Below are positions 1-64,000 of a DNA stretch of 64,000 bases, in pieces. Origin of the DNA: a virus; the IMG/VR virus record IMGVR_UViG_3300044631_002183, positions 1-64,000 of that record. One strand, written 5' to 3'. A program made the translations under genes and the position numbers. Below the pieces are notes generated by a model, which was not told the DNA's origin, did no database searches, and saw only the letters and a list, made by a program, of their open reading frames with translations. Every line of letters begins with the position of its first letter. Position 1 is the first letter of the stretch.

Positions 1-2
1 CG

Positions 3-116
3 GCTGATTTACTCTGTGCCCAAAAAGATGGATTCTCTAACATAGAAAATAAATATTTTGATTACAGAGGAAACTTCCAAGAAAGTTATAAACAACATGT
101 AGAAAAATTTTTGTGA
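3..116 (+). CDS. 3' end of a gene entering the window; possible GT25-like glycosyltransferase C-terminus
   Basis: Frame 3 is open from the window edge (ADLLCAQKDGFSNIENKYFDY...EKFL) to TGA at 114-116. Q-x2-GFSNIE resembles the Q..G(Y/F)SDI tail of GT25-type enzymes. Only 37 aa are visible. Confidence 0.35.
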   Translation, partial: ADLLCAQKDGFSNIENKYFDYRGNFQESYKQHVEKFL

Positions 117-147
117 TTCTTTTTTAATTTTATATAATATAAGCAAT

Positions 148-375
148 ATGGATAAAACAATTTCAGTAGACTACACGATTAATGAAGCTCAGGTTATGCT
201 AGAGATTATTGACATTGCAGTAAGAGCCAGAGGCGTTGCTGCCGCTGAGGCTGGTTTGGTTTTGACGAAGAAGATCGAAAATAAATTAAAAGCCGTTCTT
301 CCCGCGCCCGCGCAGGAGCCCGCGCAAGCGCCCGCGACAGAGAATCTTTTCGCGCCACATATTATTAAGCCTTAA
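148..375 (+). CDS. small hypothetical protein (75 aa), possibly a tail-fibre-associated chaperone
   Basis: ATG ORF with an amphipathic helical core (EAQVMLEIIDIAVRARGVAAAE) and a Pro/Ala tail; lies just upstream of the LamG array. Confidence 0.5.
   Translation: MDKTISVDYTINEAQVMLEIIDIAVRARGVAAAEAGLVLTKKIENKLKAVLPAPAQEPAQAPATENLFAPHIIKP
301..336 (+). repeat. CCCGCG (Pro-Ala) repeat, 4 copies, in a GC-rich patch
   Basis: cccgcg cccgcg caggag cccgcg caagcg cccgcg, encoding PAPAQEPAQAPA in otherwise AT-rich DNA. Confidence 0.75.
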
Positions 376-386
376 GTTTTTTTAAG

Positions 387-392
387 GTGTAA
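387..392 (+). promoter_or_regulatory. GTGTAA motif, putative late promoter element
   Basis: Lies in a 25-nt intergenic gap, 8 nt before ATG 401; the same hexamer precedes six other virion genes. Confidence 0.55.
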
Positions 393-400
393 GTATATGT

Positions 401-1675
401 ATGTCCGTTCAGCATGCCAATAGAGGATTAGTAAAGAAAGATTTGCAGTTATATTATAACCGTGAATTTGCAAAAAGCTTTAGGGGAGAAGCGACTACAA
501 ATATAGTATCAAATACTACTGATTTTTCTGGACTTTCATATGCCGGTTACAGCACTGAATGGACGAGCGATCCTACTAGATTTACTAAATCTTATAATGC
601 TGCATTACAAACTCCAATAGGAACTGGAGCAACATTATTAACAGAATCTGGAACTGCTGGATATCATCATTTGAGTCGTTTCGGAGGGGGAGAAACTGGA
701 GGGCATAGCATCTCTTGTTATGTGTATCCAGTCAATGGAAGTATTACTAATTTTGCCATTGGAATGTTAGGAGATTCTGGCAGCACTGCAATATTTAATT
801 TAGTAACTGGCACGGTTGTATCTACTGGGGCTTCAGTGACAAATGCTTTTGTAACAAGAGTATCTGGTTGGCTAGGATGGTATCGTGTTGGGGCTAATAT
901 AGGCGGCAGAACGGGCGGCTGGGTTGGAGCGGTTGGTTTGGATGTTCAAACATCTTATACTCCATCTTTGCCTTATAAATCAATGTATGTTACAGGAATG
1001 CAATATGAATATAAAACGTATTGTACGCCATTTGTTATTGGCTCTAATAGATCTGCTAATACTGTGGCTGCTGGTGGTGGTTTATTAGATATAAGTGGAA
1101 ATAATTATAATATTGATTTAAACGGAGCTAATGTTTTGTTTGACAGTGGTGGATATTATTTTAATGGAAATACAGCAGGACCATATATTACTCCTGTATC
1201 TAATTCTACTTTAGATTCTTTAAGTAATAATACTCATACTTATGAAGTGTGGTTTAAATTATTAGGAACTCCTGCTGGATTATATGATGGTTATTTTTTT
1301 GGTAGATCAGGATTTCATGAAGGATTCACTCATTTAAAATCTTCTTCTAATGTTATTTATGTAATTACTTGGTATTTTGACAATACAAATGCGGCGTTGG
1401 GGACTACTCTTTCATTGAATACTTGGTATCATGGAGTATACGTTGCTAATGTGGAAACTGCAACTAGACAATTATATATAAATGGATCGCTAGTAGATAG
1501 TAATACTTTGACAAAGCAATTAAGACAATACACTTCTGCATATTATATTGGCGCAGCGAGTGTGGATTACGCTAGTAATAGCATTGTCTCTAGCGCAAGA
1601 GCTTATAATCGCGCATTAACTGCCGCAGAAGTATTGCAAAATTTCAATGCAACCCGTAAAACTTATGGTGTATAA
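401..1675 (+). CDS. LamG/concanavalin-A-like jelly-roll virion protein with inserted domain (paralogue 1)
   Basis: TYEVWFK, NTWYHGVYV, LYINGSL and C-terminal YNRALTAAEVLQNFNATRKTYGV are typical of LamG_3 domains. Confidence 0.75.
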   Translation: MSVQHANRGLVKKDLQLYYNREFAKSFRGEATTNIVSNTTDFSGLSYAGYSTEWTSDPTRFTKSYNAALQTPIGTGATLLTESGTAGYHHLSRFGGGETGGHSISCYVYPVNGSITNFAIGMLGDSGSTAIFNLVTGTVVSTGASVTNAFVTRVSGWLGWYRVGANIGGRTGGWVGAVGLDVQTSYTPSLPYKSMYVTGMQYEYKTYCTPFVIGSNRSANTVAAGGGLLDISGNNYNIDLNGANVLFDSGGYYFNGNTAGPYITPVSNSTLDSLSNNTHTYEVWFKLLGTPAGLYDGYFFGRSGFHEGFTHLKSSSNVIYVITWYFDNTNAALGTTLSLNTWYHGVYVANVETATRQLYINGSLVDSNTLTKQLRQYTSAYYIGAASVDYASNSIVSSARAYNRALTAAEVLQNFNATRKTYGV

Positions 1676-1678
1676 AAT

Positions 1679-2848
1679 ATGAGTACAGTAAATAATGGGC
1701 CGCAAATAGTTAGGAGTGGATTGGTTTTAAATTTAGACGCTGGTAATGGCAAAAGCTACTCTACTAATAGATTTCAATCTTTAGGAAGTGGAACCGTCAC
1801 TGAAAATGTTACTTTCCCTCTTCAAGGCACAGGAACTTTTCAAAGAGTTGCATCTGGAACTGTAATTGGCGGTTATACTGTAAGGCCAAATGATGTTGTA
1901 TATAGTTATGCTTTAGGAGTGCTGGGGTGTCATTATCATGGAAATTCTGCACCAATAGTTGCAGGGACTTATGCTACATTTAGTTTTGATTATTTAGTTA
2001 CTGGAGCAACGACTTATCCAATTACAAATTATCTTGCTAATTTTGAAGGTGTTGCCAGTGGAAATACCACTGCGCCGAATTCATTGCAAAATGTTTGGCA
2101 ACGCAGGAGTTTTACAAGTGCTATTATAAGTACTAGTGGAAATATGAATATGTATTTGTATCCCGGTGCATGTGGATCTGCAAGATTAGCCGACTCTGGT
2201 ACAATTTATTATAGAAATCCAAAAGTAGAAATAACAAATGTTGATACTGGAAATAGTACATTCAGCGCAACAAGTAATATAGGGTTGTGGTATGATTTAA
2301 GTGGCAATGGACGCAATGGAACATTAACAAATAGTCCTACATCTAATGTATCTAATAAAGGAAATATTTTATTTGATGGATCTACGCAATACGTTACTAC
2401 TAGCAATATTGCTTTATCATTTACTACATTTTCAATGGAGTGTTTAGTGAAGTATACTTCATTATCAGGAAACCAAGGATTATTTACTTATAATAATAGT
2501 AATTTTATAAATTTATGGAAAGGAAGCGGAGTTGGAATGAGATGGGAGGTCAATAGTGGCGGACAGGCTATAACTGGAGCAAATGATTTAGCTACAGGTG
2601 TTTGGTATCATTTTGTAGGAGTTTATAATGGTTCTCAAGGAATTTTATATAGAAATGGAATTGTGTACGCTGGTCCAACTGCATTAACATCTCATACAAG
2701 TGAATCTGCGGTTTTTGAAATCGGAAGATATAATGGCGCGGGAAATACAAATGGAAATATAGCTATTGCTAGATTTTATACTAGAGCGTTAACTGCATCA
2801 GAAGTTGTTCAAAATTACGAAGCAACAAAAACAAGATTCGGATTATAA
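1679..2848 (+). CDS. LamG-like virion protein (paralogue 2)
   Basis: GPQIVRSGLVLNLDA ... WYDLSGNGRNGTL ... WYHFVGVYNG ... RALTASEVVQNYEATKTRFGL. Confidence 0.78.
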   Translation: MSTVNNGPQIVRSGLVLNLDAGNGKSYSTNRFQSLGSGTVTENVTFPLQGTGTFQRVASGTVIGGYTVRPNDVVYSYALGVLGCHYHGNSAPIVAGTYATFSFDYLVTGATTYPITNYLANFEGVASGNTTAPNSLQNVWQRRSFTSAIISTSGNMNMYLYPGACGSARLADSGTIYYRNPKVEITNVDTGNSTFSATSNIGLWYDLSGNGRNGTLTNSPTSNVSNKGNILFDGSTQYVTTSNIALSFTTFSMECLVKYTSLSGNQGLFTYNNSNFINLWKGSGVGMRWEVNSGGQAITGANDLATGVWYHFVGVYNGSQGILYRNGIVYAGPTALTSHTSESAVFEIGRYNGAGNTNGNIAIARFYTRALTASEVVQNYEATKTRFGL

Positions 2849-2863
2849 TTATAAAGGAATAAA

Positions 2864-4966
2864 ATGCTACAATATAGCCCAAAAATAGTTACTGACTCTT
2901 TAGTGATGTGTTTAGATCCATCACAAAATAAATCATATCCAACAACAGATTTGCCAGTCAAAGGCGGATTGGCGTTATGGTTAGATGCATCTGATGATTC
3001 AACTTTTAGTTATAGTTCAGGTACAAGTGTTAGTCAATGGAGAGATAAAAGTGGAAACAATAGACATTTTTTTCAAGCCACTGCTGGTAATCAGCCATCA
3101 AGAAGCGCAGTTGTAAATAGTAGAAAAGCAATTCAATTTACTGCCGCATCTAGTCAATATTTAAGATACAATAGTAAAATAATTAACAATACCACTGGTG
3201 GATCTGTTTTTGTAGCTTGGAGGACCGCTGGAGAAACTGGAGCTTACTCTTCTATTTTAGATAATTATCACTGCGGATCTAATGCTTTGGGAGCAGGATT
3301 TCAAATAGAAAGAAATGTTACTAATAATCAATATTATTGGGGGTTTCAAACATCTGGGTGTTCTAATGCTGGTTTTATACCAGCCACATCTTATAGTAAT
3401 GATACTACAAATTCTGTATGGATCACTAAAGATTCTACAACTATAACTGGTGGACTAAATGGAACTTCTGTAACGCCATCATCTTCTCCAAGTGCAACAT
3501 GGATAGAAGACGACAAAGGCTGGACAATAGGAGCTTGGGGAGGAGGTACAGAGTCTTTTGGAAGATTTTTTAATGGAATTAATTGTGAAGTTATTATTTT
3601 TAATCGTGGACTTTCGCCTACAGAAGTTAAACAAATAAACACATATCTTGGACAAAAATGGGGTATATCTAATACTGATAGAAGTATAGTTGATTTGAGT
3701 GGATTTGATGATAATGGACTATTAGGAGACGGCACAACAGCTAATATGCCAGCTTTTGATTATTACAATAAAGGGTCATTAAAATTTGATGGCAGCAATG
3801 ACTATATTAATATCGGAAACCCAAGTTCTGTTAATTTTGGAAATGGAGATTTTACAATTGAAATGTGGATGACAAGAAACACAAATGCAACTACAAATTT
3901 AAGAGTATTAGGTAAAGGTGCAGAATCTGATGTGGCAGGATCAGCAGGTTATGCTTTTTTTGGAAGCGATGGCGGAATTAATTTTGGTGTAAATCCGGGG
4001 GCAGCGAGAACTATTATTAGTGCTGCAACTTATTCTTTAGGAGAATGGTTTCATGTCGTTGGAGTCGTCCAAAGAGGCTCAACGATGAGAACGTATAAAA
4101 ATGGTGTATTAGTTTCGTCTGCTGCTGCTCCTACAGGCTCCGTATCTAATGCAAGTATTAATTTAAATATAGGAAGAAGTACTGAGTCTGCTAGTTTATA
4201 TTGGCCGGGAAATATCGCTATTGTTAGAATGTATAATAAAGCTTTATCTGTTAACGAAGTATTGCAAAATTATGAAGCTCAAAAGACTAGATTTATAAAT
4301 TATATTGCAACTAATGGACTAGTCTTAAATCTTGATGCTGGTAATATATATAGTTATGCTGGAGCAGGTACGGTTTGGTATGATGTTAGTGGAAATAGTT
4401 ACAATGGAACTTTGATAGGATCTCCATCTTATACTTCTACTAACAATGGTGGAATTATCTTTGATTCAAATGCTAAGTATGGCACATTGCCTACAAGTGG
4501 ACTTGCATTTGGAACTGGGCAATTCGCAATAGAAGCTTGGGTATTTTCTACAGCAGCAGTAACTAATAATGTTATTTATGCATCGCAATCATCTAATGTC
4601 GCTGGATTTATTGCTTTATATTATCCAAATGGATCTGGATTTGCTCTAACTGATTTTAATGCGGTAGGAGTAAGAACAACGACAACACATCAAACTGCTG
4701 TATCGCAAAATACTTGGTATCATGTAGTTGGCATACGAAACGCATCAAATCAATATATAGTTTATGTAAATGGAGTAGTTTCTACTACTAATGCTACATC
4801 CAGTGCAACATTATCTGCTTCTGCTCCTCAAATAGCATCTAATCCAGCGACTACAGGAGAAAGATTCACTGGCACTATGGGAAGTTTAAGACTATATAAC
4901 ACTTCATTATCTGCCGCTCAAGTTTTACAAAATTACAACGCTACAAAAGGTAGATTTGGATTATAA
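2864..4966 (+). CDS. triple LamG-like virion protein (paralogue 3)
   Basis: One LamG unit (LALWLDASD...YLGQKWGI) is nested inside a second, followed by a third unit ending QNYNATKGRFGL. AAGGA SD upstream. Confidence 0.78.
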   Translation: MLQYSPKIVTDSLVMCLDPSQNKSYPTTDLPVKGGLALWLDASDDSTFSYSSGTSVSQWRDKSGNNRHFFQATAGNQPSRSAVVNSRKAIQFTAASSQYLRYNSKIINNTTGGSVFVAWRTAGETGAYSSILDNYHCGSNALGAGFQIERNVTNNQYYWGFQTSGCSNAGFIPATSYSNDTTNSVWITKDSTTITGGLNGTSVTPSSSPSATWIEDDKGWTIGAWGGGTESFGRFFNGINCEVIIFNRGLSPTEVKQINTYLGQKWGISNTDRSIVDLSGFDDNGLLGDGTTANMPAFDYYNKGSLKFDGSNDYINIGNPSSVNFGNGDFTIEMWMTRNTNATTNLRVLGKGAESDVAGSAGYAFFGSDGGINFGVNPGAARTIISAATYSLGEWFHVVGVVQRGSTMRTYKNGVLVSSAAAPTGSVSNASINLNIGRSTESASLYWPGNIAIVRMYNKALSVNEVLQNYEAQKTRFINYIATNGLVLNLDAGNIYSYAGAGTVWYDVSGNSYNGTLIGSPSYTSTNNGGIIFDSNAKYGTLPTSGLAFGTGQFAIEAWVFSTAAVTNNVIYASQSSNVAGFIALYYPNGSGFALTDFNAVGVRTTTTHQTAVSQNTWYHVVGIRNASNQYIVYVNGVVSTTNATSSATLSASAPQIASNPATTGERFTGTMGSLRLYNTSLSAAQVLQNYNATKGRFGL

Positions 4967-4967
4967 A

Positions 4968-4973
4968 GTGTAA
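4968..4973 (+). promoter_or_regulatory. GTGTAA motif, putative late promoter element
   Basis: In the 19-nt gap between paralogues 3 and 4, 12 nt before ATG 4986. Confidence 0.55.
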
Positions 4974-4985
4974 AAATAATAACAA

Positions 4986-6362
4986 ATGCAATACGGCCCC
5001 AAAATAGTAACTAATGGACTCGTTCTTGCTTTAGACGCTTCAGACAGGAATAGCTGTTTGCCTAATTCATTAATAAATATGAATAATTGGACAGTCGGGA
5101 CTGGAGGGGTAACTAATTACAATCAAAATGGAAACCCTTCAACAGAAAATGAAAGATTTGCCGCCGCAAACCCTTGGGGTCATACAGGAATAATTTGGGG
5201 AAGTTTTCCTTCAGGAAATGGAAATGATGATGGTGGATGGAATACAGATTGGTTCAATATAGATAACACAAAATTATATAGATTCAGCGTTTGGGTTAAA
5301 AGAACTAGTTCTACATCTGGCGGCACATTTTATCTTGGTATGTACGCTAATGGTGACGGATCAAGAAGAATGGATAATAGCGCAGTAGAAGGAAATGCTT
5401 ATTGGAGTTGCATCGGCACTGGTGGATTAACTCAAGATGTTTGGTATTTATATGTTGGACATGTATATCCATTTAGTACTTCTTACACTGGACGACATCC
5501 TGACACTGGCTATTATTTTGCAAATAATCCAACTAAGCAAGGAGACGTTAATGGATGCAACATAGGCACTGGAGATCTAAAATGGTCAAGCAATTCTACT
5601 CAAGGAATTCATAGAACATATCATTATTACTGCGGCGATTCTACTACAAGATTACAATTTTATGATCCAAGAGTAGATTTAATAGATGGAAAGCAACCAA
5701 GCATAGCAGAATTGGTAAGTAGATCTCCAATCCAATGGAAAGATTTAAGCGGTAATAATTATAATCTTACTTTAAGCCATCCTAGCGTATTCACAACGCA
5801 TAGTAATGTTCGTTGTATGAATTTTGAAAATGGCATTGCTAAATATTTGCCGGGAGGAAATCTAACTGATTTACCTGTATATTCAAATATTACAATATGT
5901 ATGTATTCTACTATTAAACCAGCTAATGGAAATTGGAAAACATTATGGAGGAGTATTAGTGGAGATCATCAAATAATTATTTCGGCAACCGATGGAATAT
6001 CATTAGGAATGTATGATAATGATGGGGCTGGATTTTTGGATACTGGATTTGATGTAAATACATTATCAAATTATACTACTCAATTTCATTTTTATGTTTG
6101 GAAGCTTTCTTCTACAAGTCCATATTATCAATTTTATTATGATGGTAATTTATCCACTTCATCTGGTACTCTAACTAATGTTAACGCAGCATTAACTAGA
6201 GGAACTGCTTGCATAGGCGCATTTCATAATGGAACATCTACTCCAACTGATTTTGGTCAAGAATGGGGCAGAATTTCTAATTTCTATTATTATAATAGAC
6301 ATTTATCAGAAGCAGAGTTGCAGCAAATTTATAGAGCAGCTAAATCAAGGTTTGGATTATAA
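4986..6362 (+). CDS. LamG-like virion protein with inserted carbohydrate-binding-like domain (paralogue 4)
   Basis: YGPKIVTNGLVLALDA, a Trp/Tyr-rich insert (YRFSVWVK, WYLYVGHV), WKDLSGNN, C-terminal KSRFGL. Confidence 0.75.
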   Translation: MQYGPKIVTNGLVLALDASDRNSCLPNSLINMNNWTVGTGGVTNYNQNGNPSTENERFAAANPWGHTGIIWGSFPSGNGNDDGGWNTDWFNIDNTKLYRFSVWVKRTSSTSGGTFYLGMYANGDGSRRMDNSAVEGNAYWSCIGTGGLTQDVWYLYVGHVYPFSTSYTGRHPDTGYYFANNPTKQGDVNGCNIGTGDLKWSSNSTQGIHRTYHYYCGDSTTRLQFYDPRVDLIDGKQPSIAELVSRSPIQWKDLSGNNYNLTLSHPSVFTTHSNVRCMNFENGIAKYLPGGNLTDLPVYSNITICMYSTIKPANGNWKTLWRSISGDHQIIISATDGISLGMYDNDGAGFLDTGFDVNTLSNYTTQFHFYVWKLSSTSPYYQFYYDGNLSTSSGTLTNVNAALTRGTACIGAFHNGTSTPTDFGQEWGRISNFYYYNRHLSEAELQQIYRAAKSRFGL

Positions 6363-6366
6363 TATT

Positions 6367-7044
6367 ATGGCAGCATCACTAGGACCAAGTATAAATGAAG
6401 AAGGATTAGTATTAGCGCTTGATGCGGCTGATAGAAATAGTTATATTGGCAGCGGAACCTCTTGGAGAGATTTGAGTGGTAATTCTTATAATGGCACATT
6501 AACTAACGGACCAACATTTAATAGTAGCAACGGAGGAAGCATAGTATTTGATGGCACCGATGATAACGTTCAGTTGGGTAACGCATCCAATTTTATTTCT
6601 GCCGATGCTATAACTGTAAATTGCTGGATTAAAACAAATGTAACCGAAGTTTATAAAAAAATATTTGTTACAGTAACGGCTGGCACACAATCAATAACAG
6701 GCGTTTATTTTTCTTTAGGCCCATCTCCTTATAATTACTATTTTGGTATTAATGGTGTTCAACAAGCAACATCCACCTCCAATCTATCAACAACACAATA
6801 TAATAACATATGTGGCACATATGATAAATCAAATATCAAATTGTATTTAAATGGTGTTTTGTTAGCAACCACAGCTTATACCACAAGTATAAGTACAAGT
6901 GGCATAGGAAGAATATCAGGATATGACAATGGTGGTGAAATTTGGAATGGTAACATATCATCTGTTATGATATACAACAGAGCATTAACCGCAACTGAAG
7001 TATTGCAAAACTACAACGCTACTAAATCAAGATTTGGATTATAA
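6367..7044 (+). CDS. single-domain LamG-like virion protein (paralogue 5)
   Basis: Start moved from 6229 to ATG 6367 (MAASLGP...), which matches paralogue N-termini and removes the overlap. Ends YNRALTATEVLQNYNATKSRFGL. Confidence 0.78.
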   Translation: MAASLGPSINEEGLVLALDAADRNSYIGSGTSWRDLSGNSYNGTLTNGPTFNSSNGGSIVFDGTDDNVQLGNASNFISADAITVNCWIKTNVTEVYKKIFVTVTAGTQSITGVYFSLGPSPYNYYFGINGVQQATSTSNLSTTQYNNICGTYDKSNIKLYLNGVLLATTAYTTSISTSGIGRISGYDNGGEIWNGNISSVMIYNRALTATEVLQNYNATKSRFGL

Positions 7045-7132
7045 TTATAACATATGGCAATATATAGAGGACCAAACATAGTTAGAAATGGATTAGTATT
7101 AGCGCTGGATGCTGCTGATAGAAATAGTTATA
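6403..7132 (+). repeat. 43-nt direct repeat pair (6403-6445 and 7090-7132), 41/43 identical
   Basis: ggattagtattagcgctKgatgcKgctgatagaaatagttata at the 5' ends of LamG paralogues 5 and 6; both mismatches are synonymous. Confidence 0.8.
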
Positions 7133-7767
7133 GTGGATCAGGAACTATTTGGAAAGACATGGTTCAAAATCTTACATTCAACTCTCAAGGAGCAACTCAA
7201 ACCCCATTTACAACAATAGGTGGATCTCCATGTTTTGATTTTAACGGTTCTGGTTATTGGGAATGCGGAACAAACTTTAATTTGGTAGATTTAGGAGGAG
7301 ATTGTACAATTATTATGTGGTTTTATTGTGAAAGCACGGCGGGAAGAACCACAATATTTGAAAAAGCAGGCACAAGTTACGCTTCATACGAACAAGAAAT
7401 TGCTGTAACTTGGGAAGTAGCCAATGATTTTAGCTATTATAGTAGATACTCACCAGCTTATGATTACGCAAGCACTGCTGCTAGTACAGTAAACGCTTGG
7501 AACATGGTTGGTATAAAAATGTCAACTGGTAAAACTGCCGCTGCTAGAACTGGATTTTATAGCAAAAATGGATCTGCATGGACATCACTTTATACATCAA
7601 GAAGTAACGTTGCGCTTGTTGCGTCAGGCGCTATAAGAATAGGTAGCGGTTATGCTGGCACTGTAACTAATGGCTACATTAGCAGTGTGCTTTGTTATAA
7701 TAAGATGCTAACTGATGCTGAAGTATTTCAGAACTATAACGCGACAAAAAGAAGATTCGGATTATGA
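7054..7767 (+). CDS. single-domain LamG-like virion protein (paralogue 6)
   Basis: GPNIVRNGLVLALDA ... YNKMLTDAEVFQNYNATKRRFGL. Confidence 0.78.
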   Translation: MAIYRGPNIVRNGLVLALDAADRNSYSGSGTIWKDMVQNLTFNSQGATQTPFTTIGGSPCFDFNGSGYWECGTNFNLVDLGGDCTIIMWFYCESTAGRTTIFEKAGTSYASYEQEIAVTWEVANDFSYYSRYSPAYDYASTAASTVNAWNMVGIKMSTGKTAAARTGFYSKNGSAWTSLYTSRSNVALVASGAIRIGSGYAGTVTNGYISSVLCYNKMLTDAEVFQNYNATKRRFGL

Positions 7768-7794
7768 CTTGCAGTGATAAATTTAGAATTTAAA

Positions 7795-7800
7795 GTGTAA
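7795..7800 (+). promoter_or_regulatory. GTGTAA motif, putative late promoter element
   Basis: Intergenic, 19 nt before ATG 7820. Confidence 0.55.
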
Positions 7801-7819
7801 ACTAGTTATATATAAATAT

Positions 7820-8707
7820 ATGAGCCCAGACATGCAACTAAAGTGGAAAATCAACCAAATGGACTGCTACCCTGAATTCAGCGGAGCAACTGATTATGTA
7901 TTTAATGTCCACTGGGATTGCTTGTCTTACTACAATGGTCCAAGCGGCGGTCCATACTACGGAAGAACTTATGGAGTAACCAGTGTCCCTTCTTCGCCGG
8001 GGCCATTTACGCCATATATTGATCTTGAAGAAACTCAAGTTTTTAGTTGGGTTTACTCAGCAATGCCTTCTGGAGATAAAGAAAAATTTGAAGAAAAAGC
8101 TGTCCAAGAAATCATAAATCAAATCAATCCCCCAATTGTCACTCCTCCTAATCCTTGGCCTACTGATGTGTTTCCAGTAATTGCTCCATCTATTACAATA
8201 CAGCCTCAATCTGGCATTTCTTTGTGGTCTGGTCAAAATATTTATGTATCATTAATGGCTGCTGGCCAACCTCTAAATTATCAATGGAGAAAAGATTCTG
8301 TTGATCTAGCTGGAGTTACTGGAGAAGGTCTAGAAATTACAAATATCCAAGTCGATCAAGCTGGTCTTTATGATGTTGTAATATCTAATTCTCTAGGATC
8401 AGTTACAAGTTCTGGATGCCAAATTTCCGTTGCTCCTCCAGTCGTTCCAGTAATATTAAATCAACCAGTAGGAGGAGAAGCCACCACTGGATCTTCGTTT
8501 ATATTTAATGTGATGGCGACAGGATATCCATCTCCATCTTATCAATGGACTTTTAATGGATCTGAAATCTCTGGAGCCATATGGCCAGGGTATAATCTTG
8601 TAAATGTACAAGAGAATCAAGCCGGAGATTATGCAGTTAAAGTATACAATACTGCTGGAGAAGTTCTAAGCAGTGTTGCTCATTTGGATGTCATTATTCC
8701 AATTTGA
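7820..8707 (+). CDS. virion accessory protein: small phage N-terminal domain plus two immunoglobulin-like domains
   Basis: N-terminal W.I.QMDCYP...VFNVHW domain seen next to phage tail fibres, then two Ig repeats (PSITIQPQS...YQWRKD...AGLYDVVISNSLGSVTS; PVILNQP...YQWTFNG...AGDYAVKVYNTAG). Confidence 0.75.
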   Translation: MSPDMQLKWKINQMDCYPEFSGATDYVFNVHWDCLSYYNGPSGGPYYGRTYGVTSVPSSPGPFTPYIDLEETQVFSWVYSAMPSGDKEKFEEKAVQEIINQINPPIVTPPNPWPTDVFPVIAPSITIQPQSGISLWSGQNIYVSLMAAGQPLNYQWRKDSVDLAGVTGEGLEITNIQVDQAGLYDVVISNSLGSVTSSGCQISVAPPVVPVILNQPVGGEATTGSSFIFNVMATGYPSPSYQWTFNGSEISGAIWPGYNLVNVQENQAGDYAVKVYNTAGEVLSSVAHLDVIIPI

Positions 8708-8729
8708 TAGGCTATTCTCCTTCTGTAGA

Positions 8730-8735
8730 GTGTAA
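8730..8735 (+). promoter_or_regulatory. GTGTAA motif, putative late promoter element
   Basis: Intergenic, 8 nt before ATG 8744. Confidence 0.55.
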
Positions 8736-8743
8736 TAAAAAGC

Positions 8744-9187
8744 ATGGCTTCTTTATTGTCTGCCACGCAAAAAGCTAGTTTTGAAAAAGGAATGACAGAC
8801 CTGTTTGATACTTTCAAGCAGGATGTTGTCATTTACAAAGAAGCGAAAATAGAAGTCATTAACATCAACCAGCCAAGAATGTATGGCTATAATGAGAGAT
8901 CAGACATAGACAACATTAATTATATTCCAGTTACTGGAGTGTATCAAGCTCTTGTTACTTCTTCTAAAAAGCAAACTCAAGAAAGACTAGAGGAATCAGA
9001 AAATAGAATAGATAAAGGAGAGCTGGAAATGAAAGTCAAATCTGATGCTAATGACTTCATCCAAAATAATGGCAAAACTTTATATGTTTCTATCAATGAT
9101 TTGATGTATAAGTTTGTTACTTCGCAATCTCCAAGACCTTATATAACTTCAGAGTATTTTACTTATTATTTGGAAAGGGAAAGATAA
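8744..9187 (+). CDS. putative head-closure / head-tail joining protein
   Basis: Size (147 aa), beta-rich pattern and first position in the run leading to the major tail gene. Synteny only. Confidence 0.4.
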   Translation: MASLLSATQKASFEKGMTDLFDTFKQDVVIYKEAKIEVININQPRMYGYNERSDIDNINYIPVTGVYQALVTSSKKQTQERLEESENRIDKGELEMKVKSDANDFIQNNGKTLYVSINDLMYKFVTSQSPRPYITSEYFTYYLERER

Positions 9188-9837
9188 TGCAGCTCGCTAA
9201 TATCCAAATAAAGGGAGACATAATTGCTGACATGCTTTCTAATCCAGACGTACAAGATCAAATAGAAGAGTCAGTAAAAAAACAATTTAATGCTCAAAAA
9301 GAAGTGGCTCTGGCAGAATTTGATTCTCATCCAGTGACAGCAGAATTGTTGAATCCAGAAGGTGGGAATGTCAGCATGACGTTGGGTGGTTATGGAGATT
9401 TATTTGGTTTTATTGGTTTTGAATCTGGTTTTAATCCTATATCGCCAGTGAGATTAGCTTTAAGATCAAAGCTAAAATTTAAAGGCACAAACTTGTCAAT
9501 AAATTACCCAAGAAATAGAAAAGGACAATTTGCTACTGGCGCTAGAGCTAAGGTATTAAAAATAAACTTTGAAGTTCCTGACTTGAATGACTTCGATGAC
9601 GCAGCGCAATTCCAAGGATGGAACGGCGGCAGAAACTGGGTCAAAGGAATAGAAAGAGGCATCTCTGGCGTTTCTTACTACGCTGATTACCCAAGAGGAC
9701 GCTCGGAAAGAGGTTTGCAATTGAAAGGACCGATAACAGAAGGTCCAAGCAATAGACCATTAGGCTTCAGAACTAAGCCTTACATAACTAAAATCGTTGA
9801 AAACTTTAAGAAAAACTTTACTAATAATATAGAATAA
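9187..9837 (+). CDS. putative neck / tail-completion protein (HK97 gp10-like position)
   Basis: Basic Gly/Arg-rich C-terminus (WVKGIERG ... GFRTKPYI); TAATG coupling to the previous gene; synteny. Confidence 0.4.
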   Translation: MQLANIQIKGDIIADMLSNPDVQDQIEESVKKQFNAQKEVALAEFDSHPVTAELLNPEGGNVSMTLGGYGDLFGFIGFESGFNPISPVRLALRSKLKFKGTNLSINYPRNRKGQFATGARAKVLKINFEVPDLNDFDDAAQFQGWNGGRNWVKGIERGISGVSYYADYPRGRSERGLQLKGPITEGPSNRPLGFRTKPYITKIVENFKKNFTNNIE

Positions 9838-9841
9838 TAAA

Positions 9842-10687
9842 ATGAAAGCCAACTTCCAAAATACTTTAACTAGTAGCTTTTTGCTATATGTAGATCACAC
9901 TATACTAGAAAGAGGAGAGGGCTATACTAATGTTAGTTCTAAATTTTATCCAGTTTCTGGAGCCTATAATGGTTATTATACATATGCCGCTCCTTACAAG
10001 CAAATAGTTAGTGACGCTTCAATAGTTGGGGCCAATCAATTAACAGGAATATACTTAGATAATAATTTCATTGTGCCGGGACAAAGCGGTTTAGTTGCCA
10101 TAAATCATTACGATGGACAAGTAATATTCTCAAGTAATAAAAATAATAGTACAATAAGTGGAAACTACGCAATAAAAGACTTCAATGTTTATTTAACAGA
10201 CAAAGCTGAAGACTATTTGCTATTTTCTACAAAAATGGAGCCAAAGAACAGAAAGCCCCAAACATTTACTGGCTTGGCTGTTAATGAGATAACTTATCCA
10301 GCTATATTCTTAAGATTGGTAAATTCTCAAAATGAGCCATTTGGATTTGGCGGTACAGATATGACTACTTGTTACTTCAGGGCATTAGTTATGTCTAATT
10401 CAATGTATAACTTAGATGCTGCTTGTGGGATTTTAAGAGACTCAGCGCATGACTTTTTCAGAACAGTTAGCAACAATGATTTGCATCTTAACGCTATGAG
10501 TTCTTATACTGGTACTTCTTATAATTATACAGGTATAGCAACAGGCGATAATGTTTACATGTCAAGCGTATCAGTATCTCAAGTAAAGACATCAAGCTCA
10601 GCAGAATTTAAAAACTTGAATCCAGATATTGTGGCAGCTTTTGTTGATTTTGATCTAGAAGTAGTAAGAGCGCCACATGCTTATTAA
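9842..10687 (+). CDS. putative tail terminator protein
   Basis: YPAIFL motif and alpha/beta pattern, directly upstream of the major tail gene; synteny. Confidence 0.45.
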   Translation: MKANFQNTLTSSFLLYVDHTILERGEGYTNVSSKFYPVSGAYNGYYTYAAPYKQIVSDASIVGANQLTGIYLDNNFIVPGQSGLVAINHYDGQVIFSSNKNNSTISGNYAIKDFNVYLTDKAEDYLLFSTKMEPKNRKPQTFTGLAVNEITYPAIFLRLVNSQNEPFGFGGTDMTTCYFRALVMSNSMYNLDAACGILRDSAHDFFRTVSNNDLHLNAMSSYTGTSYNYTGIATGDNVYMSSVSVSQVKTSSSAEFKNLNPDIVAAFVDFDLEVVRAPHAY

Positions 10688-10713
10688 AATAATTTCTATA
10701 CTTTATTGATTGA

Positions 10714-10719
10714 GTGTAA
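10714..10719 (+). promoter_or_regulatory. GTGTAA motif, putative late promoter element
   Basis: Intergenic, 28 nt before the major tail gene ATG; followed by a TAAGGA SD. Confidence 0.55.
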
Positions 10720-10747
10720 ATCAAATTAGAACATATAAGGAAACCAC

Positions 10748-11863
10748 ATGAGTACAACATCAAGAAATCGTGTAATTTACCAAAGCCAAGCTTTATTTGC
10801 TGCTCCTACGGGAGAGACAACTGTTACTGCTGCCAGCCATAGTTTGCGCAGAGTACAAAGTTGCAATTATAACTTTTCAGTCACTCGCCAAGATATTAAC
10901 CAATACGGTGAGTTGGCCGCTATTGATAGGTTGATTCTACAAGAGCCTACTGTTACAGTAGACATGTCCTACTACTTCGAGCCAACAGGATTCAATGAAG
11001 GGCATTTAGGATTTAGAACTAATGCTGTCACTGGAACATCTACAGCTTCAGATCACATGTTGGATTATATTATTTCGAGTGGAAGCGATTATGATCAAAA
11101 GAATGTTTATGTTCTAGTAAGCGATGCTGGTATTGATGCTAACGATTCAACCAATATGTCAGCAGGTACAGTTGATGGCATAATTGGTATCGGTAACGCC
11201 TTCATGACTTCTTGGTCTTTGGAAGCGGCAGTAGGAGCGATTCCAACCGTAAGCTGCGCTCTAGAAGCTCAAAATATTGTTTTTTCTACTGGAAATTATA
11301 ATATCGGAAATCCTGCTGTAGTTGATGGCGCTGATCAAACTTCTTCAGCAGTAACTCTTCCAGATGGAGCTGGATTATTCGATTCTAACACAGAAGTCTC
11401 AGCGGTAAGACCAGGAGATATCACTTTGACCTTGGGCGCCACTAATTCTGATAATAGCCCAATGTTTGGATTGAATGAGTCTGACTTAAAGATTCAAAGC
11501 GCTTCAGTTGCTATGACAATCGGTCGTGAGCCAATCAGAAAACTCGGTAAGGCTTTCGCTTTCGCTAGAGAAATCACTTTCCCAATTAATTGCACAATGA
11601 GCGTCAATGCCATTGTCGGAGCCACAGCGGCTAACAAGTTGTACACATTGATGACCACAAATGGCGACAGCAATAAATACTATTGCGAACTCAAGTTGGT
11701 AGGTTATCAAGGAGCTACTGCTCACACAGCTTATGTAATGCTAAAAGGAGCTAAGATGGACTCTCAAAATTTCACTTCTTCAATTGGACCAAATGAGACT
11801 GTGACTATAGAACTTTCCGCTCAAATCGGTAAGAATTCTGGATTGCACTTCAGAGCAGACTAA
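10748..11863 (+). CDS. major tail (tube) protein
   Basis: RNRVIYQSQ start; two similar halves (VQSCNYNFSVTRQDINQYG / IQSASVAMTIGREPIRKLG); strong SD, downstream terminator, and position before chaperones and TMP. Confidence 0.65.
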   Translation: MSTTSRNRVIYQSQALFAAPTGETTVTAASHSLRRVQSCNYNFSVTRQDINQYGELAAIDRLILQEPTVTVDMSYYFEPTGFNEGHLGFRTNAVTGTSTASDHMLDYIISSGSDYDQKNVYVLVSDAGIDANDSTNMSAGTVDGIIGIGNAFMTSWSLEAAVGAIPTVSCALEAQNIVFSTGNYNIGNPAVVDGADQTSSAVTLPDGAGLFDSNTEVSAVRPGDITLTLGATNSDNSPMFGLNESDLKIQSASVAMTIGREPIRKLGKAFAFAREITFPINCTMSVNAIVGATAANKLYTLMTTNGDSNKYYCELKLVGYQGATAHTAYVMLKGAKMDSQNFTSSIGPNETVTIELSAQIGKNSGLHFRAD

Positions 11864-11881
11864 TCTAAAAAAGATTAAATT

Positions 11882-11916
11882 AACCCTCGCCTTAATCGGC
11901 GGGGGTTTTTTGTTTT
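11882..11916 (+). terminator. Rho-independent terminator
   Basis: aaccctcgcc-ttaatc-ggcgggggtt hairpin followed by a T-tract, just after the major tail gene stop. Confidence 0.85.
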
Positions 11917-11954
11917 ATATTTTCTATTATTTACATATAATACAAACAAGGAAT

Positions 11955-12236
11955 ATGGACGACGAAAAACTCAAAGAGTATATAAAATTTCAATACAGCA
12001 GAAACATCACTTCTCTCTATAAGAAGTATTTCGAGATGGTTGATGATCTAAAGCATGACCACGAAAATATGCTTAAAAAAGTAGCAGAAAACTCTTCTGA
12101 GGATTTCGCTAAAAATATTGATTATTTCAATTCTGATAAATATAATTACATAAGGAAAAAGATCTTAGACGCTGGCAATGACGCAATTAGAAACATTGAT
12201 ACAAGCTTCAAGTCTATAAATATTTCTCTAAAATAA
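11955..12236 (+). CDS. hypothetical protein (93 aa)
   Basis: Start moved from TTG 11910 (inside the terminator) to ATG 11955, which has an AAGGA SD and TATAAT at 11936-11941. Helical, with an RKKILDAGND motif. Confidence 0.6.
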   Translation: MDDEKLKEYIKFQYSRNITSLYKKYFEMVDDLKHDHENMLKKVAENSSEDFAKNIDYFNSDKYNYIRKKILDAGNDAIRNIDTSFKSINISLK

Positions 12237-12239
12237 AAT

Positions 12240-12953
12240 ATGAAAGAAAAATGGCTACATAGTTTTGAAGTCGAAAAGGCTCAAAAGGTAAAGGAAACAA
12301 CTACCGAAGTTAACGAAGCTGGAGAAGAGATCCAGATCACTAAGGAAGTCGAGAAGAAGGTTCCCCATAAGTTCTATATTCTAAAGCCAAATCGCAAGAT
12401 CCAAGACGAGGCGAGCGTATTTTATTCAGTAAAGGTATCAGAAGGAATTAAACTTGGTCTTGTTACTAAGAATTATCTTTTGCGCAAATTTCAGCAGGAT
12501 GGCATTCTAGCTTCTGAAGACGAGAAGAAGATCCACGCCGACAACTATTCCAAAGCTATAGGAATTGAAATCGAGCTAGAAAAAATCAAGCAAGACTCTA
12601 CCCTTAGCCAAGCAGAGAAAGATCTAAAGAATGAAACTCTAAATACTGAGTATCAGGTTTTGCGCCAAAAGATTTTTGATTATGAGAACGTGCAGAATTC
12701 TTTGTTTGATAATACAGCAGAGAAGAGAGCGTCAGATGCTTTGAATTTGTGGTTTGTTTTGAATTTGCTTTATCAAGGAGAGGAAGGGTCTCAGACTTGT
12801 CTTTTCGGAGATGGCTCATTTGATCAAAAGGTCCAAAGGCTTGCGCAGATAGAAGAGTCAGGAGACGAGTTCTTGAGTGGTGTTGTAGAAAAGGGTGGTT
12901 TCCTTATCGGACAATTAAACTCTGGAGTTCCTAAAGAAGACTTGATCGGATAA
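12240..12953 (+). CDS. putative tail assembly chaperone
   Basis: Charged coiled-coil protein between the tail tube and TMP genes. Confidence 0.45.
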   Translation: MKEKWLHSFEVEKAQKVKETTTEVNEAGEEIQITKEVEKKVPHKFYILKPNRKIQDEASVFYSVKVSEGIKLGLVTKNYLLRKFQQDGILASEDEKKIHADNYSKAIGIEIELEKIKQDSTLSQAEKDLKNETLNTEYQVLRQKIFDYENVQNSLFDNTAEKRASDALNLWFVLNLLYQGEEGSQTCLFGDGSFDQKVQRLAQIEESGDEFLSGVVEKGGFLIGQLNSGVPKEDLIG

Positions 12954-12959
12954 TGAAGC

Positions 12960-13955
12960 GTGAGCGATCTTTATGAAAAAGTAAGCTTTTACAAAGGCTT
13001 ATATAAAGAGATAGCAGTAGGCTTTTCTGAGGATAAATACTTAGAGAAGCCTATTTTTATTAAGCATTTTACAGAGCTAGAGAATGGAGATCTCGACTCT
13101 CATAGAAGAGCTTTCCACAAAGAGGCATTAAGTAAAGGACTAGAAATAAAAGAAGAGAAGTTAACTTTTTTAATAAGGAATCAACTCTGGTCCAATGAAA
13201 AAGAAAAAGAAATAGCCCAAATTTCAAAACAGATTTCCGACACAGAGATGTTGATAAGAAATCTAATAATTAAAAAACAAATAAACGACGCTAAGAATAA
13301 AATCAAAGCCCTTAAAAAGTCTCTTTCTGATTTGGAGAATGAAAGATCAGATATGCTAGGATTTTGCGCTGAAGATTATACCGGTAAGAAGCTTAATGAG
13401 TTGATTATTTATCTTTCGTTTTTTAAAGATAAGGATCTGCAAGAAAAGTTTTTTACACTAGAAGATTTCGATGCTTTATCAGATAGAGATTTGTCAGATC
13501 TTGTAGAAATATTGTCTCGCTTTTACACTAGGTTCGATATTGAAAAAATAAAAAGAATTTGCGCCTCTTCTTTTTTTATGAGTCTTTTTTCTTTGTGTGA
13601 TAATAGCCCATATAACTTCTTTGGTAAATATATTAAAGATTTGACTATATTACAAGTCAACTTGTTTTCTCAAGCAAGGTATTTCAAGTCTCTTATTGAG
13701 AGCCAAGCTCAAAGCAATCCTCCTTCTGATGTTACTTCTGATCCAGATAAAATGGTAGAATGGTACGAATCTATTGAAAGCTCTGCTAGAACAGCGAGCG
13801 CATCAGGAAACTCTAGCGGCGTTGGTTATGTTGGAGCTACAAGAGAAGAGCTGGAGAAGATGGCTGGCGGAAAAGCTGTCACTTTGAATGAAATAGCTGC
13901 TAAAAATGGCGGAAAGCTCACCAAGGAAGATTTTATCAAAATGCATGGATTATAG
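12960..13955 (+). CDS. putative tail assembly chaperone 2
   Basis: GTG start; coiled-coil; C-terminal PPSDV..DPD.M..W motif; immediately upstream of TMP. Confidence 0.45.
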   Translation: MSDLYEKVSFYKGLYKEIAVGFSEDKYLEKPIFIKHFTELENGDLDSHRRAFHKEALSKGLEIKEEKLTFLIRNQLWSNEKEKEIAQISKQISDTEMLIRNLIIKKQINDAKNKIKALKKSLSDLENERSDMLGFCAEDYTGKKLNELIIYLSFFKDKDLQEKFFTLEDFDALSDRDLSDLVEILSRFYTRFDIEKIKRICASSFFMSLFSLCDNSPYNFFGKYIKDLTILQVNLFSQARYFKSLIESQAQSNPPSDVTSDPDKMVEWYESIESSARTASASGNSSGVGYVGATREELEKMAGGKAVTLNEIAAKNGGKLTKEDFIKMHGL

Positions 13956-13960
13956 TGTAA
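13955..13960 (+). promoter_or_regulatory. GTGTAA motif, putative late promoter element
   Basis: Overlaps the TAG stop, 20 nt before TMP ATG 13981; TAAGGA SD follows. Confidence 0.55.
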
Positions 13961-13980
13961 TCTAATTAAGGAATAAGGTT

Positions 13981-16900
13981 ATGCCTACTAACGTTCAAGC
14001 CAATCTACTTTTAAATACCGCTCCTGCGCAAGCGTCTTTCAATAATTTTGCAAGAGCGATTGGTTCTGCTAAATTTGCCCAACCTCTTGGAAGAATTACT
14101 GGGGATGCTACAGAATTTAGAAAGTCTTTGGAGGCTGCTACCGCTCGCGTAACGGCATTCGGATTAACTGCTGGAGCAATATATAAAGTTTCTCAAGCAA
14201 TTAGAGAAGGAGCTAAGGCTACACTAGAAGTAGACAAGCAATTAGTAGAATTAAATACCTATTTAGGGCAATCAAGAAAAGAACTAGAAGGCTTCTCTCA
14301 ATCTCTATTTAAAGTAGCTAAAAACGCAGCAGTTCCTTTTGAAGCAGCCTCAGAAGCGGCAAAAGAATTCGCAAGACAAGGTTTATCTGCTAACGAAATA
14401 TTAAAAAGAACAGAGAGTGCTCTAACACTAGCAAGAATATCTGGTATTAGTTATTCTCAAGCTGTAAATGGTATAACCACAGCTCTTAATAGCTTTAGCA
14501 AAGAAGCTCTAACAGCATCAGAGATAACAAATAAATTAATTGCTGTTGATACAAGATTTGCTGTAAGCTCTGCTCAGTTGAACGAAGCTCTTACCCGTGT
14601 AGGTAGTTCTGCCGAGGAAAGCGGTATTAGCATCGACAAATTGATCGCTACAGTTACTGCCGCGCAGCAAATCACAGGTCGTGGTGGCGCTGTAATTGGT
14701 AACGCCTTAAAGACGATTTTCACTCGTTTGCAAAGACCAGAAGTTCTAAGCCAATTAGAGCAGCTTGGCGTAGCTATCAAAGATCAAAATGGATTTTTAT
14801 TAGATGGCATAAGCATATTAAAGAACTATTCTGACGCTACAAAGAACTTAAGCCAAGCAGAGAAAGCAAGAACAGCAGAACTAGTTGGTGGTATCTATCA
14901 AATCAACCAAGTTAATGCTTTAATTAAAGATCTTTCCAGTTCTAATAGTATTTATGCAAATGCTTTAAAAATTTCTAGCGCAGCCACAGATGAAGCTAAG
15001 AAAAAGAATGAAGAGTTAAATAAAAGCTTATCTGCTTTATTAGAGCAAACTAAAACTTCTGCTCAACAAGCTGCCGCAGCTTTAGGTCAGTCTTTATTAG
15101 AGCCAATAGTAAAATTAGGAAGCGCTGCTTCTGAGGCTTTATTAAAAATAGTAGATCCAAATAGCGTCGGAGAAGAAATGGGCGCTGCTATTGCTAAAGG
15201 AGCGGCTTCTGCGCTTGGTAGAGGACTAGTTATGGGCGGCGGTCCTCTTTTAGCTGCGACTGGCGGATTGCTTGCTGCAAAAATGTTTAAATATGTAAGC
15301 GCTTCTGCTAAAGAATTAGGTAGATTTAGCACAGACATGTTCACCTCTGAAAAAGAGTTGCAAATACAAAAAAGAATTAATGATACATTAAGACAAAGCC
15401 CCGGAATTATTGCAGATGTAAGATCAGGCAAGATGAGTTTGGTAGACGCAGAGACAGAAGTCTTGAGATTGATACAGGAGCAAAATAGAAATCTCCTGAC
15501 TCAATCTAGGATAACGGGCAGAGTGACTTCTACAGTAACAACAGCGCAAAACGCTTCTAAAAAAGGTTTCTTTGGAAGAATATTTGCTGATGGATATGTT
15601 CCAGACCTTAGTTCTTCAGTAGGTTTAGCTGCGCTAGAAGAAAATACTGCTAGAAGAATGGGTGCTAAAAATCCAAAAGCGAGAATGGTCCAAGCCACCA
15701 TAAAAGGCAAAACCGGACCAGTCATGGTCAACGATCAAGAAAAAGTAATTCCTAATTATGCGGGAACCGGAGAGACAGCTATTATTCCTAATTATAGAAA
15801 ATTTAATGACATCCCTAGAATGTCTAAGGGATATGTGCCAAATTTTGCTTTTGATTCTCTAAAAACTTGGTATACTAGAGATAGAAAAATCGTAGATCCA
15901 GAAACTTATAGTTATCTTAGATACGCATTAACTAAAGATAAAAAAGCTATTAACTTAGTCTTTTCTAAAAGCGAGCAAAAAGGTCAAGGTTGGCAAATGT
16001 TTGAAAGGCTCGGCAAAACAGCTAAGAGAATAGGTCTTCCAGTAAAAAGCGATGTATTGTCATCTCAAGCCAATGATGTCCTTGATATTTCTGACGCATC
16101 TTTAGCTAAAGCTGGTAAATATGGAATAGAAGAGGTATTAAAAGTTGCATATCCACAATTAATTTATAGACAAAAAGGCTCTTCCAAAGGCACTTCATTG
16201 TCAGTAAATCTTGATAATGGTTTAAATAATACTTCCACTGAGTTAAGCGGCAAAAATATTTTTTCTATAGTTTCAGAATTTGCCTCCAAGCAATATAAAG
16301 GTGACTCAAAGCTTTTAAGAAATAGTATTATTGATGGAAGTTTTGACTTGCAGAATATAGTTACAAATTTCGCTGGTGGTCGCATTCCTAATTTTGCTAA
16401 AAAAGATAGATATAAATTTCCAAGCATTTCTTCCGCTAAAATGGAAGCGAATATTGGTAGAAATTTTGAAAAGCTAAGCCCTGAGAATCAAAGATATTTC
16501 GCCAGAGCTTATGAAGATTATAATAATCTAATAAAAGTGTTCTCTAAGGCTTCTGGCTCTTCTCCAGAAAAATTTGCTAATGTAATGTCGGCTCTTTCTC
16601 CTGCTAATCCATTAGAAAGAAATGCTTTAGATGCTTTAAGATACAATCTTTATACTCAAAAGAAACTATCAACAATAGCTTCTCCAATTTTCTTAGATGA
16701 AAGAGAAATAGGATCAGTAAAGGCCCAAACTTATGGAGCCAATAGAACTAAGGCTGCAAATTTACTTGTTGGTTTAGAAAAGCTTACAGGAAATAAGAGA
16801 AAAGCATTCCTAAATAACATGTTAGATCCTTTCGGCAGCACAGATGTCACTGTCGATTATAGAGCTCAAGGGGATGCGTTAGGAAAATCTTTTAATGTAA

Positions 16901-19900
16901 AAAATGCTCCCTCTATGAATAGAGAGCAATACGATAAGGTTTCTCAAGCCTTTAGAAATGTCGGCGCTAAAGCTGGAGTTAGTGGCTTAGGGGTGCAAGC
17001 TGCCACTTGGATTGGCCAGCGAATGAATACAAAAGCTGCTAAAGGCCAAGATCTCAACAGAGGAATCCTTAAGTTTTTCTACGATAATCCAGATAAGATT
17101 AGCTTAGAGAATTTAGAGTTTTTGCTTTCTGTCCCCGCCAAAGGAAAAGCTAGAAAACAATTTTTTAAGACAGCTTCGGCAATGGGTGTTTCTAAATTAT
17201 CACCAGATAGTTTAATTACGATACCAAGAGCTGCTGGTGGTTATATTCCTAACTTTGCTGGTCTGTCTAATGCCATAAGCAGAGAAAAAACAATGAGTGG
17301 ATTGCCTGCCTCTCAAATCATGGCTCATTTTGATGGCAAAGGAAATCCTCTTGCAGTAACAAATAAAAGAGACGAGCCTCGTGGGTTACAAGATGTTCCA
17401 AATTTTGCTATTCCTAGATCTTTATTAAAGCGCTTTGCTCAATTCAAGCGCGGCACTTTTGGGAATCCAATATCTGCCAGCTTAGAAGTTCTACAAGGAA
17501 GCTTTCTATCAAGCATTGTAGACCAATTAGCTGAGGCAGAAAAAATTTCGGCTGAAGCTTCTGCACTTACCACTGGAGGTGTGCCTACTGCTTATGGTTT
17601 AAAAAATATAGGCAGAGGAATATTCGGCAAAGGATCTAGCCTGCAAAAAGGATTCTCAATCGCAAGCGGTTTGGGCCAAGTAGCATATGGAATTGGCGTA
17701 GGGTCTCAAGCTGGGGATGATGTTAGAAGAAGAATAAATGAAAAAAGATACGAAGAGGCTCTAGACCGCTCCAGAAAGACATATCAAGATTTAACTGAAA
17801 ATACTTTAGAGCTTTCTAATACTTTAGCTAAACTAGACGCCGCTTATAGAGATCCAAAAGCAGATCCTAAGCAAATAACTAAACTAGCAAAAATTAGAGA
17901 AGACTTAATAAATAAAGTAAGCCTAAAAAATCCAGAGCTTGTTTCAAAGTTAGCCTCAGAGCAAAGCATTGAGGGCAAGATAAATATCCTTGAGGAAAAC
18001 ACCAAGGAAAGCCAAAGACAACAATCAATAAGAGAGCAAGCCTTAAAGTTTTCTGCAAGAGGAGCAATTTCTGGGAAAGAAGCCCCAAAAGAAATCGGAG
18101 ACTTTTTCGCTTCCATAATAAATGCTGGAAATGAAAATATCTTAAAGCAAGATCTATCTAAGGCTACAACAGCTAATTTTGGAGATGTTCTTAAAGCAGG
18201 AGGTTTAAATGTAGAGGAGCTTTCTAATGTATTTAAGACTGATGATTTAAAGAAAGCGTTTATAGACGCCTTAAAGGTAACTCAAAAATTAAGCGAACTT
18301 TCAACAAGACAAGAAAGAGACATTACTGCTCTGTCTAGGCCATTAGCCGTACAGCAACAAAGAGTAGCTGATGCAAAAGAAGTAAGAGGAGAAATAAGAA
18401 AAGCTTTGCAAGAGCAATTGCCAGAACTCGCTTCATTCGCTGGAACATTCAGCAAGAGAGCGGGGCTATCTGCTTCTTCTGATGCTGCGTTAGCAATCAA
18501 GAGAACTGATGCTGCTGTTTCTTTTCAAAATTCTCTATTGGCTCAACTTTCTGACAAAGAATTCGCCAAAGGATTGCCTTCTGAAGTAGAAAGCAGATTA
18601 AGAAATATTGATGCCCCAGGAAAAGCTGCTGCTAAAGAATTAGAGACTTTAAAATCTCTACCAGGCCTTAGCGAGAAACAGATAGAAGGATTAGATAAGT
18701 TGATTGGCTTCAATTCTCAACAAGCTAGATCGGTAGAAAAAGCTACAATCATAGCTAATGAGACTAAAAATATACAACTTAAATTCTTGGCTCTACAAGA
18801 GAAGTTGGCATTCGGCGGAGACATTAGAACTTCTATTAATCCTCAAATGAGGAACGAGGCAATGGCTGCTGGAATTCGCGGACCATTGACTTATCAATTA
18901 GGTGGATTGTTAGGCTCTAGAAGAACTCAAGTCGGAGGAGCAGTTGATTTCTTGACTGATACAATACAAAAATATCCTGGTCTTTTGCAAACTAAAGGCG
19001 GAAAAGAGCCAATGGATATACAAGCCGTAAAGAGAGAGCTTACTGGCATAAACGCTATGGATATGCAACGCGATCTACTCAAGAGAGCTGGCATGGCTCA
19101 AATGATGGGTCTCGGGCAAACTTCAGGTTTATTAAGATCAAAGGCTTTTGATCAAGGCTATCTTATGGAATCTGCTGGATTAAAGGCCAGCGCTTTATTC
19201 GGAGGCCCAGAGGTTCCTGAAGAAATTAAAAACGCAATGGGAGAGTATGAGAGATTCAATGTCCAATCTGCTAGACAATCAAGAGCAGAAGACGCTGCCC
19301 TTAAAACAGTAGAAGATTTCTTTGTCCCATTAAAACAAAAAATTACAGATCAATTCACAACAGAAGGAAATCAATTAGCTAAGTCTTTCCAAGAAAGCTT
19401 AAAAACTACTTTTGGAGATAAAGGAATAATAGCAAGTATAGTAAATGTTACTACTGAAAAAATTAACTCAATTGGCTCTTCAGGTAATACAGCAACTACT
19501 CCTGTAGTGCAAAATTTTGCTAATCCAATTAACGATGCAGTAACTAGAGAAAAGATGGCTTTAGGTAGAAGAGGAATAATAGGAGTTCCTAATTTTGCTA
19601 TGGCTTCTATTAATCTAGAGAGAAGCCCAGATTTAGTTACCAGCTCTAATCCTCAAGGCTTTGGAGTAACAAATAGTATAGACGAAAAGAATGGTTTGAG
19701 AAGTTTGGGGATGAGATCTAGTGGATTTGTTCCTAATTTCGCTAAATCTAGAATGGAAGAATTACTAGAAAGAATATATGGCCCAAGAGCGGATGCTCCT
19801 AAACCAGTTGTTCCTTCTCCTCCAGCCCCCATACTAGGAGTATCTCAAAAAACAATGCCTTTCTACCCAGAAAGATTGGTCAATGAGACTTATCCATATG

Positions 19901-22248
19901 GCTCCAAGCCAAGCATTGGCAACGTAAATCCTACAGCCAAACCACAAAAATCACTGCCTAAAAGAGATCCTAAAACTGGAAGATTTTTATCAAAATCTCA
20001 GAGCGATTTAATGGAGAAAATAGAGCAGGGGAAATTAGCTAAAGCAGCAAAAAAGGCTCAATTAGCGCAAGGATCTCCATCTGGATTCTCTAGTTTGTTA
20101 GCAAAACCAGGACTGCAACAAATGCTCGCTTTGACTCCAGAAGAGCAAGCTAGAATTAGAAGAGGCGCATTCGAATCAAGCCAAAGAGCTGGCGCGGCTC
20201 AAATGGCTGAATATCAAAGAGTATTTTTGGCTCAAAAAGCTTCAGAATTACAACCTAGCGCAGCGTCTCGTGGATTAAATATTTTGCCAAAAGGTCAATT
20301 TCCTACTCCACTTTTTTCTGGCAAAAATGTATCTCCATTAGGTCTATTGCCTAGAGGTCAAGGAACTTTTAAGGGCCAGGCTTTTGTTCCTAATGTGCGA
20401 GTCGCATCAGGGCCTTTGAGCTTGCAATCAAAAAGCGGAATTACTTCTCCATCTTTAAGATTGTCTAACTACAGAGCTGCTTCTGCTGGTACTGGCTCTT
20501 ATTTAGATGCGTTTCTAGTCGGTAATGAAGAAAATTTCAAAATAGCAGCGGAGAACGAAAGGCAAGCTGCTGCAAATAGATATTTTCAAAAAACAGAACC
20601 TCTTAGACAAGCTCAAAGAGAGCAGAGTCTGAAGCAAGTCGCTCAAGCTGCTGAAAATGCTAAAAAGGGACAAAGAGTAAATATTTCAGAAATTGCTAAA
20701 AGATTTGACGCGAGATCTTCAACAAAAGCTGGCAGAATTGATTTGACTGAAATAGCTAGAAGGGCAAGAGAAAATGCTCCAAGTAATTTCAAAGAATACA
20801 CTTCCGAAGAAGTTAAAAATATTCTTTCTAAAAAGCCATCGACTCCTTCTGCTTCTATTGTAACTCCAAAAACTTCTGGAATTTTAGGAAAAGTAAAATC
20901 TTCCGCAGGCATAGGCTTAAAAGGTCTTGGTATATTAGGAGGAGTGGCAGAGGCTTATGATGCATACGCGAATATACAAGCTGGAAATTATGGAAAAGCA
21001 GCTCTCTCTGGCGTTTCATCAGCTCTAAGCTTCGGTAGTTTATTAGGCGGTACAGTCGGTGCTGCGGCTGGAGGAGCAGGTTTGGTTTTAGCTGCTGGCG
21101 TAGGCGGTTACAAGTTAGGAAACATAATAGAAGAAAAAATCGGGCTTGGAGAAGCGATGGGAAATCTTTTTTCAGGGTCTGCGACATCAATGGCTAGACA
21201 AGCTGGAAAGAGAAATCTTAGAGAGATGTCTTCTAGAGAAGCTTATGATTCTGATCAAATAATATATAGAAAGATGCAGCTCTTGAATGAGGCCAATAGA
21301 TATAACAGAGCCTCTGGCAATCCTGCTCTTTCTTTTGAGAGCGGCTTGGCTAGAGCAAAAGCAGCCCAAGAAAGAAAAGACGAGCAAGATATAGTCACAT
21401 TAAGAGGAAATTTAGATAAAGAAAGCGAAGCGACTAGAGCAGAAATAGCTGCTAGAGCTGCTGGAGCGGGGGCGGCTGAAACAGCCAGATTAAATAAACA
21501 ATCCACCGCTGAAGAAGACGCTAGAAGCTCATCTCTAAGAAGATCTTTCCTTGAGTCTTTTGATAAAAACGCTGAGTCCGCTGGTTATCTAACTACTCAA
21601 GACAGGGTAAATTTCTTATTGGGTCAAGAAGGCAAGAATGGTCTCGGATCATTTAGGTCTACAGATTTTGCTGATCCAGAATTTGCTAGATCATTCAATA
21701 CTTATAAAGAAGCTAGAAACAAATTCGCTGCTACTGAAGCTCCAACGACATTGGAGTTTAAGAGCATGCAATCTCAAGCTCGTACAGGTTTCTCAGACGA
21801 TGTTTTGAGAGAAGCTGTCGCCAGAGGAGTATCAGCAGAAACCATAGAAGAGGAAAGAGCTCGCAAACAAGCCGCTGCTCAAGGAGCGATTCCTAATTTT
21901 GCTGCAATGAGCAATAGCATGATGTCTTCTGGAGACGTTTACTCTAGAATGAGAGCCACTAGCGCAAGATCTTCTATGGGTAGCTACTCTGGGGGATACA
22001 TTCCAAACTTCGCCGCTGGAGACTTTACAAATGCCATAACAGAAGCTCTAAGAAATGGAATAACATCAGCTTTCCCTGATGGACCTTCTTCAAGTTCCGT
22101 TTCTAACTCTAATGTCATCAATATAGACGGAAGAGCATCCATACAAAATGCTCCTGATGAGGCTATGCAAGGAATTATCAGCATATTGTTTGATAAGATT
22201 CCTGAACTAAAGAAACTAGGACCAGCAGCCTTGAATTTCAAGAGATAA
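13981..22248 (+). CDS. tape measure protein (TP901-type core) with PNFA-delimited accessory domains
   Basis: N-terminal TP901-like core (EFARQG, DTRFAVSSAQL.EAL.R.GS, G.VIGNALKTIFTRL); Ala/Gly-rich helical regions; late Gly-zipper hydrophobic segment; canonical position. Confidence 0.9.
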   Translation: MPTNVQANLLLNTAPAQASFNNFARAIGSAKFAQPLGRITGDATEFRKSLEAATARVTAFGLTAGAIYKVSQAIREGAKATLEVDKQLVELNTYLGQSRKELEGFSQSLFKVAKNAAVPFEAASEAAKEFARQGLSANEILKRTESALTLARISGISYSQAVNGITTALNSFSKEALTASEITNKLIAVDTRFAVSSAQLNEALTRVGSSAEESGISIDKLIATVTAAQQITGRGGAVIGNALKTIFTRLQRPEVLSQLEQLGVAIKDQNGFLLDGISILKNYSDATKNLSQAEKARTAELVGGIYQINQVNALIKDLSSSNSIYANALKISSAATDEAKKKNEELNKSLSALLEQTKTSAQQAAAALGQSLLEPIVKLGSAASEALLKIVDPNSVGEEMGAAIAKGAASALGRGLVMGGGPLLAATGGLLAAKMFKYVSASAKELGRFSTDMFTSEKELQIQKRINDTLRQSPGIIADVRSGKMSLVDAETEVLRLIQEQNRNLLTQSRITGRVTSTVTTAQNASKKGFFGRIFADGYVPDLSSSVGLAALEENTARRMGAKNPKARMVQATIKGKTGPVMVNDQEKVIPNYAGTGETAIIPNYRKFNDIPRMSKGYVPNFAFDSLKTWYTRDRKIVDPETYSYLRYALTKDKKAINLVFSKSEQKGQGWQMFERLGKTAKRIGLPVKSDVLSSQANDVLDISDASLAKAGKYGIEEVLKVAYPQLIYRQKGSSKGTSLSVNLDNGLNNTSTELSGKNIFSIVSEFASKQYKGDSKLLRNSIIDGSFDLQNIVTNFAGGRIPNFAKKDRYKFPSISSAKMEANIGRNFEKLSPENQRYFARAYEDYNNLIKVFSKASGSSPEKFANVMSALSPANPLERNALDALRYNLYTQKKLSTIASPIFLDEREIGSVKAQTYGANRTKAANLLVGLEKLTGNKRKAFLNNMLDPFGSTDVTVDYRAQGDALGKSFNVKNAPSMNREQYDKVSQAFRNVGAKAGVSGLGVQAATWIGQRMNTKAAKGQDLNRGILKFFYDNPDKISLENLEFLLSVPAKGKARKQFFKTASAMGVSKLSPDSLITIPRAAGGYIPNFAGLSNAISREKTMSGLPASQIMAHFDGKGNPLAVTNKRDEPRGLQDVPNFAIPRSLLKRFAQFKRGTFGNPISASLEVLQGSFLSSIVDQLAEAEKISAEASALTTGGVPTAYGLKNIGRGIFGKGSSLQKGFSIASGLGQVAYGIGVGSQAGDDVRRRINEKRYEEALDRSRKTYQDLTENTLELSNTLAKLDAAYRDPKADPKQITKLAKIREDLINKVSLKNPELVSKLASEQSIEGKINILEENTKESQRQQSIREQALKFSARGAISGKEAPKEIGDFFASIINAGNENILKQDLSKATTANFGDVLKAGGLNVEELSNVFKTDDLKKAFIDALKVTQKLSELSTRQERDITALSRPLAVQQQRVADAKEVRGEIRKALQEQLPELASFAGTFSKRAGLSASSDAALAIKRTDAAVSFQNSLLAQLSDKEFAKGLPSEVESRLRNIDAPGKAAAKELETLKSLPGLSEKQIEGLDKLIGFNSQQARSVEKATIIANETKNIQLKFLALQEKLAFGGDIRTSINPQMRNEAMAAGIRGPLTYQLGGLLGSRRTQVGGAVDFLTDTIQKYPGLLQTKGGKEPMDIQAVKRELTGINAMDMQRDLLKRAGMAQMMGLGQTSGLLRSKAFDQGYLMESAGLKASALFGGPEVPEEIKNAMGEYERFNVQSARQSRAEDAALKTVEDFFVPLKQKITDQFTTEGNQLAKSFQESLKTTFGDKGIIASIVNVTTEKINSIGSSGNTATTPVVQNFANPINDAVTREKMALGRRGIIGVPNFAMASINLERSPDLVTSSNPQGFGVTNSIDEKNGLRSLGMRSSGFVPNFAKSRMEELLERIYGPRADAPKPVVPSPPAPILGVSQKTMPFYPERLVNETYPYGSKPSIGNVNPTAKPQKSLPKRDPKTGRFLSKSQSDLMEKIEQGKLAKAAKKAQLAQGSPSGFSSLLAKPGLQQMLALTPEEQARIRRGAFESSQRAGAAQMAEYQRVFLAQKASELQPSAASRGLNILPKGQFPTPLFSGKNVSPLGLLPRGQGTFKGQAFVPNVRVASGPLSLQSKSGITSPSLRLSNYRAASAGTGSYLDAFLVGNEENFKIAAENERQAAANRYFQKTEPLRQAQREQSLKQVAQAAENAKKGQRVNISEIAKRFDARSSTKAGRIDLTEIARRARENAPSNFKEYTSEEVKNILSKKPSTPSASIVTPKTSGILGKVKSSAGIGLKGLGILGGVAEAYDAYANIQAGNYGKAALSGVSSALSFGSLLGGTVGAAAGGAGLVLAAGVGGYKLGNIIEEKIGLGEAMGNLFSGSATSMARQAGKRNLREMSSREAYDSDQIIYRKMQLLNEANRYNRASGNPALSFESGLARAKAAQERKDEQDIVTLRGNLDKESEATRAEIAARAAGAGAAETARLNKQSTAEEDARSSSLRRSFLESFDKNAESAGYLTTQDRVNFLLGQEGKNGLGSFRSTDFADPEFARSFNTYKEARNKFAATEAPTTLEFKSMQSQARTGFSDDVLREAVARGVSAETIEEERARKQAAAQGAIPNFAAMSNSMMSSGDVYSRMRATSARSSMGSYSGGYIPNFAAGDFTNAITEALRNGITSAFPDGPSSSSVSNSNVINIDGRASIQNAPDEAMQGIISILFDKIPELKKLGPAALNFKR
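15838..22014 (+). repeat. dispersed peptide repeat PNFA (8 exact copies, often as G(Y/F)(I/V)PNFA) within TMP
   Basis: PNFA starts at about 15838, 16387, 17248, 17398, 19588, 19732, 21892 and 22003; variants GYVPD, IPNYA, IPNYR, TNFA and QNFA also occur. Confidence 0.9.
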
Positions 22249-22263
22249 AATATATAATAAAAT

Positions 22264-24186
22264 ATGGCCTTTACCTCTGAAACAGTAATAAAATTTGGCA
22301 CGAACCCAATAAGTTTTGCCATAGCCACGCTATTAAATTATTCCGTAAGGAATGAGAAGGTGGGCGCATTTGACTATAGAAGAAAAGAGAATATTTCTTT
22401 TGATGGTTATTTTTCTAATAGAGAATCAAGTGTTCCAATAAGTGAGCATTTCAGACAAGTAAAATTACTACTAGAAAGTTCTACAGATTTTGTTGAGATA
22501 TTCCTCAATGACAAGTCTTATGGTAAGGCTAGATTTTTAAGTTATTCTTTTCCAACTTCAGTAAATTTTGATGAGAATTCTGTAAGGTTTACTAAGTTTA
22601 CAATAACGCTAGAAGTAATAAAAGATGACTCATCTAATACTTTTGCTTCAGCCAATTTGCCAGCAGCAGTAGGTAGTTTAACAAACATATGGTACAAGTT
22701 AAAAGACTTTAATGAATCGTTTTCCTTTACTCTACAAGATGATGGAAATTTCCTAGCCTCGCACAGAATATCTTTTGGCTACGACAATATAGACAAGGCA
22801 TCAGACACGTCAGTAGTAACAGATGCCAGAAATATAGCAAATACATTTTTTGCTCAGGGATTAGATTCTTTATCCGGCATTAGATCTTTTTACAGTTCTA
22901 CAAACTTTCAGATAAGTAATACAGATTATGGATCTTCTTTGATTGATCAGAATGTTGATCTGATTAATTTTAATTTCTCATACTCTAAGCAATATACTGT
23001 ATTTTCTGATAACGGCACAAACACAACAGAAACATTACTAACAGACATCATTTTCAACTCTGACGGCCTCATAGAGGTAGTAGAAAAAGGAAGAATAAAA
23101 GGCAAAGGCTCTAGTTTTGCCGCAGCAAGAGCAAATGCTATAGCAAAGCTTAATTCTAATATATCTTCTGCATATACTAGATGCAATAATGTCTTTAATA
23201 GATATTTCTCTGCTGATTATTCTAGATTTGCTAAAGTGCTTCCAAAGTATAATGCTTTGGATACATTAAAATCAAATCCAGTATCAATAACAAAAGATCT
23301 AACAGAAACTCAACCAGAAATAGGCTATGAAATACGATTTACAACTAATGCAGCTTACTCTGATGCTACTACCATTCATACTTATTCTATCTCACTAGGC
23401 AGAGATGCTCAAGGAATATATAACTCTACTATAAATGGATCAATAAAATTCTATACTAATAAAAATAAATCATTCAGCTCAAATTTATCAACGATCAAAT
23501 CTATTATTGACGCTAACTCTGGCGCAGATGACTTGACAAAAATAAATCCATATTACGCTGCTGTAGCAGGAAGCGGAACATTCGCAGGGATCAAGACAAC
23601 CACTTCCATAAGTCACTTAAAGTTTGGCGTAGAAACTACATACTCAAAAACATATTCTAATTCTCCTACCTTAAATAGTTCTGGTTTGATAAGACAGTTG
23701 ACTATTTCAGAAAATACAAATCTTCCTGTAAATAGATTTTCAAATGCCAGCATTCCTGGATCTTGGAACGATAGAACTAAAAAGATCGATAGAATGCAAG
23801 AAACAATTTATCAGACAACTCAATTAACAGAGGGTGTAAAGTCTATAAGCATAGACATGAAGATAGATAGAAATCAATTATACTCTGTAAATGGATCTAA
23901 TACCAATCCATCAACAGTATTCGGCAAGATAAAAGATTTATTCTCTACTAACATGCTTCATAAAAACACTGGATATCTATTTGGTATTACTTACCCACAA
24001 TATCAATATGGTATCAAGGCTTTTTCTAAGATATACAACGAAAACTTTGGTTTTAAAGTCGGCGACCTTACCTTTTTCATGGACAATTTAAATTTATCTA
24101 TAGATAATAACTACAATTTAAAAGCATCTATAGAATATAAGTTCTTAGCCAAGAAAGAGAAACTATCTAACACAGGAAACGTTTAA
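22264..24186 (+). CDS. putative distal tail / tail-tip hub protein
   Basis: First gene after TMP; beta-rich with recurring tube-like strand patterns; synteny. Confidence 0.45.
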   Translation: MAFTSETVIKFGTNPISFAIATLLNYSVRNEKVGAFDYRRKENISFDGYFSNRESSVPISEHFRQVKLLLESSTDFVEIFLNDKSYGKARFLSYSFPTSVNFDENSVRFTKFTITLEVIKDDSSNTFASANLPAAVGSLTNIWYKLKDFNESFSFTLQDDGNFLASHRISFGYDNIDKASDTSVVTDARNIANTFFAQGLDSLSGIRSFYSSTNFQISNTDYGSSLIDQNVDLINFNFSYSKQYTVFSDNGTNTTETLLTDIIFNSDGLIEVVEKGRIKGKGSSFAAARANAIAKLNSNISSAYTRCNNVFNRYFSADYSRFAKVLPKYNALDTLKSNPVSITKDLTETQPEIGYEIRFTTNAAYSDATTIHTYSISLGRDAQGIYNSTINGSIKFYTNKNKSFSSNLSTIKSIIDANSGADDLTKINPYYAAVAGSGTFAGIKTTTSISHLKFGVETTYSKTYSNSPTLNSSGLIRQLTISENTNLPVNRFSNASIPGSWNDRTKKIDRMQETIYQTTQLTEGVKSISIDMKIDRNQLYSVNGSNTNPSTVFGKIKDLFSTNMLHKNTGYLFGITYPQYQYGIKAFSKIYNENFGFKVGDLTFFMDNLNLSIDNNYNLKASIEYKFLAKKEKLSNTGNV

Positions 24187-24187
24187 T

Positions 24188-26014
24188 ATGTCAGATGTAA
24201 TCATCAAATATAACAATAAGAGAATTCCAGTTTCGGGGACTGGTCCAACTCCTTATATATCATTAAGTGATGATGTAATTACTTATGGCGACAGATGGGG
24301 AATTTCTCAAAGGATAGTTTTGAATGGAGTGATTACTGGGAATTCTTTCGATGATTTGTATACAGCTCAGACAGGCTTGGTAGATATTTTTTCTTCTTCA
24401 TATAAAGTTTTAAAAGTTTTAGAAGGCGCTGACGATACCGTAGTCACAGGTGAAGTGGCTGCTTTTTCTGGTTGTTCAGTGCAGGGAGTTTCATTCGACA
24501 ATGCTCCATATAATAAAGTAGTAAATTACTCAGTTGAGTTGATTTCTTATCCTTCTGGATTAACTGGATTTTTTTCTGGGAATTATGGAATATTAGATCC
24601 AAAAGATGAAATAAATATTACTCCCGGCAGCGATGGCGTGGGAACTATAACGCACTCTGTCTCGGCTAGAGGATTTGTAATAAATACAATAGATGATGCA
24701 ATAGATAACGTAAAATCTTATGTAGCTTCTAGGACAGGCGTTTCGAGAGTTTTAACTTTGCCATTAGCCACTAGCATAGATAACTCTGGATCATTTACTC
24801 CAGTGTTAGTTAGCATATCCGAGAATCTAGATAGACTAAACCTAACATACTCAATAGAAGAGAGCTACAGATTCAAAACAATAACAGGAGATTCAGAATC
24901 GGCGCAAAATTACTCCTTCAATAATTACAATTTAGTATCTTACTCCACTTCATTAACTTCTGGAGCTGGAGATGATTTTGTTACAGCATCTATTCAGGGA
25001 GAAATAAAGGCAGGAATTACAGGCGCGACTGGTGACGCTTTGATTTCTGGTTTGATAAATCAGCTTTCCGGTTTGAATCCATACGCTGTAATATCAGGAA
25101 AGTATGGTTCTCCAAATGGATTTAAATTTTGCGAAGATCCTATCGAGGTTTCAATAAATGAAGATCGTAAAGCTAGAAAAGTTGGCTTTAATATTTCTTA
25201 TGATAATTTAGAGTTTTATAGCTCTGCTAATGATCAAATAGTTTTCAATGGATGTTATCTAGACGCTACAATATCTCATAATATAGATGACTTGTCATCG
25301 ATAGATACATTAGAAGTTAGAGGAGAGGTAAAATGCAGAGGTTCAGTTTCAAATAAATACGCTAAGTCTTTAGATTATGTGACCGAGCTTTTTACTGCTG
25401 GAACTAGCCCATCTGCCCCTAGATTATATACTCTAGTAAATGACTATTACAGCGCATATTATTCCAGCTCTCCAAAATTCACTTTGAATTCTCAGCCAGT
25501 TTCTGTGCAAGTAGAAGCAAATCCATTATTGGGAACTGTTTCTTTAACTGTCACTTATGATAATAAAGATAGATTCCTTGGTCTTTCTACTTCAGATTAT
25601 TCAATAGAATATACTCCTGCGAACACCATATTTACATATGGTTTTTCATGCAATAACTCTTTAAGACACATCGCCGTAGACATGAATGTGCTGAAAAGAG
25701 AAAAAGCTGGAATAAATTTATCAGTATCTAAGCCAAATACTTCAGAGTCTACTCTGCTTACAAATAAAGATTCTCTTTTATCTTCATTTAAAGAGTATTT
25801 TCTCAAGCCATTGCTAGAAGCAAAAAATAGACCTTCTTTGGATACTATGCAAGAAGAGTCTTCTGCTGTTTCTATATCTAATAGCAATTTTAGCTCTTCG
25901 ACCTCTAATGAACTAACATCAAATAAATATGGATCTATAGTATCAGCAAATTCAGTATTTTCTTTTGCTTTAGATCCAGCTCAAGCCGCAAATAGAAGCA
26001 TAATAAAATCATGA
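24188..26014 (+). CDS. putative tail-tip hub protein, apparently paralogous in style to the preceding gene
   Basis: Similar pattern (PTPYIS..., ITHSVSARG, ASIQGEIK); SG/TG-rich N-terminal half. Confidence 0.45.
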   Translation: MSDVIIKYNNKRIPVSGTGPTPYISLSDDVITYGDRWGISQRIVLNGVITGNSFDDLYTAQTGLVDIFSSSYKVLKVLEGADDTVVTGEVAAFSGCSVQGVSFDNAPYNKVVNYSVELISYPSGLTGFFSGNYGILDPKDEINITPGSDGVGTITHSVSARGFVINTIDDAIDNVKSYVASRTGVSRVLTLPLATSIDNSGSFTPVLVSISENLDRLNLTYSIEESYRFKTITGDSESAQNYSFNNYNLVSYSTSLTSGAGDDFVTASIQGEIKAGITGATGDALISGLINQLSGLNPYAVISGKYGSPNGFKFCEDPIEVSINEDRKARKVGFNISYDNLEFYSSANDQIVFNGCYLDATISHNIDDLSSIDTLEVRGEVKCRGSVSNKYAKSLDYVTELFTAGTSPSAPRLYTLVNDYYSAYYSSSPKFTLNSQPVSVQVEANPLLGTVSLTVTYDNKDRFLGLSTSDYSIEYTPANTIFTYGFSCNNSLRHIAVDMNVLKREKAGINLSVSKPNTSESTLLTNKDSLLSSFKEYFLKPLLEAKNRPSLDTMQEESSAVSISNSNFSSSTSNELTSNKYGSIVSANSVFSFALDPAQAANRSIIKS

Positions 26015-27801
26015 ACGAAACCATAAAATCAGGATTCCTAGAGACAATATTTTGTGATATATCTGCTATTTCAATAGACTACGATTTCCGAAATCCGTCA
26101 TACACTGGAGTAACTGATTCTGCTGGGTATTCTAATTATGTAATATTTAATAATCAATCTGGAGTTAATTATCAATATTCAGGATCGAAAATTTATACAG
26201 ATGCAAATCCAGCTCTAACATACAACGATAAAGTCGGTGGTGGCAATGTAAACCAGTCAATTGTTAGCGGACATTTCAATGGACAAAACAAATTAAAAAT
26301 ACTTGGAGAATTTGACAGCCCAGATTGGGCGGCATTTATTGTTTTCAAAAATTTAGACACAGGAAATTTTGTAGATAGCAAAATTCTTATTTCATCTCAG
26401 ACTGATGTGTCTTCTACTTCTGGTTTCTCGATAGGAATCAATGGATGCAATAGACTATTTTGTGAGCACAATACACCAACAGACGGCAAAAGGATATATA
26501 CTCTTGGTCAAGAATTAGATAATAAAAACGTAGTGTCCGTCTCTAAAATAGACTCCTCTATTCAATTATCAACACATCAATTTGATGATACTTTAAATAA
26601 GAAGTCGCTTAATGTGCAATTTGATATAACAGATTTTTCTAATTCTAATAATTTCTTTGTAGGTGGATTAGGGGTTTCTGGGGTAAACTACAAAAATTTC
26701 AGCGGATATATTGACAGTTTCATGATGTTCAATCTAGGTTTAGATTTTGCAGAAAGAAACACTTTTGCAAAGGCTTTTTATTGCTCAGGCTACGCTACAG
26801 GCGCGTATGAGACGCAGATAGAAACATTTTTATCTGTTACAGGCGTAGAGTATCAAAATGTTATAGTTGGCACAGGAATAACTGGATATGTTCAAGCTTC
26901 AGGATCGACTACGACTTCAAATGGTTCTTCTGTTACTGGATATTATTATTCTGGTGTGACAGGATATTTATATGAGTATCAACTAGTGGAACTTACAGGG
27001 GCAACCACTGGGTCTTCAGAGATAACAGTGTATAGACCTCCTAGCGGATTGATTGATTATGGATATTCGGTGCCATTTGGTAATTCTAAAATTTTGCTTT
27101 TGGCTGATTTTGATAGTTCTAATAAAGAAGTCTATAGTTTCTCAGGTAGAAATTCGGAAGATATTAATTTGACTCCTCAGTTTTCTATATCTGATGCTAG
27201 ATATGCTATATTAAATACTGGCTCTGGAGAGGCTGTTAATTTGTATGTCAATGGGTTAGCCTGCACTTATGTTACTGGGATAACCGGAGATAGAGATGGT
27301 GACTTTACAATATCAGGAGGCTTTATAGATTCTAGTAGTTTCTATGATGTAAATGATTTTGCTATTTATGACTTGATTTCTGGATCTGGATCTCTTACCG
27401 GCATATCAACGCAAGACATAACAAACACTACAAAAGTTTTAAACTATAATTATGTAAATCACAGAGATTTATACTTAAATGGAAATAAATTAATTTCAGG
27501 AATAGATTATGCCGCAGTAACTGGTGCGATTACTGTTTATACTACGAATCTTATAGATGGAGATTTGATCTTATTACCAAAACACGAAGTAAATAGAACC
27601 AGATATACAGGCAATAATTCTAATAATTTTGATACTAGCTTGCCTCTTTTCGATGAGCAGGTATGGGTTAATGGTTTGAGACAAATAAAAGGGCTAGACT
27701 ATGAAAAACTGGCCGACTCAAGCTTAAGGTATACAACCTTTTCTTTGGAGCCATTCTCTGAAGTTATATATAATAATGACACAGGTTATTTTAACGTGTA
27801 A
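26011..27801 (+). CDS. tail-associated protein with LamG-like N-terminal domain, extremely SG/TG-rich
   Basis: FFVGG...FSGYIDSFMMFN LamG-like end; three LYVNG/LYLNG/VWVNG repeats; about 34 S/T-G dipeptides by hand count. Confidence 0.55.
   Translation: MNETIKSGFLETIFCDISAISIDYDFRNPSYTGVTDSAGYSNYVIFNNQSGVNYQYSGSKIYTDANPALTYNDKVGGGNVNQSIVSGHFNGQNKLKILGEFDSPDWAAFIVFKNLDTGNFVDSKILISSQTDVSSTSGFSIGINGCNRLFCEHNTPTDGKRIYTLGQELDNKNVVSVSKIDSSIQLSTHQFDDTLNKKSLNVQFDITDFSNSNNFFVGGLGVSGVNYKNFSGYIDSFMMFNLGLDFAERNTFAKAFYCSGYATGAYETQIETFLSVTGVEYQNVIVGTGITGYVQASGSTTTSNGSSVTGYYYSGVTGYLYEYQLVELTGATTGSSEITVYRPPSGLIDYGYSVPFGNSKILLLADFDSSNKEVYSFSGRNSEDINLTPQFSISDARYAILNTGSGEAVNLYVNGLACTYVTGITGDRDGDFTISGGFIDSSSFYDVNDFAIYDLISGSGSLTGISTQDITNTTKVLNYNYVNHRDLYLNGNKLISGIDYAAVTGAITVYTTNLIDGDLILLPKHEVNRTRYTGNNSNNFDTSLPLFDEQVWVNGLRQIKGLDYEKLADSSLRYTTFSLEPFSEVIYNNDTGYFNV
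27796..27801 (+). promoter_or_regulatory. GTGTAA motif formed by the last codon and stop of the upstream gene
   Basis: GTG TAA, 15 nt before ATG 27817, with an AAGGA SD between. Confidence 0.45.
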
Positions 27802-27816
27802 TTGATTTAAAGGATT

Positions 27817-30800
27817 ATGGCCCAAGTAAAGAATAACAGCAGTATAAATATCACAAGGACTCAGTTTTCTTCTGGGCAAACAATTAACTTGGGAAACAGG
27901 TTATTCAATGGATATGTGTATTCCTTGTCTTTGGATGTAGGATTTGATGGAAATCCAAGCACTTTAACGTTAAACTTAGCTCTAAACAAAACAATAAAAG
28001 AGGCAAAAAATGCATCCTCAGTTCAAGAGCAAAGAAAGAAAGATATAGCTTTTTTAAATAATCTTAACTCCTCGAAGAATACTCAAACCACTTCTAAAGC
28101 TCAGATTAGTAATTTAAGCCAAGTATTCCAAGGCACTTCTAATACGATTTCTCAGCAAATCATAGACAAAGATTTCAATATAGAAGATAGGTACATGGGA
28201 GCTACAACTAGCTACAATATCACAATTGTAGATGGCGAAGGAAAGAAGACTTATCAATTAAAGAATTTCAAAATTTCATCTTACTCTCTTTCTAAAAGAA
28301 ACAATGAAAAGGTTTTGACCGTTGTATTTAAAGATAATGCTTTCGTTCTTGACAAAATATACGTTGGAGTATTGGGAGTTGAGGTCGCTATAGATGAAAG
28401 ATCAGAGATAGATGCTGTAGTAGATCAAATAAGACTAAATTGCCCATCAGTAAACGGATCAAAAGCTGGAGCCGTCACAAAAACTAATTTTATACAAAAG
28501 CTTCACTTCGCCGAATCTAAATTGGCTAAGAAATTAAATGTAGATTCTGAAAATACTCAAATCGTATATGATGTATCTACTGGTGCGGCTAGATCCAACT
28601 ATATTATAGTAAAATCATCAGATCCTTTAAAGCAAATCAATAATGGCTATGGAGCTATTATTTTGTTGGGAGAAGAGGATTTTAAAGACAGCATTTGCAA
28701 GGCTTCAGAAGTTTATTATTCATTCGATTCTTTGATAAAAGCGATGAAGGCTCTTGGTATAAAGATCATGCCGTCAGACGCTAAAGCTGCTATAACTGCT
28801 GGCGCGGCTGGCAGTAGCGGAAGCTCTGGGCAGACAGTCAATCCAGATTCTTTAAAGGATAAATCTTCCGGACAAATAAAAAGAAAATACTCTGGAACTC
28901 TTAAAAATGTTTTAGCTCAATGGTGCGATGAGTATTCTTATTCTTATGTTGTTGATTTCACAGACAACACGACTTCTTTATACAATGAAGTAAGAATAAA
29001 AGGAATAGATCTTTCAGACTCTGTATCTAAGGAAAATGTACTGCAAACAAAACTCGAAATTGAAAATTTAGAAAGCTCAGATTCCTCTAACTTTGTAATA
29101 AGATCTCAAGAATTCGATTATGATTTGAGCAAAAAGAATTTAAAGCTATACTCTTCTTTATACTTTAAAGACGCTAAAGAACAAACTATAGAATACTCGC
29201 GGACATTAGGCGAAAGACCTTTAAGAAATATAAAACTTTATTCTTTGTTTCCTCAATTATTTGGTAATCCCGCTGCCAGCCCTCCTGCTTACGATTTTTG
29301 TGGCTCGACAAGAACCTATGATCAGGTCGTTATATCTGCTATACTTGGAAAGTTTTCTCCAAAGCTAAGAGAGATATATAACTATAGCATAGGAGCTTAT
29401 CAGGCTCTGGGTTTTCTTCCTTTAGGAGGATCTAAAAACTCTTCTACGTTAGCTTACTTAGATAATAATAGCTTAATAGCATATGAAGCGGTAACTAGAG
29501 CTTTGGAATTGCAAAGCGAATTAATTTTTGATGACGCTGGAAATATATTAGTTGATATGAACTTGGGGTTCTACAACGAATCTTTAGCCAATAGCGTTTT
29601 AGCAATCGAGTCTTATATAGCTGATTTTATAGGTAAACATTATTGGACAGACGTACAAAGCGTGATGGATGGAGTAGCTGGAAACGAAGATGTTTTGATG
29701 CAATATACGGTAGAAACATCACCAGCAACACAAAAAGTTTTTACAAATGAGTTATACAAGTTACCAATTTTTCAAGATGCCAGATTCTTAATACAAAGCA
29801 TAGCAAGTTTATTTAATGGCACAGAAAGTTATTTTAAAGCTTTTTCAGAGTTTAACGCGTTAAAGAATAATGCAGAGAATATATGCTCTAAAGCAACTGA
29901 ATCTTATCAGAAATATCTTATAGATCTTAGCAGACTAAAACAAGTTAGATTTTATACTGCTAGATCAGATGCGGCTTATGGAATTTTCCAAGAATTAGTA
30001 AGAGGATTAGAGTATTTAGATTATTCTATAGGTTCTACCTCTGATCCTTTGGCGTCTAGCTCTCAATTGATAAGAATAAATTTAGCAGAGGCTTATGCGC
30101 CAATTTTCAAAGAGCTTTCTCCTGTTTCATTGGGAGTATTGCAAGCAGCCCTACCAATAGATGTAACTAATTTGCCTCTCGGGAATTATTCTTTCGGAGT
30201 ATTATTAGGTTATAAAAATATAAGCTCTCCTTCTACTTTAGCAGCGAACGTAGAAAAAGTGGGCCAGATATTTCAGTTCAACTTCTTCCCTTCTCAAGTA
30301 TTTACCAATCCAATCGAGTATCAAAATTCTATAGCGGAGAGATGCTCTGAATTACAAAGAATAATATATGAAGGTAATATAAATTCTCTGGAAGTTGGAA
30401 AAAAAGACTGTAATAAAACAATTTTTTATTCTGTATGCGTTCTTCCTCAAGAGCAAAGTAAAATAGAACGTAATAATGCCGCTATTTTAAAAGGCCTTGG
30501 ACCAGATCCAAATAAATGCCAGAGAATTCAAATTATAAGATCAATGCCAAGCCAGGCATTTTTATTGGCTCACGTCAGCAAGACATTACAAGCAAATAAT
30601 GGAATGTTGGCTTTGGAATCTCCATCTATAAATACAATAAGAGTTCAAAGCGCGAGATACCCAACACCTACTCAATGGACATCAGTTTCCAAGAGGCAGG
30701 AAATGGAATACATAACTTTACCTTCTCAAGTTGATTACATAACAACGCTTAAAAGCAAAAGCAATTCTCAAACTTTTATTCCGTTCAGAAATTTTATTAG

Positions 30801-31329
30801 AGGCGGTTTAGAGGATAAAGATGATATAAATAAAATCTTAAATAATGATGGATTCTCTTTGGAGCTAGATGTTAACAATATAACTCCAAACGTGAGAGAG
30901 CTTTACGCAGATGCAACAACGCCAAGTTTTGCCACGAATCAAACAATTGGTTCTGAGTTCGGAGATGGAACTCCAGTGGTAATGAATTTCCAAGGCTATT
31001 CTCAAGAAACTCAACCAAAATATGAGTTTGATACATTCAATTCATTCCATGATAAGCTAAAATCTTATTATGATTATAAAGCTTTGTCTTTATTGCAGCC
31101 AAATGTTAGCTATTCTGCTGATTTATTTTGCTCAAGTATAAGCGATGATTTAAAATCAATGCTTTCTATCGAAAATGGTTTGACTAAACTAAGTATAGCA
31201 TTAGCAGAAAATGGATTAAGTATACAATGCTCTTTCCAAAGTAATCCTCCTAGAGCGACCAATTTCCAAACACTAGTGTATAAAAATAGACCAAACATAA
31301 AACTTGTTAATACAAACTTCTTAAGCTAA
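27817..31329 (+). CDS. putative baseplate hub / tail-tip protein (1170 aa)
   Basis: VYSLSLDVGFDGNPSTLTLNL and YSGTLKNVLAQWCDEYSYSY resemble gp27/Tal hub motifs; position. Confidence 0.45.
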   Translation: MAQVKNNSSINITRTQFSSGQTINLGNRLFNGYVYSLSLDVGFDGNPSTLTLNLALNKTIKEAKNASSVQEQRKKDIAFLNNLNSSKNTQTTSKAQISNLSQVFQGTSNTISQQIIDKDFNIEDRYMGATTSYNITIVDGEGKKTYQLKNFKISSYSLSKRNNEKVLTVVFKDNAFVLDKIYVGVLGVEVAIDERSEIDAVVDQIRLNCPSVNGSKAGAVTKTNFIQKLHFAESKLAKKLNVDSENTQIVYDVSTGAARSNYIIVKSSDPLKQINNGYGAIILLGEEDFKDSICKASEVYYSFDSLIKAMKALGIKIMPSDAKAAITAGAAGSSGSSGQTVNPDSLKDKSSGQIKRKYSGTLKNVLAQWCDEYSYSYVVDFTDNTTSLYNEVRIKGIDLSDSVSKENVLQTKLEIENLESSDSSNFVIRSQEFDYDLSKKNLKLYSSLYFKDAKEQTIEYSRTLGERPLRNIKLYSLFPQLFGNPAASPPAYDFCGSTRTYDQVVISAILGKFSPKLREIYNYSIGAYQALGFLPLGGSKNSSTLAYLDNNSLIAYEAVTRALELQSELIFDDAGNILVDMNLGFYNESLANSVLAIESYIADFIGKHYWTDVQSVMDGVAGNEDVLMQYTVETSPATQKVFTNELYKLPIFQDARFLIQSIASLFNGTESYFKAFSEFNALKNNAENICSKATESYQKYLIDLSRLKQVRFYTARSDAAYGIFQELVRGLEYLDYSIGSTSDPLASSSQLIRINLAEAYAPIFKELSPVSLGVLQAALPIDVTNLPLGNYSFGVLLGYKNISSPSTLAANVEKVGQIFQFNFFPSQVFTNPIEYQNSIAERCSELQRIIYEGNINSLEVGKKDCNKTIFYSVCVLPQEQSKIERNNAAILKGLGPDPNKCQRIQIIRSMPSQAFLLAHVSKTLQANNGMLALESPSINTIRVQSARYPTPTQWTSVSKRQEMEYITLPSQVDYITTLKSKSNSQTFIPFRNFIRGGLEDKDDINKILNNDGFSLELDVNNITPNVRELYADATTPSFATNQTIGSEFGDGTPVVMNFQGYSQETQPKYEFDTFNSFHDKLKSYYDYKALSLLQPNVSYSADLFCSSISDDLKSMLSIENGLTKLSIALAENGLSIQCSFQSNPPRATNFQTLVYKNRPNIKLVNTNFLS

Positions 31330-32714
31330 TGATTATTTCAGGAAATACATTTAGAAGCGTTTTAAGAGAAAACCGTTTTTCTACGGATCTTGGTTTGTCT
31401 TTTGATACATGCACTGGAGTTTGCGACATAGGATTTAGTGGGCAAAGCAAAGTTTACAAAGTCTCTTTTGCGAGCGGCAAAATTTTCGATCACGAAAGCA
31501 GGTATTGCGGTTCTTATTTGCCAGATACTCAAGTAAATATTAATACTAATTTTTCAGGCACAGCTTATAATTATTCAATTAATTCAGATGAAATAGTAAG
31601 ATCTGGCGCTAAAGAAGACTTTTATGCCGAAAGATTTTTTGTAAATTTATCTGGATGCGTATTAGATGCTTCAATAGAAATCAGATCGGATAAACCGTCA
31701 CTTTCTTTATCTACAGATCAGACCTTTATAACTGGATCTTATATAACTGGCACTCTTTCATCTAATTCTCCAAGCGGAGTCAAGATATTCTCTGGGTACT
31801 TTGATTCCGAATCTCCATTTTCTTTTTATAGCATACCTACTGGATTGGTAAAAGCTTCAAGCAGCCAACAAATTTTAATACAGCAAAACTATCCATCTCT
31901 TGGAGGATTAATATCTAATTATACTTTAAATACAAGCGCAGGAGATTACGATAATGAATTAACAATTACTGGAGTAGATGTTCCATTTTTAAATTATATT
32001 TTTGAAGTAGAGGAAGGAACAAATACTTTAGACTCAATTACTCAAGCAACATTTACAAGTGGAGTATCTAAAGTAGGCTCTTTAATTTTAAACTATGGAT
32101 ACGAAACAAATAGAGAAGAGCTTGTTCCAACTGGATTGCCAATTAATATATCATTAACTTATTACTCAGGAGTAACTGGTTACATGGGAATGGTCAGCGA
32201 TGTTGTCATCGCCAGCGGTGGCAATGGCTATCTTGCAGCACCAACAGTAATATTTAGCGGAGGCGGCGCATCAATTGCTGCTTCTGGGCAAGCTATATTG
32301 GGCGTAGATAGCCTGACTTATGATTCTGTAGTTGATGTCAATATGACATATTTTGGATCAGGATACAATTCTACCCCTACAGTAATTTTTTCTGGAGGCA
32401 CGGGAATATTAAATAATTTTAATCCAAATATAGCCAGTGGAATCGCTGAAACATCTTTTTACACAAAGAGCGTCACAGGATTTTTCGACTTAAGAACAGG
32501 AATAAATGATAATTTAGTAAGCTATAGAGATAATTCTTTCACATCTGGGTCTGCTGGTTATGTGAAAAATAATGTTTTTATAACCGACACATCTTCAATA
32601 ACAGTGCAAGTTGTCTATGATACAAAATTCGATAATGAAATTCTTGTGGCTAAACTAACACTGAGTGGAATAGATAATAATATTATAGAAAAGCACATAA
32701 CAGGAGTAAAATAA
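31329..32714 (+). CDS. tail-associated structural protein with GxGY..PTV.FSGG repeats
   Basis: SGGNGYLAAPTVIFSGG and GSGYNSTPTVIFSGG repeats typical of phage baseplate/fibre proteins; about 29 S/T-G dipeptides. Confidence 0.55.
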   Translation: MIISGNTFRSVLRENRFSTDLGLSFDTCTGVCDIGFSGQSKVYKVSFASGKIFDHESRYCGSYLPDTQVNINTNFSGTAYNYSINSDEIVRSGAKEDFYAERFFVNLSGCVLDASIEIRSDKPSLSLSTDQTFITGSYITGTLSSNSPSGVKIFSGYFDSESPFSFYSIPTGLVKASSSQQILIQQNYPSLGGLISNYTLNTSAGDYDNELTITGVDVPFLNYIFEVEEGTNTLDSITQATFTSGVSKVGSLILNYGYETNREELVPTGLPINISLTYYSGVTGYMGMVSDVVIASGGNGYLAAPTVIFSGGGASIAASGQAILGVDSLTYDSVVDVNMTYFGSGYNSTPTVIFSGGTGILNNFNPNIASGIAETSFYTKSVTGFFDLRTGINDNLVSYRDNSFTSGSAGYVKNNVFITDTSSITVQVVYDTKFDNEILVAKLTLSGIDNNIIEKHITGVK

Positions 32715-32718
32715 ATAA

Positions 32719-33291
32719 ATGAGAAAATCAACGCTAGTATCTAACGACGCATACCCTTTCATAGCAACATGGAATGGTTCTAACGCGAATACAGCCACTG
32801 GCCTGAAGGTTAATGCTGCTCTCAAGCAAGTAGTAATTTCTCAAATTGGAGCTCAGGCAGCGGCTCTATTCGAGAACGATTTTATAAATTATAACGATGG
32901 ATTTATATTGTGCCAGAATATCCCTGATAATCTAAATACTCTTTTTGCTGCTACTGCTAATACAACAACAAAAAATTTTAGAAAGACATTACGTTTCACG
33001 CCAGTGAAAATGCCAGCAACATTCAAAGGCCAGAAAGGAAATCTATCCAGCAACTACGAATATGGAGAAAGATTGCGCGTTTCCGTATCTGTAGAGTCTG
33101 TAAATAATAATCAGACTGTAATTAAAGCTAGACAAATACCAACTATAAATGGAACGCCTGTGCAGCTAAGAGCTGGGCCAATAAAAAATAATTCTGGCGT
33201 GAATTTCTTAGTTTATAGAGATGCTAATATGGCAGCTAGAACTTTAAAGTCTCAATCCGGTGGAGGCGGTGGGATTGGAGTGTGGAGTTAA
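32719..33291 (+). CDS. hypothetical protein in tail module (190 aa)
   Basis: ATG ORF filling the gap exactly; Gly-run C-terminus. Confidence 0.55.
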   Translation: MRKSTLVSNDAYPFIATWNGSNANTATGLKVNAALKQVVISQIGAQAAALFENDFINYNDGFILCQNIPDNLNTLFAATANTTTKNFRKTLRFTPVKMPATFKGQKGNLSSNYEYGERLRVSVSVESVNNNQTVIKARQIPTINGTPVQLRAGPIKNNSGVNFLVYRDANMAARTLKSQSGGGGGIGVWS

Positions 33292-33294
33292 TTT

Positions 33295-36200
33295 ATGCCA
33301 TCTCTTCCTCTAGCCAAAAAAGTAAAAATTAATCAACAAACTGATTACGAACATCATAATCTTTTAGCTGAAGCATTTAATGAAAAGATTCTTTCTGGAC
33401 TAGGAGACTGCTCTTGGAGAATATTTTACTACGCTTTTTCGATGTTCAGAGGATTGAGAAATCCTCAAGACAGTAATTATCCGGCTCAAGATGAGTGGTT
33501 TAAATTCTATGCTAATCTAGAGCCAAAGATGACATATGGAAAATTTGGTTGGCCAGAGGCTCAAGCTGGAGAAGCTCAAGGGGCTAATGTCGCTAATCCA
33601 TTCATGGCTTGGATATTCGGGAGAGCTTCTAGAGTCACTCAAGCGAACGGGACTAAGGACGATACAAAAGATGGCGTTCATGGATACTGGTCGGAGCCAA
33701 TTCGTTTATCTGGTTTGGAATTAGCGTTGCCTAAAAATATGCCATCTAAAATTAGTGGCGATCCAAATTTAAATATAGTATGGAGCGATTCAGAAATACA
33801 AAGAGGCTGTTTAGCTTTCGAGGCTAACTTCAAATATTTGAATAAAGGAGGAGCACTAGGAACTAAAACCCTAGAACTAGCATCTCTTGGAATATGCTCT
33901 GCTGCAAGAAGGCATCTAAGATATGTCACAGAGGCCGTTTCCACTGGAAGATACGCTCCAAGCTATGTTCCAGATCAAGAAGGCAAGGGCGGGATATTCA
34001 GAAAAAAGAACGCTTCTAAAGATCAAATAGAGCAGGCTATATTTTATTATCTAAGCTTTTTTAGAGGCACAGAAGACCAGAGAGCGAGGCACACAATCAA
34101 GGGAAAAAATGTAATCACTCATGGATTTGACTTTGAGAAGTTTTTCTCTAAGCAGTTTCTTTTAGCTCCTAATTATTCTAGGCCAAAATACGAATTGAAT
34201 CCTAATGGATCAATAAAGCTAGATAATTTAGGCAATAAAAAAATAAAATATGACTCTTTTGGTTATCCAGAGCTTTTCCCAGAAGGTCCAGGCAGTTTTA
34301 TTTGGACAATTGGTTATAATTATGCTACTTTAAATACTGCAACAAGCGCTTATTCTGTAAAGACAAATTCTAGTGACGCGTTCTTATTTAAAGGCCAAGA
34401 TAACGGAAAAGAACTAAAATCTTTCAATACCAATCCTCCAGATTCCAATAATAGATTTTGCTTGTCTGCTATATTTATTCAAACTTCAGATATAGCTTGT
34501 TCTTATACAGATTCTGATAATTTCTTACTTTCTGGATTGTATATTGATGTTTATGTTAATGGAGAGATATACGAATCGATACCAATAACTCAAAACGACA
34601 GATATCTCATTAGTAATAGGACGGGAGTTGTCAATGATGTAAGCCTTAATTCTACTAATCAATATAGAATTTATCAATTTAATAAAATACACTACTTTGT
34701 TTATCCTGTAAAAGGACAAGTTTCATTTAGAGTTAGGGGATCAGAAGGCGTGACTGAGCCTACTTTTAATAATTTTGGCACGCTTCAGCTAGGAAAGAAA
34801 ATTGTAACACCAACAGTAACTCAACAATCTTTTTCAATAACTATACAGTTCGCTCACGTTCTAGAAATGAAGCCCAGCGCTGCTGACGCTTACGTTATGA
34901 TGAGAGTGGCAACAACTGAGGGCGCAGGAACAGATGCTGGTCAAATGGACCCAGTAGGGCATTTTAACGCAGACACAGCTAAAACAGTTTTCACAAATTA
35001 TAGCAGATATGGAGTGGCATATAATTTTAGAAGCAAGACATTGTATCAAAACGATGCTTATGTGAGCGCAAATCCAGTCTACGAGTCTGCTAGAAAATTT
35101 ATTTCTGGTAATGTAAGAATGGCGGATAGAACAGCTTTAGTTGATTATGAAATAGACGCGGATGGAAATTCTGTATTATATTTTAATAGATATGCGCTAG
35201 GTATGAAAAATACTGGCGTAGATATATTTAGAAATATGGGTCCATCAATAACAGAAGTGGGCAATAGATCTATAAGAGGAGCAAAGCCAGAAACATTTAT
35301 TCCAATAACTAAAGGGAAGTGGTATATTGTAGTAGAATTAGACACTCCAAGAAGAGGCTCTTCTTATGTAACTTACGTTGATAATAATAAGAAAAAAATA
35401 CTAAAGCACGGATCTACATTCAGAGGCGGAGATTATTATTTTGTATCAGAGTATTCTACTGGTACAATAGGTGTGTATGAACTAGATGGAATAACTCCAG
35501 AGTCTTTGATATCGGCGATAGAAAAGCAAGAAATAGTAATAGATGGAGTAAAACAAAAAGTATCTGGAAACATAAGCAATGAATGGACGATGTTCATGAC
35601 TTATAACTTGTACCATTGGTCCAATAGTTCTTACTGGAAGCCTTCAATGTATGGCGATGTAATGGGAGCATTGAATGCTAGATGCTTGACCGCAAGTCAG
35701 TCTTTGGAGCCGCTGAGAGGAACTTCCAGAAACGTAAAAAAGGCTTTAGCGAATGTATCTTGGAGACCAAATGACTTGCCACTTATTGTAGAAGCTCCAT
35801 CTGGATATAATTACATAGAGAGCGCAAATACTAAACCTCAATATGGAGACTGGAGAGGGAATTTGGATTATCCAAGCAACTTTGCTGCTAGTTGCCCTAT
35901 ATATAAGCCTCCTTATAAAATTAAATCTATAGTAAGAGTCAATCCATACGATCCAAGATCAGATGTGATAAAAGTAATAATAGAAAATAGATTACAAAAT
36001 ACAGGTAAAAGTGTAGATCCTTCTCTTGGTCTTGGCAAGCTTTCTGATGTTCCAAAGGGAAGGCTGTCTAATAAATTGCAAGACTTTATAAAATTTGCCG
36101 AATCAAACGTGGATCTTTATAGGACAGATGAGAACGCTTTGATCAACTATCTTTGCCACACTATGGCAGGAATACAATGCCCAAGAGGAATTACTGGGGA

Positions 36201-36564
36201 TGTTTCTATGGATAATGGAGGGTTTTGGCAAAAACAAAGACCTTTTGGCTGTTGTTATCCTAGATTCTATTTCGTGAAACTGATTCCTAAAGTATCAAAA
36301 AATACAGTAATGTATTCAGATCACTATATGCAAATGGAATATTATTTAAGAGCTATGTGTAATGGCTTTATAAATAAAGGATCTGAAATGGAACCAGGAC
36401 AAGTACAAGCTATTATACAAGCTGGATTAAGTGGAATAACTATACCGGGTGGATATGATTCTGCCGTAGGGGACTATTTATTTGAAGACTTAATGAGAAA
36501 TTCTTATGATAATGGGAGCGATCAAGCTTCTCCTATTAGTCCCAATATGGTAGGAAGACAATAA
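33295..36564 (+). CDS. large tail-associated protein (1089 aa)
   Basis: Long ORF; N-terminal HNLLAEAFN helix; G..Y.V...G.TF.G fibre-type motif; no catalytic family recognised. Confidence 0.55.
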   Translation: MPSLPLAKKVKINQQTDYEHHNLLAEAFNEKILSGLGDCSWRIFYYAFSMFRGLRNPQDSNYPAQDEWFKFYANLEPKMTYGKFGWPEAQAGEAQGANVANPFMAWIFGRASRVTQANGTKDDTKDGVHGYWSEPIRLSGLELALPKNMPSKISGDPNLNIVWSDSEIQRGCLAFEANFKYLNKGGALGTKTLELASLGICSAARRHLRYVTEAVSTGRYAPSYVPDQEGKGGIFRKKNASKDQIEQAIFYYLSFFRGTEDQRARHTIKGKNVITHGFDFEKFFSKQFLLAPNYSRPKYELNPNGSIKLDNLGNKKIKYDSFGYPELFPEGPGSFIWTIGYNYATLNTATSAYSVKTNSSDAFLFKGQDNGKELKSFNTNPPDSNNRFCLSAIFIQTSDIACSYTDSDNFLLSGLYIDVYVNGEIYESIPITQNDRYLISNRTGVVNDVSLNSTNQYRIYQFNKIHYFVYPVKGQVSFRVRGSEGVTEPTFNNFGTLQLGKKIVTPTVTQQSFSITIQFAHVLEMKPSAADAYVMMRVATTEGAGTDAGQMDPVGHFNADTAKTVFTNYSRYGVAYNFRSKTLYQNDAYVSANPVYESARKFISGNVRMADRTALVDYEIDADGNSVLYFNRYALGMKNTGVDIFRNMGPSITEVGNRSIRGAKPETFIPITKGKWYIVVELDTPRRGSSYVTYVDNNKKKILKHGSTFRGGDYYFVSEYSTGTIGVYELDGITPESLISAIEKQEIVIDGVKQKVSGNISNEWTMFMTYNLYHWSNSSYWKPSMYGDVMGALNARCLTASQSLEPLRGTSRNVKKALANVSWRPNDLPLIVEAPSGYNYIESANTKPQYGDWRGNLDYPSNFAASCPIYKPPYKIKSIVRVNPYDPRSDVIKVIIENRLQNTGKSVDPSLGLGKLSDVPKGRLSNKLQDFIKFAESNVDLYRTDENALINYLCHTMAGIQCPRGITGDVSMDNGGFWQKQRPFGCCYPRFYFVKLIPKVSKNTVMYSDHYMQMEYYLRAMCNGFINKGSEMEPGQVQAIIQAGLSGITIPGGYDSAVGDYLFEDLMRNSYDNGSDQASPISPNMVGRQ

Positions 36565-36565
36565 T

Positions 36566-39500
36566 ATGAGTGTAGAAACAGACAATAAGGATTTTATAAC
36601 AACAGCTTTGTCCGCAGTTGGACCTAGCTTGACTCCAGATTTCTCTAAATACACTTATGGATTATGGGTTTCATTTTTCGAGAATCCAAACCATAGCGAG
36701 AATGGATATACCGTACCAAAGCCTTTGGTAGAAGATATAGTAGCTTCAAAATTTGCAGTAACAGGAAAAAGATTCTCTATAATTAATTACGAAGGAGAAG
36801 CCCCGAAGGCTAGATTTTTTTTGACTGAGGGTTTTCTTGGGTTAGATGGTTATGATTATTTAAGAGACTTTGAGATAACAGATAGATTCATATCTGGGTC
36901 TAATCCAAACGTAATAATGCCAGACATGGATTACGCTGGCAAGGTTTATCGTAGATACGAGATTACAGGCTTAACTAAATCAAAATCCACAAACAATGAT
37001 ATCTTAACTGTATCAGGAGAAGACTGGGCGCAGACTAGTATTCCTGTAAGCGCTAACAATACAGACAATATTTATACCTATACAGATTCAGGATACTCAG
37101 GATACAGAAATGAAGTAACTACAAGATATAAATTCTTATATAACGATAGCGGAAACTCTTTGGTGCAAGACTCTTCTATTTTTGAGATTCCTTTTCAATT
37201 AGAAAATCAGTCTTCGTTAAAATATAGAATATCTAGAGCAAGTGAACCGCTTGGTATTTATGATTTTGCAGAATTAACCGCAGATGGCAAGGCGATAATA
37301 GATTATTCTAAGTATAAGGAAGAGGTTTCTGGAACTATAGATGGGCAAATAGTTTACAACTTTGAGCCGATATCCCAGCTTTCTTTCGGATCGGGAGAAT
37401 TCAACGATATACTAGAAAAGAACATAACGAATAGAAAAAAAATATACGATCCATCTTTAACTGGTTTTAGCATATCTAAGAGCAATAATTTATTTAAATT
37501 CGCACTACAATCTACTGGAAATTTCGATGATATTTATAAGGTTGATGTTTCAGTAGAAAGATTTAATCTCAAAGATAAACCAAATATCTCTGGTTATGTA
37601 ATGTCAAGTTATGATATAGGTGATGGACCGGTAACTATATCATTATCTTCGGGGCTAAATGTCTTCCCAAGAGTAAATGAAGACGGATCTCCATTTGGAT
37701 ACGACAATCTTCAAGACTTGATTGACGTAGAACAAATAGCTGAATCTGAAAAATATGCTCAAGATATACAAATACCAGATGCGGGAGATGAGGAAGACGA
37801 AAGTCAATTATCTAAAGCTATTGAAGATAATTTCTCTGCTACAATAAAAGCAATCAATGGCGAATTTGAAGAAGATCCACAAGACAATAGAGATGGAGAA
37901 GCTTGGGAGGTTAGATCTCAAATAGACTCTAATGATGAAGAGTATTTAACGCAGCAGAATAATGAAATCCAATATTACAAGACTGCTTTACCTAACTTTC
38001 CTCTTCCTAAAAAAATTATAACAAAAGACTTCTATTCAAATTATATAAATTCTGGAGAAAGTTATATTGTTACTCCATTAGCTAGTTATGGATTAGATCC
38101 TACATTCACAGCTTGCGGAGATCAATTCGGAGTATTGGGCTATTATATAAATGAAAGCGAAGTCCCCGGGCAAGAGTCTGTTTTTAGAACGGTAGTGAAC
38201 TCTACTTGCGACGGCCTTTACATTGACGCTACTGGATTCTGCAAAGGAGATTCAGCAATATACGATAACAAAAGATATAAAACAGATGGATTAAAAATCC
38301 AAAACGGATTAGTAACCCAAATTACAGAGAGCGGAGTAATATCAAAAGACGCTTTCATAAATCAAGAGTCTTGGTTAAAGGCTATAAATTACTTCTATAC
38401 TAAAAATTATGTAGCTTCTTTTAATGTATATCCATCTCTGCCAGAGGCCAGTTACAACACTCTTTTTTCACAAGCTCTAAGAGAAGTAAACGAGAGAATA
38501 GGCGGACCAGTTGGAAGTAATGACAGTAGTTCTTTTTATTCTAATGGAGCTAGAAATCCAAGAATATTCGTAGAAAGAGAAATCTATACAAATTCTTATA
38601 GAAGAGACGAATCTTTTGAAATAAATCAGGCTATCACAAGTGGTGTCTACACACCTAGCGATGCCGATTTGGCTAATGAAGAAGTAGAAAAGCTATACTG
38701 CGTACACACATACGAACCAAGCGACGAATCTAGTTTTGTCAAAGATAAGCAGGCTTATTTTTATCCAGTTCAAGATTATAAAGAAGATGTGACTTTTAGA
38801 AAATTTTTAGAGACTTCTGCGGCTGGTTTATCATATACTACTGGAGAAAATTTTGGCACTGTTTCATTTATCGATGGAGATGGAGATCCTGATAAGTTAT
38901 TCAGATTGGAATACGTTACTGGTAATGCTTTTAGTTATAATGGCGTTTCCAGTTCTATAGCGTGGTCTGGGCCAGCGACTCCAGCTTCTAACATATCAAT
39001 AATTGATCAAAATACTAAAAACTATTCATATCACTTGTATGGATATAATAATAATTCTGATATTTTGTCTTTCTTAGATAGTAATGTTATTAGCGGCGAC
39101 TCCGTTTCATCTAATTCTTTTTCTAATTTAGCGGTTGTAAAGTTCGTAAAACAAGGTCTAACAGACTCTGTTTTTAGAATAGAAAAAGATGAAGACAATA
39201 CTAAAGTAACGTTATCTTCTCTTAACCTTAGCGTTGCTGATGCTGCCGGGAATTTGTTAGCTCCTTCCAAGGTAAGGGTAAATATTCAAACTTATAATTA
39301 TAAAGTCCAAAGTAATGTTGAGAATCATCAATGGACCGTCTTCAATCAAAATCCAATCAACAATAATATATACGGAGATAGAAAAACAAATAATCTATCT
39401 GAGCCAAGATTCTTTCAAGACGACGCGGAAGATACAAAAGATGTATTGTCTACTTTATTCTTTTTTCCAAATGGGCCTTACACTTCTAAAAATTATGAAG

Positions 39501-42500
39501 GAAAACCAATCTCTACATCTTCTATAAGATCTTTATCTGATGGTCTTTACGAAAACACAATTTCGATAAAAGAAGAAAACGAAAACCCTAAAAATTATGA
39601 GTCAAATTATGTTCTAGAAATAGCTGACAATGGACAATTAGTCAAGCAAAAGCCTTCTAGCTCTGTGCTAAATTCAATGGCGAGATTTAGCGACACAAGA
39701 AGATTAAGAATCACAAAAATCAAATATAATTTCTACACTAAAGATTTAGTTGTAATTGGAGACGCAGGATCACCATATTCTATTAATTTTAATGATGGTT
39801 GGGAATATGATTTGCAGTATAAATTGAAAGCAGGGACTTCCGGATCTTCTGGCAGCTCTGGTACATCTGGAACATCGGGTTCTTCTGGGGGCGGAGCTTC
39901 AGTGGATTGGACTATAATGTCTAAGGAGGGTCCGTTAACTAAGGATACAATTTCTAGCCAATACTCAATTATTTCTCCTTATTATTTCAGTGCGGAAGAC
40001 TTGGAGAGTCCGAATTTCTTGTCGATGGTTGCGTTTAAGACTAATTTGCCGATGTTCTTAGACGATCAAAACTATGAATTTAGAATACTAAAGAGAGAGA
40101 GGCTAGTAGTTTCTTCCGATTCTGCAAATGTAATTAAAAAGACTAATTTCTTGCCTATAAAAGTAGACTGGGACGAAGTGGCTGGATGCGGGTACTACAA
40201 CATCTATCAAAAAGATAGATACAATAACTTAACATTTTTGAGATCTGAACCTTCAGGAGTTAATAGCGTTTCATATGTAGTTCCTGATATAAGCCAAAAA
40301 AATGTAAATCTTGGCGTTTACAATTTTGGAGCAAATGGAAATAACTACTACGACATAATTGTTTCAGGAGTAAAATCAGCAATAGTTAAAGTCGAAGAAA
40401 CTCTTTCTGGCGAATATGGATTTGAAGTAGGAAATTCTGATTCAGACCAAAATAAGATAAGCAAACTATCTCAAGTTACAACCTACACTCCAGTTCTTGC
40501 CTCTGGGACTGCATACAGCCAGTTACTAGATTTCAATAATCCAGAGTCTAAGACTTCAGAATTCAAAATAGATCAAAATTACAATAATTATTACTTCGTC
40601 ACCGACAAGGCTGATGCTATCTTGTCTAATATTCCAAGCTCTTTTGAAGCTTATGTAATTAATACTGGTAATGCAAGTTGCAATGTTGATTCTACGTCAA
40701 TTAGCACCAATCAATATGCCAAGATATCAAATAATGGCGCTGTATCTTCTGCGTCTGCATCGGCATTGCCTTCATCATCTTTAGATTTGGTTGATTTAGA
40801 AGATGGAGATTCTTTATATTTAACTTCTAATGTAACAATATTAAACGCAACTGTAATATCGACTAAAACTCTTAATGTAATTAATGATTCAAGTTCTTCA
40901 ATAACAGTCACATTTGGTTCTACGGAAACAATAGCTGCTAATCAAACTAAGAGTTTAACTTTTAATGACGATGGATCTTCCAAGACAATAGTATTAAACA
41001 AAACCTATTCAAATATCGCAGCTCAAGATGCTGAAATTTATCATCCTAAAGATGGCTTTGTCAACTTCAATCATACTACTGGATCTTTTAGTTCAGCAGA
41101 TGTTTATAGCAATTTACCAGTGTATAATTTTTCACAAGAGACGCTGAAGATCAATAATTTAGTCGTAGCCCCTGACTCTTTCAATTATGTTTCGTGGAAT
41201 GGCTCTGTAGCTTCCAAGGCTCAAAAGAGTTATTTTGATGATTTAAAAATTTATCTTAAAGGTACAGAAACTACAGCGGACAGCATAAAGTTACTCAAAG
41301 ATGATTCAGAAATTATCTTATCTCAATTTGCTACGGCCTCAGGGATTACTAGAGAGTATTTTTTCCTGAAAGATGAATCTATAAATAGAGCCTTAAATAT
41401 CAAAATTACGAATGGTTCTGCCGTAGAAGTTCTTTCCAAGCAAAGACAAGACTTCAAATTGACTGTCAATAGAAATAACGACTCTTCAATTTCTTATTCT
41501 ATAATTTATCCATCTGGGAATCCATTCTTTGAGATTTCAAATTCTACAGAGCAGTTAGTATTGCTAAAAGGAAATCTTATACAAAATATTGATCTAAAGT
41601 CTCTGGATTCTGGATTAAAACAAGGTTCTTTCGTTTATTTTGTAAATAAAAATAGCTCTAACGTTTATTTCTATAGAGATAAGCAGGAAAACATAATCTA
41701 TACATTGGCTGAAAATCAAATAGCTAGAGCCATGTTATCGACTGTAGGATCTACTAGAATTGTAAGACTAGAGATCCTAAATGATGCTTTTAGTCATTTT
41801 TATTTTGACGCCAGTCAATACATAGATTCTCCAATAAATATCCTAGATTTAAATTTCTGCGCCACTCAGATTTCTTTACCTTCCGCTTCGCAGCTACATA
41901 ATAAAGATCTGTTCCTGGTTTGCAGAAATAGATTCATTCCGAATAAAATAAATAAAGAAAAAATTAAAGACGTAAATTCTATAGTTTCTACAGAAGATAA
42001 TCCTTCTACGCTGGAGATAAATGAGATAGGTGATTTGGCAAGTAATTCTATATCTTTAAGAGTATTCGAAAAAACATCAGGAGACGCTTTGCCTACAGTA
42101 GAAAGAACAAGTTTTTCTCAAAGAACATTCTTAGATCCAGAAGACCAAGTTTTAAGTGAAGATACTTCTAGATTTTTTTACATAAGAAATGAAGATGTAG
42201 ACACATTTACAATCAAAGACTTCTATAATAGAAAAAATGACTATAATGGCAAAATCTTCTTGCCAGTCTCGGATAAGTCTTTAGTGGTTCAATCGTTTGA
42301 TTCTGCCGATGGAAACAATCTATTCAGAGCGAGAAAGTCAAGTTCTATAGATTTTGATTATTCTCCAGATGGATATGTTAATGGAAGACTTCAAGTTTCC
42401 GCACCAGACGTTCTAGATTCTAAAATTTATAGCTACCAAAGCGAAGCGGGATCTACGGCGAAAGCCTTTCCGAATGCATTGGCGACAGATCAAATATTGA

Positions 42501-45500
42501 TGAACTTTGCTTATGATACAGTTACTGTATCAGTAGACTCTTCTACAGTTACTCTAAAGAAAAATAGATTGGTAAAAAATTCTGGAGCTAATTATGTATA
42601 TCCAATATATAATAAAAAAGAATTCTTCATAGCTCTAGTTAATTCCGAAAGAACTAACACAGTAGTCAATGGCGGAACAACTTTTTATTATGTAATAAAA
42701 TCAAATGTAATAGATGTAGATTCTATAGTGTTGCCAGATATTTCTGCTACGATTTCTTTTGCGATTAAAAATGAATCTGGAAGACCATATCAAGTTAAAA
42801 CATTAAGCGGCACGTATGTTTATTTATTAGCCCCAAATGATAAGAAACTATTCACTTATACAGGATCTCCATATACGGTAACAAATGATACGACAGATTT
42901 TGATGATCGTTCAGTAATAAATGAGCCGACTTCTATACAATCATCAAATCAGTATCTTGAATTAGATAGTGAACACCCATTGTCGTCTTTATGGAGTAGC
43001 TCTTTTGCTATTGATACTATAGAAAACGCTTTCATAGGAGAAACTGGAGATGAAACATCTATTTTGTTGACCAGCAGTGGCTTGGTGACAAATTATAGAA
43101 TATTTGATGTTTATTCTGCTGTTCCATCTTCCAATCTTGCGGTGATATATTGCTACGGAAGAAAGCCCGTGAATTTAACTTCAGTAGAAAAATACACTGT
43201 CAATGATTTTTATCTTTTCGTGAAACATAACGAGATAATAATCCGAAAAGAACAGTTCTATTTGTCCGAAGTCACAAAAACGCTAGAGCAATCAGTTTAC
43301 AATTTAAATATTATAGACACTCAGTATTTTGATTTAACTAAGTTGTTTGATTCTCAAAATACAATAAGCAATCTTCCAGATATAATTTTCGTTCCTATAA
43401 CAAAATACTCCTCTAAATTCTATTTGCCAAATTTAAGCGTAGACATTGATGGATCTACCCTAGGGTCTTTGATATCTACAAAGAGAATATTATTTGTAAA
43501 TCTGATTAAGTCAGACGCTTCGGGAGCGAACTCAATATATAATTATTCTGATAGCACAACTACTAATTTATTAGATATCAATTCTTTAGCTTTGTTTAAG
43601 ATACAAAGCGGGCAATGGGTGAAAGAAACCTCCAGCTTGCCTCAAGTCAAGAAAGTATTTCCTACTATAAAAAACATAAAAGGAATTTCAGGGCTTTCCA
43701 CAACAGAAGTGTCTAGTGGTAAAGAATTTGTTTATCTTCCGAATTTTAATAGATTTAATGTAGATCAAAATAGATTCGAAGATCGTTCTTTTAGAGATTT
43801 TTACGTCTTTAATTCTTGCAAGTATAGAATGTATGTAGGCTCTAATAATTCTATGTTAGGAACTGGAGCTTTCACAAAAGTATCTAGAGATTTCACTCAA
43901 AATTTATTTTTGGGTGTTGATTTAGATTTGAATGCTTCTTCTATATTTTCTGTTGTTAATTTTAATTATGCCGAAGGAAGAGCTCCTGAAAATCTTACAA
44001 ATGTTGTTAACTCTTCATTTCCAAATTTAAAATTCGGCACAAAAATAAAAGCGATCCAAACAGTTGGAAACAGTTCGGAGACTCATTTTTTTGAGTATAA
44101 CGCTAATGGAATCGCAAATGAAATAGAAATACAAAATAAGAACTATGGAATATTAGATGTAAAAGATTTGTTAGATTATTCTCCAAATAATAAACTTTTC
44201 GTTTTTGGGTCTTCCCAAATAAATGATACAGGTAATTATTTTGATTCTTACTATTTAAAATTACTCAGAGCCACTCAATTGGGGTCTGAAAAATTCTACG
44301 TCTATAATAATACGCCTTTCTTTTTATCAGTTTATTTTGATTCAGAAGTAGAGTTATCTCTGCTTGTTCCACCAAGAATTTTGGCAGAGGTTAGTAATTC
44401 TGGATTAAGATTTTTGGATGCTTATGAAAAAGGCAAGCTTACAATCTCCAAAAAACAAACTAATGTAAACTATATTTTAAAATCAGATTTAAAGTTATCA
44501 ATAAATGGATTGCTAGACTATACAAATTTTAGAGATGGGCAAGAAGACGCAGATCAAGTAAAAAACATCTTGATAACCAACATGGTAAAAGATGAGCAAT
44601 ACGTGGACTGCTCTTATTTTACCTCCGATAAGATATTTATAGATAGCGCATTTGATAATTTTAAAACAGTATCGATGCCAAGTTTGGGTTCTATGGCTAT
44701 ATCAAGCTCTACTGTAATTAAAAATATAATCAAACCAGTATATAGCATAAACTCAGCCGGACATTATTTGTTTAATGACAATAATAATGACATCTCAGTA
44801 AGCATTCCAGCTTCTGGAGAAGTGTTTTTAATAAATAATTGTCCAAGAGATATATTCGTAAATATACTAAGCCCAGAAAGAAGCAGGGGTAAACTTTACA
44901 GGAATTCTGTTCTTGTTTTGAAGGTGGTTGATACAAATAAAGTAAGCTTAAGATACCTCAAGAAATCAAAAGCTAGAGACGAGTTCTATTGCGTTTTTAA
45001 TCCAAACACAGCCATCTCGACGCAAAGAGAAATAACTCTAAAATTGGGAATAATAAGAAACGAAGATCTATTACCTATATTAGACGACGATCAAGTAGAG
45101 CAAAAATCATATGTTAAACTATTAGCCAAGGATGGTTCTTCTAGCAAAATAAATTTAGCACTGCGCAATTACTACAATGGTAAGGATATACCAACGGATT
45201 CGCCGAATAATGTTGTTGGGTATGAAGTAGGAATAGGGCATGAGACAATTTATAGATTCTTGTTTTTTGATGCTTCTACATCTACCTACACATTGCCAGG
45301 AATCCAAAAAGGAATAAAATATCAAGTAAGCATCGATAAGAGCTTCTTCGACAATATAAATATAAGCACAAACAACTCATTCACCAACACGAAAGAAATT
45401 CCATTCTTGAAATATGATGGAAATATTTATGGCGATGGCGATACATTTGAAGGAAATGGAGTGGAAGTCTATGAAATAAAATATCCAAATTTTGTAAGAC

Positions 45501-46222
45501 TATATAAAGTAGTGGAGGATATAAATAGACCATTCACTGAAGCAGAGACTAAGGGCGAAGAAAATGGTATAGATCCCAGTATAACGGAAGAAGAGCAGGT
45601 TTTAACCAGCGAGCTGGAATTGTTCAAAGAAGCGATTCTAGGCCAGTATAGGGAAGCTGCAAAAAGCATCATAACTTGGATACCTGAAAAATACTCAGCA
45701 TTTTGGTTAGAGTCAAACTACTCTGACGATTGGTGGGTTTTAGATAAAATAGATGCGACTCAAACATTAACTATAGCTTTACCAAATACAAGTAAAACAA
45801 TAACATTCACAAAATGCCAAATTAAAAAGACAGGATTGAAAACTACCCTTTTCAAATATGACTACTCTTATTATTCAGCTTTACAAACAGTGAGGCAGAT
45901 GCCAAATAATAAAGACTTGACTATAGGATTAGATGCTGATTTAAATCCGACCCAGATACAAAGAATCAAAATTTTATTAGGTCAAGAGCAAGACGCTCAA
46001 GACACATTATTACCTAAGAGCCAAATGGAAATAGGAGGTCTTTATATTGCAAGTCTTTTCCCAGATTCTGAATTGGTGAGAAATAGCGAAATAACATCTC
46101 CTGCTATAATAAACTCTGATTTTAATGTTACTGTTTCCGTAAGCAAACTAAAAAATATGCCAGACATTTCTTTCCAAGATTTCTCTGAATCATCTATAAT
46201 TAAAATAATAAACAAAAAATAG
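36566..46222 (+). CDS. giant putative tail fibre / adsorption protein (3218 aa)
   Basis: Uninterrupted ORF; FN3-like segments (VDWDEVAGCGYYNIYQ); many degenerate beta-sandwich repeats; Gly/Ser tract. Confidence 0.6.
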   Translation: MSVETDNKDFITTALSAVGPSLTPDFSKYTYGLWVSFFENPNHSENGYTVPKPLVEDIVASKFAVTGKRFSIINYEGEAPKARFFLTEGFLGLDGYDYLRDFEITDRFISGSNPNVIMPDMDYAGKVYRRYEITGLTKSKSTNNDILTVSGEDWAQTSIPVSANNTDNIYTYTDSGYSGYRNEVTTRYKFLYNDSGNSLVQDSSIFEIPFQLENQSSLKYRISRASEPLGIYDFAELTADGKAIIDYSKYKEEVSGTIDGQIVYNFEPISQLSFGSGEFNDILEKNITNRKKIYDPSLTGFSISKSNNLFKFALQSTGNFDDIYKVDVSVERFNLKDKPNISGYVMSSYDIGDGPVTISLSSGLNVFPRVNEDGSPFGYDNLQDLIDVEQIAESEKYAQDIQIPDAGDEEDESQLSKAIEDNFSATIKAINGEFEEDPQDNRDGEAWEVRSQIDSNDEEYLTQQNNEIQYYKTALPNFPLPKKIITKDFYSNYINSGESYIVTPLASYGLDPTFTACGDQFGVLGYYINESEVPGQESVFRTVVNSTCDGLYIDATGFCKGDSAIYDNKRYKTDGLKIQNGLVTQITESGVISKDAFINQESWLKAINYFYTKNYVASFNVYPSLPEASYNTLFSQALREVNERIGGPVGSNDSSSFYSNGARNPRIFVEREIYTNSYRRDESFEINQAITSGVYTPSDADLANEEVEKLYCVHTYEPSDESSFVKDKQAYFYPVQDYKEDVTFRKFLETSAAGLSYTTGENFGTVSFIDGDGDPDKLFRLEYVTGNAFSYNGVSSSIAWSGPATPASNISIIDQNTKNYSYHLYGYNNNSDILSFLDSNVISGDSVSSNSFSNLAVVKFVKQGLTDSVFRIEKDEDNTKVTLSSLNLSVADAAGNLLAPSKVRVNIQTYNYKVQSNVENHQWTVFNQNPINNNIYGDRKTNNLSEPRFFQDDAEDTKDVLSTLFFFPNGPYTSKNYEGKPISTSSIRSLSDGLYENTISIKEENENPKNYESNYVLEIADNGQLVKQKPSSSVLNSMARFSDTRRLRITKIKYNFYTKDLVVIGDAGSPYSINFNDGWEYDLQYKLKAGTSGSSGSSGTSGTSGSSGGGASVDWTIMSKEGPLTKDTISSQYSIISPYYFSAEDLESPNFLSMVAFKTNLPMFLDDQNYEFRILKRERLVVSSDSANVIKKTNFLPIKVDWDEVAGCGYYNIYQKDRYNNLTFLRSEPSGVNSVSYVVPDISQKNVNLGVYNFGANGNNYYDIIVSGVKSAIVKVEETLSGEYGFEVGNSDSDQNKISKLSQVTTYTPVLASGTAYSQLLDFNNPESKTSEFKIDQNYNNYYFVTDKADAILSNIPSSFEAYVINTGNASCNVDSTSISTNQYAKISNNGAVSSASASALPSSSLDLVDLEDGDSLYLTSNVTILNATVISTKTLNVINDSSSSITVTFGSTETIAANQTKSLTFNDDGSSKTIVLNKTYSNIAAQDAEIYHPKDGFVNFNHTTGSFSSADVYSNLPVYNFSQETLKINNLVVAPDSFNYVSWNGSVASKAQKSYFDDLKIYLKGTETTADSIKLLKDDSEIILSQFATASGITREYFFLKDESINRALNIKITNGSAVEVLSKQRQDFKLTVNRNNDSSISYSIIYPSGNPFFEISNSTEQLVLLKGNLIQNIDLKSLDSGLKQGSFVYFVNKNSSNVYFYRDKQENIIYTLAENQIARAMLSTVGSTRIVRLEILNDAFSHFYFDASQYIDSPINILDLNFCATQISLPSASQLHNKDLFLVCRNRFIPNKINKEKIKDVNSIVSTEDNPSTLEINEIGDLASNSISLRVFEKTSGDALPTVERTSFSQRTFLDPEDQVLSEDTSRFFYIRNEDVDTFTIKDFYNRKNDYNGKIFLPVSDKSLVVQSFDSADGNNLFRARKSSSIDFDYSPDGYVNGRLQVSAPDVLDSKIYSYQSEAGSTAKAFPNALATDQILMNFAYDTVTVSVDSSTVTLKKNRLVKNSGANYVYPIYNKKEFFIALVNSERTNTVVNGGTTFYYVIKSNVIDVDSIVLPDISATISFAIKNESGRPYQVKTLSGTYVYLLAPNDKKLFTYTGSPYTVTNDTTDFDDRSVINEPTSIQSSNQYLELDSEHPLSSLWSSSFAIDTIENAFIGETGDETSILLTSSGLVTNYRIFDVYSAVPSSNLAVIYCYGRKPVNLTSVEKYTVNDFYLFVKHNEIIIRKEQFYLSEVTKTLEQSVYNLNIIDTQYFDLTKLFDSQNTISNLPDIIFVPITKYSSKFYLPNLSVDIDGSTLGSLISTKRILFVNLIKSDASGANSIYNYSDSTTTNLLDINSLALFKIQSGQWVKETSSLPQVKKVFPTIKNIKGISGLSTTEVSSGKEFVYLPNFNRFNVDQNRFEDRSFRDFYVFNSCKYRMYVGSNNSMLGTGAFTKVSRDFTQNLFLGVDLDLNASSIFSVVNFNYAEGRAPENLTNVVNSSFPNLKFGTKIKAIQTVGNSSETHFFEYNANGIANEIEIQNKNYGILDVKDLLDYSPNNKLFVFGSSQINDTGNYFDSYYLKLLRATQLGSEKFYVYNNTPFFLSVYFDSEVELSLLVPPRILAEVSNSGLRFLDAYEKGKLTISKKQTNVNYILKSDLKLSINGLLDYTNFRDGQEDADQVKNILITNMVKDEQYVDCSYFTSDKIFIDSAFDNFKTVSMPSLGSMAISSSTVIKNIIKPVYSINSAGHYLFNDNNNDISVSIPASGEVFLINNCPRDIFVNILSPERSRGKLYRNSVLVLKVVDTNKVSLRYLKKSKARDEFYCVFNPNTAISTQREITLKLGIIRNEDLLPILDDDQVEQKSYVKLLAKDGSSSKINLALRNYYNGKDIPTDSPNNVVGYEVGIGHETIYRFLFFDASTSTYTLPGIQKGIKYQVSIDKSFFDNINISTNNSFTNTKEIPFLKYDGNIYGDGDTFEGNGVEVYEIKYPNFVRLYKVVEDINRPFTEAETKGEENGIDPSITEEEQVLTSELELFKEAILGQYREAAKSIITWIPEKYSAFWLESNYSDDWWVLDKIDATQTLTIALPNTSKTITFTKCQIKKTGLKTTLFKYDYSYYSALQTVRQMPNNKDLTIGLDADLNPTQIQRIKILLGQEQDAQDTLLPKSQMEIGGLYIASLFPDSELVRNSEITSPAIINSDFNVTVSVSKLKNMPDISFQDFSESSIIKIINKK
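39833..39901 (+). repeat. G-(S/T)-S triplet low-complexity tract
   Basis: GTSGSSGSSGTSGTSGSSGGGAS encoded with varied codons. Confidence 0.85.
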
Positions 46223-46223
46223 T

Positions 46224-49004
46224 ATGTCGTATTTTTATTTAAGATCAGATTTTTTTGGAGATGGAGCTCTTTCTGGAGACGCCTTTGGATCTCTATTCCA
46301 AGACAATCAATATCTAGTAGTAAGCTCGGAAAATTTTAATAATAGTGCGTTTATAAGAAATATTTCGGCCAGATATTTGGAGAGTATTAATATTGTAAAT
46401 AATGGTTCAATTTTATATCAAGAGCCTATTGGTTTGGCAAATAATGGGGCCGCTTTTGATGTTCTTAATTTATATTTACTTTCTGCTTATAAAGCTGGCC
46501 AGTTAAATTGCGTCAGCGAAGATACTAGGAATACACTATCAAATGCGCAATTAAAAAGTCCTGTTTATATAAATAATATATCTCTTTTAGGAGACGACAA
46601 AACAATATCTTATAATGTTTTAGTTTATTCTTATGAAGGGGCTGTTGTGAATAAGGCTTACCATAGAATGCTGCCGTCTGGCGATGGAAGCTCCGCTACA
46701 ATGCTATCTATAAATATGACTGCTGAAGAAATCCAGAAAGTTCCGACGAATAATATATATACAAACTATAGCAATTGTAAGGTTCTAAATTTGCTTATTG
46801 AATCTTCTAATAACACAGGATATTTTTACTATAAAAATTTAATAATTATAGAAGACAAGTCGCTAGATTACTTGGAAGATTTTTCTGGAAAATTTTACTA
46901 TGACGCAGGGACTCAAAGATATTATTTAGATGATGCTCTCACAGAATGCTCTGTGAAGGTTTACGATTACTATCATCCATATATTCTTTTAGTGTCTTCA
47001 GATGCGTGGGCTTCCAAAAGCGTATTCCATGGGCCTGTAAAATTGCAATTAGAAACTACAAATGACACAGCTTTAGATGACGTATCATCAGAAATCAGTT
47101 ATTTATATGTTAATATATGCAACTCTTCTACCACTGTAGCTAATAATAATACAATTTCATGCACTAGTAATGCTGGAGAAGTTTCTGTTAATGTAAATGG
47201 AGTGATTAAGCTTTTTGATGATCAGCAAATTTGTCCAATTAATGGAACAGCAAAAACTGTAATCGCAGTATTTTCTTTAAAGCCTTTGGAAACTTTAACT
47301 TTATACAAAGATTTCTCTTCAATAACTACAGTAAAATCAGACGTTTGGGGCTATAATTTTAGATACATAAAATACTACGACGGAACAAATTACTATTCAT
47401 TTAAAGATAATGGTAGCGTTGCTTCAGCTACGGTGCATTACATCGATGAAACTTTGGACCTGTCTAAATATTTTAGCATAAAAGAAGTTTCAGATGGTTT
47501 AACATTATCAGACGCTGGGAAAATAGAGGCAATAACTTTAGCATTTAAAGTCTATAAAATAGCGACAACAGATGCTGATGCAACTGATTATTACATAGAT
47601 ATACCCATAAATGTATTATCTCCAGAAATTATATCTATAGAAGAAGACACGGAAACAAGTCTAATAACAATAAAAACAAATTACGCTACAAGGCTAACTT
47701 ATAAATTCAATGATGAATCAAGCATTTCTGTTAGCGTAACGGATACGGCGGATGGTACTAATCAAACGACAGCCATAAGCTCTAGTGGTAAATTTGGAAC
47801 TTTTTATTGTAAAGCTTTTAATTATTATTATGATTTCCAAGGACTGATTAGACAGCTTTATTCTTCAGAAGAAAAATCTTTAGAGCTTATAAGAACCATA
47901 ACCATTCCGTCTTTTACTTTGACAGTAAAAATAGGAGCATCTACAAAAACAATATACGATAGCCAAGGAGGATCGCAATCTTCTTTAGCTTTTACTAATC
48001 TGGCACAAGATGCAATGTATACATATACTGTATATTCTGATTATATTACAGATACTGGAGATTATACTTTTCAACTTGCGTATAGTTTATCTAACACTCA
48101 ATATTCATCAATATTTTTAAGGTTTGGAAATAATCCTACTTTACATCCAATGATTTTGTCTGGAGGAGTGTCAAAATACATCATATCAAAAAAAGATTTA
48201 TTTGAGTCTTTGGATGTGAATAATGGCATTACTCTTTCTTTCTTGGCTGATAAAAAAGTTGCGTTTGATTTCCCATTTACATTTTTGAATACATCGCAAG
48301 CTAATCTTCCAGTCTGCAATGCCTTTTCTTTATCTACAGTGCAGTTAACTTATCCACAAGTTTCAATAGGATTTACTTTATCTTATACCTATGCAGATGA
48401 AATACAATACTCAGTAATAGATCAGGATGGAAATATTCTAAATCAAATAGTAATAAGAGAAAGATTCAGAGACATAGAGTCTTATTTTTTGCTAGGAACA
48501 ACTAGGCAGAGAACTATACAAGTTAATAATCTCGTTCTAAATGAAAGCGTCACTTCTTTGAGAGTCTCTGCTACAGCTAGTAATTTATATTCTGCTGCTG
48601 ATCCTACAAGAAGAGAAGATACAGAAATCTCTAGCCCAACATACTATTTACCATTAAAGATAGGTGAGGCAGAGGTTGTTTTATATTCTGACTCTGGGCT
48701 AACTAATGAATTAACTGAAATAGTTAAGGGGCAAGAATTTCGGGCTTTTCTTCAAATTAAAGATATCAATGGAACTGTAGTACCATCAGGCAATTATCCT
48801 AGTTATATAGCTGCGGGTTATCAGCCAGAGATTTTTATTTTAGAGTCAAGAGGTGACGCTAATAATGATCTAGAAGGTGTAATTTCAAGTAGAGTGGATA
48901 ACTATACTTTTAAATTTACAATAAATAATGGAAGTAAATTTGATGACACTGCGGCAGTGTTTCAAGCTCAATACATTCCAGTAATTGATCCGGAGATTGT
49001 CTAA
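46224..49004 (+). CDS. tail-associated beta-rich protein (926 aa), Ig/FN3-like C-terminal half
   Basis: Long Tyr/Ser/Thr-rich ORF with beta-strand periodicity; position. Confidence 0.5.
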   Translation: MSYFYLRSDFFGDGALSGDAFGSLFQDNQYLVVSSENFNNSAFIRNISARYLESINIVNNGSILYQEPIGLANNGAAFDVLNLYLLSAYKAGQLNCVSEDTRNTLSNAQLKSPVYINNISLLGDDKTISYNVLVYSYEGAVVNKAYHRMLPSGDGSSATMLSINMTAEEIQKVPTNNIYTNYSNCKVLNLLIESSNNTGYFYYKNLIIIEDKSLDYLEDFSGKFYYDAGTQRYYLDDALTECSVKVYDYYHPYILLVSSDAWASKSVFHGPVKLQLETTNDTALDDVSSEISYLYVNICNSSTTVANNNTISCTSNAGEVSVNVNGVIKLFDDQQICPINGTAKTVIAVFSLKPLETLTLYKDFSSITTVKSDVWGYNFRYIKYYDGTNYYSFKDNGSVASATVHYIDETLDLSKYFSIKEVSDGLTLSDAGKIEAITLAFKVYKIATTDADATDYYIDIPINVLSPEIISIEEDTETSLITIKTNYATRLTYKFNDESSISVSVTDTADGTNQTTAISSSGKFGTFYCKAFNYYYDFQGLIRQLYSSEEKSLELIRTITIPSFTLTVKIGASTKTIYDSQGGSQSSLAFTNLAQDAMYTYTVYSDYITDTGDYTFQLAYSLSNTQYSSIFLRFGNNPTLHPMILSGGVSKYIISKKDLFESLDVNNGITLSFLADKKVAFDFPFTFLNTSQANLPVCNAFSLSTVQLTYPQVSIGFTLSYTYADEIQYSVIDQDGNILNQIVIRERFRDIESYFLLGTTRQRTIQVNNLVLNESVTSLRVSATASNLYSAADPTRREDTEISSPTYYLPLKIGEAEVVLYSDSGLTNELTEIVKGQEFRAFLQIKDINGTVVPSGNYPSYIAAGYQPEIFILESRGDANNDLEGVISSRVDNYTFKFTINNGSKFDDTAAVFQAQYIPVIDPEIV

Positions 49005-52000
49005 TGGGAATAAGAACAACAGCAAAGAAAAGCTATCCAATAGCAGGAAGCGGAGAAATTCCGGGAACTTCTTCTTTGCCAACGGTAGAATTCAGATATA
49101 GATCTTATGAAGATTTAAACAAATTTGATCTTATCTTTGTGGTATCTAATGCTTTAACAGTTTCATTGTCTAAGCAATTTAGAGATGGATCTTCGGGAGC
49201 TTTGATTGGAAAGCCAGAAATTAGTGATGTTAAAGATTTTGAATTCCAAACTTTTACTAAAAATAGATCTTATACTACTGTATTTATTTTAACTGCGACA
49301 AATTCTATTGGATCTGTATCGACTTTACCTTTATATATTGATCCAGCGATTCCAAATATTATAGATTTGCCAGATGAGATTGTTTCTGATTTTAAAATAT
49401 CGAGAGAAACAGACTCTTATGATTTAATAAACTCTCAGCTTACACTATCAATTACTGATGTTTTTGATATATCAAAGCTTTCTTCTTTAGAGCTGTTTTA
49501 TAAAAGAAAAGATTTTGAACAGTGGAAGTCTTTAATTTTAAGTAAAGATAATCCTATTGTATTAAAAAGTAACAACGGTTCAGAATCTGGATATGTTTTT
49601 GACTTCAAGAAACAGCCTATTTCAAGGCCAAATTCAGGAGGATATTTTGATTTTTATATAAAAATAAATCTTTCGAATATAGAGCCTGTATACACAAGCA
49701 CAAAGACTCTATTCTTTGATAATCTAGATGACACAGCGCCTCAAAGGCCTAAAGACTCTTCTATTTCTACAAATATTGTAGATATAGAAAATCCTGCTAC
49801 ATTAAGATACGAAATATCTACTAAATTTTCTGAAGTATATACAATCACCAACAATTCTAGTTCTATAGACCAAAATGATGTTCAATCATCTCCAGCGGAT
49901 TCTTATTCTCATGGATTTTTGGACACTAATAAATTTAAAGGTTTATCTGTAGGATCTTATACTTTTGTAAATGAGAACGGGAAAAATTTATTCTATTATG
50001 AATATGATAATGCCGGAACAAAGGGGTATTTTTATCCAGCATCAGTTTCAGAGATATATCCATGCATAGTGACTAATAAAGAGGGTGGATCTAATAAATC
50101 CATCGTTCTGTATTGGAAAGTAAATGATGATTTTTTTGATTACAGTTTTTTTGAGAATAATATATCAATAACCACAACAAATTTTCAAGTAAAACTACAA
50201 TATAAAGACTCTAGTTCTTATGTGGATCTAACTAATGCAATAAAGATAACTAAAGATCCAGTTCAAATGTCGGCCAATGAGAATACTAAATTTGGCTTTT
50301 TTTCTAAATATCAAAAGTTTGTTTTATCAATAGAGAGAGATGTAGATATCAAAAATAATACCGCTAAATCTTTATTCGATAGGATAAGCGAATCTGATAA
50401 TTCAAGCGATAATTTAAGACTTGTAGTTTTAAAACATGATGTAGATTGCTATTTCGGTGGAGTTACAAGAAGCTATTTTTTTGATAAAATGCTAATGCCT
50501 CCTAATTGGAAGTATATAGCTTATGACAAATATATTACAAACAAATACATCACAAATACTGATCTAGAAATAAGGACCGCTTCTGATAAAAAAATCAATC
50601 TTGATTTAGCGAGCCCAATTTTAAGAGGTATAAGGCTGCCAGACGCTGGATTCTATAAGTATGACCAGTTAAATGGATTGAAAGTAAAATTCTCGGATTC
50701 TTATGGAAATAGTGCAGTAACTACCTTTGATTTTAAGATTTTGTATAAGTTATCTTGCGAGTATGATGTATTTTATAGAGACCCAGTTTTAGAGGGAACA
50801 GTTAATTCAATTTTATTGCCATCTATACCGAATGATGTTTTCTTAATACCGCCGACTTTAAAAGTTTCTCCTCCAAATTTAGTTCCAGAGTCACAAGGCG
50901 GAAAGCAGGCTGAAGGAATAGTAAAATTAAATGAATATGGCAAAATAGTAGGTCTGCAAATAACTGATCCCGGGCATGGTTATTCGTTATTCAAAACACT
51001 CCAAAGCAAGAGAGAGCAAACTTTTACAGATTTAGTACCTTTTGTTAAAAAGTCTTTTCAAATAGTAGCCAATGATTTAAATATTTCTAGAAGCGTATTA
51101 ACTTTGCAAAATAATTCTTTTGATAAAGAAAATCTTGTAGCTTCTTTGGAGGGTGGAGTTAGGTTAGCGAGTGCATACGCAGACAAACAAAGGTTAGAGC
51201 AGAACGGCGGCAACTCGTTCTCGGCTGAGCAAAAAGCTAAGCTTGATGATTATTTAAATTATAACTTGCCAGAAGAGTCAAGTAATACAGAAAATTCAGT
51301 AGAGTTATATAATTTAGAAATGACAGAAGAGGAAAAAGATGTCTCTTCTATAGGCATTTTAAATGAGACTTGGAATATAATTTCAAAACTATATACTGAT
51401 AAGTACATAAATCCAATAGAGCAGTCTCAAGTTTACACAGAAGACACAGATGCCAGCGTAAGCGAAATCGAAGAGTCCAGTATACCTAGTACAATAAATA
51501 CTACAAAAGACTCTACGGCAATAACACCGATATCTCTCAATCCAAATGTCCAGCAAAAGAGTGCTAGTGGTGGCTCTCCAGAGTTATTCTCTCTAAATGG
51601 CTTAACTATAGTACCAGATGCAAGTGCCGCTGTATTTGTGTCAAGCAAATTCAATGCTCCTCCTTGGTTAACTCTATTGCCGCTTTCTGTGAGAGCGGAT
51701 GGTCAATACGGCTTTGGTCCTTTGGCGAATATGCTTCCTAGAGCGGAAATGTTCAATAGGTTAGTCATGGGAATAAATAATCTTAATGAGGTAAGAGTTA
51801 TTCTGCCAATGATTTGGGCTATAGATCAAAAAAATACTAACAATACTTGGTATGATGTTTCTAGTGGAGAAAATGAATATGAATTAATATCTTTCAATAC
51901 TAACGGCACAAAAGTTGGGGCAAGCAGCGAATCAAGCTCTTATCTGCCAATAAACTCTCAATTAGGAGTGTCTGCTTCTAGAAGCGTGACTAGAAGCGAG

Positions 52001-52510
52001 CTTAAAGCAGATGAGGCTGAGCCTATAGGTTTGTCAGCAAATGTTTATAAGGTTTCTTCTGAAGACTCTTCGGCTGTATCATTCAAGCCATTTGTGCATC
52101 CTTTGATGGCTAAGTCTTTTAAGGAAAGCTACCTAAGAACATTTAAGAGAAAAATATTAGGAATAGTTACAGAACAAACAACGACTTGCGTAAATAATAA
52201 CGCTCCGATAGGAATAGGGGGGTATACAGCAATTGGTTGCAATGGAATATTCGGAGACGCATACGAAAAACAAGTCCCTGCTGGTACTTTATTGCCAACG
52301 CCTAATGAAAATTATAATACTTACTTTGCATTTTTTGATGCAGGAGGAACAATAGAGGCATCTGCTCGCGGCACTGCTCAAGCTCTATCAGTTTCAAATG
52401 GAACAAATAATGGAAGAAAAGTTTTCTGCACTTATAATTGTGGAGATTCATATTCTAAATCTATAGATTTTAGATACGCGAATATGTTCCCAGGAACAAT
52501 AAAGATATGA
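49004..52510 (+). CDS. tail-associated protein (1168 aa)
   Basis: Ig-like N-terminus (LTATNSIGS); PPT..V...GKIVGLQITDPGHGY repeat unit; AEMFNRL...INNL helix; Cys-containing C-terminus. Confidence 0.5.
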   Translation: MGIRTTAKKSYPIAGSGEIPGTSSLPTVEFRYRSYEDLNKFDLIFVVSNALTVSLSKQFRDGSSGALIGKPEISDVKDFEFQTFTKNRSYTTVFILTATNSIGSVSTLPLYIDPAIPNIIDLPDEIVSDFKISRETDSYDLINSQLTLSITDVFDISKLSSLELFYKRKDFEQWKSLILSKDNPIVLKSNNGSESGYVFDFKKQPISRPNSGGYFDFYIKINLSNIEPVYTSTKTLFFDNLDDTAPQRPKDSSISTNIVDIENPATLRYEISTKFSEVYTITNNSSSIDQNDVQSSPADSYSHGFLDTNKFKGLSVGSYTFVNENGKNLFYYEYDNAGTKGYFYPASVSEIYPCIVTNKEGGSNKSIVLYWKVNDDFFDYSFFENNISITTTNFQVKLQYKDSSSYVDLTNAIKITKDPVQMSANENTKFGFFSKYQKFVLSIERDVDIKNNTAKSLFDRISESDNSSDNLRLVVLKHDVDCYFGGVTRSYFFDKMLMPPNWKYIAYDKYITNKYITNTDLEIRTASDKKINLDLASPILRGIRLPDAGFYKYDQLNGLKVKFSDSYGNSAVTTFDFKILYKLSCEYDVFYRDPVLEGTVNSILLPSIPNDVFLIPPTLKVSPPNLVPESQGGKQAEGIVKLNEYGKIVGLQITDPGHGYSLFKTLQSKREQTFTDLVPFVKKSFQIVANDLNISRSVLTLQNNSFDKENLVASLEGGVRLASAYADKQRLEQNGGNSFSAEQKAKLDDYLNYNLPEESSNTENSVELYNLEMTEEEKDVSSIGILNETWNIISKLYTDKYINPIEQSQVYTEDTDASVSEIEESSIPSTINTTKDSTAITPISLNPNVQQKSASGGSPELFSLNGLTIVPDASAAVFVSSKFNAPPWLTLLPLSVRADGQYGFGPLANMLPRAEMFNRLVMGINNLNEVRVILPMIWAIDQKNTNNTWYDVSSGENEYELISFNTNGTKVGASSESSSYLPINSQLGVSASRSVTRSELKADEAEPIGLSANVYKVSSEDSSAVSFKPFVHPLMAKSFKESYLRTFKRKILGIVTEQTTTCVNNNAPIGIGGYTAIGCNGIFGDAYEKQVPAGTLLPTPNENYNTYFAFFDAGGTIEASARGTAQALSVSNGTNNGRKVFCTYNCGDSYSKSIDFRYANMFPGTIKI

Positions 52511-52770
52511 GCTTAGATAATTTTAGCAATTTATTTAAAGAAGCTGCAAAAGTTTCTAGAAGTCTAGCGTCATCAGCGGCTAAAGCAGGAGTAGCAATTG
52601 CAGATGGTAAACCAATTATAGCCCAAAAAAACAAATCTCAAGAAAGATTAGACGTGTGCAATAAATGCAAAGACCTAGACAAAAGCCTAGGTCGATGCAC
52701 TGTGTGTGGATGCTTTGTATCTGCTAAGGTTAAAGCAGATTATGAAAGCTGCCCGTCGGGCAAATGGTAA
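52507..52770 (+). CDS. small six-Cys metal-binding protein (DUF6171-like)
   Basis: RLDVCNKC...RCTVCGCFV..K......CPSGKW; ATGA overlap with the upstream gene. Confidence 0.65.
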   Translation: MSLDNFSNLFKEAAKVSRSLASSAAKAGVAIADGKPIIAQKNKSQERLDVCNKCKDLDKSLGRCTVCGCFVSAKVKADYESCPSGKW

Positions 52771-53463
52771 TTAAGCCTTTTTGATTCTCTCAATAAGCTC
52801 GAAAATCTTTGGCTTAGAAAGATCGTTAATAGAAGTAACTTCTTCAGCCTTCTCGTACTTGTCCTTGATAAGGCGCTTTTGAATCTGCTCGAAAGAAATA
52901 TTCTTTTCTTTCATAAGATTATAAAGCACTGTAGCTGGAGACATTGGATTATCTGACATTGGCTCGTCAATAACCTTAACGCCGATTTCTTCTTGGCCAA
53001 CAATATTGATCTTCAAGAAGTTGCGAACACACCTTACAAAAGCTCTATTTTCAGCTATTGCAGCTAGATAGTTACGAGCAAAGCTTTGCGTATTATCTGG
53101 AGAAGCGTCAGCTAAAGCCTGAAAAGACACATCTACATTTGAAGTCTCGTAATTACCAATCCAATTAATGTAGCAACTAGCGATTACATAATTTGGACTA
53201 GCTTCTGGAACGTCGTAAGAAACGCAGGTGAAACCTCTGATTTGGGCAAGCTCTTTGATGCCGCCGAGAAGAATAAGGAGATCCTTGTCTTCTAGTTTTG
53301 TGATATCTGTTTCTTGAGTGCGCTGCTTGTTAGGCACAAGAAACTCTGGGCGGATCATCTTGCGCCAGTTAACATAACCATCTTCATTGAAGATGTACGG
53401 AATTGGCGGCTCTTCTAGAAGACCAAATTGGTTCCTTTTAAGGGTTTTCGGAGGAGTACTCAT
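52771..53463 (-). CDS. putative single-strand annealing recombinase (Rad52/Sak-like)
   Basis: GGIKELA..RG, ADA...N, AIAENRAFVRCVRNFL.I..VG.EE pattern, plus a small helical C-terminal domain; replication context. Confidence 0.5.
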   Translation of the reverse strand: MSTPPKTLKRNQFGLLEEPPIPYIFNEDGYVNWRKMIRPEFLVPNKQRTQETDITKLEDKDLLILLGGIKELAQIRGFTCVSYDVPEASPNYVIASCYINWIGNYETSNVDVSFQALADASPDNTQSFARNYLAAIAENRAFVRCVRNFLKINIVGQEEIGVKVIDEPMSDNPMSPATVLYNLMKEKNISFEQIQKRLIKDKYEKAEEVTSINDLSKPKIFELIERIKKA

Positions 53464-53470
53464 CGTGTCT

Positions 53471-53499
53471 AATGTGGATTAGATTTGCTCTTTCGTCAA
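53471..53499 (-). promoter_or_regulatory. sigma70-like promoter, probably leaderless
   Basis: TTGACG (53499-53494), 17 nt, CACATT (53476-53471), 7 nt, ATG 53463. Confidence 0.5.
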
Positions 53500-54630
53500 G
53501 AAGTAAAAGTAATCAGCCTCTTCTTTGAAGGACTCATCTATAGAAGTCGGAAGCGCGGATTTCGCTTCTCTTACATTATCGCTGCTGATCATAGATTTAG
53601 CATGCCATCTACTACAGAATGTTTTTCCAGATTTAACTACTATTTTATTGCCTTTAAAATATACCTTAGATTTATCTAATCCATCTAAGAACTTGAGATC
53701 TAATACATTCAGACGATTTATTTTTTTGAAATCCATGTATTTCATTTTTTCTTTGTCCAGATCTTCTCCAGTCAAAGATGTAATAAGATCAAATTCTATC
53801 TCTAAAGAATGAAGCAAAGATACGAAATCATCGTCAGAATCTTTTTCTATTCTATAGTATAGCTTTTTAATATTGTTCTTACGGCGAATCAGTAAATTCT
53901 TGTTTATTGGTTTATTTGTAACTACAGAAGCTGATAGAAGCTGCAATTGTTTATCTAGATTATCTTCTGAGAAAAAGTAATCCATTCTAATAACTAGTTC
54001 ATTCTTCCCATCGGCTTTGATATCAAAGACATTATCTGGCATTATCTCTATGCTTTGCGTAGCATAAACTCTTCCGACAGAGATTGTATTATCGAATTCT
54101 GGAGTATAATTGAATAGCATTTCGATTATTTTTTTAGCTATTTCTTCTGGTCTAATATTATTTATGGGCGCAGCAGTTGGATTTACGAAGTTTTTGCGCT
54201 TACAATCTGAATCGATAACGTTCTCTTGTTCTAGAGTGTTCTCTAAATAATAGTCGTATTTTAAATAACACTGTTTAACACCATACTCAGAGCATATCAA
54301 AGAATAAATTTTAGAAGCTCCACAGAAAAGCTTCGCCCTTTTTAATAGATAAGTTTTCTGGGCTAAGTGAACAGAATTATCGATATAGACATGCTTAAAG
54401 TGATACTTTTTATCGTCTATGAAATGAATAATATTTATATTTGCTTGCTTTAGGAGCGGCTCAATTAACTCAATTACTCTAAACCAAAAATTGTAATTTT
54501 TATTTGGGTCTGATGATTGGGTATCTAAAACTATATAATCATCGAATGGAAGTGGAAAAATTTTCTCGTAAATATGCGCTTTGCCCGGCTCTAGGCCGGT
54601 TGTAGCTTTGAAAGATTTTAGCAAGTTCAT
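53479..54630 (-). CDS. degenerate GT9-like glycosyltransferase (C-terminal lobe) plus extra domain
   Basis: DYIVL...Y.FW..VIELI.P.L, TYLLKRAKLFCG and INNIRPEEIA resemble the GT9 C-lobe; the usual G.DS motif is not conserved. Confidence 0.45.
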   Translation of the reverse strand: MNLLKSFKATTGLEPGKAHIYEKIFPLPFDDYIVLDTQSSDPNKNYNFWFRVIELIEPLLKQANINIIHFIDDKKYHFKHVYIDNSVHLAQKTYLLKRAKLFCGASKIYSLICSEYGVKQCYLKYDYYLENTLEQENVIDSDCKRKNFVNPTAAPINNIRPEEIAKKIIEMLFNYTPEFDNTISVGRVYATQSIEIMPDNVFDIKADGKNELVIRMDYFFSEDNLDKQLQLLSASVVTNKPINKNLLIRRKNNIKKLYYRIEKDSDDDFVSLLHSLEIEFDLITSLTGEDLDKEKMKYMDFKKINRLNVLDLKFLDGLDKSKVYFKGNKIVVKSGKTFCSRWHAKSMISSDNVREAKSALPTSIDESFKEEADYFYFLTKEQI

Positions 54631-56492
54631 TTGATTAAAACAGAATGATGATTATTAATAGAAAAATTATCTAAGCAATATGATTCGTAAAAGTTATTTT
54701 TCAAAAACTCTGGATCTGAAAATTGCTTAGTCTGCACGAAGGCTTCCTTTATTAATGTGTTGCCAGAAAAAATTGGCTGGCTGTTCTCATTAGAGGAAAC
54801 AAAGATATGCTTATCTGGATACTTTTCTTTTATAGCTGATATGATTTTAGTAGATAGAAATATATTCTCTAAAGTAGAATTAATTGAAACAAATATTCTA
54901 TCCTCTGGCTTAGTGTCTCCGAAGAGATCTTCTAGTTTAAAACTTTTATTTTTATCGTTTTCTTTGTATGCTACTTCTCTGAAATATTGATCGATAGTTT
55001 GTCTTGAAGTCCCAGCTTTGATCTTTTCTATCCAATGCAGCAATCCTTCATCGTCGTCAAGTACTTCTTTAGATAAAATCAAAGAGTATAGAGATTTTAA
55101 CCAAAGAATATTATCTTCTGCTTCTGGAATATCAGCGTTTGGATTGCATGATTTTACTGGATCTTTTTCCAAAGAATACTCCTTAAAGTCGCAAGAGTCT
55201 AAAAACTTTTCTATTTTTTCACCAACACTAGTAACAGAAAAATTATCAATAACCCATTTTCTAGCTTGCTTGCCCATCTTAGCTTTTTGATCATCTGGCA
55301 TTTCATAGGCAAGTTTAAGGTTATTAGCTATAGAAACTGGACAAGTAGAAGCTTTAATGAATTCTGTGCCGAACTCTCTATACTCGCTCCAAGCCAACGG
55401 AATAGAAGCGGCTTCAGGCTCGCACATTTCCTCTCCGCAACTATAATTAGTAACAAGAGTAATTAATCCAGTTAACTTTGCTTCTTGAATGGGAATCTCT
55501 TGGCCACCACTTGTAAATGGATGACAATAAACATCCATTAAGTTATAAATTTCATTCAACTGCTTTTCAGTAGTCCCAAGAGATGTAGAGGTAGTCACGC
55601 AAGAGTCTTTAGTTTTGCATCTATGGCAATCTGCATCATGCCCTTCGAAATTACGAACATGATAAGATCTGCATTTTTTACAAATATAAGTCGTTAAGAT
55701 GTCGCGCATATCTACTCCGACTTCTTTGCAAAGTTTTTCTATGCCCCAACCTTCTTTCCAGTGAGTGTGCAATAAAAGCTTAGGTTTGCTATTTGGATTT
55801 TGACTTTTGAAAGATTTAAATCCTTGTAGAAGATTCGGAACAGACTTCCTCAACTGATTTCTGAAAACAAATCCTATAATAAAATTATCTTGGTCTATGC
55901 CATTATTTTTTCTTAGAGCAGCTTTTTCTTCTTTTGAAAATGGTTTGAACTCTGAAACATCAATAGCTCCATGGACAGTTTGAACATGAGTGTGTCCAAG
56001 CTTGTGCATTTCTTTTTCAGCAAAATTAGACCAAACCCAATAATTCTTGATCTTAGGAGCAGCGGCAACAGCGGAAGGCAAAAGAGGCAGAGAATCTAAA
56101 GTAACCCACAAAACATGATTTAGTCTATTGAACCAAGTTTTATTTATCGCATAATCTACTCCCCAAAAATCTTGGACTCCAATATAGATATCTGGTTTTT
56201 CTTTTTCAATAATTTTATCTAGCTCTAAAGCGCCATAAGAATAAAGTCTTCCTTTATCTGGGTGAGAATTGGCTTCTTCTAGTTCTGGACCGGAAGTTGG
56301 GTAACATCCATAGCTTTTCCAAGGAGTTCTTTCAAGTTCTGTGTTATTTTTTGTTAATCCGCCGCCAAGAGAGATAATCTCGTACTTACCAGTCTTATAT
56401 AAATAAGAAAGAATGGCCTTGGTATTTCTACCAAAGCCAGTCTTAGACAGAGCAAAATCGCTGTGATAAAGAATCTTTTTCTTTTTTACCAT
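54627..56492 (-). CDS. multidomain GT-B (GT4-like) glycosyltransferase
   Basis: KILYHSD...TGFG, FRNQLRK, HPFTSGGQEIPIQEA donor-binding motif; CxxC...CxxC insert; DUF4214-like helical segment; GT9 N-lobe-like tail. Confidence 0.75.
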   Translation of the reverse strand: MVKKKKILYHSDFALSKTGFGRNTKAILSYLYKTGKYEIISLGGGLTKNNTELERTPWKSYGCYPTSGPELEEANSHPDKGRLYSYGALELDKIIEKEKPDIYIGVQDFWGVDYAINKTWFNRLNHVLWVTLDSLPLLPSAVAAAPKIKNYWVWSNFAEKEMHKLGHTHVQTVHGAIDVSEFKPFSKEEKAALRKNNGIDQDNFIIGFVFRNQLRKSVPNLLQGFKSFKSQNPNSKPKLLLHTHWKEGWGIEKLCKEVGVDMRDILTTYICKKCRSYHVRNFEGHDADCHRCKTKDSCVTTSTSLGTTEKQLNEIYNLMDVYCHPFTSGGQEIPIQEAKLTGLITLVTNYSCGEEMCEPEAASIPLAWSEYREFGTEFIKASTCPVSIANNLKLAYEMPDDQKAKMGKQARKWVIDNFSVTSVGEKIEKFLDSCDFKEYSLEKDPVKSCNPNADIPEAEDNILWLKSLYSLILSKEVLDDDEGLLHWIEKIKAGTSRQTIDQYFREVAYKENDKNKSFKLEDLFGDTKPEDRIFVSINSTLENIFLSTKIISAIKEKYPDKHIFVSSNENSQPIFSGNTLIKEAFVQTKQFSDPEFLKNNFYESYCLDNFSINNHHSVLIK

Positions 56493-57061
56493 AGATCGTC
56501 ATCCGACGACTCCTGCTTAGGAGCCTCTTCCTTTTTAGGAGGGGCTGCTTGAGGAGTAGCGGCTGATCTATTATCTTGTTCTAGCGAAGCCTTTTCAAAA
56601 CTTTTCGCTAGAGCAAAGCAGAAGAAGGACTCAAGGCGGACGCCCTCACCGAATGTAAAGCCAATTAAAAATGAGGTCTTGTCCTGAGAGTTCTCCTTGC
56701 TCTCCTTTGAGACTGAAAAAGAGTAACCAACTTGGGCCATCTTTGATGGATCTTCCTTAGTGCCGCGCATGTAAGGAGAGAACTTAATCCTAGTAACCTG
56801 CTTAGCCGAATCATGGAACGCAGAAATTTCGCCATTGCGCCTAATAGCGGAAATGATATCAGAAGCCTCAGTGAGGCTTAGCTTGACGGAGCATGACATT
56901 TTTGGATTCTGGGCATTGCCAGCGAATGAACCACGCTTAGTTTGGTCATCCCAACTAGCTTGCTTGATCATGTTTACGAAGATGCAGTCGTCCTTAGCAG
57001 AATATTTAAAGGAGCAGCCACAGCCAGTGTTCTTAGGATTCGGTTTGTAAAATTGAAGCAT
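56486..57061 (-). CDS. putative single-stranded DNA-binding protein (Whirly/PC4-like)
   Basis: Start corrected to ATG 57061 (MLQFYKPN); duplicated beta-beta-beta-alpha pattern; Pro/Ala linker; acidic aromatic tail ESSDDDLW. Confidence 0.55.
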   Translation of the reverse strand: MLQFYKPNPKNTGCGCSFKYSAKDDCIFVNMIKQASWDDQTKRGSFAGNAQNPKMSCSVKLSLTEASDIISAIRRNGEISAFHDSAKQVTRIKFSPYMRGTKEDPSKMAQVGYSFSVSKESKENSQDKTSFLIGFTFGEGVRLESFFCFALAKSFEKASLEQDNRSAATPQAAPPKKEEAPKQESSDDDLW

Positions 57062-57068
57062 ACAATTT

Positions 57069-57097
57069 ATAATGGTATTTTTACTCCGGATTGTCAA
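57069..57097 (-). promoter_or_regulatory. sigma70-like promoter, probably leaderless
   Basis: TTGACA (57097-57092), 17 nt, CATTAT (57074-57069), 7 nt, ATG 57061. Confidence 0.6.
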
Positions 57098-59660
57098 GAT
57101 TTTTTTCCTTTAATTCAGACAATTTGGTGTATATTTTCAGTGTCTGAATTCCAATAGTGTCTCCAAATAAACAGTCTTTCTTTTTCGAGCCTTTAACGAT
57201 AACGATGTCATCCTTTTCTGGCATTTTTTCGTTATTACAAGACTTATTAAAGTCAATTTTATCGTTAAAAGTAAGGATCGGGATAGATCCAAATTCATCA
57301 GACACAATCATCTTAAATGTTCTTGTTTTCTTTTCATTTTTAGAGATCCATTCGGATGCGTCATCGACTTTACCGACTACATACACGACTTGATTGTCAG
57401 AGCATTCAAGAGCTTGTGAAGTAGTGATTAGATTTGGCATCTTTTGAGAGAAGATCGCATTAAGAGACTTATCATAGCTATATCCAAGAAGCTTGTTCTC
57501 ATAGAACCAGTTGGCAAAGCTTTCAGATTTATTATTTTGCTGATAGATCTTCAAGTATGGATCATACTTCTTTTTAATGGTTGCTAGTCTTGTTTCTTTT
57601 ATTAAGAGCTTGCCGTTTTCATTTTTGGTCTCGGAAAGCTTCTTAACAGTCTTGAGCAAGTCGTTCTCGCACTCTGGCCCATATTGCATGGCAAGAAATT
57701 TCTCCTTCTCAGTCAATACATTCCATAACTGAGCCTCTAATACAACGCGGCTTCTTGAGGCGGAGAAACCATCCAAAGCGCCAGCCTGAATCAAAGCTGA
57801 CAAAACGCCAATAGATAGACCAACTTCCTTGGCAGCTTGGAATACTTCAAATTTACTAGATTGCTCGCTCTTAAATAGTTTGAGCTTATCCATAGTCTTT
57901 TCTGAAATTCCTTTGATTGAAGAAAGTCCGAAGCGAATATCATTGCCCTGAATTGCGAATTCAGTTTCAGATTTCAGAATATGAGGACCAAGCAGAGATA
58001 TCCCAAAGTGACGCAACTCTTTTTGGATCTTGGATATTTCTTCTAGTGGCGCTGGCTCATGCTTAGTCATCTCAAGCAAAGCCAAGAAGAACTCTTTAGG
58101 ATGCTTGAATTTAAGATATACAGTGCAAGCCGCAAGCGCAGCATAGCTCATTGAGTGAGACTTATTGAATGAATAGTTAGCTGAATTTTCAAGAATTCGC
58201 CACAAAATATCGCCAACCTCTGGAGCGATATTATTTTCTTTAATTTTATCAGAGATTTTCTCTTTCCATTTCTTGACCTCTTCAACCTTCTTTTTGCCTA
58301 CGATACGGCGAAGAACTTCTGCTTCATCTAATGTAAAGCCTATTTTATTAGACATTTTCATAAGCTGCTCTTGATATAGAGCAACGCCTCCGCTTGTGCT
58401 TAGAACAGAGTCGAAGAATGGATGGATTGGCTCGTAGACGTTGTTGTTAGTGAAATTGGCGTATTGCTCTACGAACTCTAGCGCGCCCGGGCGAGCAAGC
58501 GCTAGGACGCCGCTCAACTCTTCAAGATTCTTGGGTTTGACTTTCCTGCAAACCTTAAAGTTAGTGTCAGCTTCGATTTGAAAACATCCGTGAGGAGTCT
58601 TTAGGTCTTGAAGTTGTTGATAAACAATAGGATCATTAAAATCAACGTCAGAAACTTTGATTCCAACTAGCTTGCAAACACGGTCAACGATTGAAACGCT
58701 TCTAAGACCAAGAAGATCAAGCTTAACATTAAATACAGAAATCCAATTCATGTCATAACTGGAGACCTGTTCTTTATCGCTGGTAAGTTCGACAGGGCAG
58801 CTTTGATCTATCGGGTAGTACGAAAGCATCATTCCAGATGCGTGGACGCTCTTATTCTTGATTAGGTTTCTTAGCTTTAGAGCGGTCTTGTAAGATCTAG
58901 GATTTTGTTCGCACCATTTCCTAAGCTGCTCAACCTCTGCGTTAGCCTCCTTTAGGTCCATGACTTGACCGAAAGTCTTTGGTATCAAAGAGCTAACTTC
59001 ATTCATTTCTGACTCTGGCTTCTCGTCAATGATCTTGCCGCATTCTTTGATCAGCAGTTTTCCGCTAAGAGTGGTCAGAGTAAGAATCTTAGAGGTTCTT
59101 CCAGTGAATAGTTGATCAAGATATTTAATTACCTTATGCCGATTATAGTAGCAGATATCGATATCGACATCTGGGGCTAAACTTCCATCTATGTAATCAA
59201 CACCATCAATCGTTTGTTTTTTTGATCTGGTTTTAGAAATGAATCTTTCAAAAAAGAGGCCGTTTTTTATTGGATCTATTTTAGTGACTCCTATAAGAAA
59301 AAGGATCAAGCTCCCAGCAGCACTTCCTCTGCCCAATCCAAGTGCAATATCATTTTTACGGCAAAAATCTACCACACGCCAAACTAGAAGAATATAATCA
59401 ACATATCCAAGTTCTTTTATGATAGAAAGCTCATATTTTGCTCTTTCTACATAAGAATCATATTCAGAAGAGTTTTTAACTAAAGTTAAATTCTTAAATC
59501 CTTCTAAGCATAAATGCCTAAGAAAGTTAAAATTATCTTTGTCGGAATTAGATTTGAAACCATTGTTTTTCTTGTCTTCTTCAGTTATCAGAAACTCAGG
59601 AAGTCTTACGCCATAAAGTGGCAACTTAATATTAGAAAATAAAGAATTAAAGTCGTTCAT
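57081..59660 (-). CDS. dnaE: DNA polymerase III alpha catalytic subunit lacking the N-terminal PHP domain
   Basis: GRGSAAGSL, LFFERF, PDVDID, HASG, KLDLLGL, YQEQLM, YSFNKSHS, IRFGLSSIKG (HhH), C-terminal OB fold. Confidence 0.93.
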   Translation of the reverse strand: MNDFNSLFSNIKLPLYGVRLPEFLITEEDKKNNGFKSNSDKDNFNFLRHLCLEGFKNLTLVKNSSEYDSYVERAKYELSIIKELGYVDYILLVWRVVDFCRKNDIALGLGRGSAAGSLILFLIGVTKIDPIKNGLFFERFISKTRSKKQTIDGVDYIDGSLAPDVDIDICYYNRHKVIKYLDQLFTGRTSKILTLTTLSGKLLIKECGKIIDEKPESEMNEVSSLIPKTFGQVMDLKEANAEVEQLRKWCEQNPRSYKTALKLRNLIKNKSVHASGMMLSYYPIDQSCPVELTSDKEQVSSYDMNWISVFNVKLDLLGLRSVSIVDRVCKLVGIKVSDVDFNDPIVYQQLQDLKTPHGCFQIEADTNFKVCRKVKPKNLEELSGVLALARPGALEFVEQYANFTNNNVYEPIHPFFDSVLSTSGGVALYQEQLMKMSNKIGFTLDEAEVLRRIVGKKKVEEVKKWKEKISDKIKENNIAPEVGDILWRILENSANYSFNKSHSMSYAALAACTVYLKFKHPKEFFLALLEMTKHEPAPLEEISKIQKELRHFGISLLGPHILKSETEFAIQGNDIRFGLSSIKGISEKTMDKLKLFKSEQSSKFEVFQAAKEVGLSIGVLSALIQAGALDGFSASRSRVVLEAQLWNVLTEKEKFLAMQYGPECENDLLKTVKKLSETKNENGKLLIKETRLATIKKKYDPYLKIYQQNNKSESFANWFYENKLLGYSYDKSLNAIFSQKMPNLITTSQALECSDNQVVYVVGKVDDASEWISKNEKKTRTFKMIVSDEFGSIPILTFNDKIDFNKSCNNEKMPEKDDIVIVKGSKKKDCLFGDTIGIQTLKIYTKLSELKEKNLDNPE

Positions 59661-60295
59661 ATTTCAACTTGGAATTTGATTTTGTTCCAAACTTTCAGGT
59701 TTAGTTCTAGGTCGATGATGGCGTTATGGAGATTATCGTAGTCGTGATCTATGCTGTAGTCTTTGCCCAAAGCAGTAAGATTTGTCTTGATGCCTTTTTT
59801 ATAAGTATGGAGAAGCTTATATTGATATTCAATTAAAGACTCTTTTGGCATCTTGGGAATACCATACTTAATTCCTTTAGCCAAGCAATTGGTGTCTAAG
59901 ATCTTATTAACTAAATGATTCGCTCGCAATCCTTTGAGCAAATACATTTCTTTTATAAGATAGAGGTCGAAGCCAAGAATATTGTGACCAATAATATAGT
60001 CAGAAGAGTCAAGCCAATCCCTAATAGTGCCAAACACATCGTCAAATTTCTTGCCAGTTGTTTCGATGAGTTGCTCTGGGTATCTTGTGATTCGTTTTGC
60101 ATCTTCTGATATTTTAAGATTAGTATCCCACTTAATCAAGAAATCTCGCTCATCGATCTTCTTGCCGCCTACAGTATCAAGCATTGCAACCTGCCAAGGA
60201 AGATTCTGGCAGAAGTTAAGGCAAAGATTTAAGGTTTCGCAGTCGATAAAAACAAGGCGTTTAGACTTGTCAAATCTCAGTAGTTCATTTTCCAT
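59657..60295 (-). CDS. DEDDh 3'-5' exonuclease (Pol III epsilon-like)
   Basis: ExoI FIDCET, ExoII GHNILGFD, ExoIII LHNAIID. Confidence 0.88.
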   Translation of the reverse strand: MENELLRFDKSKRLVFIDCETLNLCLNFCQNLPWQVAMLDTVGGKKIDERDFLIKWDTNLKISEDAKRITRYPEQLIETTGKKFDDVFGTIRDWLDSSDYIIGHNILGFDLYLIKEMYLLKGLRANHLVNKILDTNCLAKGIKYGIPKMPKESLIEYQYKLLHTYKKGIKTNLTALGKDYSIDHDYDNLHNAIIDLELNLKVWNKIKFQVEI

Positions 60296-61052
60296 ATTTT
60301 TCCTTGAATGATTCGGCGCAGAATTCGTTTGAAGAGCAGTGTTCCAGATTAGGCTTGTTCAAAGTGGTTCGCTCAGAAATGCACCTGAAAGTTAGATAAG
60401 CCAAAAAGTCTTCTTTGTTCTCATAATAAACAGATTGAGCTTTAACCGCTAGAAGCTTATCTGTTGTAATTTCTTCCACTTTAGACTTTAGAATACCATC
60501 GAATGGCAAATTATTATCTTCTATAAAATAGACAGGCTTGCAAAAGCTGAAATCAGGAATACAAATGCTGTAAGTCAAATTATTCTTGAAGACATAAGAG
60601 TCATAAAATGGAATGCCCAAGCAAAGATTATTTTCATCCCATAACTCTTTAAGAGTCTTGCAGTCTATTCTTGGATAATAATAAAATCCTCTGGTGCTTG
60701 CACTAGTTGAAATTTTAATTAGATTTTGATAGCCTTCAGAATTCCTAATGAAAACTATAACTTTATGCTCCTTATCTTTGGATTCAGCAGTCTTGTTGTC
60801 TATATCATCACATACAGTCAATCGCAAACCAAATCTTAAATCTAATTTGGCATCTTCGCAAGACTTGTAAGCCTCAAGAAATCCAGAGATAGAGTCATCG
60901 ACAAGATAAACTTTATCTAAACCAAGCTTTTTAGAGATATCTATTATTGAACTTGGTTCATCTGCATCGCTAGATCCAGCCTTGGCAAGCGTTAAAACAG
61001 ACTTCCCAAGACTATAATGGGACTTAAAAAGCGGGATCGCTGAATACTCCAT
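60285..61052 (-). CDS. stand-alone PHP domain of DNA polymerase III alpha (probably catalytically degenerate)
   Basis: FKSHYSLGKS, RNSEGYQNLIKI, GFYYYPRID; canonical HxH, TDH and E metal ligands are replaced. Confidence 0.8.
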   Translation of the reverse strand: MEYSAIPLFKSHYSLGKSVLTLAKAGSSDADEPSSIIDISKKLGLDKVYLVDDSISGFLEAYKSCEDAKLDLRFGLRLTVCDDIDNKTAESKDKEHKVIVFIRNSEGYQNLIKISTSASTRGFYYYPRIDCKTLKELWDENNLCLGIPFYDSYVFKNNLTYSICIPDFSFCKPVYFIEDNNLPFDGILKSKVEEITTDKLLAVKAQSVYYENKEDFLAYLTFRCISERTTLNKPNLEHCSSNEFCAESFKEKYGK

Positions 61053-61057
61053 GCCTT

Positions 61058-61085
61058 AGTATGGCTCTGAAAGTTTGGAAGTCAA
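61058..61085 (-). promoter_or_regulatory. sigma70-like promoter, probably leaderless
   Basis: TTGACT (61085-61080), 16 nt, CATACT (61063-61058), 5 nt, ATG 61052. Confidence 0.5.
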
Positions 61086-62033
61086 TCAAAAAGTCAACTC
61101 ATCTTTGCGCCAGAATGGGCAACCTTTGTATTCTTTTTTATTTATAAGTTTTACCTTGGGATCATTAACCAAAGAGTTCTTATCAAAAGAAGATTTAACG
61201 TATTTATCATTCTCGTCTACGCCAACATAAAAAGTATTTGGAAGCCTAGATGGGCATATCCACTTACCGGGGACATCGCTGCCGCACATCCATTTCTTTT
61301 TAGGAGATTTAGCTGCGAGATTTTCTACAGCTTTCTTTTCATCAAAAGAAGAAATATATCCAGCTACATAACTTAAATAAGCTTTGAAACCTTCCAATTG
61401 TTCAGCAGTTGGCTTAGGGGCTTCTTGGATTGGCTGCTTCTTAAACTTAAGAAAAATAAAAGAAACATCTGGAATATGACCTTTGGTCTTAAAAACTGCC
61501 AAAGAGTACATTAAATTTTGCAAATTGAAATCAATCTCTTCTTTAGAGAACTTTCCTTTGCTTGACTTATAATCGTAAATTTTGTATTCGTTATCACTAA
61601 ATTTAGCGAGCTTGTCGATAAAACCATTGATAATATAATCTTCTTCTTCTAGTTTAAACTCGGACTCCGCCTCGACAAGTATAGCGCCAGAACAGAAAAA
61701 ATCACTTTGAAGACCAGTCTGGATCATAGAGTATATCATCTCCAGATTTTCCTCGTCATCAACCTTGAGCTTTTTGGCGTTTTTTAAGATAAGTTTATGT
61801 ATAGCTGGGTTTTTAATTACGCCAGCTTTACCGGAGCACAAATCTTCAAAATACTTCTTATGCCTATCAGTTAATAGAAGCTCAAAAATTAAGTGGCAAA
61901 TTGTGCCTCTAGATGCCCCAGAGTTGGAGATATCAGGCATCTTAAAAATATATTTAGTATAGTAAAGCCAACTGCATCCTTCGGCAGTTTTGATTTTACT
62001 AGCACTTAGCTTTACTTTTTCTACGGCGCTCAT
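61086..62033 (-). CDS. PD-(D/E)XK RecB/Cas4-like exonuclease
   Basis: LSASKI...C, RGTICH, GFIDKL, IYDYKS, QNLMY; one N-terminal and three C-terminal Cys (Fe-S staple-like). Confidence 0.8.
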   Translation of the reverse strand: MSAVEKVKLSASKIKTAEGCSWLYYTKYIFKMPDISNSGASRGTICHLIFELLLTDRHKKYFEDLCSGKAGVIKNPAIHKLILKNAKKLKVDDEENLEMIYSMIQTGLQSDFFCSGAILVEAESEFKLEEEDYIINGFIDKLAKFSDNEYKIYDYKSSKGKFSKEEIDFNLQNLMYSLAVFKTKGHIPDVSFIFLKFKKQPIQEAPKPTAEQLEGFKAYLSYVAGYISSFDEKKAVENLAAKSPKKKWMCGSDVPGKWICPSRLPNTFYVGVDENDKYVKSSFDKNSLVNDPKVKLINKKEYKGCPFWRKDELTF

Positions 62034-62965
62034 TGTATTGAATTATACCAGTTACTGATCAGAGATCTATCTTTTAAATGCATTTCACCGAAATCTTTTG
62101 CTCCAAATGGCAGTTTTATTTCTACTTGACTGGGATCAAAGTAGTTCAAAAGTCTTTGCTTGGCAGATTCCGCAGCCATGTTTCCAGCAGCATTATTGAA
62201 GCTGTCGTCATTAAAGGCAATTACAATTTTCTTAGGATTGTACCCGATGAGAGAATAAACAATCTTTGGCGAAAGATTCAACCCAAAAGATACTATACAA
62301 TTATTTATTCCATTTTCTCTTAGAGCAAGCATATCGCCTATGCTTTCTACAAGAATTATTTCTTTGGAAGATTTAATGTCTTTAGCGTTAACTTTAAGAG
62401 GGAACGCCCACTCTTTCTTATCACCAATAAGTTTCCATTTTGGGCGACCTTCTAGGCTAATTTTAGAAACATCTCTACCAGCAAAGCCAACTATTTCATC
62501 CTTGCAGTTGAATATTGGGAATACATATCGATTGAACATCTTGCCAGTGGTTGCAACGCCGCCCTGAAAAGGAGCAAGAGTTTGGCTTGATATTCCTCTG
62601 TTGCCCCAGTAAGAATCGTCTCTAAGAAGCTTGATCAATAAAGACTTATCAAATACAGTGGTTTGAGTTGTAGTTACTCTTTGCTGATGCTCTTCTTCAT
62701 TAGAAGTATTGATTCCTTTTTCAGAAATCCATTTTTTGGCTTCGTCTATAGACTTTAATTTAAGAGTCAGCCTAACTAAATCTTCTATAGACCCACTAAT
62801 ATTTTCTTTGAAGTCAACCCATTGCCCAGAATTCTTCCAAATCCTGAGTACATTATCGTTACCAGAATCTCTATAAAGAGGTCTGGTTCTGAATTCTCTG
62901 CCATGATCTGCCAGAGTGTAACCGATATCTGTTAGTATCTGTCTTACTGATTCGCAATCGTTCAT
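62030..62965 (-). CDS. dnaG: DNA primase (TOPRIM)
   Basis: RYVFPI...IVGFAGR, PKW, ILVESIGD, AFNDD, KDFGE; N-terminal domain lacks the usual zinc Cys ligands. Confidence 0.82.
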   Translation of the reverse strand: MNDCESVRQILTDIGYTLADHGREFRTRPLYRDSGNDNVLRIWKNSGQWVDFKENISGSIEDLVRLTLKLKSIDEAKKWISEKGINTSNEEEHQQRVTTTQTTVFDKSLLIKLLRDDSYWGNRGISSQTLAPFQGGVATTGKMFNRYVFPIFNCKDEIVGFAGRDVSKISLEGRPKWKLIGDKKEWAFPLKVNAKDIKSSKEIILVESIGDMLALRENGINNCIVSFGLNLSPKIVYSLIGYNPKKIVIAFNDDSFNNAAGNMAAESAKQRLLNYFDPSQVEIKLPFGAKDFGEMHLKDRSLISNWYNSIQ

Positions 62966-63999
62966 AGAACTTCGCCATCACCAGAGTCATCAAGTTCGGG
63001 CCTCAAAGCTTTAGCAGACAAAACATCCTCTAAAGTTCCAGTCTCCTCAACATTAAAGTTATTAATATTGAAGCTTATATAATTAGGAGCGTATTTTATC
63101 TTCTTGCCCTCTTTGATCCTAACTAAATCATGATGACCGGCGGAATCCTTGCCTTGGAAACGCGTGGCCAGAGGAATGAGCTTATGAGACCCAAACTCTG
63201 GTCCATCATCAGCAATCTCTTCGACGCTCTTGCGCCGAAAAATGGCAACGAATGACGCGAACCATTGGAGCCGATCAGATTGAGAAATCGCGCTGCTATC
63301 ATCAACGCCGTTTTCAGCGCTTCGGTTAAGTTGGCAAGCAGTCAAGATTGGAACATTCAATTCTGAGCACAGCTCTTTCAAAGCGTTGACTTTTTCGCCA
63401 ATCAACTGATATTCTTGTTTATTCTTATCAGACTCGCCGGTAAGCTTAATATAATCGTATACAATAACACATTGATTTCCTCTGCCTACCTTAGAGAAAT
63501 ACCACCGCTTCACGATAGATACAACTTCTTCAATAGGTTTACCAGCTACCTGAAGGTGATCTACTTGGTTGCTTAATGACTTAATCTTGCTTTTGCTTTC
63601 TTCGAATTTCTGGAATAGGCTCACATTCTTTTTCCAATTGCCAGTCTCAAGATGCCAAACTGGAATGCCAGTCAAAGAAGATGCTATTCTGAACTTCATG
63701 TCTATAGTAGACATTTCAGTGTCTAGAACCAAAGCTCGACAGCCTTTGTTTATCGTGGTGATCTTGATGGCTAGATCGTTCAAGATCGTTGATTTTCCGT
63801 GCTTTGGGCGGCTTACCCAAGCATAGATATTACCGGGGCGAATACCACCATAAAGACGATTAAAGTTTTGATATGGGCTAATTAAGCCAGTATCTTGGAT
63901 CGGATTATTCCCGCGTTCTTCGATAATTTCTATAACATTAGCAGTTATGTCTTCAGGCTTATTATTTTCAGCAGCATAAACACAAATCTTGCTATTATA
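62962..63999 (-). CDS. dnaB: DnaB-like replicative helicase, 5' truncated by the window edge
   Basis: Frame is open beyond the called start 63783 to the window end and adds Walker A SRPKHGKST; also LDTEM, Walker B IVYDYIK, and ACQLNR. Confidence 0.9.
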   Translation of the reverse strand, partial: YNSKICVYAAENNKPEDITANVIEIIEERGNNPIQDTGLISPYQNFNRLYGGIRPGNIYAWVSRPKHGKSTILNDLAIKITTINKGCRALVLDTEMSTIDMKFRIASSLTGIPVWHLETGNWKKNVSLFQKFEESKSKIKSLSNQVDHLQVAGKPIEEVVSIVKRWYFSKVGRGNQCVIVYDYIKLTGESDKNKQEYQLIGEKVNALKELCSELNVPILTACQLNRSAENGVDDSSAISQSDRLQWFASFVAIFRRKSVEEIADDGPEFGSHKLIPLATRFQGKDSAGHHDLVRIKEGKKIKYAPNYISFNINNFNVEETGTLEDVLSAKALRPELDDSGDGEVL

Positions 64000-64000
64000 A

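What the first reader, a model, noticed from the sequence alone, without database searches (positions are those of the whole stretch)
15583..22014. Tape measure protein built as a PNFA-punctuated polyprotein carrying cargo domains
Seen: after the TP901 core, the motif (F/A/Y)(A/S)xG(Y/F)(I/V)PNFA recurs, with 8 exact PNFA plus variants and different codons each time. A ~45-aa module follows it three times: AALEENTARRMG...PVMVNDQEKVIP (~15630), NAISREKTMSG...LAVTNKRDEPRGL (~17270) and DAVTREKMALG...FGVTNSIDEKNGL (~19535). The motifs sit at the boundaries of compositionally distinct blocks: two enzyme-like domains, a coiled-coil block, a Pro/Lys-rich block with a Gly zipper, and the terminal domain. 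Established: TMPs leave the virion during DNA entry, several (lambda gpH, T5 pb2) are proteolytically processed, and FAxGG-type motifs are common near TMP C-termini. Inference: the motif is a multiplied processing or docking signal and an insertion socket, so this TMP may deliver separate effectors into the host before phage transcription.
Basis: partly seen in the sequence, partly recalled or inferred. Interest (0 to 1): 0.82.

Follow-up and report, generated by a model that had tools for sequence, protein, structure and literature searches.

The report
Tape measure protein with peptide-fenced cassettes
The 2,755-residue tail "ruler" protein of this uncultured phage carries domain-sized modules fenced by one conserved nine-residue peptide, and related phages swap modules exactly at that peptide, so the tail may carry an exchangeable kit of enzymes into the host, though neither cutting nor delivery is shown.

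Summary
The ORF at 13981-22248 (+) is a TP901-type tape measure protein (TMP). It has 8 exact PNFA motifs where composition predicts 0.03, plus 3 variants.

- **Motif:** the full form is [AS]-x-G-[YF]-[VI]-P-N-F-A. Selection acts on the peptide, because codons vary as in the rest of the gene.
- **Location:** the motif lies in low-confidence linkers in both AlphaFold models.
- **Cassette exchange:** relatives gain, lose and replace domain-sized blocks exactly at the motif. The DUF7178 cassette is 88-90% identical in two TMPs whose flanking blocks are 29-35% identical. The nucleotide identity switches within the motif codons.
- **Family size:** a profile search found 1,313 representative proteins, mostly 2,000-5,000 aa. 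No deposited phage record matches.
- **Cargo:** a weakly GNAT-like block (best Foldseek hit AcrVA5), DUF7178, and an ART-PolyVal domain in one relative. Most cassettes match no Pfam family.

The "insertion socket" reading is well supported. Cleavage, docking and delivery remain untested. This scan found the same architecture at least 8 times on other DNA. My paper searches found no description of it.

The parts
13981..22248 (+). Tape measure protein gene, 2,755 aa (P0001)
   Evidence: PF10145 4.1e-27. PHROG TMP families. A source names an identical protein 'TP901 family phage tail tape measure protein'.
14320..14877 (+). PF10145 PhageMin_Tail core (aa 114-299)
15583..15606 (+). Degenerate first motif copy FADGYVPD (aa 535-542). 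It is a full G[YH]IPNF in distant relatives.
   Evidence: pLDDT below 50.
15616..15807 (+). Small conserved post-core module (aa 546-609): one helix plus four strands, holding the variants VIPNYA (15748-15762) and IIPNYR (15784-15798) as strands
   Evidence: pLDDT 76-82. Conserved in 69 loci.
15823..15849 (+). Motif copy 1, MSKGYVPNFA region (PNFA at aa 620)
   Evidence: pLDDT below 50.
15850..16398 (+). Cassette M183 (aa 624-806), alpha/beta, weakly GNAT-like. It ends in motif copy 2 (16372-16398, PNFA at aa 803).
16399..17259 (+). Cassette J287 (aa 807-1093), DUF7178. It ends in motif copy 3 (17233-17259, PNFA at aa 1090).
17260..17409 (+). Conserved 50-aa module D (aa 1094-1143). It ends in motif copy 4 (17383-17409).
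   Evidence: tblastn hits in 73 of 81 loci.
17410..19599 (+). Conserved 730-aa scaffold block B (48% A/E/L/K/Q/R). It ends in motif copy 5 (19573-19599).
19600..19743 (+). Conserved 48-aa module F, homologous to D. It ends in motif copy 6 (19717-19743).
19744..20400 (+). Optional Pro/Lys-rich block V219. It ends in the variant FVPNVR (20374-20400). Relatives carry a 145-aa block or nothing at this position.
20401..21903 (+). Variable-length scaffold block C with Gly-rich hydrophobic segments (aa 2305-2372). It ends in motif copy 7 (21877-21903).
21904..22014 (+). 37-aa spacer G ending in motif copy 8 (21988-22014)
22015..22245 (+). Conserved 77-aa C-terminal domain A
12240..13955 (+). Two genes (237 aa and 331 aa) directly upstream, conserved with the TMP across the wide family. 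By position they are candidate tail assembly chaperones and possible partners of the motif.
   Evidence: 65 and 66 of 81 loci. No family or PDB match.

Best explanation
This is the tape measure protein of a large, uncultured phage lineage, possibly infecting Flavobacteriales. It is built as a fixed scaffold with a variable zone.

**Scaffold:** TP901-type core, small beta-rich modules, a long helical block, Gly-rich hydrophobic segments and a C-terminal tip domain.

**Variable zone:** domain-sized cassettes after the core. Each cassette ends in the peptide [AS]-x-G-[YF]-[VI]-P-N-F-A, which sits in a flexible linker.

**Shown:**
- The peptide is conserved at the amino-acid level.
- It marks every module boundary.
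- It is the point where relatives insert, delete, replace and horizontally exchange cassettes. Crossovers map to its codons.

**Inferred:**
- The cassettes are polyvalent-protein-type cargo: GNAT-like and DUF7178 here, and an ADP-ribosyltransferase in a relative. They would ride in the tail and leave with the TMP at infection.
- The peptide is a handling signal read by one conserved partner.

I favour site-specific cleavage that frees the cassettes, as T5 pb2 is cut between its ruler part and its enzyme domain. I put that at about 35%. Docking or strand addition during tail assembly is about 35%. The remainder covers both together or something else.
For: **Motif is real**
- 8 exact PNFA against 0.03 expected.
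- The logo comes from 267 distinct sites.
- 260 sites in 77 TMP genes use 49 different 12-nt spellings, with codon frequencies like the rest of the genes.

**Boundaries**
- Splitting at the motif gives blocks of fixed length that recur at different positions in different relatives.
- HSP ends lie within 10 aa of a motif in 49% of cases against 7% for random positions.
- Clean 196-aa and 145-aa insertions are bounded by the motif.
- J287 is 88-90% identical where the neighbouring blocks are 29-35% identical.
- Nucleotide identity rises from about 0.25 to 0.8-0.9 within the 30 nt that hold the motif.
- Cassette families share only the last 10-15 residues.

**Linker state**
- Motif regions have pLDDT below 50, next to cores at 70-85.

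**Cargo**
- DUF7178. Its family also occurs as stand-alone viral proteins (PHROG 3842; 239-350-aa clusters).
- GNAT-type rows fill the structural search list, and AcrVA5 is the top Foldseek hit.
- ART-PolyVal at 877-1037 lies between PNFA 852 and 1052 in P0050.

**Family**
- 1,313 representative proteins.
- Motif count rises with protein length, r = 0.74.
- 950 internal blocks fall into 218 families.

**Precedents read**
- T5 pb2 is cleaved after R1127, separating its enzyme domain, and both parts stay in the tail (passages).
- P23-45 gp96 is a TMP-fused virion RNA polymerase found on phage DNA 5 min after infection (passages).
Against: - No protease was found in the TMP or nearby.
- No proteomic data are available.
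- P23-45 gp96 is present in virions as the full-sized protein, so delivery does not require cleavage.
- Motif copies only 12, 17 and 37 aa apart would give tiny peptides if every copy were cut.
- The PNYA and PNYR variants are strands of a small fold, which fits a structural role.
- Most cassettes have no recognisable family. 6 distant TMPs and 11 giants (Pfam, PHROGs) matched essentially only the TMP core.
- Both models have modest confidence (mean pLDDT 62.5 and 60.8).
- The GNAT matches are Z 5.0-6.5 over 56-83 residues, below the tool's own caution line of Z 8.
- Pfam finds no GNAT in the block.
- The HSP-end counts come from non-independent pairs.
- Three folded 180-290-aa domains side by side may not fit a tail-tube lumen (my own knowledge, not tested).
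Confidence: 0.6

Rival explanations
1. The motif is a multiplied site-specific cleavage signal. The TMP is a true polyprotein cut into separate effectors, during tail maturation or after ejection, by a phage or host protease.
For: - The conserved peptide is 7-9 residues long and ends sharply at Ala. The next position is unconstrained.
- It lies in low-confidence linkers.
- Two copies sit 114 and 77 aa from the C-terminus. T5 pb2 is cut after R1127, near the C-terminal end of the protein, to separate an enzyme domain.
- Polyvalent proteins are proposed to be processed after delivery (abstract and passages).
Against: - No protease was identified.
- Copies 12-37 aa apart would give tiny peptides.
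- Motif variants form strands inside a small fold.
- P23-45 gp96 works uncleaved.
- The motif is absent from every other ORF in the window and in the flanks of 81 loci, so no shared substrate set points to a maturation protease.
Confidence: 0.35
2. The motif is a structural docking element. It would be a strand that adds onto the small conserved modules, onto a neighbouring TMP chain, onto the two conserved upstream proteins, or onto the tube wall. This would keep bulky cassettes in register and packable, with no cleavage.
For: - The variants VIPNYA and IIPNYR are predicted strands of the post-core module, which has pLDDT about 80.
- In modules D and F the motif follows a conserved V-T-N-x-x-D-E strand.
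- Tandem close copies suit avidity.
- The two upstream genes co-occur with the TMP in 65 and 66 of 81 loci.
- gp96 of P23-45 shows that an enzyme can stay fused to the TMP.
Against: - No multimer model or contact data are available.
- Motifs are missing from the 730-aa and 500-1,200-aa helical blocks that a chaperone would have to coat.
- Canonical copies are disordered in the monomer models, which neither supports nor excludes binding.
Confidence: 0.35
3. The blocks are not cargo. They are length or spacer modules of the ruler, or structural decorations, and exchange at the motif only tunes tail length.
For: - TMP length varies from about 2,000 to about 5,000 aa, and motif number rises with length (r = 0.74).
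- Most blocks have no enzyme signature.
Against: - ART-PolyVal (6.7e-25) and DUF7178 are autonomous domains also found outside TMPs.
- Block M183 folds as an alpha/beta domain, not as a helical ruler.
- Cassette families are unrelated to one another.
Confidence: 0.15
4. The motif is only a DNA-level recombination linker or scar, with no role as a peptide.
For: - Crossovers map to its codons.
- Copies within the window share up to 15 identical nucleotides.
Against: - The amino acids are fixed while synonymous codons vary as in the background. 49 of the 64 possible spellings are used.
- The motif persists in TMPs whose cores are only 33-38% identical.
Confidence: 0.04

Closest known systems
Polyvalent proteins of phages and conjugative elements (Iyer, Burroughs, Anand, de Souza, Aravind 2017, PMC5512222; abstract and passages read)
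   Same: Giant polypeptides that string together unrelated effector domains in highly variable orders. They are proposed to enter the host with the DNA and to be separated on deployment. A relative here carries the ART-PolyVal domain itself. A GNAT-like block fits the ART and GNAT content that a follow-up paper mentions.
   Different: The text of that paper has no occurrence of 'tape measure'. Its proteins are tied to zincin-like peptidases and to head packaging. Here no peptidase was found. The carrier is the TMP, and every module ends in one conserved peptide. I could not see that paper's supplementary architecture tables, which might hold TMP fusions.
Thermus phage P23-45 gp96, a tape measure protein fused to a virion RNA polymerase (PMC10770324; passages read)
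   Same: A giant TMP (5,002 aa) carries a cytoplasm-acting enzyme. The enzyme is in the virion and is found on phage DNA 5 min after infection.
   Different: It has one N-terminal enzyme, present as full-sized protein in virions. In the passages I read there is no repeated junction peptide and no cassette exchange.
Phage T5 pb2 (and lambda gpH) processing (PMC10038345; passages read)
   Same: A trimeric TMP is cleaved during tail morphogenesis after R1127, between its hydrophobic stretch and an enzyme domain. Both parts stay in the tail.
   Different: There is a single cut at another sequence, and the enzyme is a cell-wall hydrolase. There is no multi-copy motif and no swappable modules.
Junction motifs of polymorphic toxins and the effector arrays of MARTX toxins
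   Same: A short conserved peptide or linker marks where variable toxin or effector modules are exchanged by recombination and, in some systems, released by autoprocessing.
   Different: Those are bacterial secreted toxins with other motifs and known processing domains. This is a resemblance in logic only.

Membership tests
TP901-family phage tape measure protein (PF10145) | PhageMin_Tail core domain | tested here: met
   PF10145 at aa 114-299, E 4.1e-27, 95.8 bits against a cut-off of 33.2. PHROG TMP families reach 5.9e-46.
TP901-family phage tape measure protein (PF10145) | Position in a tail gene block between chaperone-like genes and distal tail genes | tested here: inconclusive
   Gene order is conserved across loci. 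An Ig-bearing tail-type protein lies upstream. The immediate neighbours match no family.
TP901-family phage tape measure protein (PF10145) | Gly-rich hydrophobic (membrane-type) segments | tested here: met
   Hydrophobic windows at aa 2354-2372, 2305-2323 and 415-433. A Gly-zipper Pfam hit, below its cut-off, occurs in relative P0050.
TP901-family phage tape measure protein (PF10145) | Protein length sets tail length | not testable with these tools
   No virion images exist for this uncultured phage.
Polyvalent proteins (Iyer et al. 2017) | Several unrelated effector-type domains in one giant polypeptide, with variable architectures | tested here: met
   A GNAT-like block and DUF7178 here. ART-PolyVal in P0050. 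Shuffled block orders in 54 relatives. 218 block families in 275 proteins.
Polyvalent proteins (Iyer et al. 2017) | A processing peptidase (zincin-like MPTase or other) in the same protein | tested here: not met
   No peptidase family appeared in the Pfam scans: 6 close-family proteins (P0001 and 5 relatives), 6 distant TMPs and 11 giants.
Polyvalent proteins (Iyer et al. 2017) | Delivery into the recipient cell with the DNA | not testable with these tools
   Inferred only, from the known ejection of TMPs (for T5, for P23-45).
Viral polyprotein with site-specific cleavage | Conserved short peptide at module boundaries | tested here: met
Viral polyprotein with site-specific cleavage | Cognate protease | tested here: inconclusive
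   None was recognised in the TMP or in 19 distinct other window proteins scanned. The head genes may lie outside the window, and no genome is held.
Viral polyprotein with site-specific cleavage | Cleavage products | not testable with these tools
   This needs virion or infected-cell proteomics.
GNAT acetyltransferase (for cassette M183) | GNAT fold | tested here: inconclusive
   VIA-align gives Z 5.0-6.5 over 56-83 aligned residues, mostly model residues 14-85. 40 of the 50 listed rows are titled acetyl-/acyltransferase or GNAT/GCN5. The Foldseek best hit is AcrVA5, E 0.029. Model pLDDT is 60.8.
GNAT acetyltransferase (for cassette M183) | Sequence family match and the acetyl-CoA motif (Q/R-x-x-G-x-G/A, recalled) | tested here: not met
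   Pfam finds no GNAT. The conserved stretch reads S-E-Q-K-G-Q-G, that is E-x-x-G-x-G.

The most novel reading that the evidence does not exclude
The nine-residue peptide is a universal plug-and-release tag. Any domain that ends in it can be loaded into the tail as part of the TMP. It is threaded into the host ahead of the DNA and cut free there. These phages would then carry a rapidly exchangeable, pre-made anti-defence and takeover kit of acetyltransferases, ADP-ribosyltransferases and hundreds of unknown domains that acts before any phage gene is transcribed.
Probability: 0.3. Interest if true: 0.88.

Novelty: new variant of a known kind. Interest (0 to 1): 0.72.

Why it matters
TMPs with one embedded enzyme are known, and so are polyvalent injected proteins. 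I found no description of a TMP family of more than a thousand clusters in which one conserved peptide fences a shuffled library of at least 218 block families.

If the peptide is a handling or cleavage tag, three things would follow:
- It would define a natural modular protein-delivery system in phage tails.
- It would give a simple sequence rule for mining hundreds of candidate early-acting phage effectors.
- It would offer a testable case of Botstein-type modular exchange at a short conserved junction inside a single gene.

Tried and rejected
**Chance or low complexity:** rejected (expectation 0.03).

**DNA-only linker:** rejected.

**Shared maturation-protease site in other virion proteins:** no motif in any other ORF of the window. 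None in 250,764 residues of other ORFs in the 81 loci held at that point.

**Cultured relatives**
- tblastn of the whole TMP found only the core, at 24-28% identity, in 139 of 50,697 records.
- The post-core module and the D module gave no match.

**Stand-alone homologues**
- M183: none among 100 candidates.
- J287: only 2 fragments.
- The Atlas was uninformative for M183 (score 0.80) and useful for J287.

**Fold of the post-core module:** Foldseek found nothing at E <= 0.001. VIA-align best was Z 2.5. The PDB profile search gave 0 hits. The whole TMP against PDB gave nothing below E 0.25.

**Cassette families**
- Pfam on 6 distant TMPs and PHROGs on 11 giants matched only TMP families.
- Pfam on the 11 giants added two marginal hits.
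- Pfam PF26092, listed in the precomputed annotations for the proteins that carry the 103-aa block R, was not reported by my Pfam copy. I cannot name it.

**Neighbouring genes**
- No families except one Ig/DUF7936 tail-type protein.
- No PDB matches for the two upstream proteins.
- Those two genes are separated by TAA TGA, so they are not a read-through pair.

**Alignments and junctions**
- A3 forced unrelated cassettes onto each other and was not folded.
- A5 had 3 misplaced rows, which were dropped to give A6.
- The ungapped right-junction nucleotide comparison was spoiled by one-codon length differences and is not used. The protein-level result stands.

**Host:** of 6 genome-collection loci at 40% identity or more, 4 carry Flavobacteriales labels (Crocinitomicaceae, Flavobacterium twice, Flavobacteriaceae) and 2 carry proteobacterial labels. 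Binning of phage contigs is weak evidence.

**Papers**
- 'PNFA' + 'tape measure': 0.
- IPNFA/VPNFA/GYIPNF/GYVPNF: 17 papers; the 15 listed are unrelated by title.
- 'DUF7178': 0.
- 'tape measure protein' + 'ADP-ribosyltransferase domain': 0.
- 'tape measure protein' + 'polyvalent protein': 6 listings, none on this by title. I read passages of one of them.
- 'tape measure protein' + 'embedded' + 'effector domain': 3 listings, not relevant by title.
- I did not request supplements. Supplementary tables of PMC5512222 and PMC10038345 may bear on TMP fusions and on the T5 cleavage site.
Full report
**What is there**

Window 13981-22248 (+) is a single 2,755-codon ORF.
- It has the PF10145 tape-measure core at aa 114-299 (E 4.1e-27) and DUF7178 at aa 815-1012 (E 1.8e-19).
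- It matches 12 PHROG TMP families through its first ~450 residues, and PHROG 3842 (unknown function, 206-position profile) through the DUF7178 part.
- Exact PNFA occurs 8 times (aa 620, 803, 1090, 1140, 1870, 1918, 2638, 2675). Variants are PNYA at 591, PNYR at 603 and PNVR at 2137. Composition predicts 0.028 PNFA.
- In the 64-kb window the motif is confined to this ORF.
Block 1922-2140 is 11.4% Pro, and Gly-rich hydrophobic stretches lie at 2305-2372.

**The motif**

Among 54 homologues of 1,561-4,722 aa, every one has 2-16 exact PNFA. From 267 distinct sites the logo is [AS]-x-G-[YF]-[VI]-P-N-F-A:
- G at -3 in 189 of 267 sites.
- V, I or L at -1 in all 267.
- No preference after the Ala.

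Across 260 PNFA sites in 77 TMP genes, 49 different 12-nt spellings are used. The synonymous codon frequencies match the rest of the genes. Selection is therefore on the peptide, not on the DNA. Within the window, 5 spellings serve the 8 copies, so "different codons each time" overstates it.

**The motif marks exchangeable modules**

Cutting all 54 proteins at the motif and clustering the pieces gives a constant scaffold: core, then the variable zone, then D50, B (~740), F48, an optional block, C (500-1,200), G37 and A77. The variable zone after the core holds blocks of fixed length (183, 287, 248, 285, 103, 242, 116, ~330, 171, 217, 196 aa and more) in different orders and numbers.

Several tests do not depend on my cutting:
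- **HSP ends.** Of 13,169 internal BLAST HSP ends, 49.2% lie within 10 aa of a motif, against 7.4% of random positions. The median distance is 12 aa against 121 aa. Starts pile up just before the motif and ends just after it. The pairs are not independent.
- **Clean insertions.** P0005 is 96% identical to this protein over the aligned residues and differs by a 196-aa insertion with GYIPNFA on both sides. P0007 has a 145-aa insertion between VPNYA and VPNFA.
- **Unrelated cassettes.** Profile comparisons show that cassette families share only their last 10-15 residues.
- **Horizontal exchange.** In two IMG/VR relatives (L011, L010) the DUF7178 cassette is 90% and 88% identical to the one here. 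The preceding block is 29-35% identical, block B 32% and the core 55%.
- **Different neighbours.** In L011 the cassette has different neighbours on both sides.
- **Crossover point.** At the left junction, nucleotide identity goes from about 0.25 to 0.73-0.77 in the 30 nt that contain the motif codons, and to 0.8-0.9 beyond.

**Size of the family**

- A degenerate-pattern scan of IMG/VR gave 308 stretches encoding relatives, of which 77 distinct loci were kept.
- TMPs whose cores are 33-38% identical still keep a post-core unit: motif, then helix, then G-x-V-I-Y-N-x-x-E, then a PNY variant, then motif.
- A profile of that unit found 1,313 proteins at E <= 1e-3, 1,015 at <= 1e-10 and 390 at <= 1e-30, among 1.84 billion representatives. 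In the 150 listed, the unit usually sits at residues ~505-700 of proteins of 2,000-5,000 aa.
- Of 149 newly listed proteins, 141 have at least one PNFA and 142 have at least two G-[YFHLWM]-[VIL]-P-N-[FY].
- Motif number rises with length (r = 0.74). The common form is about 2,100-2,300 aa with four copies.
- In 275 proteins, 950 internal blocks of 80 aa or more fall into 218 sequence families, 137 of them singletons. The median length is 248 aa.
- No deposited phage record matches the modules.
- Genome-collection hits at 40% identity or more carry Flavobacteriales labels in 4 of 6 cases. This is weak evidence for the host.

**Structure**

AlphaFold2 on aa 500-640 used 70 sequences and gave mean pLDDT 62.5.
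- It predicts a small helix-plus-four-strand unit at aa 546-609 (pLDDT 76-82). The variants VIPNYA and IIPNYR are strands within it.
- The flanking canonical copies have pLDDT below 50.
- No known fold matches this unit.

AlphaFold2 on aa 607-823 used 13 sequences and gave mean pLDDT 60.8.
- It predicts an alpha/beta core at 70-85, with both motif-bearing ends below 50.
- In the structural search the 50 listed rows have Z 5.0-6.5 over 56-83 aligned residues. 40 are titled acetyl-/acyltransferase or GNAT.
- The best Foldseek hit is the anti-CRISPR AcrVA5 (E 0.029, 58 columns, rmsd 1.9).
- These scores are below the tool's caution line, and Pfam sees no GNAT. I call the block GNAT-like, not a GNAT.

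The DUF7178 block resembles clusters of stand-alone viral proteins of 239-350 aa (score 0.94). P0050 carries ART-PolyVal (E 6.7e-25, aa 877-1037) between PNFA 852 and 1052.

**The three small modules**

Modules D and F, together with the F-side helix, are homologous (99.3%, E 5e-20). The post-core module is only weakly similar to them (26.6%).

**How it most likely works**

Shown: a scaffold TMP with a variable array of unrelated, domain-sized blocks. Each block ends in one peptide that is under amino-acid selection. The peptide lies in flexible linkers and is the crossover point for exchange.

Inferred: the blocks are cargo of the polyvalent-protein kind, and they leave the virion with the TMP.

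Two published cases frame what the peptide could do:
- T5 pb2 is a trimer cut after R1127 between its hydrophobic stretch and its enzyme domain, and both parts stay in the tail.
- P23-45 gp96 keeps its virion RNA polymerase fused and is found on phage DNA 5 min after infection.

For cleavage: a sharp C-terminal edge at Ala, linker location, and two copies near the C-terminus.

For docking: copies 12-37 aa apart, motif variants that are strands of a fold, and two upstream genes conserved with the TMP in 65 and 66 of 81 loci.

I cannot separate the two readings with these tools and give them about equal weight. No protease was found. The motif occurs in no other ORF of the window or of the 81 loci.

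**Comparison with what is known**

The closest concepts are the polyvalent proteins of Iyer et al. 2017, whose text never mentions tape measure, and TMPs with a single embedded enzyme. A conserved junction peptide that fences a shuffled cassette library inside a TMP was not found in my searches.

Earlier notes of this scan describe the same architecture in at least 6 other genomes, with the same open questions. I used them for the P23-45 lead and checked that paper myself.

**Verdict**

The socket reading is supported. Cleavage, docking and delivery remain open. This is a new variant of a known kind, and of high interest because it gives a simple rule for finding hundreds of candidate tail-borne effectors.

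Noticed in passing
window 12240-13955 (+): Two genes (237 aa and 331 aa) directly upstream of the TMP are conserved with it in 65 and 66 of 81 related loci, yet match no Pfam, PHROG or PDB entry. They are separated by TAA TGA, so they are not a read-through pair. By position they may be an unusual tail assembly chaperone pair.
   Followed up: partly
window 7820-8707 (+): A 295-aa protein with DUF7936 at the N-terminus and Ig-like domains. It matches PHROG tail, major-tail and Hoc-like families. It is the only neighbour with any family match.
   Followed up: partly
window 22264-52510 (+): A run of very large downstream ORFs (640, 608, 596, 1,170, 461, 190, 1,089, 3,218, 926 and 1,168 aa). The nine that I scanned have no Pfam match, and the 640- and 608-aa ones also have no PHROG match. 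The 3,218-aa ORF was not scanned. The 640- and 608-aa proteins are conserved next to the TMP in the 13 loci that extend that far.
   Followed up: partly
P0050 (relative), aa 877-1037: An ART-PolyVal ADP-ribosyltransferase domain sits as one cassette between two PNFA motifs, directly before a DUF7178 cassette.
   Followed up: partly
P0006-P0008, P0010, P0022, P0026, P0027, P0032 (relatives): The 103-aa block R coincides with a precomputed Pfam label, PF26092. My Pfam copy did not report it, so its name is unknown to me.
   Followed up: no
alignment A4 consensus (11 giant relatives), near the C-terminus: Some distant giants repeat a full copy of the post-core module (motif, then ...Y-N-T-Q-E-S..., then motif) close to the C-terminus, so the small module itself is duplicated within one protein.
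   Followed up: no
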